Below are positions 1 through 32,000 of a stretch of DNA of 32,000 bases, piece after piece. Below the pieces are notes generated by a model. That model was given only the letters and a program-made list of their open reading frames with translations. It was not told the origin of the DNA and ran no database searches. A program made the position numbers and the translations under genes. Numbering within the stretch: the stretch's first letter is position 1; every line of letters begins with the position of its first letter. The stretch is from Wallemia ichthyophaga EXF-994. Its lineage: Eukaryota; Fungi; Basidiomycota. Location: positions 1-32,000 of the forward strand of contig NW_008806299.1 in NCBI RefSeq assembly GCF_000400465.1, written 5' to 3'.

Positions 1-1236
1 CTGGTTGATGTCTATCGCAGGTGTGCGCATTTATTTGACTGTGAAATGTTTTAGTCGCGTTTATATGTCGGTGTTTCCGAGTTGCGAAATTACTGGTTTG
101 AGGAATGGATGGCGCATTCTGGAGAAATTAGAAAAGACCATTTTATCCAAAAAGCCAGTCAGATTACGAGATTACGTTTTGATTCTTCTACCTGCGCTCA
201 TCTCAGCCAGTTCGTCCCCTGTATTATAGTTCAGCTTTTAGTCTGGACGAAGTTTGATGCGCATTGTGCGTTGTATGCTGTACATCATAGATCTACGAGG
301 CCAGGTGAAAACAGCGGTCACTGTAGCAGCTGCTGCTGCTTGTCTTTTGTATCGGTCACGAGCTCTACAAATTTTAATTCCTTGCTGGTTCCGAGAATGT
401 GCTCATCGATGCTTTAGAGTTTGCGCACAGGATTGGAAGATGGGAAGATGAGGAGATACTGATGACCAGATAGCTCTAGTAACTAACTGCGAATACATAC
501 ACGCGGATAATTAGGATTTTGAGAACCGCTTTTCTCGAAAATTGCAATTGCATAAGACCGAGCTGCTCGAGATACGACGCAAGCTTCCAGTTTGCAATAC
601 ATGGCTTGATTGTGGATCTTACAGCGTGCTGAGCTGCACGGCAAACAACTCTCTTTCATATCACCGTGCTTTACGTAACATTGGAGGTAAATCCAATGTC
701 TTATACTCATTATACTGTTTGGTCATTGATATTCAAGCGAGTTTGTCTCATTGTTTCAATCAGATTTCCAACAAGATTGCTGGGATTGATCATGTTTCTG
801 AAGATCCAGTCACTGAGTAGTGGGGATCTAATGCGAATGATGAGAGTCTAATAGAAGAACAAAGGCTGCAATTCGTTGTAACCCTACTCAACTCACAATT
901 GTTGCGGATAAACGTGAAACCTTTGACGTTTGATTGGTGAAGTATTGACAGTAGAAACTTTCTCGAACAAAGAGTAATTTATCACCCCCTCGTAAAAAAT
1001 GGGAAAGTTTATGATACCAATTAGTACGTGCACGAACGAGTTTGTACCGGTAAGTCGCGTTTTTGCATCCACCTAATATATGGCATGAGTAAGTGATCTA
1101 CACGATACACTGAGGGGCCTTCGTTTGCGACGCGAATGAATTGTGACATGCAAAGCGGCGAAAGTGGTCCTGACGGCTCGCTTTAACGGTTCCCTTTTCT
1201 TGGTTCGTCGTTGATGACCATAAAGGCTCCGTGCAT

Positions 1237-1274
1237 GATATAATTGAATTAATTAGATATAATTGAATTAATTA
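1237..1274. repeat. Perfect 19-bp tandem duplication (GATATAATTGAATTAATTA x2) in the velvet upstream region
   Basis: Read directly: copies at 1237-1255 and 1256-1274. Confidence 0.95.
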
Positions 1275-1889
1275 GTAACACTTTGAATCATCTAGCTGCA
1301 GCATATTATAAGTACAGTAGTACTTTCTCTTCGCCTCTTTATGACCCATCCATTACTTTGACGATGTCGTAAACAATATAGGTAAGCGACAGCCAAGAGA
1401 GGTATAAGAATACAAGAGGCTGCTTTTCATTCAACTCTGTATCAAAGAGCAGTCTTGGTCACCTGTAACTGAACTGAAAATCCACTATTTTCTGGTCGAG
1501 ACGTGAGATGCGAGTTTAGGCCTATTATTCAATACAAAAAGCTACTAAAAGAGGCCTATTCATTCCATACTCCATGAGATAAACGTTATACAAAGAGTGA
1601 TTTGGATACAGTGGTGACGTTAAAGAGGAGACTATTGAAAGAATTTAATATGCAGCCTCAAGTCTCTTTGCGGTGTTGCATCATAGCAAATCTGATGTCT
1701 TATAAGTTGGAAATTTTATCCAATACACAGAATAAAAAGTAGAAGCTGATATAATGAAGCCTTACAGCGAAGCTGTTATATAAAAGTGATTTATAATTGA
1801 AAAGTGATTTTTGAAATGAATGATCACCATCGCCCCAAATGATTGTATCCAATTCTCAGGACGATCGACAACGTTTAATCTGCACCACC

Positions 1890-3223
1890 ATGGCCAAGCG
1901 GCAAAGCAATACGAGCTCTTTTGAGCGAAGTTTAAAGCCCAAGCTCGGCAGTGGCTATAAGTTTGCAAGCCATCTGCCCAGAGATATGCGCGCAAAAGCA
2001 CCGTGAGGATCTTATCTTTGGGGAAGAAATCTAGCTTATCGAGCAACAATGCAGCGCCTACACTGTCGATATAAGGCAGCATGCAGAGAACGCTCGCGTA
2101 TGCTCCTTCAAAGAAAAAGGTGCGTCTATCCGCCCACTCCAATTCGGTACTCACAGAACGTTTGATAGTCGATAGGAGACCGATAGATCCTCCGCCAATC
2201 ATACAACTCTATACAGACGAAGTGGATAAGAGGTCCGTGATTTTTGAGATCAACATGAATTGGATCCGCTGACGCCCACTCTAGCGAGTTTCTGCAATCA
2301 ACGTCATTATTTATGACAGCAACTCTTATAAATCCACATGGCAGCCTCGAAGAAGTTTACAGCCAAAGAAACGTTCGGGCCACCGCCGGAATCACCGTCC
2401 AAACTCCTACGAAGCTCAAAGATGAGCATGGCAAGGGTAAGGATAGTATGACTTACGAGCATAGCCTAAAAGGACTGACTAATTCCACTTCGTAGACGGT
2501 TCATTCTGTATTTGGAATCACATATCTGTGCGGCAAGAAGGACACTTCAAACTCCACTTCAGACTCTTCGAAAGGCGTAATCTTGACGTCATAGAAGTCG
2601 CCAGCGCAATATCAAATGTGTTCACAGTTCACAATCCAAAGAACTTTCCTGGAATGTCAGAGTCTAGCTACTTGACTAGATGCCTCGCCAGTCAGGGCGT
2701 TAGGATAAGAGTGAGAAACGAAAATAAAGCGATACGCAATAGGATTTATGAGCATGAGAGCGAAAGTACCTCTCTTGCACCATCAACGTCAACAATGTCA
2801 ACATCATCTGCATCTTCTTCGAAAACCCATCGTGTACAAAAGCAGCAACCTACTAGCAAAATTCAACAAACATCACATCCTATAGTTCCACTTGGATCAT
2901 TGGCCACTATGCCATTTTTTCCAACTCCCCTACATGAAAGCCATATAAGCCAATTTGACCGGATACCCTTCACTAACCCAAATGTCGGTTTCAAAAGCTC
3001 AAGCACTGAAAGCGACAGGAAGTCACAAATATCGCAGCTGCCACGACCATTACCGCCTGGAAGAACTATCTCTGCAAATGTGGATCCGTTGAACTCGGTT
3101 AGTCAATTAAATCAACAGCATCAGCAGCAGAGCAAGGCTAGCATTGATTATCTCCTTGATGCCGCTCGGACGTTAAATGATGATGAAGAGAGGGAGGACA
3201 GAGCCAGACGATTTCAGCTATAG
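1890..3223 (+). CDS. Velvet-domain regulator (VosA-like), about 373 aa, 5 exons
   Basis: ATG in caccaccATGG context. GT-AG introns at 2003-2054, 2120-2168, 2233-2284 and 2437-2495 give an intact 1122-nt frame. Velvet motifs: YTVDIRQHAENARVCSFKEKVDRRPIDPPPIIQL, LKDEHGKDGSFCIWNHISVRQEGHFKLHFRLFE, SNVFTVHNPKNFPGMSESSYLTRCLASQGVRIRVR. The VosA subclass is a recalled resemblance only. Confidence 0.92.
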
Positions 3224-3297
3224 CAGTAACTTATTTGTATTCGTACTTTTCTTTAACAATATGAAGATGTATATTTTAGTCTACGTGATGCGTTCAT

Positions 3298-4498
3298 TCA
3301 AATAATCTGGGATACGTTGAAGAAGCAGCTTGCTTGATCATGATTCGTTTGCTGTTTGTTAAATAATGCTTCTATGTCTGCAAATAGATCTGAGGCGTCG
3401 TTAACGTTAACGTCGGTTGGTGAATATTCAAGCGCGGATATAGCTATGTTCAAATCTCGTGGACTGTTGAGGTACTCAGACTGGCTGCTAGGATAGATGC
3501 TTGGAGGGCTGCCGAGTGGGCTTTCCCAGAAACCTGGTTGGTATGGCAGGGGGCTAGAGGGCAAAGAATCGAGTATTGGCAGTGTATCATTAGCAATTGG
3601 CGTGGTAGTGAGCAAGTGCGTTAGCATCGTTGGCGGTATTGGTGTAACAGGGGGATTGTAGACGACGTTGGGATTGTATAACGGTTTCTTTACGGTCAAA
3701 ACGTCACTCTGTGCACGCGAATGCATAGCTTCATTGCGAGGTCTGCCACGGCATCTACTCTCGCTCCTCTTCTTGCGTGGTGGAGGTGGTGGAGCTGCCG
3801 AATTAATGGCATCTTTTTGGGGTTTGGCCAGTTTGTGACGTTTCAGAGGATGGCGGAGTTGGCGCGGTCGACCGGCTTTACGTGGCTGGTATTTGTAGTC
3901 GGGCCACAGTGTCCTGTGCATCCTCTTCTCATCTTTTGCTAGCTCAGTGAACTTCTCTTTGACTTCCTCGGCCTCTTTCTGCCACAGGTCGGACACAGTT
4001 GCTGAGATTGCACGCGAATCTGGTCTGTTGGTGGGTTGCGATACAGCTGCTTCTCTCAACTCTTTGCTTTTGTGTGAGCGATAGATTATCCAGGCGCTGA
4101 CATGTATTAGACAAGGTTGTCAGCGCATTGTCTACTCACTTGCGTGGACGTGGTATTGCTGGTTTTGGATGCTTAGGGTCTTTGAGAGTACGTCTTATTC
4201 TTTTCTTTTGGCTGCATTGAGGTGCTATCTGGTTCTGAATATGCTGGAATTTGTCGAGTAGACGTTGATGATGATCTGCGTTACACTGCTTCCCCTCGTT
4301 CTCATTCTTATTCTTGTTCTTATTCTCATTCACGTTCTCATCCTCATACTCATGGTTGTATTCATGGTCATACTCATTGTCCCTCTCCATTTCGCCCTCC
4401 TTTACTTCCATATAAAAGAGGTCGTCCAGCATGTTGTACTCCCCTTTGTAATCATGTTTGCCGTCTTGTAATAGTTTCTCTAATAGCGTTTGTTTCAT
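3298..4498 (-). CDS. MATA/SOX-type HMG-box transcription factor, about 385 aa, 2 exons
   Basis: Intron 4097-4139 (GTGAGT...CAG) joins IPRPRN to AWIIYRSHK...ISATVSDLWQKEAEEVKEKFTELAKDEKRMHRTLWPDYKYQPRK, a sequence-specific HMG box. It has an acidic/Asn-rich N-terminus, a PPPPPRKKR NLS-like segment and a Pro/Ser-rich C-terminus. Confidence 0.92.
4298..4378. repeat. Degenerate 6-bp coding microsatellite encoding the E/N/K/H/Y low-complexity tract of the HMG protein
   Basis: TTCTCA/TTCTTA/TTCTTG/TACTCA-like units on the + strand encode NEYDHEYNHEYEDENVNENKNKNKNENE on the - strand. Confidence 0.8.
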
Positions 4499-5162
4499 GT
4501 GGGGTTCCTCGATGTTGTACTGGATGTGACCTTATCTCGCTCTCTATCCACTCAAGTTCCGCGACTGAGAATGTCCATTGTCTTTCGGCCAATGGGGAAA
4601 AGTTAGAAATAACACGCGCTGAAAGCATTAATTTGTTCTAAAGATCCTAAAAGGTGCTCCCCGTGTGTATAATGTTGATGGCCCATCTTTTCGTCCCGCA
4701 ATCTGTCATTTTAAGATGTCACATCCGGGTCATCGTGCCGTTCCTGCAGACCGTTTGGGGCGCTACATTTTGAGGTGAGGACATTCGTTAAGGAGAGAAT
4801 AGCGTAATACTCGCAGTGAATTCTAGTTTTAAGTTACATGACTATAATATGGTTTTGGGTTATTCTTGTGCCCTGGATCGGCTGGTTTGGACCTCTTTCC
4901 TTGACCACGGTCAAGGCATAAACTAGCAAAAAAAAAAACTCAGGAACGAATGATCGTGGTGTGGGAATAGACCTGGAAAGCTACTGCACTGAGATAGCCT
5001 CGTTTCCTTTTCTCGCTGCTTTGACGTAATGCGGGTGTATGGGCGGACGTGATACTTGGCAGCCGAATGCGACCAAAGGGTGTAATGGAGTGGAACGCTC
5101 GCAATGATAAAATTTCTCAGCTAAAATAATGAGGGTGAATGTGTCTGGTTAAGGTTTGCCAT

Positions 5163-5188
5163 CGTGCATGTGCGCGTGCATGCGTGCG
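5163..5188. other. 26-nt perfectly alternating purine-pyrimidine tract (Z-DNA-prone)
   Basis: CGTGCATGTGCGCGTGCATGCGTGCG alternates Y/R without interruption. Confidence 0.7.
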
Positions 5189-5794
5189 GGCTTAATAGAT
5201 ATCGGATGGTAATAGCGGACACTGAGTGTATTTGAGATGTAAGTAAGCACGCAACTAAGCTTTCACGCTTGCCAGCTTTGTGGAGATACCGGCAACCACT
5301 AACCACTAACCAGACGTTACGATGACTCAGACAGTTATGTAATTACCACGCATATGGGTATTGTAAGTATACTGTATTGTGGATATTACATTTGTTGGGC
5401 AGCACACGGATTTGAGTTCTCGATGCAAAAATTGGATCATTCGGATGATCTAAGCGCCGAGTACAACGTTTGCGGACTGCTTCGTCTTGGTCGTTGAGGT
5501 TAGGGAGATCAAGTGATCATAGCAAACCTGATAGGAGTAACGCCAAAGCGGACTTTGAACGGAATGCCAGGTTTATTTGAAGTTCAGAGAGAGTCGAATG
5601 AGTGGAGATAAAGCTTACTAAGAGTAGCGTATTTTGTTTACGGAGAAAGGGTTATACCTGTCTTGCTATGGCCCCAAGTTTTACCGCAAAGAAGAAAGGG
5701 AAAAGCACGCTCCGCTTTAATACCGCAGCAGCGGCCGATTTTCTCTGGCTCACGTGACTCGCACCTTGCCTTTGTTGTGTTTCACGAACACCGC

Positions 5795-5952
5795 TACCCT
5801 CGTTCCTAGTCACGCGGCTAACGGTGTACACATTTTTGCTCAGCTGATTACCCTCAAAAGCTACTTATTTTCCAAGCTGTCGGTGCATTCAGTTGATCTT
5901 GATGCTGACTGCTGGTTCTGAATACCCTCGTTCTTAGTCACGAGGCTATCGG
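5795..5952. repeat. Dispersed 30-bp direct repeat (27/30 identical), copies at 5795-5824 and 5923-5952
   Basis: TACCCTCGTTCCTAGTCACGCGGCTAACGG vs TACCCTCGTTCTTAGTCACGAGGCTATCGG. Confidence 0.9.
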
Positions 5953-6681
5953 CATGCACAACATACACTCAGGCGTAGCAAATCATGATTTTCTACACTG
6001 GTAGCCCTAGCAGTACTTTCTGTATTTGACTCCCTGCCCAATCTTCCAGGCACACGAACAAACATACTGAATCAACAATGGCAAACTCTCATTAGGCACA
6101 TAACACTCTAATTCACAATATTACTCACAACTCTTTATGTCCAAAAAGAATTTTATTGAGAATTACAAGAGAAAGCAAAGAGAGAAAGCAAGTTTGAATA
6201 TTTCAAACCCCCGATGATTGTGACGTGCAATCACCTACGCTCGATGATTTTCCAAAGATGATTTGAGTATATCTGAGATTTGGTAACATTTGGTAACATT
6301 TGATGTGTGTATTGCGAAGCACTTTAGCACCCTTTACAGCGCATAAGGTTTGATATGAGTGAGTGAGATATGCGTCGAACTGATAATTGCGCAGTTAGTC
6401 CTATAATCACATAAACCCTCTAATGCACGAATTGAGCCACGCCAGTTTCATCAATGTATCGGTCCAGGCAGAGCGCGAGATAGAACACTACAAGCATATA
6501 CCAAAGCATGTACTACTAGCATTACCCATTGAAATATTAATTGCACTCCTTCAAATCACAAATCAAATTAAGATTTACTGATTATATAGATCCCGAACCC
6601 GTCACTTTGGATTCGAAAGATCGACCAAGTCAAAAAATAAAATCACATTTAGCAAAACAAAGGCTTACATAGACAACCAAA

Positions 6682-7402
6682 ATGTTCCCAAACTCGATAA
6701 ATTCCCTAAGCCATCTCCCTATACAAACAATGCAGCCGATAAAAGACGAAGTGAATGTCTTTGAGGAGTCTTGGAAGGAGCATAACATGAACAATTTCAA
6801 CCAGCTTTATCCCCACCAAGTTGATCTGCAAGGTGAGTTTGTTAGTGGGACTGATTCACACTGATCTAATTAGTGTGGCAACAGCAACGCCTCACACGTT
6901 GAATATCTCGAATATCTCGCAAATTAAGCCTGAAACAATTATACCACAAACGCAGCCTAACGCTACACAGCCCCTCACACGCCTACAAGCCGCCACACAA
7001 TCGCAGCCCTCGTCATACACTGATAGCGCGAGCAGCGAACGCAGCAGCCCGACCAAGAAGTCTCGCAGAACATCGCACAACTTGGATAACAACGACATTC
7101 CGCCACTGATGAAGCCTGTTGGCCGACGCGGAGATATAAGCCTTCAGTTCGGCGAGGATGGTCGCGAATTGAGCAAGGAGGAGCGCAGGAAAATTACAAT
7201 GGATAGGAACAAGAGTGCTGCAGCTCGCTGTCGTCAGCGCAAGCGCCAGTGGACTCTCAATCTCCAAGAAGAGGTAGATATGCTTTACACGGAGCAGCAG
7301 GCATTGAAAGACGAGAGGCAGCTGCTGAAAAATGAAATAGATGATCTGAGAAAGACAGTAGCTGAGCTGACTAGCTACGCGCTTGAACGAGGACATAGCT
7401 AG
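6682..7402 (+). CDS. ATF/CREB (Atf1/AtfA-like) bZIP transcription factor A, about 222 aa, 2 exons
   Basis: Intron 6833-6884 (GTGAGT...CAG) gives a 669-nt frame. Basic region DRNKSAAARCRQRKRQW is followed by a leucine zipper. N-terminal KDEVNVFEESW resembles the Atf1 OSA motif EPNPFEQSF. Confidence 0.88.
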
Positions 7403-7503
7403 AGAGAAAATTGTTAAAGAAAAACACCGACATTTTCCATTAATAGTACCTCCCAACGAGCATCATCTTGAAATTATAAGCTTTTGTCATTGAAATACAA
7501 TGC

Positions 7504-7522
7504 TTTTTTTTTTTTTTTTTTT
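7504..7522. repeat. Poly(T)19 tract between the two bZIP genes
   Basis: Read directly. Likely a nucleosome-excluding or 3'-end element. Confidence 0.95.
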
Positions 7523-7614
7523 GCATATGATTCATGATATAATATCATTTCACGAATGAATGACACACGTTTGTGTATTCTTTTCAGCAGGCCGTCATCT
7601 GTCTCGGTCTCTGG

Positions 7615-8342
7615 ATGGAAGAGGTTGTCAGTACGGGAGAGCCTAATCCTGACAGCGATATCTGCCGCAATGGTGATATCTACTTTGGCGCCTATAATGA
7701 ATACAACGATAAGAATCCAAAATCTTGGTACGGCACGTTGGCCGGGTTTGAGGGTGGAGAGATTAACGCTGACAATTTCAGAGCACCTGATGAATTCGGT
7801 TTTCCCGCTTTGAACTTTAACTTTCTGAATGTTGATGACAAATCACATCCGAGCGCTGAGACTTCCAACACGGCTACAGCCTCCTCAGAAACGAATGAAG
7901 CTTTATCAAACACTGTAGTCATCCCAAAAACATTCGATCTCGCTGTCCCACCTACCACCGCCAGCAAACCATGGCAAAAGATTCCCGATGCACCACCACT
8001 GATGAAGCCGGTAGTGGGTGGAATGATTGTACTTTGCCGCCGCTGACGCATTTCAAGGGCAGGGTCGGCGATAAGTCTTTGCGCGTCAACGCCGACGGCG
8101 TTAAACTGAGCACGGAGGAACGCAAATCTCTTGCTCTCGAACGCAACCGTAGCGCGGCTCTGCGCAGCCGAACGCGAAAAAAATTATGGCTCACCGAGCT
8201 AGAAACCAAGGTCGAGACACTCACAGCCGAACAAGATAAACTTAAGTCAGAGCGCAGTGCTCTTCAGGAAAAAATTGTCAAGCTTAAAGAAGAGATGATT
8301 GAACTCAAAGAGGAGCTACTACGAAGCCGAGGACAGTTCTAG
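7615..8342 (+). CDS. bZIP transcription factor B, paralog of A, about 227 aa, 2 exons (start codon uncertain)
   Basis: Intron 8014-8057 (GTGGGT...CTGAC...AAG) joins PPLMKPV to GRVGDKSL. Basic region ERNRSAALRSRTRKKLW is followed by a long zipper. First in-frame ATG is at 7615. Confidence 0.85.
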
Positions 8343-8763
8343 TCAGGCTGTTGCTGATCTCTAGTATGTTTTACCTTTCCCCACTCGCCTACACCGACGA
8401 TTTTATACTTATTCTTCTCATGATTGGCATTGTTTAGATTTTTCTGTCAGGTCTCGCATTATAACTACTGAGTATCGCAGTTGTATTATTTAAACATTGG
8501 CGTGGAAAACCGTAATTTTAGCCGGGTGTAAGTGTGATGAGTGTTATGAGTGTGGCAAGTCTTGTGAGCACGGCAAGGACAGGCTTCTGTGATTATTAAG
8601 TCACGCTCACATTACGCTGTATCAAGATGGTCTGCAACTGACCAAGCCATGCATTCGTTTGATAATATGATCAAATCTTAGTTTCGTTCAATGCTCACTT
8701 TCAAGCAGAAATAGGATTTAAAAGTATTATATATCTTTCAAAATCACATCGGAGATCTTCCAA

Positions 8764-8780
8764 CGGAGTCTGTTACTCCG
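8764..8780. promoter_or_regulatory. Gal4-type CGG-N11-CCG site (CGGAGTCTGTTACTCCG) upstream of the alpha-galactosidase
   Basis: Exact 11-nt spacer with 6-bp palindromic arms CGGAGT/ACTCCG, ending 167 bp before the ATG. An extra CGGAG half-site lies at 8750. Function is inferred. Confidence 0.6.
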
Positions 8781-8947
8781 GGCTCCTTGGAGGAGTTCCA
8801 GGGCCACTATCAGATCTGATCTGATGACGTATAGTGAATAAACCAAACTTGCATAAATGAATATTGGTATCACATGCTGCTGTATATTTATTATTCAAGC
8901 CCATACCACATCTCTTGCTTTAGATCATCTTCATTCCAAACATCCAA

Positions 8948-10295
8948 ATGTATCGTACACTCACAAGGACAGCCATAGTAGGCCTCTTAGGCTCAGCAGC
9001 GGCCTTGAATAATGGCGTGGCCATAACGCCCCAGATGGGCTGGAACAGGTTCGTGCTTCTAGCCTCCTCACCACCAACATACTCTTACACAAAGCACAAA
9101 ACACAGCTGGAACACATTCGCATGCGATATAGATCAGGATGTTATTCTCCAGTCTGCCCAGAAACTAGTCGATCTCGGCCTCAGGGATCTCGGATACAAT
9201 TACGTCGGCATAGATGACTGCTGGCAAGCCGACGCTAGAGATCCCGACACAAACAAGCTTAGTTACAACATGGACAAATTCCCAGACGGAATCAAGAGCG
9301 TAGCTGACCAAATCCACGCGCAAGAGATGAAAGTTGGGATCTATTCTTCCGCGGGGACGCAGACTTGTGGTCAGAATCCAGCATCGCTCGGATATGAGAC
9401 GGAAGACGCGACGAGCTACGCGGATTGGGGGATAGATCTGCTGAAGTACGACAATTGCTTCAACCAGGGACAAGCAGGCAATCAGAAACTGAGCTACGAT
9501 AGATACAACGCCATGTCACAGGCACTCAATGCCACTGGTCGTCCCATTGTCTACGCAATGTGCAACTGGGGAGAAGATTCCCCTTGGAAATTCGCACCGA
9601 CAATTGCAAATTCCTGGAGAACTACAGGTGATATCACTGACAAATTCACGGGGGAAGACGCGCGCTGTCCTTGCAAGGGTGATGAAGGTCTCGATTGCCC
9701 ATTGGCAGGGTACCACTGCTCTGTTACAAATATCCTCGAGAAATCAGCATCATTGGGACAGAAAGCTCATACTGGCGCTTGGAATGACCTCGATAGTCTG
9801 GAAGTAGGTGTTGGAAACCTTACAGTTACACAATCCAAATCACACTTCACCATGTGGGCATTCATGAAGTCGCCTCTAATGATTGGCGCTAATCTGGACA
9901 CCATCGATGATGAAAGCCTGGAAATTCTAAGAAACAAGGCCGTGATCGATGTGAATCAAGATAAATTCGGCAGCACCGCACGCAGAGTGTGGAAGCGTCA
10001 AGTTGGTGATGGCGACCTGCAGCTTTGGTTGGCGGCGTTGTCAGGCGATGTGTATGCTATTGCTGTGCTCAACACTTCCTCTCAACAACAGTCTACTGCT
10101 GTGCGCTTCGATGAGGTGTTCAGAGGTATCGACTATGAGGACAGTGACAGGCAAGGTACATACAACCTCATCGACATGTGGCAAAAAGACGGAGATGCCT
10201 GGGGCTTAGGTGTAGGCAATGCGACCGGCACTTTAGAAGATGTCCAAGTTGAGCCATTCGGTGTTATGGCCTATAGATTGACAAAGAGCGCATGA
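8948..10295 (+). CDS. aglB: Secreted GH27 alpha-galactosidase (melibiase), about 429 aa, 2 exons
   Basis: Signal peptide, TPQMGWN|SWN across intron 9049-9106, GYNYVGIDDCW, KVGIYSSAG, LKYDNC (nucleophile Asp), WRTTGDI (acid/base Asp), WNDLDSLEVG and SPLMIG. The CPCKGDEGLDC insertion is recalled from AglB-type enzymes. Confidence 0.95.
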
Positions 10296-10436
10296 GATAA
10301 TGTACCTATGTCCAACACCCAACCTATCCTATTACAGCCAATTTTATATCCAGTCAACGCATGACGCCAAAATTTCCTGTGATTTAAAAATTTCATGATT
10401 TTCTTATCGGCGCGACGATTACACTCTTCCATAACA

Positions 10437-12797
10437 ATGGAGAGAAATGCGGGGCATGAAGTGGAGAGGGAAAGACCAACGAGAGCGTGTGAGCTGAGCG
10501 TGAAGGGGTAATATTCCAATGCTTATGCAACTCCCCAGGTGATGGTTGCAGGTAAGCAGAGACTCTTATCTCAGCGCTGATCCTCACGATTTCCAGAAAG
10601 AAGAAGATCAAGTGGGCTCTGCCATTTCCGGTGATCTCCGCTGACAGTTTCTAGGTGCAATGGCCCTGTTAAATTCCCGGAGATTTGCAGCAATTGCAAG
10701 ACGTTCCACCTGGAGTGCTCATACAACGATCCAGCACCAAAGCGAGGATTCACAGTGGCCTACGTGCGCGAATTAGAACGCAAGGTGAGCTTTTATATCG
10801 CTTGTGCATCGCCGTCTCTCACGCTTTATAAGGTGTCGCTATACGAGGCATTAGTGGAGAGATTGGCGCCAGGGCGAAATTTGCACGAGGATGTGGAGAG
10901 TGTGGCGAGCACCACGGCTATTATGCCACCCAAGCGGAGACGGGTGGATTCGGACTCCGGTTTGAGTTCGTCCCTTGCAAGCACTCAGCTGGACACACCG
11001 TCCACTTCTTCCCTCCCGCAAAACCCTTCAAAAATAGGTCATGAAGATGACGAATTAGAGCATCCCAGCGACTCGGACGACGACAGTGGTCTTCACGAAG
11101 AACAGGAACACCGCTACTTCAGAGGTGTGAAGGGCATACTCAAGACGCTTAAGTCTTATTCTGCAGGCCCGTCTACACCCCCGCTTTCCACCCAGCAGAG
11201 ACCTGAATATTGGAGTCCGCACAAGCATCTCGAGGAAGACAGCTACATCGATCCATACTCAAATGAGGATTTTGGAGACGAGAGGCTGTACATGCTGCTG
11301 GTGGAGATATACTTCGAGAAAGTCAACAGCACTCTTCCGCTCCTCAACAAGAAGCGCTTTGTGGCAGAAGTGCGGCACAGGAAGCTGGAGAGAAAGTTCG
11401 CTAGCATACTTATACTCGTGTGTGCACTAGGTGCGCTCTACTGCGATGACCCCAGAGTTCTGAATCAGCCTGAACGATTTAGATTCTTGTCGGGAAGTAG
11501 CTTCCTCGCTACGTACAAAAGGAAATCACCCGATTACAGCTTGTCGGCTGCCACGCTGGAGGACATACAGGCACTCATTTTGCTTCAGATGTTCGTGCAG
11601 CGCTCTGCGCATCTCAAGAGCAGCTGGAACTTGAACGGTGCGGCGCTCGTCATTGCCGAGGACATGGGCCTGCACATGCAGCAGACGGACCTCGGAGATA
11701 ACGAGAGAGAAGCTCGCAATCGCGCTTTCTATTGCATATACCTCTTTGATAGGTCGCTTAGTGCAGCGTACGGCAGACGCATCCTCTTTAAGGACGAAAA
11801 TCTCAACCTGGAACTCCCCAAGCTGCTGCCGGAAGAGTGTGGAGCTGAAGAGGAGTACAGCGTGCTTTATTTTAATCACATGGTTAAGCTGTACAACATC
11901 CAGGGACAAATTACTCAGTCGCTGCACTCACTCAAAAACGCTAACGAGAAGGAGGATATCACCAAGGTCGTCGCGTGCATGAGTTCGAATTTGAATCGAT
12001 GGCTAGAGGACGTACCTGAAAAACTTAGGTATAAGGATGAGTGTACGAATGAACTCGTCTTTCAGCTGATGGGCAATCTTCGCATTGCATTTTTTAACAT
12101 ACAGATATTCATGTACAAGAACTTCGTTCCCCACCCGCACACGAAGAAGGTATCGAGATTCAAAATGCAGAGTTTGATGATATGCGCAAATGCTGCGCGT
12201 TCGCTACTCAGTATCTTCAACATCATGGAGCTGAAGAGATCTATCGTACAGAACTACATTGACGTAATGTTGAACTTGAGCGTGGGTGTATAGATCTACG
12301 GGATAAATAATTCTAACGACACTGCAAAGCCATTTAACGCTGTCGTCATACTGATACTCAGCGCATGTGAAAGCAGAAGATGCGGTCAAGATGACCAGAA
12401 CTCAGACCTCGAGTACATTGAAACAGGTGTGAATGTTCTGCGCAGGAGGGAATTTAGAGACATAGTAGCAGGAAAATCACTCGACGTTGTCTTGCACCTT
12501 ATAGAAGCATGCCAATTGCCGGTCGACACGACATCGAAAAGACGGCGGAGCAACGATATGCATTTTGCATGGCTCAAACCGATGACCGATATGAATAGCG
12601 TAGACAGCACGTCAGCATTGGATGATAGCGGCACGGAGCGGGATGACCAGCTGCTCCTAACGAACATGTTCAATCTTATGCAATCAAATCCAATAGACAG
12701 CACCTTCGATAGCACGTTCAATGACCTTGTCACACCCACGGACAATGCAGATCTCGAATGGAACGATTTTCTGACGTCGGTCTTTCAGAATCAGTGA
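10437..12797 (+). CDS. Zn(II)2Cys6 (Gal4-like) transcription factor with fungal middle homology region, about 708 aa, 6 exons
   Basis: Introns at 10489-10538, 10552-10596, 10612-10654, 10785-10832 and 12282-12329 give ACDGCRKKKIKCNGPVKFPEICSNCKTFHLEC and a 2127-nt frame. MHR motifs: YFEKVNSTLPLLNKKRF, EDMGLH, RNRAFYCIYLFDRSLSAAYGR. Confidence 0.93.
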
Positions 12798-12830
12798 TTC
12801 TTAAATTTAATAACAAAACGTACAAAGCTT

Positions 12831-12850
12831 ATAGATATAGATATAGATAT
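12831..12850. repeat. (ATAGAT)3+ microsatellite in the 115-bp convergent gap between the Zn cluster and LEA genes
   Basis: Read directly. TA-rich elements of this kind often act in fungal 3'-end formation. Confidence 0.8.
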
Positions 12851-12912
12851 GTAGAAAAGTGTATTTGATTTAAATACTTGAATTTCCTTTGCATCTCAAA
12901 TCTCTAGTGCAA

Positions 12913-13338
12913 TTACTGGGTCTTGTTCTTGACCTCGTTTGCGGCATCTGAAACCTTACCGGCGGCTTTGTTTGTGAGATCTTGAGCTTTGTCTTTGGTG
13001 CTTGAGGCTGCGTCTTCGACGTGCGGCTTAAGTTGTTCTGCAGTCTTAGTGGAGGCTTGCTTCGCCGCTGTGGCATTGCCTTGGACTTGCTCAGTTGCAC
13101 CCTCAGCGCCCTGCTTGGTTTGGTCGGCCAATTCGCTCCCTTTAGCAGATGTCCTGTCTCCTGCTGCCTTGGCGCCGTCTTTCATTGCCTCTGCTTGCTC
13201 AGCGGCTTTCTGCTTTTCGTCCTTGCCGAATACAGCTTGCTTCACATTGTCTGTTACAGAGAGGCGGGAAGTCGAGGTGGTGAAGGCTCTTGGCTTGCAT
13301 GCGCTGGTAAACTGTCTGGTAAATTGTCTAATGAACAT
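12913..13338 (-). CDS. LEA-like hydrophilin with predicted mitochondrial presequence, 141 aa
   Basis: N-terminus MFIRQFTRQFTSACKPRAFTTSTSRLS is Arg/Thr/Ser-rich with no acidic residues. The remainder is A/K/Q/E/T/D-rich, lacks W/Y/C and has group-3 LEA-like 11-mers (TKDKAQDLTNK, AAGKVSDAANE). Confidence 0.75.
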   Translation of the reverse strand: MFIRQFTRQFTSACKPRAFTTSTSRLSVTDNVKQAVFGKDEKQKAAEQAEAMKDGAKAAGDRTSAKGSELADQTKQGAEGATEQVQGNATAAKQASTKTAEQLKPHVEDAASSTKDKAQDLTNKAAGKVSDAANEVKNKTQ

Positions 13339-13402
13339 TTTTTTCGAAGTGTCAATTCAACTTGCTAATTGGTGTATTAAATATTTTTTGGTGTAATCCA
13401 TT

Positions 13403-13767
13403 ATGACGTTTTGTGTGACGACTTATATTCTTGTTTTGGATTTCTGCCTGATGTAAGAGTAGAAGGTGTTTGCTTTTTCGATTGGTGCAATAAATTTGCT
13501 TTCCCGTCCGTCGCTTAATCGCTTTCCGTGCGTTGAATTAAAGCAAATCCGCGCACTTACACTCCCCCCATTTTACTCCAAAAGCCCTTTACATCGGCAC
13601 AGATGTCTCTCTTAGTTTTCGCCTTTTAAATTCATTTGTAACATTAATTTACGCGCCCCTTGCATCTTGAAACATCATCCGTCTTTCTCAAGCCCCTCAT
13701 TCCACATAATACCTCCCCAACGTGGACTGTAACGAAAGGTCAGTGCTGAGAGCTCCTTAAGTATAAA
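13403..13767. promoter_or_regulatory. Divergent promoter with CRE/M26-like ATGACGT (13403-13409), two STRE CCCCT (13656, 13693) and TATAAA (13762-13767)
   Basis: Motifs read directly between the LEA-like ATG (13338, -) and the secreted protein ATG (13833, +). They are short, so function is inferred. Confidence 0.45.
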
Positions 13768-13832
13768 TTCGATCTATTTCCTCTTTTATTTGTATCAACA
13801 ACAAGCCACACACTAGTTACAAAATTTCACAA

Positions 13833-14628
13833 ATGTTCAAGACTCTTTTAGCAATTGCTTCAGTCGCAGGTTAGTGTACTAGAGAGCTCTCTAAACGCAA
13901 AGTAACATCCGCTAGCATTGATTGTTGCCGCACCACTCCCAAGCCAGCCGGCTGATCAGGTATCACAACTCGACGACGGTTTCGGCCACATCGAGAACAT
14001 CATCAACCACAAGAGAACGTGGTCAACTTTTGATGCAGTAAATAATCTCGGCACGTCCGAAGACTTTACTCACGCAATGTCCGGCTTCGAGCAGCTCGAC
14101 AACAAGCTTAAAACGGACAGCGCTGAGTCCTGCGTCGAGTGGACTACTGGATTAGTCGACCAACTAAGAATAGCAGTCAAGGGCTGCGTCGACAACATAA
14201 ACGCGTCGGACCAAAGCAACATCCAAGCAAACGGTGACGCAATTGCGGGGCTTTTAGCCAGCGATCTTGGTCTCTTGGTTGAGAGGTCCGCACCAAAATT
14301 AGATGCACTCCTCAAGTCCAATGTTGATGTCGCACGTTTGGTGCAACCACTCGACGTCGAAATCAAGGCGCTTTTGGATTTACTCAATGGCCTCATCCCA
14401 GACTTTAGTGTCAGAATTGTTACCCAATTAAGAGCATCAGGCTACTACGAGATTTCAACACTTCTTTATGCTCTTTTCCAAGGCCACGTCGGTGGTTTCT
14501 TGTCAGGACTTGTCGCTAATGTGGGCGGTGTGCTCGGCAGTGTCCTCAACATTCTCAGTCTCGGTGGTGGAATTCGAATTGGTGGTGGCTTACTTGGTGG
14601 TGGTGTCGGTATTGGCATTCAATTATAA
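13833..14628 (+). CDS. Secreted prepro-protein, about 249 aa, helical core with Gly-rich hydrophobic tail (possibly Sc15-like)
   Basis: Intron 13870-13915 restores signal peptide MFKTLLAIASVAALIVAAP. Dibasic KR Kex2-like site at NHKR|TW, two Cys, C-terminal GG-hydrophobic repeats. The Sc15 resemblance is from memory only. Confidence 0.8.
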
Positions 14629-15374
14629 TTACTATAATTTCAACACTGGACAATTTCTTGTAACTATGTAGCCCAATACACGCTCGTTAATAACATTCCA
14701 ATGTCATTCCTGTGAAAGGTGGCATGCAGTGAAATGTAGTACATCAGTCTGGTTATGAAGATACTGTCATTAATAACCATCTCTACGCTCTGCAATTGTA
14801 AATAAAGACTTGAGAGAAAAAGCTTAGACTAAAGATGAGACACCAGATGTGTTTGCAGTTCCACTTCCTCAATTGCTAGACGCTGGCGTGAACTTGAGTA
14901 GGTGAAGCATTTTGCTTCATTTATGCTAAATAGACTTTAGACGCGGGTAACTTGGAAGCACCCGTCAATGGAGGATTAGTTGACAATTTACTCGGAAACT
15001 TGACATATTAGATGGATATTCTCATTTTAGGTGTAAAGTTACCAAGATAATCATTCATGTACACATTTTTATCAGCTTTAGTAAAATACGCGCGCCGGAA
15101 AAGCTGTCTCTGTTCAAATGCCAGTGTCTCACATCTGCATATGTAATGATTAAAGTAAAATCCTCACTTGCAAACGTTATTTAATAAACTTTCCTAAAAG
15201 TAAATTTTCACGTTTCCGGGTATCTCGAATAACAACACTTCTATGAAGTTTTACCACTCCAATGCATGCGTCAGGCTGACGTTAGGAACTAAAACTTAGA
15301 AAGCCACAATGTAACTGATGACTTTAACTTCCGAAACTCTGCAACTCTGCTGGGTCTAGTTTTGCGACCCAAAG

Positions 15375-15874
15375 ATGCGATCTCCAGCATCCATTTTCGA
15401 CGAGCTGGTATCAAGAACGCCTCTATTGACGCCTGAAGTTATTCATCGACCGCCACTTTGTGCTGCAATAGATGGTGTTGAATCGGCTCATATCAGGTGT
15501 AGTAAGTCTAGTATACGTGATCGCGTCTGTCTCATCAATAGATTCTAGTACTTCAACTCCTTAATGACGATTTCCAGGGATGCCAAGAGACGATATCGCT
15601 ATATCATGGCAATGATAATCTGTTAAAGTACATGAAAGCAGTGTGTTTGAGAAGAATGCTCGATTTTGAAGCCTCTTTCGCCTTATTTGAGGAGCTGCAC
15701 AAAGAAAAATACCCCCTAATAGATGAAATCTATAAGCGGCCACTCACGTATAATAAATTCCTAGATAAAGTAGTCGAATTGGAAATTAGAGATAATAACG
15801 CTATGCGTTACAATCTGGAAGCCATACAATTCTCAGAACTGAAAATACTGTACAAGCACGCCTTATTAGCTTAA
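15375..15874 (+). CDS. Hypothetical protein, about 150 aa, 2 exons
   Basis: Intron 15502-15548 (GTAAGT...TAG) joins MRSPASIF...SAHIRC to ILQLLNDDFQGCQETISLY...MKAVCLRRMLDFE, giving a 453-nt frame. The ORF track shows only the last 80 aa. Confidence 0.65.
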
Positions 15875-15954
15875 GATGATGTAATTAATTGTCACCAATT
15901 TTACGATTTCAAGATTACCTCTAATCAAATCTCGGTCTCCGGTCTTCTCTAACG

Positions 15955-16953
15955 ATGGACGTGCTAAGCGTGATCAAAGAGTACAGCCCGGTTTTGCTGG
16001 CTATTTCTAAATATGCAGTGGTTGTGATTTTGGCACTCAATTTCAATTCATTTCCCCTCGTTTGGCATTTCCGAACGTTTGGTCGAGTCTACTGGCACAG
16101 TTTCTTTGAGGATCATAACAAATCTGTTGGGATAAACCCATTTAAGACGGTCTCTACAACTAAGTTTAGGGCTACGATGGATGACTGTGACGCCTTCGGC
16201 TTTCATCTATCAAACAGTTCCTACGCCAAAAACCTCGACACAGCTCGATTGGATGCCTGGACAACTCTTAACTTTAGATTATTCAAGGAGGCTAAGATTT
16301 GGACGCCTTTGGGTGCTTCAACCTACTACTTCATCAAGGAGATCCCATTTGGAAAGAAGTATGAAATTAAGGTTGGTGCTGCTGGCATTTCTGTTTTTAT
16401 CTTCTAACATATGCAGACATCTATTGGCGCCTACGAGAATGACAAGTGGTACTACTTTTTAAGCAAATTCGTTTCGAAGAAATCAAAAAAGGCGGCTCAA
16501 AAATCTTCCAACGGTAACCCCACTCACTTGGCTACTGCTGGCTCTCACGCTCTTTCACCGGAAGCTGCTTCAGGAACCTCGACTCCATTGTCAACATCAA
16601 AAGACGCCGCTCAAAACAACTTGATTGCACAGGCCTACAATGAGCTCGAATCGGATGAAGAACTCAATTGCGTTGCTATTACTCAGTACTGTTACAAGTG
16701 CGGAAGAATGACTATACCACCACCAATAGCGTTAGGGTTAGCTGGATTAGGAGAACATGGAAAGAAGAATCATGCAATTTTTGAAAAGTTAGTCAAGGAG
16801 CGCAAACTCAAAGATTACGCCAAAAGTGGTTTCAAGGATGGTGCATTCGGTGATATCGAGTTGAACATCAATGATTTGGAAGTTGTCAATGCGCAACGCA
16901 TCGCACCTTACAAAGTGTTCAATGAGTCTTTATCTGCTTTCAAGTCTCACTAG
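15955..16953 (+). CDS. Hotdog-fold thioesterase-like protein (THEM6/YBR096W family), about 317 aa, 2 exons
   Basis: N-terminal hydrophobic anchor, SFPLVWHFR, DDCDAFGFHLSNSSYAKNLDTAR, LGASTYYFIKEIP, DKWYYFLSKF and KCGRMTIPP. Intron 16372-16416. Confidence 0.85.
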
Positions 16954-17347
16954 ATTTTTCATTTCATGTCACCACTAATTCTGTAGATAATGCTTGCTTA
17001 TTTAGGTTCTTTGAGACATACGGGTACTTCTTTTTTTCTCTCTGAAAGTTGTGAGATTTAATGGACTGCTCAACAATGAAGATGGCTCGATACAGCTCTT
17101 TCGAAGACAAAAGCACCGAATTGTTTAGCAGAAATAATGTATCGAAAAATAAGGCCATTATTTAGACCATCTGCTCACCCATGCCCTACTCGGCCAGTTT
17201 TTTATTTATTTATATTTACTCATTAATCAATGTCTGAAATCAACAAATACCAATGAACCCATTAATTTATTAGTACACGTGAACCCTATAAATACACCCG
17301 AGTAAAACCAAATATGTGAACTAAACACTTTTCGTTTTCTTCACCTC

Positions 17348-20300
17348 TCACTGGAGGTCTCGTAAAAAACCACCCTTCTCGAAACTCTCAGTTGAGTTTT
17401 CGCTGTATATGCCGTTGACATATTTATCCTTGTCAATCAAACCTGCAATCAATCTGTTGTTCAACAAGTCAAAGTTGATTGGCTTGGTGAAGAAGGCTGA
17501 TGAGTAAATTAGTTAAGGCAACATCCATCAGCTATCAACTCACCATCAAATCCACACTCTATCAATGCGTCGTGATCATTTGGTGATATAGATGCAGATA
17601 CTGCAAAAATTGGTATTCTTTTGTTAATGCGATGCCAATTACGGCCTTTAACTTTTCCGGCTTTCTCCGCTTGTCTTATGCTTTCGCATGAATTGTAACC
17701 GTCCTTTATGGGCATCATGAGATCCATCAAGACCACATCAAAGCCTTTTTCGTCGTTTATTACAGCTTCTGCACCTGCTTCACCATTGTTTGCCAGCTCA
17801 ACTGTGCAGCTGTCACCCTTGGATAGCTTCTTCTTCAGTATATTGCGATTGATTGGATCATCGTCAATATAGATCACTCTGGCTGGAATTTCTGGTATAA
17901 CATTGTCATCCTCATGCACTTCTTCGTGCTCCTTATCTTCCATTATCACATCACTCTTGCTATTAACAGTTTCGGTATCTGCCACCCTCAAGCCCTCGAT
18001 ACCCTCACTGACTGAATGTATATCGTTTTGCGGTATGGAAGTTGAACGTCCAGGAGCAGCCTTGATTGGAAAAGCGCTATCTTGAACTTGAAATCTACCT
18101 TTTCTTGAACGCCTCTTAGCTTTTGTGCTACTGCTTCCGCTGTCACCACTGCTACTGGCACTCTTGCTTCCGCCAATACTTTGGTCAGAATCACCAGGGC
18201 GTGCCCTTTGTGGAATTTTTTGTGCAGTGGATGATTCAGAATTCTTTGTCAGACCGGATCCTGAAGACGATGGTGCTAAGGCTTCAACAAACGAGTCAAG
18301 CTCACTTCTTTGTTGTAAGTCTTTTCCAATCGTTTGAACTTCATCACTTGTGACAGTATCCCCTTCTGTTTGAGGAGCTTTGTTTCGGTATTTGATTCGC
18401 ACTGAACGCTCAGAGAGATCAGAGCTACCAGGGTTTGAAGCACTCTAGAAATGATGTTAGATAAGAATATCACCTAGATCCATCTACCCACCTCTAAAGT
18501 CGCCTTATCTGGTAGATTAAAAGGAAGAATTGCTGTGAATACGCTACCTTTTCCAGGCTCGGATGAACACTTCAACTGTCCGTCAAGTTGCTCTATGGCT
18601 CTAGCACACGATGCCAAACCGAGTCCCAAATTAATATCGGATCCATCACTGCCTCCGCTTTCTGTTAATTGAAAATCAACCTTTTCGAATCCTGTAAACA
18701 AAGCTTCAAGCTTTTGCTTTTTTATGCCGACACCTTCGTCTTGAACAGTGAGTGCAATGTTTGCTCTATTAGACTCCTTATCTAGTTCATTGAGGCCGAC
18801 GAAAATATTACCGCCATCTTTATTGTATTTTACTGCATTGCTTATGAGAGATGTCAATATGGTACGAAGCTGTAGCATGTTAGCATTGCTTGTTCTAACA
18901 AGTTATCACCCGCCTTTCTATGATCGCTAATGACATGAGAGTGAATATGCTTGACATTCACTTTGAGATTGAGACTACGTCTCTCCACTTCTTGTTTAAA
19001 TTCCTGCACAGTTTCAGAAACAAGATGTTTCAAGTGAACTGGCTCATTGAAAAGCACCTCCTGACCAGAATCAACCTTTGTAAGATCAAGTAGATCATTG
19101 ATTGTGAATAACAAACTCTTTGATGCATCTCTGCTGCGTGTCAAGTTTTCTCTCGTTTCGTTGTCAAGATTGCCTTCCAATGCCAATTCAACGTAATTTA
19201 TTATGTGATTGAGAGGAGTTCTGACTTCATGTGAGGCATTCGATAGCAAAATACGAGACAGGTGACTGGTTTTGCTGAGTTCAGTCTTTTGCCTCCATAT
19301 CTCGATAAATTTACCATAAACAACCGCAAGTACACCTGCAGTCTCGAGCTGCTCGTCTTCCCATTGCTTCGCGGACATCATAACCTCTTCTGTCCACTTT
19401 TTAAAGCTTGCTCTTGGTTGTAAAGAAATATTCTTGTTCTTATTAGGATTTCCTGCCCATGACACTGACGACATTTCACCTCTTCTCAAGAAGCAGATAA
19501 AGTCTTCAGTAGTTTTAGAAAGGGGTATGTAAAGTAATCCAGCTATAGATCCGATTGAGCTGCTTGCCTCTAGTTCAGGAAAGTTTTTGTTTATGTTGTT
19601 TGTATAAATCATTTGCTCAAATCTTTGCATTCGCAAAAACTCTCCAATTGCTATAACTTCTCTACTACGATTCATATCGCCTAGAATTTTCATTGTGTCT
19701 CCAATAGACAAAAGCCCATAATCCGCATCAAAGACACTAAGTAAATCAAGTGCTGTAGATGCTATGTAACCACCAGGGTGAGTTTCTGATGGAACTGTGG
19801 ATATCAACTTTCTTGATTGAAGTCGGCGTGTGTATGCCAGCCTCTCTACGTTACGTGAAATAGAGTCTGAAAGTAGCTTGAGAACTTGCAACATTGGGAA
19901 TGTTACACGCATTCCATTATCACCGCTACTATGACACGCTACCAGACCGTAAAGCTGACCAAATACTACTATACTGATTGAGAGTGAGGCTCTGACATTC
20001 ATGTTTCCGAGATATTTGATGTGTATTGGCGACATTGCTCGAAGAGAACAATTGGACATATCTAAAGGATATGCTAAATCTATACCATCGCGAACGACCA
20101 TTCTTGCAGTAAGCTTATCTCTATCGTATAACTGACGAACTTTGTTTCTCTTGTAGAGATCGCGCGCTTGTGCGGGGATGTCAGATGAAGGAAAGTTTAA
20201 GCCATGATAGAGATCCTTCATCCTTTGCCAGTCAACTAGTTCGGCGACAACCTTGCCGTTGTACTCAGGGTCAAATTGATACAACATTATTCTGTGAAAC

Positions 20301-22369
20301 TGAGTCAAATCCTTGACCATACCAACAGTGACATCGAAAAGCTGTTGGACATCATTAACGGAGCTAAGCTGCTCATTTATCTCTCCCAACAAGCCAACAA
20401 TATCTAATGATGACAGACTACCTGGCATATTCATGCTTCTTTGAACTTTCGATCTAGCTTGTGCACGTCTATGTGACTTTCGACGCTTCTCGGCTGCTTC
20501 TTCATCCTCATTTGCTTGATTAGCGTTTTCAAGTAAGGTTGCGACCCTTTGACGTGTTTCGTGAGTACGTTCGGCCTTTCTTATTCTCGCAAGAGTTTTA
20601 AGCGGCCTGTGATATGGAGTTGTGCTACGACGAATATCTTCAATAGAAACATCGTCGTTACCGTGAGATGCATCAACTGCTTCATTTGTCATGCGCGTTT
20701 GCTGACGATGTCTTTTTTCATCTTTAAATTTATTGCCTTCACCTGGCACTGCATGTACGGTTTCACTAGATTGCGTGGTCCCAGTATTGCCACCTTTCCC
20801 AGAATTAGAGGTCAAAGCCGCAGTCGTAGAGCCCGTATCATGGGTAACACCGGATGATGGATTTTTTCCGCTTGAGCTAAGATTGAGATCTAAAGACTCG
20901 GCTGGTTTTGCGTCTCTGGCATCAAATTCTTTCGGTAATTTGGAAACTTCATCTACATATGCAGGGTATTTGAGCGATACGATCGGTTCAAACTCTAATA
21001 TGTAAAATCCTTGTCTGCCAAACACCTCTTCAGGAGGTGGATAGTGTTTATTGAGAGGTGGTGGTAGTTCTGGTTTGTGAACAGCACTATCAAATTCGTA
21101 AGATTGTAATAAGAGCTTGGGTACCATACTCACCACCAACAAGTCCAGACCTTGTTATGATTACTTTCGTCAGAGAAAGCACTGTCGCTGTACTGATCTT
21201 GTAAGTTAATATCCCCACGGCCACTGACAGCAAACACTTGAGCTTTGTCTTTTTCAAAAACCCCAGAACTATCGGATCCGGAATCATCCACAACAGCCAA
21301 ATCGAAGAGAATGTCTCTCATTTTTAATCTGCTGTCATTGTCGAGGATGTTGGTAAAACAATTTAGGGAGAAGAGGAATTCTGGCGAACAGCCAATAATG
21401 TCAGGACAATTTTCTGATGCTTGACGGACGATGGAGTTGCCATTGTCGTCATTTTGTAGCACAATCATAGCTCCGAATGGCTGAATTGCACCAGGCCTAC
21501 TGATTGGTTCGTCCTCACACTTTTTCATCTTTGAGTTGTGGTGTGTGATCAAGTAGAATTCACCGTTCTCTTCGTAATATTGGAATCGCCTCGTAGTTGG
21601 TAGAGGTGATTCTTCATCCGCCAATGAATTAATGGATGATTCACCTTCACTTTGATCAATTGGAATTTCATTTATAGGAATTGATGGTTTATTGAGATTA
21701 TTTGCTTTAGATAGCTTATCTTTGTGTATGTCCATTGCTTCCGCTGCAGTAGAAGGTTGTTTCTGAAACATATGTAAATATTAAGCAGCTTGACTATTTA
21801 TAACTCACCCTAGTACCATCCTCATCGCTTCTGCTGCCAGAAGAGTTCGAATCTCCCATATCTTCCATTTTAGTGGCAATGTGGTCACGCTCACGCATTT
21901 CCTCTTCTTCCTTAGTGGGACCTGCGCTATCATCAGCACCATTAGAAAGACTTGTGCTTGATAATTGAGCCTGCATTTCCTCATCTTCTGGCAAAGGCTG
22001 ATTCGGATCATTGAGATGAACATTTCTGTCAATACCCCTTGGGACCGACCTCGGCTGGCTAACTGAGGAGCTGACTTTCTCATTTTCAGCTTTGCGTCTA
22101 TCGAAATTTGCGTGATTTGCAGTTGGTGAAGTTGGCTGCTGGGTTGGAGCGCAGTCGTTTTTGCTCTCCTCTTGGATGAAATCCTTGCTCGTATTGTTAC
22201 TGTCGCTGGCAATGCTCGATTGAAGATCCCAGTCCTGCTCACCTCGCGCTGAGCTAGCTTCGGCGTCAGCGTGAGATGCACTGGGCGCAGAGCTTAGAGA
22301 CAACGTCGAAGTAGTTCTATTAAAGACGCTGCGTACGGGAAATACGAATTCCCCTTCGCTATCGCCCAT
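17348..22369 (-). CDS. fphA: Fungal phytochrome 1 (NTE-PAS-GAF-PHY-HisKA-HATPase-REC), about 1596 aa, 6 exons
   Basis: Motifs: KCEDEPISRPGAIQPFG (bilin Cys, codon 21517-21519), FPSSDIPAQARDLY, LRAMSPIHIKYL, ACH, WAGNP, PRASFKKW, SHEVRTPL, SNAVKY, DEGVGI, GLGLA, DDDPIN/MDLMMP/KP receiver. Introns at 21763-21808, 21087-21133, 18870-18913 (GC-AG), 18445-18491 and 17497-17543 give a 4791-nt frame. Confidence 0.95.
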
Positions 22370-22838
22370 GCTGAATTTCGACTTTATTTATTTCCCGACT
22401 TTTTAGGTGATGGTGGCGACGTAAATCTTGGACGAAGATCGTTGGAGTGATCGTCGGCGATACGTAAGAAGTAAATTTTGTGATCAATGCGTGTATAGTT
22501 TACAATATAGATAGAAATACAGCGAATTGTAATCACGTGTTCTTTCATCCGACCGTACTGCGTATGTGTGCTGTCAAGCCAAAGTCGAAAAGACCCTCAC
22601 GAGGCTTTTCATAGGTGAGAGGATGTTAAGACTTCCTCAGTGACGTCTAGCTTGTGGCATTTGGCGTATAATGTTTTTTCTTGGGTGCTCAAGTTCCTGA
22701 GCTCCTATGCCTGGTAGAATTACCTTCAATCTACATAAGCAATACTATGCACATTTATTACACCCAGAGTATACAAAAAGAAATACTACAATAAAACCCG
22801 CAAACAAAATATAATTAGTTATTGAAATTTCTTGGAAA

Positions 22839-25800
22839 CTAACCAATGAGACCACCACGTTCGAATCTCTTTCCTTCTTTATACTGGAATTTAGATACGT
22901 CTTCCTCTTTACTAAGCGCGTTGACAATCTCGATAAGCGTTGCAAAATGCAGTGGCTTGAGGAAAAATCCATTGAAACCCTGTTCTTTCAAAGTCGGCAG
23001 GTCATTTTGAGTGATTGAGGCAGAGAAGGCAAAAACCGGTAATGGCCCATTCTGGCTCTTAGTCCTGAAAGACCTGCCTTCCTTCTCCATGCTGCGAATT
23101 TTGCCCACACATTCTTTGCCGTCACAAACTGGCATCATTAAGTCCAACAGCATCACGTCAAATCCGGTATTCTCTCCACTCAGCTGGTCGAGCGCTTCTT
23201 GGCCGTTATCAGTAAGTACGACGTTCATTTCTTTTAGTCTTCTTGCTATTATTCTATTATTGATAGGATCATCGTCGCAAGCCAGTAGACGAGTTTGGGT
23301 GGGGCCCTCCTTAATAGTGAGGTTGTCCTTTATTTCCTTCGCTAAGTCTTGAGGCTCACCATGCTCGCTCGGTTCTGGTGCATAATCTATCACTTTGGCT
23401 CCTTCCGCTTTCGACTCACTCATGGCACTCTCTGAGTCATTGGTCTGATTTATCTGAGACATCGACGGCTTATGCCTGGCTTTTAAACTCTTACGTTGTG
23501 CAGACGGTTTGCTTGATGCGTCGCTCAAAGACTGTGTGTTAGAGTTGGTGAGATCCTCAATATCGCTCTGGCTCGCCAAGCTGAGCGGGATAGTGACGTG
23601 CCATTTCGTATATTCACCTAAAAGCTGTTAAACGAATTGTTTGGAGATACCAACACTTACCTCTCCGAGATGAACAAGTCATCTTCGCTTGTAACAGAGA
23701 AACAGCTTTGGCGACCTGCACCAAGCCCCTTCCAAAAGAGTTGCCCTCGGAGCTGTCATGTGTCGATACTGACTCAGTTTGCTCACTACCTGTCCCACTA
23801 GTATTCTCAAGCTTTTCAAATCCATGAAACATCTCCTTTAAGCGTCTTTGCGAAATACCGGTACCAGTGTCATGAACTGTAAGCATTATAGCTGAGGTGT
23901 TGTTTTGATCAGTCTCATGCTCAGATATGGACGTCAACTTGATATACACTTTGCCTTTTTCGTGATTATATTTGATGGCATTTTCGAGAAGATTTTTGAC
24001 TATTAGACGGATCTGAGGGGAGTGAGTTAGTGTTAATGAAAAACAACAAAACACAAACCTTTCTATTATCAGAAACTATGAATGGATTTTCTATTTGACT
24101 TGTTTCTATTTCGATCGATATATTCCGGCTGATCATTTCCTGTTTGAACATCTCAACACAATCGAGGACATTGCTAACGATATTCATAGCGCTCTTGACT
24201 GGCGCATTCTCTTCCGATTGAGTGGTGAGCGATATGAGATCATTGACTGCATAGAGCATGCTCTGAGCACTAGATTTAGTCTTTTTGAGATTCTTGCGCG
24301 TTTCTTTATCAAACACACCCTCCTTCTTCTCCAACGCCATATCCAAATAGCTGCAAAAATGATGCAGAGGTGTACGCAGCTCATGCTCAAAGTCTTTGTC
24401 TACATTGGTCATTAACAGATCAGACAGCTTAGATCTTGTACTCTGACGATTACGTCCAAGCACCTTTGAGTAGACGGCTGAGAGGACAGATGCACTTTCA
24501 AGCTCTTCCGGCCGCCATTCTCTTGCAGTACTGGTGACAGATTCTGTCCACTTTTTGAAGCTAGCTCTGGGTTGAAGGGGTGTACTACCCACAGTCTTTT
24601 CACTCGGATTACCAGCCCATGAAATATTTTCCAATTGACCACTGCGTATGAACGCAATGAAGTGATCACCAGGCGCTTCCTTAGAATTGTCATTGAGTGG
24701 GACATATAGCAATCCCGATAAGTTCTGTTCGTTGTTTATCTCTATATTAGGATATTCCCGCTTCAGTCTTGTTGTGTATCGAATATCTTTCCACTTCTTC
24801 TGCTTGAGGTACTTTCCAATTTGCTTAATGTCATCGTAATACTCATCATTACCAATGATTTTCATCTTGCCATTGTAGCAGATAATTAAATTCTCACTAT
24901 CGAAGAGGCGAAGTAGATCAATGTCTTTATTTGACGAGATACTTCCACTCATTGTGTCATTTGGATTCATCAGAATGCTTCGTCCCATGAGACGTTTTCT
25001 ATATATTGCATTATCCATATTTCTAGATATCATATCAGAAAACATCTGTGAAGCTTTGTTAGGTTGTTTGAGTCGGGCAATGAACTAAACTCACCTTCAG
25101 TAGTTGCATTTGAGGGAATGAAACTCTCATCTCCTTCTCGAAAGAGTGACACGATACCAAACCAAAGAGATTGCTACTATTAGGACGCTGCGTGACAACA
25201 CTGATTGACAGGGATGACCTGACATTCATATTTTTTAAATAGCGAATATGTATTGGCGACATAGCTCTAAGAGCACAGCCGCTCATATTTAGTGGATATT
25301 TCAAGTCATTTTTGTTTCTGACAACCACCTGACTAATCTTTGCATCTCGATCAAAAAGTTGCCTAACTTTGCTGTGTTTATAAAGCTCTCTAGCTTGAGC
25401 GGGAATATCAGAGGCAGGGAAATGTAGCCCATGAAAAATTTCATTGCAGCGCTGCCAGTTCATGAGTTCACTCTCAACCTTTCCATTGGCTTCGCTGTCA
25501 AACTTATACAACAGCACTCTGTCAAAATTGGTAATATCCTTTGTAAGACCTACGATGACATCGTAGAGGTCTTCAATCGACTTCTCTGCTGCTTCAGCAA
25601 GTTGGGAATCAATCTCTTGACAAAGACTCAAAACATCTAGTGAGCTAATTCCATCTGGATTGTTGATGTGTCTTCTTATTTTTGCGCTCAAATGTTCGCG
25701 ATCCATCTCCTCTTCTCGTATGGCACGTTTAGAGTCGTCTAGCGTTTCCAATTGCCTTCTCTCCTTTTCAAGCTTCTCCAAGAACAACTTGTTAGTCCTT

Positions 25801-27425
25801 TGTGATCTTTGCAGTATCCTGAGTGGCTTAGATTTACTGATAGTAGACCGGCGAATTTCAAGCAGAGTAGCATAGCTGTCCTGTCCCAAACTCCAATAAG
25901 GCTCGTCGTAGTAGTCTGGATTTTGCTCATCTGCGTTATTTGTTTTGACGTCAGTGACTTCCTGCATGTTATTAGGTTTAACAGTGTCATTTGTGCTGTT
26001 CGTGTTTGACTGAATCGTATGATCAACAGAGCCGTTATTCCTGATAGTGTCTTCAGCAGAATTGCTGCTTTGCTTGAACAAGTTAATGGGATATAACGGG
26101 TGGATATCCTTGTCAAAAATTCTAGGTATCTCAGCGTTACTCATTTTTGCCTTAGCGGCTGGATCATAAATCGGTTCAAATTCGAGAATAATTCGACGAC
26201 CACCTTGATCTTGACTGTTATGATGAACGGGTTCTTCACCTAGTTCATTTTCCATATCGTTAACAGCTGCGGTAGTGGTAGCTTTCTGCGCTGCACACCA
26301 ACACCACCATTCTCGGCTACCCTCGATGCCTTCCTTCCCTACACCTGACAAGGAGAACGTGTGTATCGCTTCTCTATCTCTCTTGTCTCCGTCCAATTCG
26401 ATTAGCTCGATAATAACATCATGCAGCTTAGACGCGCTTTCGGCACTGAGAATATCGGTCAAACAGTTAAGCTTGAAGAGATTGCGCACTGAAGTACCAA
26501 GATGTACATTGACGTTCTCTGACGCTTGCATGACGCGCAACTCATCATCATACAATTCAACCACAAGCAAGCATCCAAAGCTTTGTATGGCACCAGGTGT
26601 TGCAATGGGTTCATCTTCACATGTGTGGATCTGATTATCACCGACTTGGATATAGAATCCGTCTTGGGCTTCCTTGAGTGAGAATGCTGGGAATTTCGGT
26701 AAAGCGGTGTCAGATGATGTATTATTGGTTGTCTCTTCTCTTGATGGTTTACTAAAAATATCTACTGTGCTATACTGATCATCAGCGGAATCTTCCTTAT
26801 CCTTCTGACGATTATATTGTATGTGTGATTCCATAGCTTCAGCGGCGGTACTGGTGCGATATTTAAAAAATTCATTGGACTGACTAGCATCTTGGACTGC
26901 CTCATCCTTTTCTTTGCCTCTTTTGGCATCTTCACCTGACATACTCAAACCGCTACTGACAGCATCGTTTTCGCGCTGGGTTTCCTCATCCAAAGTTGGG
27001 CCATCTTCACCAGAATCAGCGTTGGTGGTGGAGATGGAATCGACTGATCTGTCATCAGCGGAAGATGGTGTCCTTTCGTCTGTACGTAGTTAGTCATCAT
27101 TTTTGCGCCGATAGCACCACAAACCTGGTAAGGGGAGATTTGGATCATCGGTGGCTACATGCTGCTCCAATCTCTGTGGAGCGGTATTGGATTGAGGCTG
27201 CTGGCTCGAATACACCTCATCTCTAGGATTTGTAGGCCGTCTGCTGTAGACGAACTCTCCAGATGAAGAGGGCGAATATGCTGGTCGCTGGGCTTTGTCA
27301 GTGTGTTTATGGGAGCCTTCTGATGCTAAATCCTGGGCTTCGTTGCCTTCTTGGGCTTGTTGATCCTTAGCCACTTCCTGCTGCGACGATCGCCTAGACT
27401 TCTGTGGGAAGCTGAATTCAGTCAT
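22839..27425 (-). CDS. Fungal phytochrome 2, tandem paralog, about 1467 aa, 5 exons
   Basis: Motifs: TCEDEPIATPGAIQSFG (Cys codon 26619-26621), FPASDIPAQARELY, LRAMSPIHIRYL, SCH, WAGNP, PRASFKKW, EHELRTPL, ENAIKY, DTGTGI, DDDPIN/LDLMMP/KP receiver. Introns at 27080-27124, 25046-25094, 24013-24058 and 23618-23660 give a 4404-nt frame. Confidence 0.95.
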
Positions 27426-27835
27426 ACTAAATTTATTAAACTGTTTTCAAGGTTTCTTGTGGGTGTTTTGTGTGATTTCGTGTTGTGTTTTCGTTATGAA
27501 TTTCAAGCTGGCCGTAAGTGAAAAGACAGTGATCAGCGCTTTGAGAGTGGGGCACGCAAAAGATAAGATTCGGTTCAAATGCACTATTTATAGGTACAAC
27601 ACAGTCTGTAAATGCTTGAAGCTTGAGAAATTAATTTAATTCGGATGATTTTCTGATTTTCGAGCGATCAGCGAGCGGGTTAATAAGCTTAACGTGAAGT
27701 GAAGTTTTCTGGACAAACGGTTTCGCAGAGGCTTTGGTATACATAATATCCTTTATGTTCTCTGCTTTACTCCTCTTGGGGTTTTGACTTGCTGACTTGC
27801 CTTTGACTTATCATTTTTACTGTTTAGCTACCACA

Positions 27836-28457
27836 ATGGCCAAGCAGTTATTCCACAAGTTTGATATCACCAGCCAGTCGTTCTACAGATCCAGTCTATC
27901 AGCTGCGTTTGTAAATCTCAAGCCTATTGTGCCAGGTCGTGAGTCAGGAGATAGCGCTCATTCATTAGCTCACGTTGAAGCAGATGTGCTTGTGATTCCG
28001 CAGCGCAAGGTGGAGAGATTCACTGAGCTCTCCCCGGATGAAGTATCTGACTTGTTTTTGTCCGTCCAGCGCGTCGGTAAGGTGTGTCTGCGTGTCAGCG
28101 AATGCATGTTCTAATCGGCGCGTATCGCAGGTCGTAGAAAGCGTGTGGCGATCGAATGCTCTCACTGTATCAGTACAAGACGGCGTAGATGCTGGCCAGA
28201 CCGTCCCGCACATCCACGTTCACGTTCTACCCAGAAAACCAAACGACTTTCCGTCCAGCGACCAGATTTACGAAGAGCTGCAAAAGCAGAACATACAGGG
28301 TAACTACGAGGAGCTGATAAGAAACGCTAAAATCAAAATGGACTCGGATCGCCAGCCAAGAACGTTAGCGGAGGTAGGTAACGGTGCAATAAGCGCAAAT
28401 TCAGCTGATATCGTGTAGATGGAGAAAGAAGCTGATATGCTATCCAAGTATTTCTAA
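27836..28457 (+). CDS. HNT2: Fhit-branch HIT hydrolase (diadenosine tri-/tetraphosphatase), about 160 aa, 4 exons
   Basis: Motifs VNLKPIVPG|[26 protein letters not shown] (HIT triad), PRTLAE|MEKEA. Introns at 27939-27983, 28082-28130 and 28374-28418. Confidence 0.93.
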
Positions 28458-28611
28458 CAAATATACCAAAATCGTTTGTTGCCAGCATATGAGGAATGCA
28501 GCCACTTTGTAAATAAATTTATTGATTTGTGATTCTCTACCGCCTACTTTGCCGCTCAAATTGTTTCTGTCATCCTCGTTCAACTCTATATCCCAAACAC
28601 CCACGAACGAC

Positions 28612-29667
28612 ATGGTACAATTCATCATACGTGCGTCCAACGACCTCAAGATCCCAATAGACGTAGATGCCGAGAAGACGGTGCTGGAGCTGAAGCACCA
28701 CGTGCAGACGCTCAACGCCGAGTATCCGGCTGAACGCCTTCGACTCATCTACTCGGGCAAAGTGCTTAAGGACGAGGAGCAGTTGAGCAAGTACAGCATC
28801 GCAGAAGGCAACACGGTGCACATGGTGAAGGGCGCGCCAAAATCTACGCCCTCATCGTCATCAGCCCAGCCAGCCACCGCGGCGCCAACTCCTGAACAGA
28901 ACGGTATTCCATCCACGCTGTCCACCGGGGCTGGAGCCCACGACAGTCTAATCGAGCAGCTGGGATCGTCCAGAGTGGCGGGAGCACTCAACAGCCAAGG
29001 CATTGATGTAACCAACCCCAATATGTTGCAGGATCTTATGAGCAGTCCCGAGTTCTCCAACCAAATGTCGAGAATGATGAGCGATCCTTCCATGCTCGAT
29101 CAGGTGTTGAATTCCCCTCAATTCGCTAGTCTCCCAGCTGACAGACGTGAGCACATGCGTCAGACTATGCAATCACCTTTGTGGGTGCTGCTTTGCTTCT
29201 AGGTGGTGCGACAGTTTTAACTCTCATGCAGCTTCAGATCTATGATGTCGAATCCTGAGACGATACGCGCAATGATGCAGGCGCAGAGGGCATTTGGCGG
29301 TGGAGATGGCGCCGGCGGACAAGGCTTTCCACCACCAGGATCATTGGGACAGCAGCCAAACGCACAAGGTGAACAGCAGCAACAGCAGCAACAGGATCCA
29401 ATGGCTGGTATACAGAATCTCCAGAATTTACTCGGCGGCGCAGGCGGATTAGGTGGTTTGGGTGGTCTTGGAGGTATGGGTGGTTTCGGAGGTTTCGGCC
29501 AGCCATCTCAGAACACAGACCAAAGACCGCCAGAGGAGAGATACGAGACACAGCTTTCACAATTGACAGGTATGGGATTCACAGACGCAAACAAGAATAT
29601 CAGAGCTCTGATGGCGACTGGTGGAGACATCAATGCGGCAGTTGAATACCTTTTTACTAATTTGTAA
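28612..29667 (+). CDS. DSK2: Ubiquilin/Dsk2 proteasome shuttle factor (UBL-STI1-UBA), about 334 aa, 2 exons
   Basis: UBL ([13 protein letters not shown]...GNTVHMVK), STI1-like M/N/P repeats, and UBA ([18 protein letters not shown]...[19 protein letters not shown]). Intron 29181-29231. Confidence 0.95.
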
Positions 29668-29905
29668 AATTTTAGGCGTTTCTGTTTGAAATTACGTTAT
29701 ATTTGTTGTGAAGCATAAATCTTGCGAATGATCATCTTTAAATTCGTGATAAGGTTTTTTTACATACGCTTCAGGTTTCATCATAGGTAAGCAGTGGAGA
29801 TAGTGGAGCTTTGACATAATTCGTGACTTGACCAACAACCACAACTAAAATCTGGTTTCAAGAAGTGAGCGCGCCCTGTTACAAGCCGAGCTAATTTTGT
29901 AGCAG

Positions 29906-30151
29906 ATGGGTGACAGCCCAATGTCGATCGAAGCGGGACCAAGACGGATGCTTTTCGATTTTATGCTCGAGAACGACAAAGTGCACATTACAGCGACTCA
30001 GCTTGTCTACGTTCTTTCTGCTATAGACTACAACTACGTTTTAGTAAAAGTCGTCGATAGCATGGGTCGTGACCATACGACTGTCGTCGGCGATGAAATC
30101 AAGGTGCCGACCAGTTATATTGATTTCAACAATGACATCGACAGCACGTGA
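29906..30151 (+). CDS. Small degenerate SH3-like protein, 81 aa (possible upstream intron 29865-29902/29905)
   Basis: LFDF...VYVL...NYVLV...KVPTSYI fits the SH3 pattern loosely and aligns with the next gene. Confidence 0.5.
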   Translation: MGDSPMSIEAGPRRMLFDFMLENDKVHITATQLVYVLSAIDYNYVLVKVVDSMGRDHTTVVGDEIKVPTSYIDFNNDIDST

Positions 30152-30481
30152 CGCACAGATATCACGCACATAGCCTTCTTTGCACAACAAACGTCACATG
30201 ATGACGCAAAACTAAACAAGGGCGTATTTTCTTTTTGTAATTGGTTTTTATTTGGCTGCTTTGGTTCTCGGTAATTTTTAAGGCTTGACAGGATGTTTCA
30301 GACTTTCACGCGTCGTATAAATGACCAACGAGAAACGGGGCCACTACTGAAGCTCCAGCGTATTTAGCCAGTGTGGTGTGTTCACTGTGCTGGCTACATT
30401 CCACATATTCCATGACGTCTTGACGCCTTTAATGAATGCATCGATTGCGTTGGAAATTTAAAGCCTTTTGTTCCTCTTCAC

Positions 30482-30901
30482 ATGCAAAACAAATCGAACT
30501 TGGTTTGTGGGCAATTGGTTTATGTGAAATTCATCCTACTAACCATCGTACACGCAGGCATAAGAGATTACGCTTATAGCGTATCAGATAAGCGGCATCA
30601 GGGCTTGATCGACCAATTCCCCCTCGTGAAGCCAGTTTTGAATACTTTTACACCGGATCACAGCAGTAATAGCCACGAGCTAGAAGTGAAAAGTGGAGAG
30701 TTTGTTTGGTTACTAGGCGAATTTGATGTCAATTGGACGATCGTCAGAAAAGTGATCGCCATCGATCCATCGGGGACACTGGTACTCGATAAGAAGCAAG
30801 GGATCGTACCGAGCCGTTATATTGATCTTCATTGGTCATGCACACAATTTTCTCCAGTCGACGAGGTCACAATACCAGATTTTAACCGTCATACCTCATA
30901 A
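30482..30901 (+). CDS. Small SH3-domain protein, up to 139 aa (an in-frame intron near 30507-30557 is possible)
   Basis: VLNTFTP...HELEVKSGEFVWLL...NWTIV...QGIVPSRYI is a clear SH3 signature. Confidence 0.75.
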   Translation: MQNKSNLVCGQLVYVKFILLTIVHAGIRDYAYSVSDKRHQGLIDQFPLVKPVLNTFTPDHSSNSHELEVKSGEFVWLLGEFDVNWTIVRKVIAIDPSGTLVLDKKQGIVPSRYIDLHWSCTQFSPVDEVTIPDFNRHTS

Positions 30902-31047
30902 CACCTATATACAAATGAGCATGAATGAATGAAATTTCTAAATTAGTCGTACAAGTTGGAAATCCATGGGCTTGTTGCTTTCCTAGCAAGATAAGAGCAT
31001 TGAGAATGCATGGATTGATAGTGATGAGGAGCACCTTAATTCCGATG

Positions 31048-31439
31048 CTAATAGTCCAGCATCGGTATGCCCTCGAAAGTCTTATCTTTAGCACTTTCAG
31101 CGTCCTTGCTAGAGGTGGGCGTCTTGAAGAGTTTGCAAATGCGGCTGATGGGCTTCTTGGTTCCAAATTTTGAGGCTATCGAAGCTAATGCTATCGAGGT
31201 CGTCCTGTTGAGTTTCTCTTGCATAACCGACAGCGTTGTAGCTTGCCTTTGTACGGGCGAGAAGTCTATCTCTTCATAGCCAGTGAGATACATGGATTCG
31301 CGGTAATGTGCTGATGATAATGAGATTCTGTGATCTTAAGAGTTTCACCGTGCTTACAACCAGTTGGGAGGCTCCCCGCCTCGAGGTCCTAATGTGTTTA
31401 AGCGGTGCTAATTTACAATAAGCAGCTACCCACGAGCAT
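31048..31439 (-). CDS. Small orphan protein, about 99 aa, 3 exons (6 + 31 + 263 nt)
   Basis: caacaATG context as in other genes here. Introns 31389-31433 (GTGGGT...TAG) and 31311-31357 (GTAAGC...CAG) join in frame to the 31048-31293 ORF: MLDLEAGSLPTGSHYRESMYLTGYEEIDF... No recognisable domain. Confidence 0.55.
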
Positions 31440-32000
31440 TGTTGAAGCAATTAAAGGCTGAGACTGCGCAAGTGACAATGCTACGGCTCTTGATCTCGTT
31501 CGACCCTGAAGACCCTTCAAGAAAGCGTTGTAGCTGCGGTGAAGCCAGTGAATCGCTACAGAGACAGCCAGCCGATATGTTATTGGATTGAATCATCTTG
31601 CATGTCTGAGGTTGGGTACTGTGGAGTCGACGCTGTTGCCTCAAAAAATGCTCCTAGTAATGGGAAAGAGGTTGATATATTAGAAAAAAAATCACTATAT
31701 AGTACATCCCATTCTTTCTATTTTAATTTTTCTTAGTTTGAGTTACTAATGGGTGACGTTTTGATCTACAAAACCACGGATTTGGATACATCTTAAGCAT
31801 CTCGTAAACGTTCAGAATGACTGAAAATGAAATATATTTACAATTATCGAGTCGGCCATCGGTAGAACTCTCACCGCTTTTCATTTTCAATCCTTTGCTC
31901 AGTAATACAATTGCCACCGTCCCCTCGATACAAATTAGGGCGAGTAAGTCGTAATATTTTACCTCTTTCAGCACAATGACACGTGATCCAGTCCTCTACC

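Follow-up and report, generated by a model that had tools for sequence, protein, structure and literature searches.

A zinc-cluster factor beside an alpha-galactosidase gene in Wallemia ichthyophaga: a plausible local sugar switch whose candidate palindromic site is most likely lineage-restricted

The 32,000-nucleotide stretch of DNA analysed here (the window), from scaffold KE007249.1 of the salt-loving fungus W. ichthyophaga EXF-994, carries a gene for a GH27 alpha-galactosidase followed in tandem by a gene for a Zn2Cys6/Fungal_trans factor, TF-A, which homology searches place as specific to Wallemia. The locus most likely fits a common fungal arrangement, in which a pathway-specific zinc-cluster activator is parked beside its target. 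The enzyme's promoter contains a palindromic 17-mer that would suit such a factor, and this site is missing in two related species; hence a local enzyme-plus-regulator switch is plausible, unproven and fairly ordinary, being of a known kind. The features of the locus are, in window coordinates:

8750..8757, + strand: CGGAG half-site CGGAGATC, upstream of the 17-mer
8764..8780, palindrome, read on the + strand: 17-mer CGGAGTCTGTTACTCCG, CGG-N11-CCG, which is also CGGAG-N7-CTCCG
8791..8800, + strand: block AGGAGTTCCA, 10/10 identical between W. ichthyophaga and its sister lineage L001
8824..8830, + strand: ATGACGT, a CRE/ATF-like bZIP half-site
8864..8882, + strand: block TTGGTATCACATGCTGCTG with the E-box-like ATCACATG, matched by L001 at 19/19 positions
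8883..8893, + strand: TATA-like element TATATTTATTA, read directly from the sequence, putative in role
8948..10295, + strand: GH27 alpha-galactosidase gene, exons 8948-9048 and 9107-10295, 429 aa
10296..10436, + strand: intergenic spacer from the enzyme's stop to the TF-A ATG, 141 bp (97 bp in W. mellicola)
10437..12797, + strand: gene for TF-A (Zn2Cys6 and Fungal_trans), exons 10437-10488, 10539-10551, 10597-10611, 10655-10784, 10833-12263 and 12330-12797, 702 aa
10486..10877, + strand: zinc cluster (C-X2-C-X6-C-X9-C-X2-C-X6-C), linker (14 residues) and coiled-coil start (YVRELERKVSLYEALVERLAP)

The enzyme combines a Melibiase_2 catalytic domain (PF16499, 4.2e-60) with a C-terminal beta-sandwich (Melibiase_C, PF17801, 4.4e-8), as in GH27 enzymes of the MEL1 type, and its predicted sequence matches the NCBI entry 'Alpha-galactosidase [Wallemia ichthyophaga EXF-994]' with 100% identity. 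The closest solved structures are Umbelopsis vinacea alpha-galactosidase I (3a5v, 3.5e-120) and S. cerevisiae Mel1 (3lrk, 4.5e-119). The motifs LKYDNC and SWRTTGD line up with the same motifs in 3a5v, and the Asp of KYDNC and that of the R-x-x-GD segment are presumably the nucleophile and the acid/base, respectively. These matches bear out the sequence-only reading that the 17-mer precedes a GH27 alpha-galactosidase. The hydrophobic N-terminus suggests that the enzyme is secreted. No Leloir genes were found within the window or among the other sequences analysed, a scan of 8000-13500 against Rfam gave no match at E <= 1, and literature searches returned nothing on a Wallemia alpha-galactosidase, melibiose use, TF-A or expression on alpha-galactosides.

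The TF-A gene is spliced from exons that include micro-exons of 13 and 15 nt, and has a 48-nt in-frame intron (10785-10832); the spliced cluster reads C-DG-C-RKKKIK-C-NGPVKFPEI-C-SN-C-KTFHLE-C-SYNDPAPKRGFTVAYVRELERKVSLYEALVERLAP. This model recovers 6/6 Cys and agrees with the annotated W. hederae protein (P0150), and matches to Zn_clus (PF00172, 4.2e-10) and Fungal_trans (PF04082, 4.5e-27) make the product a member of the Zn2Cys6 family, with an acidic C-terminus (…DNADLEWNDFLTSVFQNQ). The coding region within 10486..10877 is nearly invariant across L001, W. hederae and W. mellicola. A search with full-length TF-A returned 29 proteins, either from Wallemia or weak matches of at most 31% identity; only Wallemia proteins exceeded 35%, the nearest matches from elsewhere showed 23-28% identity over most of their length, and neither Gal4 nor Lac9 was among the 29. 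In the annotations of W. hederae (P0150) and W. mellicola (P0122) the enzyme and TF-A are fused into a single gene model, and one W. ichthyophaga annotation (P0121) gives TF-A without the micro-exon that bears the first two Cys. Improved annotation of both genes is a practical by-product of this work.

The distance of 141 bp from enzyme to factor, given by the sequence-only reading, is exact, and the two genes are adjacent and co-oriented in four Wallemia lineages (W. ichthyophaga, L001, W. hederae and W. mellicola); in an AT-rich outgroup lineage, histone H4/H3 genes follow the enzyme instead of TF-A. The pair lies within a syntenic block of at least 20 kb, comprising velvet, HMG, bZIP, alpha-galactosidase, TF, small gene, 4HBT and phytochrome. 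As the whole block is syntenic, the conserved adjacency is not specific to the enzyme and TF-A: the pair is conserved no more strongly than the block around it, and the genome is very compact, with about three quarters of it coding (PMC3849046). bZIP genes stand directly upstream of the enzyme in every Wallemia locus, here at 6682-7402 and 7615-8342. An 80-nt conserved element downstream of a bZIP gene was considered as a structured RNA and rejected (z-score -0.86, negligible covariation).

The perfect CGG-N11-CCG at 8764-8780 is present on the + strand as first described. Its 6-bp arms form a perfect inverted repeat, CGGAGT-N5-ACTCCG (6-5-6). The site lies 184 bp upstream of the enzyme's ATG (8948) and precedes the TATA-like box by about 120 bp, where an upstream activating site (UAS) would typically be placed, and it is identical to the classical synthetic Gal4 UAS 17-mer CGGAGTACTGTCCTCCG at 12/17 positions. 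The bare pattern is not enriched in the window, with four copies against 1.85 expected and four or more in 10/100 shuffles; the remaining three copies are placed in coding sequence, none of them in a promoter. Perfect 6-5-6 palindromes of any sequence number 14 in the window. The combination of CGG ends, 6-bp arms and promoter position has a chance of about 1e-3 for this promoter, a figure to be read in the knowledge that the site was picked post hoc. A match to SYGGRG, the CreA/Mig1-type motif, overlaps the right half of the 17-mer and is conserved in three lineages.

Promoters were compared between W. ichthyophaga, L001, W. hederae, W. mellicola and the AT-rich outgroup lineage. At the aligned position L001 has CGGTGTCTTCTACCCCG, identical to the 17-mer at 13/17 positions and retaining CGGnGT-N5-ACnCCG, with 4/4 substitutions confined to the central 5 bp and to position 4, the mirror-image position, of each half-site; as a 13/17 window, however, it ranks no higher than the top 20% among promoter windows in that comparison. 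At the orthologous position in W. hederae, CTGCCACCGCTACCCCG, the left CGG is gone. The W. mellicola promoter and enzyme-factor spacer contain neither CGG-N11-CCG nor any CGGAG, and the TF-A zinc cluster, linker and coiled-coil are nearly unchanged in this species despite the missing site; the outgroup's enzyme promoter contains zero CGG. When the alpha-galactosidase promoters of the four lineages and the spacers between enzyme and factor were searched for other CGG spacings (inverted, everted or direct, N0-N20), none was shared, and CGG-N6-CCG was found in none of the alpha-galactosidase promoters. An everted CCG-N11-CGG in W. mellicola (L005, 7539-7555) was dismissed as chance, being without counterpart in other species. 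JGI metagenome contigs scanned for Wallemia-like loci yielded only relatives of at most 54% identity, and so no extra promoters to compare. Of the two things expected to be conserved, then, the gene pair is kept in four Wallemia lineages, but the 17-mer is half-lost in W. hederae and absent from W. mellicola, where an essential site ought to have been kept; a sign that the sequence-only reading itself named as refuting is thus present in part. On this alignment evidence, the link between 17-mer and enzyme is most likely lineage-restricted rather than ancestral.

Other elements of the promoter extend further. By the same comparison, the most widely kept are ATGACGT, which lies 112-135 bp upstream of the ATG in 4/4 Wallemia promoters and has a counterpart, TGACGTCA, 225 bp upstream in the AT-rich outgroup, and ATCACRTG, which W. 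ichthyophaga, L001 and W. mellicola carry at about 80-89 bp before the ATG. The E-box-like block has a W. mellicola counterpart, ATCACGTG, equally far from the ATG (about 80 bp), and the TATA-like TATATTTATTA corresponds in the alignment to TATTTAAG (L001) and TATATAAG (W. mellicola). CGGAGA upstream of the 17-mer is kept in W. ichthyophaga (CGGAGATC), L001 (CGGAGATC) and W. hederae (CGGAGAAG), and absent from W. mellicola. W. hederae has AGGAACTCC at the position of AGGAGTTCCA, and its core, GGAACTCC, reads GGAGTTCC on the opposite strand.

The sequence-only reading brought forward the Gal4-like length of the TF-A linker, on the ground that this linker sets half-site spacing. HMMER confirms that TF-A aligns gap-free after the last Cys with Gal4 (3coq, 7uik) and Lac9 (1cld), and these are the best solved matches to its DNA-binding domain (Lac9 1e-7, Gal4 6e-6), over query residues 15-87 only. 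The site of Ppr1, however, is CGG-N6-CCG, and Ppr1 also aligns gap-free after its last Cys, sharing more linker residues with TF-A (DPA, YV, LE) than Gal4 does; in Ppr1 (PDB 1pyi) and TF-A alike, the coiled-coil begins with YVxxLE the same number of residues after the last Cys. The Ppr1 linker is folded back, which is the reason for its 6-bp spacer. This fold is described in PMC6265462, citing Marmorstein & Harrison 1994. Likewise TF-B, a paralogue of TF-A, has in L009 the same 14-residue distance from C6 to YV, yet CGG-N8-CCG sites at its locus. Since Ppr1 aligns equally well, linker length predicts nothing, and the shortcut from a Gal4-equal linker to an 11-bp spacer is corrected here.

TF-B (P0123) is 49% identical to TF-A, and in four species its gene lies beside those for a sugar transporter and a GFO_IDH_MocA oxidoreductase, joined in one of the species by a hexokinase gene. 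The four TF-B loci hold 4 perfect CGGAG-N4-CTCCG palindromes in 32 kb, against 0.006 expected from shuffles, and all 4 lie upstream of those sugar-related genes and are kept across the four species. The same palindrome was not found in 114 kb of other loci, nor were CGGAG palindromes with any other spacing from N0 to N15 at the TF-B loci. The TF-B module therefore has conserved activator sites, albeit predicted ones, such as a local module should possess, and its half-site CGGAG is also that of the 17-mer. These conserved palindromes suggest that inverted repeats of CGGAG at adjacent genes are probably the sites used by the TF-A/TF-B family. The loci of a third paralogue group (P0130 and P0129; L015-L017) have neither sugar genes nor a perfect CGGAG palindrome, and are uninformative. 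The arrangement at the TF-B sugar-gene loci is new, circumstantial support for the idea of a local module.

The best explanation, held tentatively and at somewhat under an even chance, is that TF-A is a sugar regulator acting on its neighbour through CGGAG-N7-CTCCG, a lineage-restricted UAS for the alpha-galactosidase. We infer that TF-A would belong to a small family of regulators of sugar catabolism acting on neighbouring genes, whose members would bind inverted CGGAG half-sites as homodimers. The palindrome at 8764-8780 would be an upstream activating site in W. ichthyophaga, present in weakened form in L001, through which TF-A or a close paralogue may induce the enzyme on alpha-galactosides, while the deeply conserved promoter logic would be that of ATGACGT and ATCACRTG. 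The module originally envisaged thus stands as regards enzyme, factor, spacing and site, but not as regards a site that is broken or absent in two lineages. Those losses, occurring while the DNA-binding region of TF-A was unchanged, also favour the possibility, likewise short of even, that the genes remain together by passive synteny, with a 17-mer that is lineage-specific and non-functional or differently used, an enzyme under the control of ATGACGT (bZIP/ATF-type) and ATCACRTG (bHLH-type), and TF-A targets elsewhere. The wide retention of these two elements, the synteny of the whole block and the bZIP genes adjoining the enzyme in every Wallemia locus agree with this, and the bZIP factors encoded upstream are possible regulators of the enzyme. 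However, a 6- or 7-mer could survive by chance across short promoters, nothing ties the neighbouring bZIPs specifically to the ATGACGT site, and a perfect 6-5-6 CGGAG palindrome beside TF-A would be left unexplained, given the CGGAG palindromes at the TF-B loci.

Two further accounts of the 17-mer are less probable. Glucose repression of alpha-galactosidase genes by Mig1/CreA is established in ascomycetes, and the right half of the site as its conserved part, (C/T)CCG(G/C) or SYGGRG on the opposite strand, could be bound by a C2H2 repressor of this type, the left half being incidental. SYGGRG does occur at the orthologous position, 172-188 bp upstream of the ATG, in W. ichthyophaga (as CCGGAG), L001 (as CCGGGG) and W. 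hederae (as the classic core, GCGGGG), but the motif is so degenerate that about 1 per 256 bp is expected on both strands, and there are zero copies in the W. mellicola and outgroup promoters, making this account improbable. A true GAL regulon, in which TF-A is a functional Gal4 that binds CGG-N11-CCG genome-wide and controls Leloir genes too, would suit the fit of the site to this pattern and to CGGAGTACTGTCCTCCG, and the ranking of Lac9 and Gal4 among solved domains. Yet the likeness is restricted to the DNA-binding domain of about 70 residues, such that TF-A is no orthologue of Gal4 or Lac9; Ppr1 aligns just as well; the Cys3-Cys4 loop has 9 residues in TF-A against 6 in Gal4; two congeners have not kept the site; and the window offers neither Leloir genes nor promoter placement for its other CGG-N11-CCG sites. 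Such a regulon is very improbable.

The Wallemia system resembles Gal4-MEL1 only by analogy. TF-A has in common with Gal4 and Lac9 a Zn2Cys6 cluster whose first loop contains KK, together with linker and coiled-coil, and the locus has in common with Gal4-MEL1 a MEL1-type GH27 alpha-galactosidase gene preceded by a palindromic CGG-N11-CCG; unlike the Wallemia pair, GAL4 is not adjacent to MEL1 in yeast, and the site within Wallemia is evolutionarily labile. The sequences analysed here give no sign of Gal80/Gal3-type control or Leloir-gene targets. Closer in layout are the S. cerevisiae MAL loci, where MALx3 stands by a maltase and permease, and A. nidulans alcR-alcA: in each the gene for a Zn2Cys6 activator adjoins a catabolic gene whose promoter bears CGG-type repeats, an arrangement that TF-B repeats with transporter, oxidoreductase and hexokinase genes. 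However, the TF-A family is one of Wallemiomycetes, without detectable orthology to the MAL/alc activators, and two congeners lack the putative TF-A site. Zn2Cys6 proteins also regulate galactose or plant-sugar utilisation in ascomycetes, GalX/GalR of Aspergillus among them. As no basidiomycete orthologues are known for the ascomycete activators of sugar and plant-sugar use (PMC3998117), lineage-specific factors are to be expected.

A wider reading, which is doubtful at present, is of a Wallemia-specific Zn2Cys6 family in which each member sits beside its own sugar-catabolic targets and recognises inverted CGGAG with a spacer of N4 or N7, set by a paralogue-specific second zinc loop and linker; N4 would mark the transporter/oxidoreductase/hexokinase module and N7 the alpha-galactosidase module. 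It is a possibility that enzyme and TF-A share one transcript spanning the 97-141 bp spacer, which would provide built-in positive feedback. Hardly any sugar-specific transcriptional regulator is known from basidiomycetes, and a module that pairs regulator with target and has a readable binding site would offer an experimental entry point. The TF-B module, with its conserved CGGAG-N4-CTCCG, looks the stronger start, and the alpha-galactosidase module would be its different-spacing variant. If the wider reading is true, sugar-specific zinc-cluster regulons would be defined for the first time in an early-branching class of basidiomycetes, and the two paralogues would be a natural pair for studying the evolution of half-site spacing specificity.

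The DNA studied comes from Wallemia ichthyophaga EXF-994 (GCA_000400465.1), a halophilic basidiomycete in the class Wallemiomycetes, and covers the first 32 kb of its scaffold KE007249.1. A sequence-only reading had placed here a local enzyme-plus-regulator module, and its genes, spacing and site are as described, although the mechanism is plausible but unproven.

Genes of the proposed module
8948-9048 and 9107-10295: coding sequence of a GH27 alpha-galactosidase, 429 aa, with a hydrophobic N-terminus
10437-12797: TF-A, a factor of 702 aa with Zn_clus and Fungal_trans domains, encoded by six exons including micro-exons of 13 and 15 nt

The GH27 enzyme claimed behind the palindrome matches the deposited W. 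ichthyophaga protein at every residue, and its closest solved structures are Umbelopsis vinacea alpha-galactosidase I and S. cerevisiae Mel1. TF-A starts exactly 141 bp past the enzyme, the distance originally given, and the peptide first quoted from it is right once the 48-nt intron at 10785-10832 is spliced out. This splicing model is supported by the restoration of all six Cys and by its agreement with the annotated W. hederae homologue. Annotation errors in the public records affect 10437-10855 (proteins P0121, P0122 and P0150): one deposited W. ichthyophaga model of TF-A, P0121, lacks the 13-nt micro-exon for CDGCR, and with it the first two Cys, and keeps the 48-nt intron. Enzyme and factor lie so close together that annotators merged them into one protein, 1165 aa long in W. 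hederae (TIA87304.1) and 1112 aa long in W. mellicola (E3Q10_03650).

The site at 8764-8780, CGGAGTCTGTTACTCCG, is the perfect CGG-N11-CCG match claimed for it, and its 6-bp arms also form a perfect inverted repeat. It lies 184 bp 5' of the alpha-galactosidase ATG (8948) and ~120 bp 5' of the TATA-like TATATTTATTA. Its notable properties are the palindromic extension and the promoter position, not the bare CGG-N11-CCG pattern; the window holds 4 copies of the latter where 1.85 are expected, a count reached by 10 of 100 shuffles and so no enrichment.

The comparison drew on orthologous loci of five origins: a second strain of W. ichthyophaga (L003), with an identical promoter; a sister lineage (L001), with an 82% identical enzyme; W. 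hederae (L098); W. mellicola (L005, L006); and an AT-rich outgroup lineage (L002, L011-L014), with an enzyme about 70% identical. The outgroup loci are ENA metagenome contigs from many samples, with promoters of about 25% GC, and the metagenome scan returned no further Wallemia loci. Enzyme and factor are adjacent in all four Wallemia lineages (W. ichthyophaga, L001, W. hederae and W. mellicola); in the outgroup, divergent histone H4/H3 genes follow the alpha-galactosidase in place of the zinc-cluster factor, and its promoter contains no CGG at all. The synteny spans the whole block of velvet, HMG-box, bZIP, alpha-galactosidase, TF-A, small gene, 4HBT and phytochrome, in a genome that is about three-quarters coding (PMC3849046), and hence the conserved adjacency is weak evidence by itself.

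Sequence at the position of the 17-mer in each Wallemia lineage
W. ichthyophaga: CGGAGTCTGTTACTCCG, perfect palindrome
L001: CGGTGTCTTCTACCCCG, CGG and CCG triplets both retained
W. hederae: CTGCCACCGCTACCCCG, left half-site lost
W. mellicola: no counterpart, with neither CGG-N11-CCG nor CGGAG

L001 differs at four positions, which are the mirror-image fourth bases of the two half-sites and others within the central 5 bp. The remaining 13 of 17 are identical, which places the site no higher than the top 20% of the 17-column windows in a promoter with 64% identity overall. There is no CGG-N11-CCG anywhere in the 10-kb W. hederae locus, and the 523-bp W. mellicola promoter holds just two CGG and one CCG. 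The gene pair is conserved in four lineages, while the 17-mer is kept in weakened form in L001, broken in W. hederae and absent from W. mellicola, so that the observation named at the outset as evidence against the module, a site unconserved in orthologous promoters, has in part been made. Changed specificity cannot explain this loss, as TF-A has an almost invariant zinc cluster, linker and coiled-coil across the four lineages (YN[DQE]PAPKRGFTV[AGS]YVRELE[RQ]K[VI][SA]LYEALVE[RK]LAPGRNL). Any link between factor, palindrome and enzyme is probably confined to the W. ichthyophaga/L001 lineage.

The likeness to Gal4 is limited. HMMER ranked Lac9 (1e-7) and Gal4 (6e-6) first among solved proteins matching the DNA-binding region of TF-A, and the gap-free alignment originally claimed was borne out, with no gap past the last Cys for either protein. 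Ppr1 (1.8e-4) aligns likewise, and shares seven linker residues with TF-A (DPA, YV, LE) against five for Gal4. As Ppr1 recognises half-sites 6 bp apart and Gal4 half-sites 11 bp apart, and both align without gaps, linker length cannot predict spacing. In addition, the protein of TF-B, a paralogue of TF-A, at locus L009 has the same 14 residues from last Cys to YV, yet the sites at L009 have N4 spacers; linker length alone is therefore uninformative, and the proposed use of a Gal4-length linker as a clue to half-site spacing fails. Structures of Ppr1 and Gal4 are cited in PMC6265462. In the full-length search, every match to TF-A above 35% identity was a Wallemia protein, and none of the matches resembled Gal4. 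For TF-A, Gal4 is an analogy, not a family assignment.

TF-A, as a local zinc-cluster activator, would drive the adjacent alpha-galactosidase through the CGGAG palindrome, an arrangement of the well-known kind found at the MAL loci and alcR-alcA, where a pathway-specific Zn2Cys6 activator is encoded beside its target. This reading is plausible but unproven, and we hold it tentatively. Nearly as likely is that passive synteny caused the adjacency, as the whole block is syntenic in a compact genome, and that control is exerted through conserved CRE-like and E-box-like elements. All four Wallemia promoters have ATGACGT, a CRE/ATF-type bZIP half-site, 112-135 bp 5' of the ATG (its outgroup counterpart is TGACGTCA); ATCACRTG occurs closer to the gene, 79-89 bp 5' of the ATG, in those of W. 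ichthyophaga, L001 and W. mellicola.

A match to the CreA/Mig1-type consensus SYGGRG overlaps the right half of the 17-mer and has the same position in three lineages, which makes a repressor site a rival, if unlikely, reading. A true Gal4-type regulon, against which the full-length search speaks, is very improbable. Both are less likely than local activation or passive synteny. The ichthyophaga/hederae group retains the block AGGAGTTCCA (8791) and, upstream of the 17-mer, a CGGAGA half-site (8750). Searches for literature on the alpha-galactosidase/TF-A locus and for Rfam families found nothing.

Other features of this scaffold end
1890-3223: velvet gene
3298-4498 (-): HMG-box gene
6682-7402 and 7615-8342 (+): tandem bZIP genes directly 5' of the alpha-galactosidase
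8424-8505: ~80-nt element just past the bZIP stop codon
12913-13338 (-): 141-aa protein rich in Ala, Lys and Gln, with weak matches of YtxH and apolipoprotein-like type
17348-22369 (-) and 22839-27425 (-): tandem fungal phytochrome-type hybrid histidine kinases, ordered PAS_2-GAF-PHY-HisKA-HATPase-response regulator

Regulators of light responses and development are unusually numerous in this region (two phytochromes, velvet and HMG-box), in a block syntenic in W. mellicola. Both bZIP proteins carry a PPLMKPV motif and are annotated as a single two-bZIP gene in strain L003; the promoter neighbouring them holds the conserved CRE-like ATGACGT. Between W. ichthyophaga and L001 the ~80-nt element shows about 97% identity, far above the promoter background of 64%, and W. 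hederae and W. mellicola still have recognisable versions of it. No Rfam family matches the element and its fold is not significant (z = -0.86); it may be a 3'-UTR regulatory element. The 141-aa protein resembles LEA-type stress proteins, and is kept 3' of TF-A in all Wallemia loci.

TF-B (P0123) is 49% identical to TF-A. In W. ichthyophaga (L007) its gene neighbours are a sugar transporter and a GFO_IDH_MocA oxidoreductase, an arrangement repeated in L008, L009 (with a hexokinase added) and L099, which makes four Wallemia-like species; a third paralogue group was uninformative. The four TF-B loci (32 kb) contain four perfect copies of CGGAG-N4-CTCCG, each 5' of a transporter, oxidoreductase or hexokinase gene, against 0.006 expected from dinucleotide shuffles, and two more with one mismatch. 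The motif is absent from 114 kb of other loci, and the TF-B loci have no CGGAG palindromes with any other spacing from N0 to N15.

CGGAG-N4-CTCCG palindromes at TF-B loci, with and without mismatch
L007: 6570-6583 and 4034-4047
L008: 6676-6689
L009: 3418-3431 and 9047-9060
L099: 4578-4591

These palindromes are a good phylogenetic footprint of a local TF-B regulon. They share the CGGAG half-site with the 17-mer (CGGAG-N7-CTCCG), which raises the prior for TF-A as a sugar regulator whose target is the adjacent gene. However, CGGAG sites that evidently function in this genus are conserved and the 17-mer is not, and so the TF-B evidence also counts against this reading. The TF-B module, outside the window, is a better-supported candidate regulon than the alpha-galactosidase module, and the better start for experiments.

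What the first reader, a model, noticed from the sequence alone, without database searches (positions are those of the whole stretch)
17348..27425. Head-to-tail pair of full-length fungal phytochromes, both photochemically intact on sequence
Two complete PAS-GAF-PHY-HK-REC genes sit in tandem on the - strand, 469 bp apart. Both keep the N-terminal bilin Cys (CEDEP), the DIP motif, the His of SPIH, the CH histidine, and the WAG and PRxSF tongue motifs. Fungal phytochromes (FphA, PHY-1/2) work as dimers and signal through the HOG pathway (established). An adjacent, diverged but intact pair suggests subfunctionalisation, for example light versus temperature/osmotic sensing, or a heterodimeric receptor (inference).
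Basis: partly seen in the sequence, partly recalled or inferred. Interest (0 to 1): 0.8.

Follow-up and report, generated by a model that had tools for sequence, protein, structure and literature searches.

The report
Tandem phytochrome gene pair in Wallemia
The halophilic fungus Wallemia ichthyophaga carries two adjacent, anciently duplicated red-light-sensor (phytochrome) genes that both look functional; this is a real, conserved, little-studied member of a well-known receptor family, not a new kind of system.

Summary
Window 17348-27425 (minus strand) holds two complete, intron-containing phytochrome hybrid histidine kinase genes, 469 bp apart. I call the upstream gene A (1467 aa) and the downstream gene B (1596 aa).

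The window matches W. ichthyophaga (EXF-994 type). The same A-then-B pair, between a HIT gene and a 4HBT_2 gene, occurs in two divergent W. ichthyophaga lineages, W. hederae and W. mellicola. It is absent at the phytochrome loci of Ganoderma, Tulasnella and Cryptococcus.

A and B share 33% identity. They group together in the tree (bootstrap 97/100), so the duplication is specific to the Wallemia lineage and predates the split of the three sequenced species. Both are under purifying selection (dN/dS: A 0.20-0.31, B 0.14-0.15).

Divergence is asymmetric. B is canonical. A keeps the bilin pocket but has a rewritten PHY-to-kinase linker, a sub-threshold HisKA match and non-canonical G2/G3 ATP-lid boxes.

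Subfunctionalisation or heterodimerisation remains untested. A. fumigatus FphA/FphB is a published heterodimer precedent.

Novelty is modest: the genes are already annotated, and duplicated fungal phytochromes are known. Interest 0.35.

The parts
22839..27425 (-). Phytochrome A, the upstream fast-evolving paralogue. 1467 aa, 5 exons: 27425-27125, 27079-25095, 25045-24059, 24012-23661, 23617-22839 (stop included).
   Evidence: Gene model, identical to public protein P0044. Pfam domains. Intron positions match W. hederae P0015.
17348..22369 (-). Phytochrome B, the downstream canonical paralogue. 1596 aa, 6 exons: 22369-21809, 21762-21134, 21086-18914, 18869-18492, 18444-17544, 17496-17348 (stop included).
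   Evidence: Gene model. Pfam finds all six domains above cutoff. Intron positions match W. hederae P0003. A 1596-aa product is annotated in GCA_004917845.1. B aligns over GAF-PHY-DHp-CA with the full-length bacteriophytochrome 8u4x (E = 1.9e-56).
22370..22838 (-). 469-bp intergenic spacer, holding the 3' end of A and the presumed promoter of B.
   Evidence: A spacer of about 470-480 bp is present in all Wallemia loci. Its sequence is poorly conserved between species, which suggests B has its own promoter; this is inference.
26607..26621 (-). CEDEP of A, with the bilin-binding Cys254.
   Evidence: It aligns with the conserved Cys of bacterial and fungal phytochromes.
21505..21519 (-). CEDEP of B, with the bilin-binding Cys269.
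25143..25412 (-). GAF chromophore-pocket motifs of A: SDIPAQAR 657-664, SPIH 708-711, SCHS 743-746.
19928..20185 (-). GAF chromophore-pocket motifs of B: SDIPAQAR 698-705, SPIH 749-752, ACHS 780-783.
24557..24622 (-). PHY tongue of A: SWAGNP 904-909 and PRASF 921-925.
19403..19462 (-). PHY tongue of B: SWAGNP 939-944 and PRASF 954-958.
23661..24388 (-). Kinase core of A. It contains the H-box EHELRTPL (His983), the N box NAIKYN, G1 DTGTGI, a non-canonical G2 (FGRGL), 'QAKM' in place of 'GGQL', and, across intron 4, 'GEYTKW' in place of the G3 box 'GKGSxF'.
   Evidence: The HisKA match scores 23.7 bits against a 26.9 cutoff.
18492..19234 (-). Kinase core of B: canonical H-box SHEVRTPL (His1016), N box NAVKYN, G1 DEGVGI, G2 LGLGLA and G3 GKGSVF.
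18870..18913 (-). GC-AG intron (intron 3 of B, donor GCGGGT).
   Evidence: Only this splice keeps the reading frame and the N-box helix LRTILTSLISNAVKYN. The GC donor is conserved in three W. ichthyophaga lineages. W. hederae has GTGAGT at the same position.
22953..23279 (-). Receiver domain of A: DDD 1323-1325, phospho-acceptor Asp in LDLMMP 1366-1371, Lys in FFLKP 1426-1430.
17480..17868 (-). Receiver domain of B: DDD 1441-1443, phospho-acceptor Asp in MDLMMP 1487-1492, Lys in FFTKP 1549-1553. It spans intron 5.

Best explanation
**What it is.** These are the two group VIII (phytochrome) hybrid histidine kinases of Wallemia ichthyophaga. They arose by one tandem duplication in the Wallemia stem lineage, before W. 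mellicola, W. hederae and W. ichthyophaga diverged. Both have since been kept by purifying selection as distinct receptors.

**Shown here.**
- Both encode a complete biliverdin-type photosensory module. It has the PAS Cys, the DIP, SPIH and CH pocket motifs, and the WAG and PRxSF tongue motifs.
- Both also encode a histidine kinase and a receiver domain.
- B stays close to the basidiomycete consensus.
- A took most of the change after duplication, mainly in the output half: the signalling-helix sequence, the DHp domain and the ATP lid (G2/G3 boxes).
- A nevertheless keeps the 29-residue spacing from the end of PHY to the phospho-acceptor His, so the helical register of the output coupling is preserved.

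**Inferred from A. nidulans and A. fumigatus FphA.**
- Each protein binds biliverdin and photoconverts between Pr and Pfr as a dimer.
- Light, and possibly temperature, changes the kinase/phosphotransfer balance towards the Ypd1 phosphotransfer protein. That feeds Ssk1-Ssk2-Pbs2-Hog1, all of which W. ichthyophaga has.
- B most likely is the main FphA-like sensor.
- A most likely is a second photoreceptor with altered output strength or partner specificity. It could act in parallel with B or through A-B heterodimers.
For: - **Gene structure and domains:**
- **Motifs:** they align to solved phytochromes and to 59 fungal phytochromes.
- **Fold of A:** the AF2 model of the A photosensory module matches only PAS-GAF-PHY structures among the top 50 PDB hits (probability 1.0, target-normalised TM 0.41-0.68). 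Model confidence is moderate (pLDDT 60).
- **Organism and synteny:**. Single, untandemed phytochromes were found in Ganoderma, Tulasnella and Cryptococcus.
- **Lineage-specific duplication:**
  - The best non-A hit of A among 1.84 billion representative proteins is Wallemia B (571 bits, against 489 for the next fungus).
  - In the NJ tree, A+B are monophyletic in 97/100 bootstraps. Split by region, support is 59/60 for the photosensory columns and 42/60 for the output columns.
  - Wallemia-only motifs in the N-terminal extension are shared by A and B.
- **Selection:**
  - dN/dS is 0.20-0.31 for A and 0.14-0.15 for B among three W. ichthyophaga lineages, and the ORFs are intact in all three.
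  - Between species, pN is 0.13 against pS of about 0.8 for both genes.
- **Asymmetry:**
  - A departs at 21 of 166 near-invariant fungal columns, and B at 6.
  - Mean distance to other basidiomycetes in the output module is 1.51 for A and 0.90 for B.
  - The G2/G3 and linker changes are shown.
  - The 29-residue spacing is conserved.
- **Pathway context:** W. ichthyophaga has four hybrid HKs (groups I/II, III and VIII) and no Sln1. It has Ypd1, Ssk1, Ssk2 and Skn7 (PMC4904012; PMC8620582).
- **FphA mechanism and FphA-FphB heterodimers:** PMC12607886.
Against: - No expression, chromophore-binding or phosphotransfer data exist for either protein. I found no transcript-derived contigs.
- Both paralogues share substitutions at two positions invariant in the 8 bacterial phytochromes sampled: Trp to Phe/Tyr just before the CH motif, and Arg to Met/Leu. 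Their photochemical effect is unknown.
- The ATP-lid changes in A could mean weak or no autokinase activity.
- The phylogeny is NJ only, because no ML program was available. Support for A+B in the output-module partition is moderate (70%).
- I did not check whether Wallemia has a heme oxygenase to make biliverdin.
Confidence: 0.75

Rival explanations
1. Obligate or predominant A-B heterodimer. The two paralogues form one receptor in which A, with its altered ATP lid, modulates the phosphotransfer of B. This would resemble A. fumigatus FphA-FphB, except that both subunits would sense light.
For: FphA-FphB heterodimers have been published (PMC12607886). Tight linkage and a constant spacing of about 470 bp are conserved across the genus. 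The 29-residue linker register is the same in A and B. A has non-canonical G2/G3 boxes, as expected if one protomer became the non-catalytic partner.
Against: No interaction data exist. The DHp and linker of A have diverged most. After histidine kinase duplications, such divergence usually insulates the paralogues from cross-dimerisation; this rests on established knowledge of HK paralogue specificity and was not tested here. Tandem linkage is simply what a local duplication leaves behind.
Confidence: 0.2
2. A is a photoinactive, phytochrome-like hybrid kinase or pseudo-kinase, like A. fumigatus FphB or the fast-evolving PHY-2 lineages. Only B would sense light.
For: A is the faster-evolving copy. 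Its HisKA match is below the Pfam cutoff. Conserved glycines of the ATP lid are replaced. Fast-evolving fungal paralogues often lose photochemistry (PMC4810495; PMC12607886).
Against: Unlike FphB, A keeps the chromophore Cys, the DIP, SPIH and CH motifs, and the WAG, PRxSF and WxE tongue motifs in all three Wallemia species. The GAF domain is the most constrained part of A (dN/dS 0.08-0.14; 57% identity to B).
Confidence: 0.12
3. Independent subfunctionalised sensors. A and B form separate homodimers that report different inputs or act in different compartments or stages (for example red light versus temperature or water activity), and both feed Ypd1.
For: Both copies have been retained over a long period under selection. 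The linker and DHp have diverged, which fits insulation. The N-terminal extensions and inserts differ (18-25% identity). FphA is reported to sense temperature as well as light (PMC12607886).
Against: There is no functional or expression evidence. This overlaps with the best explanation, and sequence alone cannot separate it from the heterodimer model.
Confidence: 0.35
4. Assembly or haplotype artefact, or one copy is a decaying pseudogene.
For: None found.
Against: A and B share 33% identity. The pair is present in at least seven assemblies of three species. ORFs are intact and dN/dS is 0.14-0.31.
Confidence: 0.01

Closest known systems
Aspergillus nidulans FphA, and basidiomycete Phy1 of Ustilago and Cryptococcus (fungal phytochromes, group VIII hybrid histidine kinases)
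   Same: They share the architecture: N-terminal extension, PAS-GAF-PHY, HisKA-HATPase_c and REC. They share the N-terminal biliverdin Cys in the CEDEP context, the pocket motifs and the tongue motifs. B is 38-46% identical to basidiomycete homologues, and both genes sit inside the fungal clade. The downstream pathway components (Ypd1, Ssk1, Hog1) exist in W. ichthyophaga.
   Different: Wallemia has two copies in tandem. Both carry Wallemia-specific N-terminal motifs (STAAEAM, DPNxPLP) and a longer charged helical insert between PAS and GAF. Photochemistry and signalling are untested.
Aspergillus fumigatus FphA/FphB pair (PMC12607886)
   Same: It is a two-paralogue system with one conserved and one divergent member.
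   Different: FphB lacks the chromophore Cys (it has Met) and lacks GAF/PHY motifs, and it is photoinactive. Wallemia A keeps all of them. The Wallemia duplication is independent (basidiomycete) and its genes are adjacent. No tandem arrangement came up for the Aspergillus pair in the parts of the paper I read; I did not check this directly.
Neurospora crassa PHY-1 and the fast-evolving PHY-2 (PMC4810495)
   Same: Duplication was followed by asymmetric rates, and both copies were retained in some lineages.
   Different: The ascomycete duplications are separate events. That paper reports that the key cysteine sites are not conserved in phy-2 homologues, whereas Wallemia A conserves the PAS Cys.
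Bacteriophytochrome histidine kinases (for example PsBphP 8u4x, DrBphP 8avw, SaBphP2 8uph)
   Same: The sequence and predicted fold of PAS-GAF-PHY-DHp-CA match (E = 1e-45 to 2e-56; Foldseek probability 1.0).
   Different: The fungal proteins add an N-terminal extension of about 240-260 aa, an insert of about 175-190 aa between PAS and GAF, and a fused receiver domain.

Membership tests
Canonical phytochrome photosensory module (PAS-GAF-PHY) | PAS_2, GAF and PHY domains in that order | tested here: met
   Pfam finds them in both proteins. PDB sequence hits reach E = 1e-46 for A and 2e-56 for B. The AF2 model of A matches only phytochrome photosensory modules in the top 50 hits (the model has a moderate pLDDT of 60).
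Canonical phytochrome photosensory module (PAS-GAF-PHY) | Biliverdin-type chromophore Cys N-terminal to the PAS core | tested here: met
   Cys254 in A and Cys269 in B lie in CEDEP(I), in the same column as the Cys of bacterial and fungal phytochromes. The column is invariant in alignment A1.
Canonical phytochrome photosensory module (PAS-GAF-PHY) | GAF pocket residues: DIP motif, His of SPIH, His of CH | tested here: met
   These are invariant columns D421, I422, P423, H474 and H508 of A1. Both proteins carry them, aligned to solved structures.
Canonical phytochrome photosensory module (PAS-GAF-PHY) | PHY tongue motifs W(G/A)G, PRxSF and WxE | tested here: met
   SWAGNP and PRASFKKWTE are present in both. 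They correspond to invariant columns W668, G670, P684, R685, F688, W691 and E693.
Canonical phytochrome photosensory module (PAS-GAF-PHY) | Covalent bilin attachment and reversible Pr/Pfr photoconversion | not testable with these tools
   This needs recombinant protein plus a heme oxygenase, zinc blots and spectroscopy.
Fungal phytochrome / group VIII hybrid histidine kinase | HisKA with phospho-acceptor His, plus a HATPase_c domain with N, G1, F and G2 boxes | tested here: inconclusive
   B meets this fully (HisKA 51.8 bits, canonical boxes). A has the His (EHELRTPL), the N box, G1 and the F box. Its HisKA match is below cutoff (23.7 against 26.9), G2 reads FGRGL, and two invariant glycines near G3 are replaced.
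Fungal phytochrome / group VIII hybrid histidine kinase | C-terminal receiver domain with the acidic pocket, the phospho-Asp and a conserved Lys | tested here: met
   The Response_reg domain scores 51.6 bits in A and 56.8 bits in B. DDD, (L/M)DLMMP and (L/T)KP are present in both.
Fungal phytochrome / group VIII hybrid histidine kinase | Phylogenetic placement inside the fungal phytochrome clade | tested here: met
   In the NJ tree of 73 sequences rooted on bacteriophytochromes, Wallemia A+B sits among the basidiomycete phytochromes.
Fungal phytochrome / group VIII hybrid histidine kinase | Signalling through Ypd1 to the HOG MAP kinase pathway | not testable with these tools
   The pathway components are reported for W. 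ichthyophaga, but no link to these proteins has been tested.
Photoinactive phytochrome-like HHK (A. fumigatus FphB type) | Loss of the chromophore Cys and of the GAF/PHY signalling motifs | tested here: not met
   Both A and B keep the Cys and all the motifs. The FphB definition comes from PMC12607886.

The most novel reading that the evidence does not exclude
In the most halophilic known fungus, which has only four hybrid histidine kinases and no Sln1 osmosensor, a genus-specific pair of light-competent phytochromes works as a heterodimeric or two-channel receptor. The rewired A subunit would tune the phosphotransfer of B to Ypd1. Red light or temperature would then be a major input to the HOG osmoadaptation pathway and its two Hog1 paralogues.
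Probability: 0.15. Interest if true: 0.6.

Novelty: new member of a known kind. Interest (0 to 1): 0.35.

Why it matters
Fungal phytochromes connect red light and temperature to the HOG stress MAP kinase pathway. W. ichthyophaga is a model for extreme halophily in which HOG is central. According to the literature, its whole hybrid-kinase repertoire is four proteins with no Sln1. Two of those four are evidently this phytochrome pair.

The pair offers a natural experiment with two properties:
- both paralogues keep the chromophore pocket, and
- only one of them has a rewritten output module.

It could show how output coupling evolves after duplication. It could also show whether light input matters for osmoadaptation in sun-exposed salterns.

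The limits are clear. Duplicated phytochromes, fast-evolving paralogues and phytochrome heterodimers are already described in ascomycetes, so this extends known biology and does not overturn it.

Tried and rejected
- **Transcript evidence.** I looked up the exact A protein in public assemblies to find intron-less (RNA-derived) contigs. Only genomic contigs came back, so there is no expression evidence.
- **Literature.** No open-access paper discusses Wallemia phytochromes. The only mention found is 'group VIII' hybrid HKs, in passing.
- **Regulatory elements in the 469-bp spacer.** Alignment across three species shows little conservation beyond a short CGCCGATCAC-like block upstream of B. I did not pursue it.
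- **RNA genes and repeats.** There are no tRNAs, no Rfam matches and no relevant tandem repeats.
- **Apparent 4-aa insertion before the phospho-His of A**. I rejected it as an alignment artefact, because the spacing from the end of PHY to the His is 29 residues in A, in B and in 48 of 51 fungal phytochromes.
- **Between-species dN/dS.** Synonymous sites are saturated (pS about 0.8), so only pN could be used. I used within-species lineages for dN/dS.
- **Mapping the W. mellicola B protein (P0004) onto locus L002.** This failed part-way, probably because protein and locus come from different strains. I therefore left it out of the codon analyses.
- **Genome-contig collection.** I did not use it because it holds only bacteria and archaea.
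- **ML phylogeny.** No ML program was available, so I used NJ with bootstrap and domain partitions.
- **AF2 model.** It has only moderate confidence (pLDDT 60), so I used it only as supporting evidence for the fold.


Full report
**1. Observation**

ORF listing and frame analysis of the minus strand between 17000 and 27700 show two long, frame-shifted series of ORFs. They are joined by short introns of 43-49 nt with GT-AG ends and CTAAC-like branch sites.

Splicing them gives two uninterrupted coding sequences:
- Gene A, the upstream gene: 27425 to 22839, 5 exons, 1467 aa.
- Gene B, the downstream gene: 22369 to 17348, 6 exons, 1596 aa.

The A model is identical to a publicly annotated protein (P0044). 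A 1596-aa product is annotated for B in one assembly. The intron positions of both genes match the annotated W. hederae orthologues.

One intron of B, 18913-18870, has a GC donor. Only this splice keeps the frame and the N-box helix.

Pfam finds PAS_2, GAF, PHY, HisKA, HATPase_c and Response_reg in both proteins. They sit in the homologous columns of solved phytochromes and of other fungal phytochromes.

**2. Organism and conservation**

B is 96% and 91% identical to proteins of two other W. ichthyophaga lineages. It is 77% identical to W. hederae and 67% to W. mellicola. The exact A protein is encoded in the reference assembly GCA_000400465.1 and in two further W. ichthyophaga assemblies.

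In every Wallemia locus fetched, the order is the same: HIT gene (divergent), then A, about 470-480 bp of spacer, then B, then a 4HBT_2 thioesterase gene (convergent).

The phytochrome loci of Ganoderma, Tulasnella and Cryptococcus hold a single phytochrome with unrelated neighbours.

**3. Origin of the pair**

A and B are 33% identical overall. Identity by region:

| Region | Identity A vs B |
|---|---|
| GAF | 57% |
| PAS, PHY, REC | 36-38% |
| HATPase_c | 30% |
| N-terminal extension and inserts | 18-25% |

An exhaustive HMMER search with A (aa 1-1124) against 1.84 billion representative proteins found no A-type protein outside Wallemia-like sequences. After its own cluster and an unnamed 66%-identical A-type fragment (P0045, from unnamed Logan assemblies), the best hit is Wallemia B at 571 bits. 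The next hits are other fungi at 489 bits or less.

I built an NJ tree of 73 phytochromes on 787 columns, rooted on bacteriophytochromes:
- The A clade has bootstrap 100, the B clade 100, and A+B together 97.
- The stem branch of A is about twice as long as that of B.
- Split by region, A+B is recovered in 59/60 replicates for the photosensory columns and 42/60 for the output columns.

A and B also share N-terminal motifs seen in no other fungus sampled: STAAEAM, DPN(L/Q)PLP, and a longer charged helical segment before GAF. They share 8 derived states at otherwise conserved columns.

The simplest reading is one tandem duplication in the Wallemia stem lineage, before the three sequenced species split. 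Long-branch attraction would tend to pull A away from B, so the grouping is conservative.

**4. Are both genes maintained?**

With my exon model, both ORFs are intact in three W. ichthyophaga lineages that differ by 4-6% at the nucleotide level.

Nei-Gojobori dN/dS is 0.20-0.31 for A and 0.14-0.15 for B. Within A, the GAF domain is the most constrained part, at 0.08-0.14.

Between W. ichthyophaga and W. hederae, synonymous sites are saturated (pS about 0.8), while pN is 0.13 for both genes.

Neither gene is a pseudogene, and neither evolves neutrally.

**5. What differs between the copies**

I looked at the 166 columns that are at least 90% conserved in 59 other fungal phytochromes. A departs in all three Wallemia species at 21 of them, and B at 6.

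None of the 21 A-specific departures falls in the Cys, DIP, SPIH, CH, WAG or PRxSF motifs, which A keeps in full. They cluster after the PHY domain:
- The signalling helix reads YSKVLGRNRQ, where other fungi have the near-universal YGKFIE(I/V)WRQ.
- There are several changes in the DHp domain, and the HisKA match falls below the Pfam cutoff.
- G2 reads (S)FG(R/K)GL, where other fungi have GLGLGLA.
- 'QAKM' replaces 'GGQL'.
- 'GEYTKW' replaces the G3 box 'G(K/S)G(S/T)xF'. Two glycines invariant in all 59 fungal and 8 bacterial sequences are lost.

These A-specific states are themselves conserved among the three species, and dN/dS for the kinase region of A is mostly about 0.12. They are therefore a derived, constrained state and not decay.

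The spacing between the end of PHY and the phospho-acceptor His is 29 residues in A, in B and in 48 of 51 fungal phytochromes. The helical register of photosensor-to-kinase coupling is kept.

An AF2 model of the A photosensory module has moderate confidence (mean pLDDT 60, domain cores 70-88).
- All of its top 50 PDB matches are PAS-GAF-PHY modules.
- It predicts a disordered loop (model residues 173-268) followed by a confident helical hairpin (model residues 284-336) in the insert between PAS and GAF.

**6. Mechanism**

*Shown.* Both proteins have the sequence requirements of biliverdin-binding, photoconverting phytochromes fused to a hybrid kinase.

*Established elsewhere.* A. nidulans and A. 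fumigatus FphA bind biliverdin, photoconvert, and also respond to temperature. They act on the phosphotransfer protein YpdA to activate the HOG MAP kinase SakA. FphA and the photoinactive FphB form heterodimers (PMC12607886).

W. ichthyophaga has Ypd1, Ssk1, Ssk2 and Skn7 but no Sln1, and only four hybrid kinases, of groups I/II, III and VIII. Two of the four must be this pair.

*Inferred.* B is the FphA-like main sensor. A is a second, light-competent receptor whose output strength or partner specificity has changed.

Sequence cannot decide whether A acts through A-B heterodimers or through insulated homodimers. The precedent favours the first. The concentration of change in the linker and DHp is what kinase paralogue insulation usually looks like, which favours the second.

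**7. Comparison with what is known, and novelty**

- Several phytochromes per genome are known in ascomycetes: N. crassa has PHY-1 and PHY-2, B. cinerea has three, and A. fumigatus has FphA and FphB.
- A fast-evolving paralogue is also a known pattern there. In those cases it tends to lose the chromophore cysteine.
- The Wallemia case is an independent basidiomycete duplication. It is still in tandem after the genus diversified, and the fast copy keeps an intact pocket while its output module is rewritten.
- The genes are already in public annotation. UniRef calls the W. hederae proteins 'Phytochrome'.
- I found no open-access paper that describes the pair.
- I file this as a new member of a known kind, with moderate interest (0.35).

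**8. Limits**

- There are no expression, spectral, interaction or phosphotransfer data.
- The phylogeny is NJ only.
- The sister Wallemiomycetes (Geminibasidium, Basidioascus) were not available under a name in the searched collections.
- I did not check for a heme oxygenase gene.

Noticed in passing
window 18870-18913 (minus strand); L003 and L004, same position: Intron 3 of phytochrome B has a GC-AG splice (donor GCGGGT), conserved in three W. ichthyophaga lineages. W. hederae has GT at this position. The public gene models P0001 (1591 aa) and P0002 (1569 aa) mis-splice here and lose part of the N-box helix (LRTILTSLIS...). The 1580-aa reference model may have the same problem.
   Followed up: partly
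window 17448-27425 against L003 (GCA_004918065.1) and L004 (GCA_004918895.1): Relatedness among the three W. ichthyophaga lineages is mosaic. From 27425 to 26435, L003 and L004 are 99% alike and the window is 92% to both. From 26434 to 23439, the window is closest to L004 (97-99%). From 22938 to 17448, the window is closest to L003 (96-98%). This implies at least two recombination breakpoints within about 4 kb, one of them inside gene A. It fits the published LD decay of about 1.3 kb in this species (PMC6738226).
   Followed up: partly
window 26832-26852 and 27126-27146 (A); 21733-21753 and 21989-22009 (B): The long N-terminal extensions of both paralogues share short motifs (STAAEAM and DPN(L/Q)PLP) that are conserved in all three Wallemia species. 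They are absent from the other fungal phytochromes aligned. Their function is unknown.
   Followed up: no
window 20490-21060 (B insert, aa ~432-622) and 25640-26160 (A insert): The insert of about 175-190 aa between PAS and GAF ends in a conserved IRRST..KPL motif, which looks like a basic kinase-site consensus, followed by a charged helical hairpin. In B this insert has the lowest dN/dS of the whole protein (0.03-0.07). AF2 predicts confident helices for the A counterpart (model residues 284-336).
   Followed up: no
window 6821-8342 (plus strand): Two consecutive bZIP-like segments each have a PPLMKPV motif followed by a basic-leucine-zipper region. The collinear locus L003 annotates them as one 427-aa protein with two bZIP_1 domains. 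This is either an internal duplication of a bZIP module or two fused genes.
   Followed up: no
window 22430-22450 (minus strand, about 60-80 nt upstream of the B ATG): A short CGCCGA(CGA)TCAC-like block is the only element of the A-B spacer that is recognisably shared by W. ichthyophaga, W. hederae and W. mellicola. It may be a promoter element of B.
   Followed up: no
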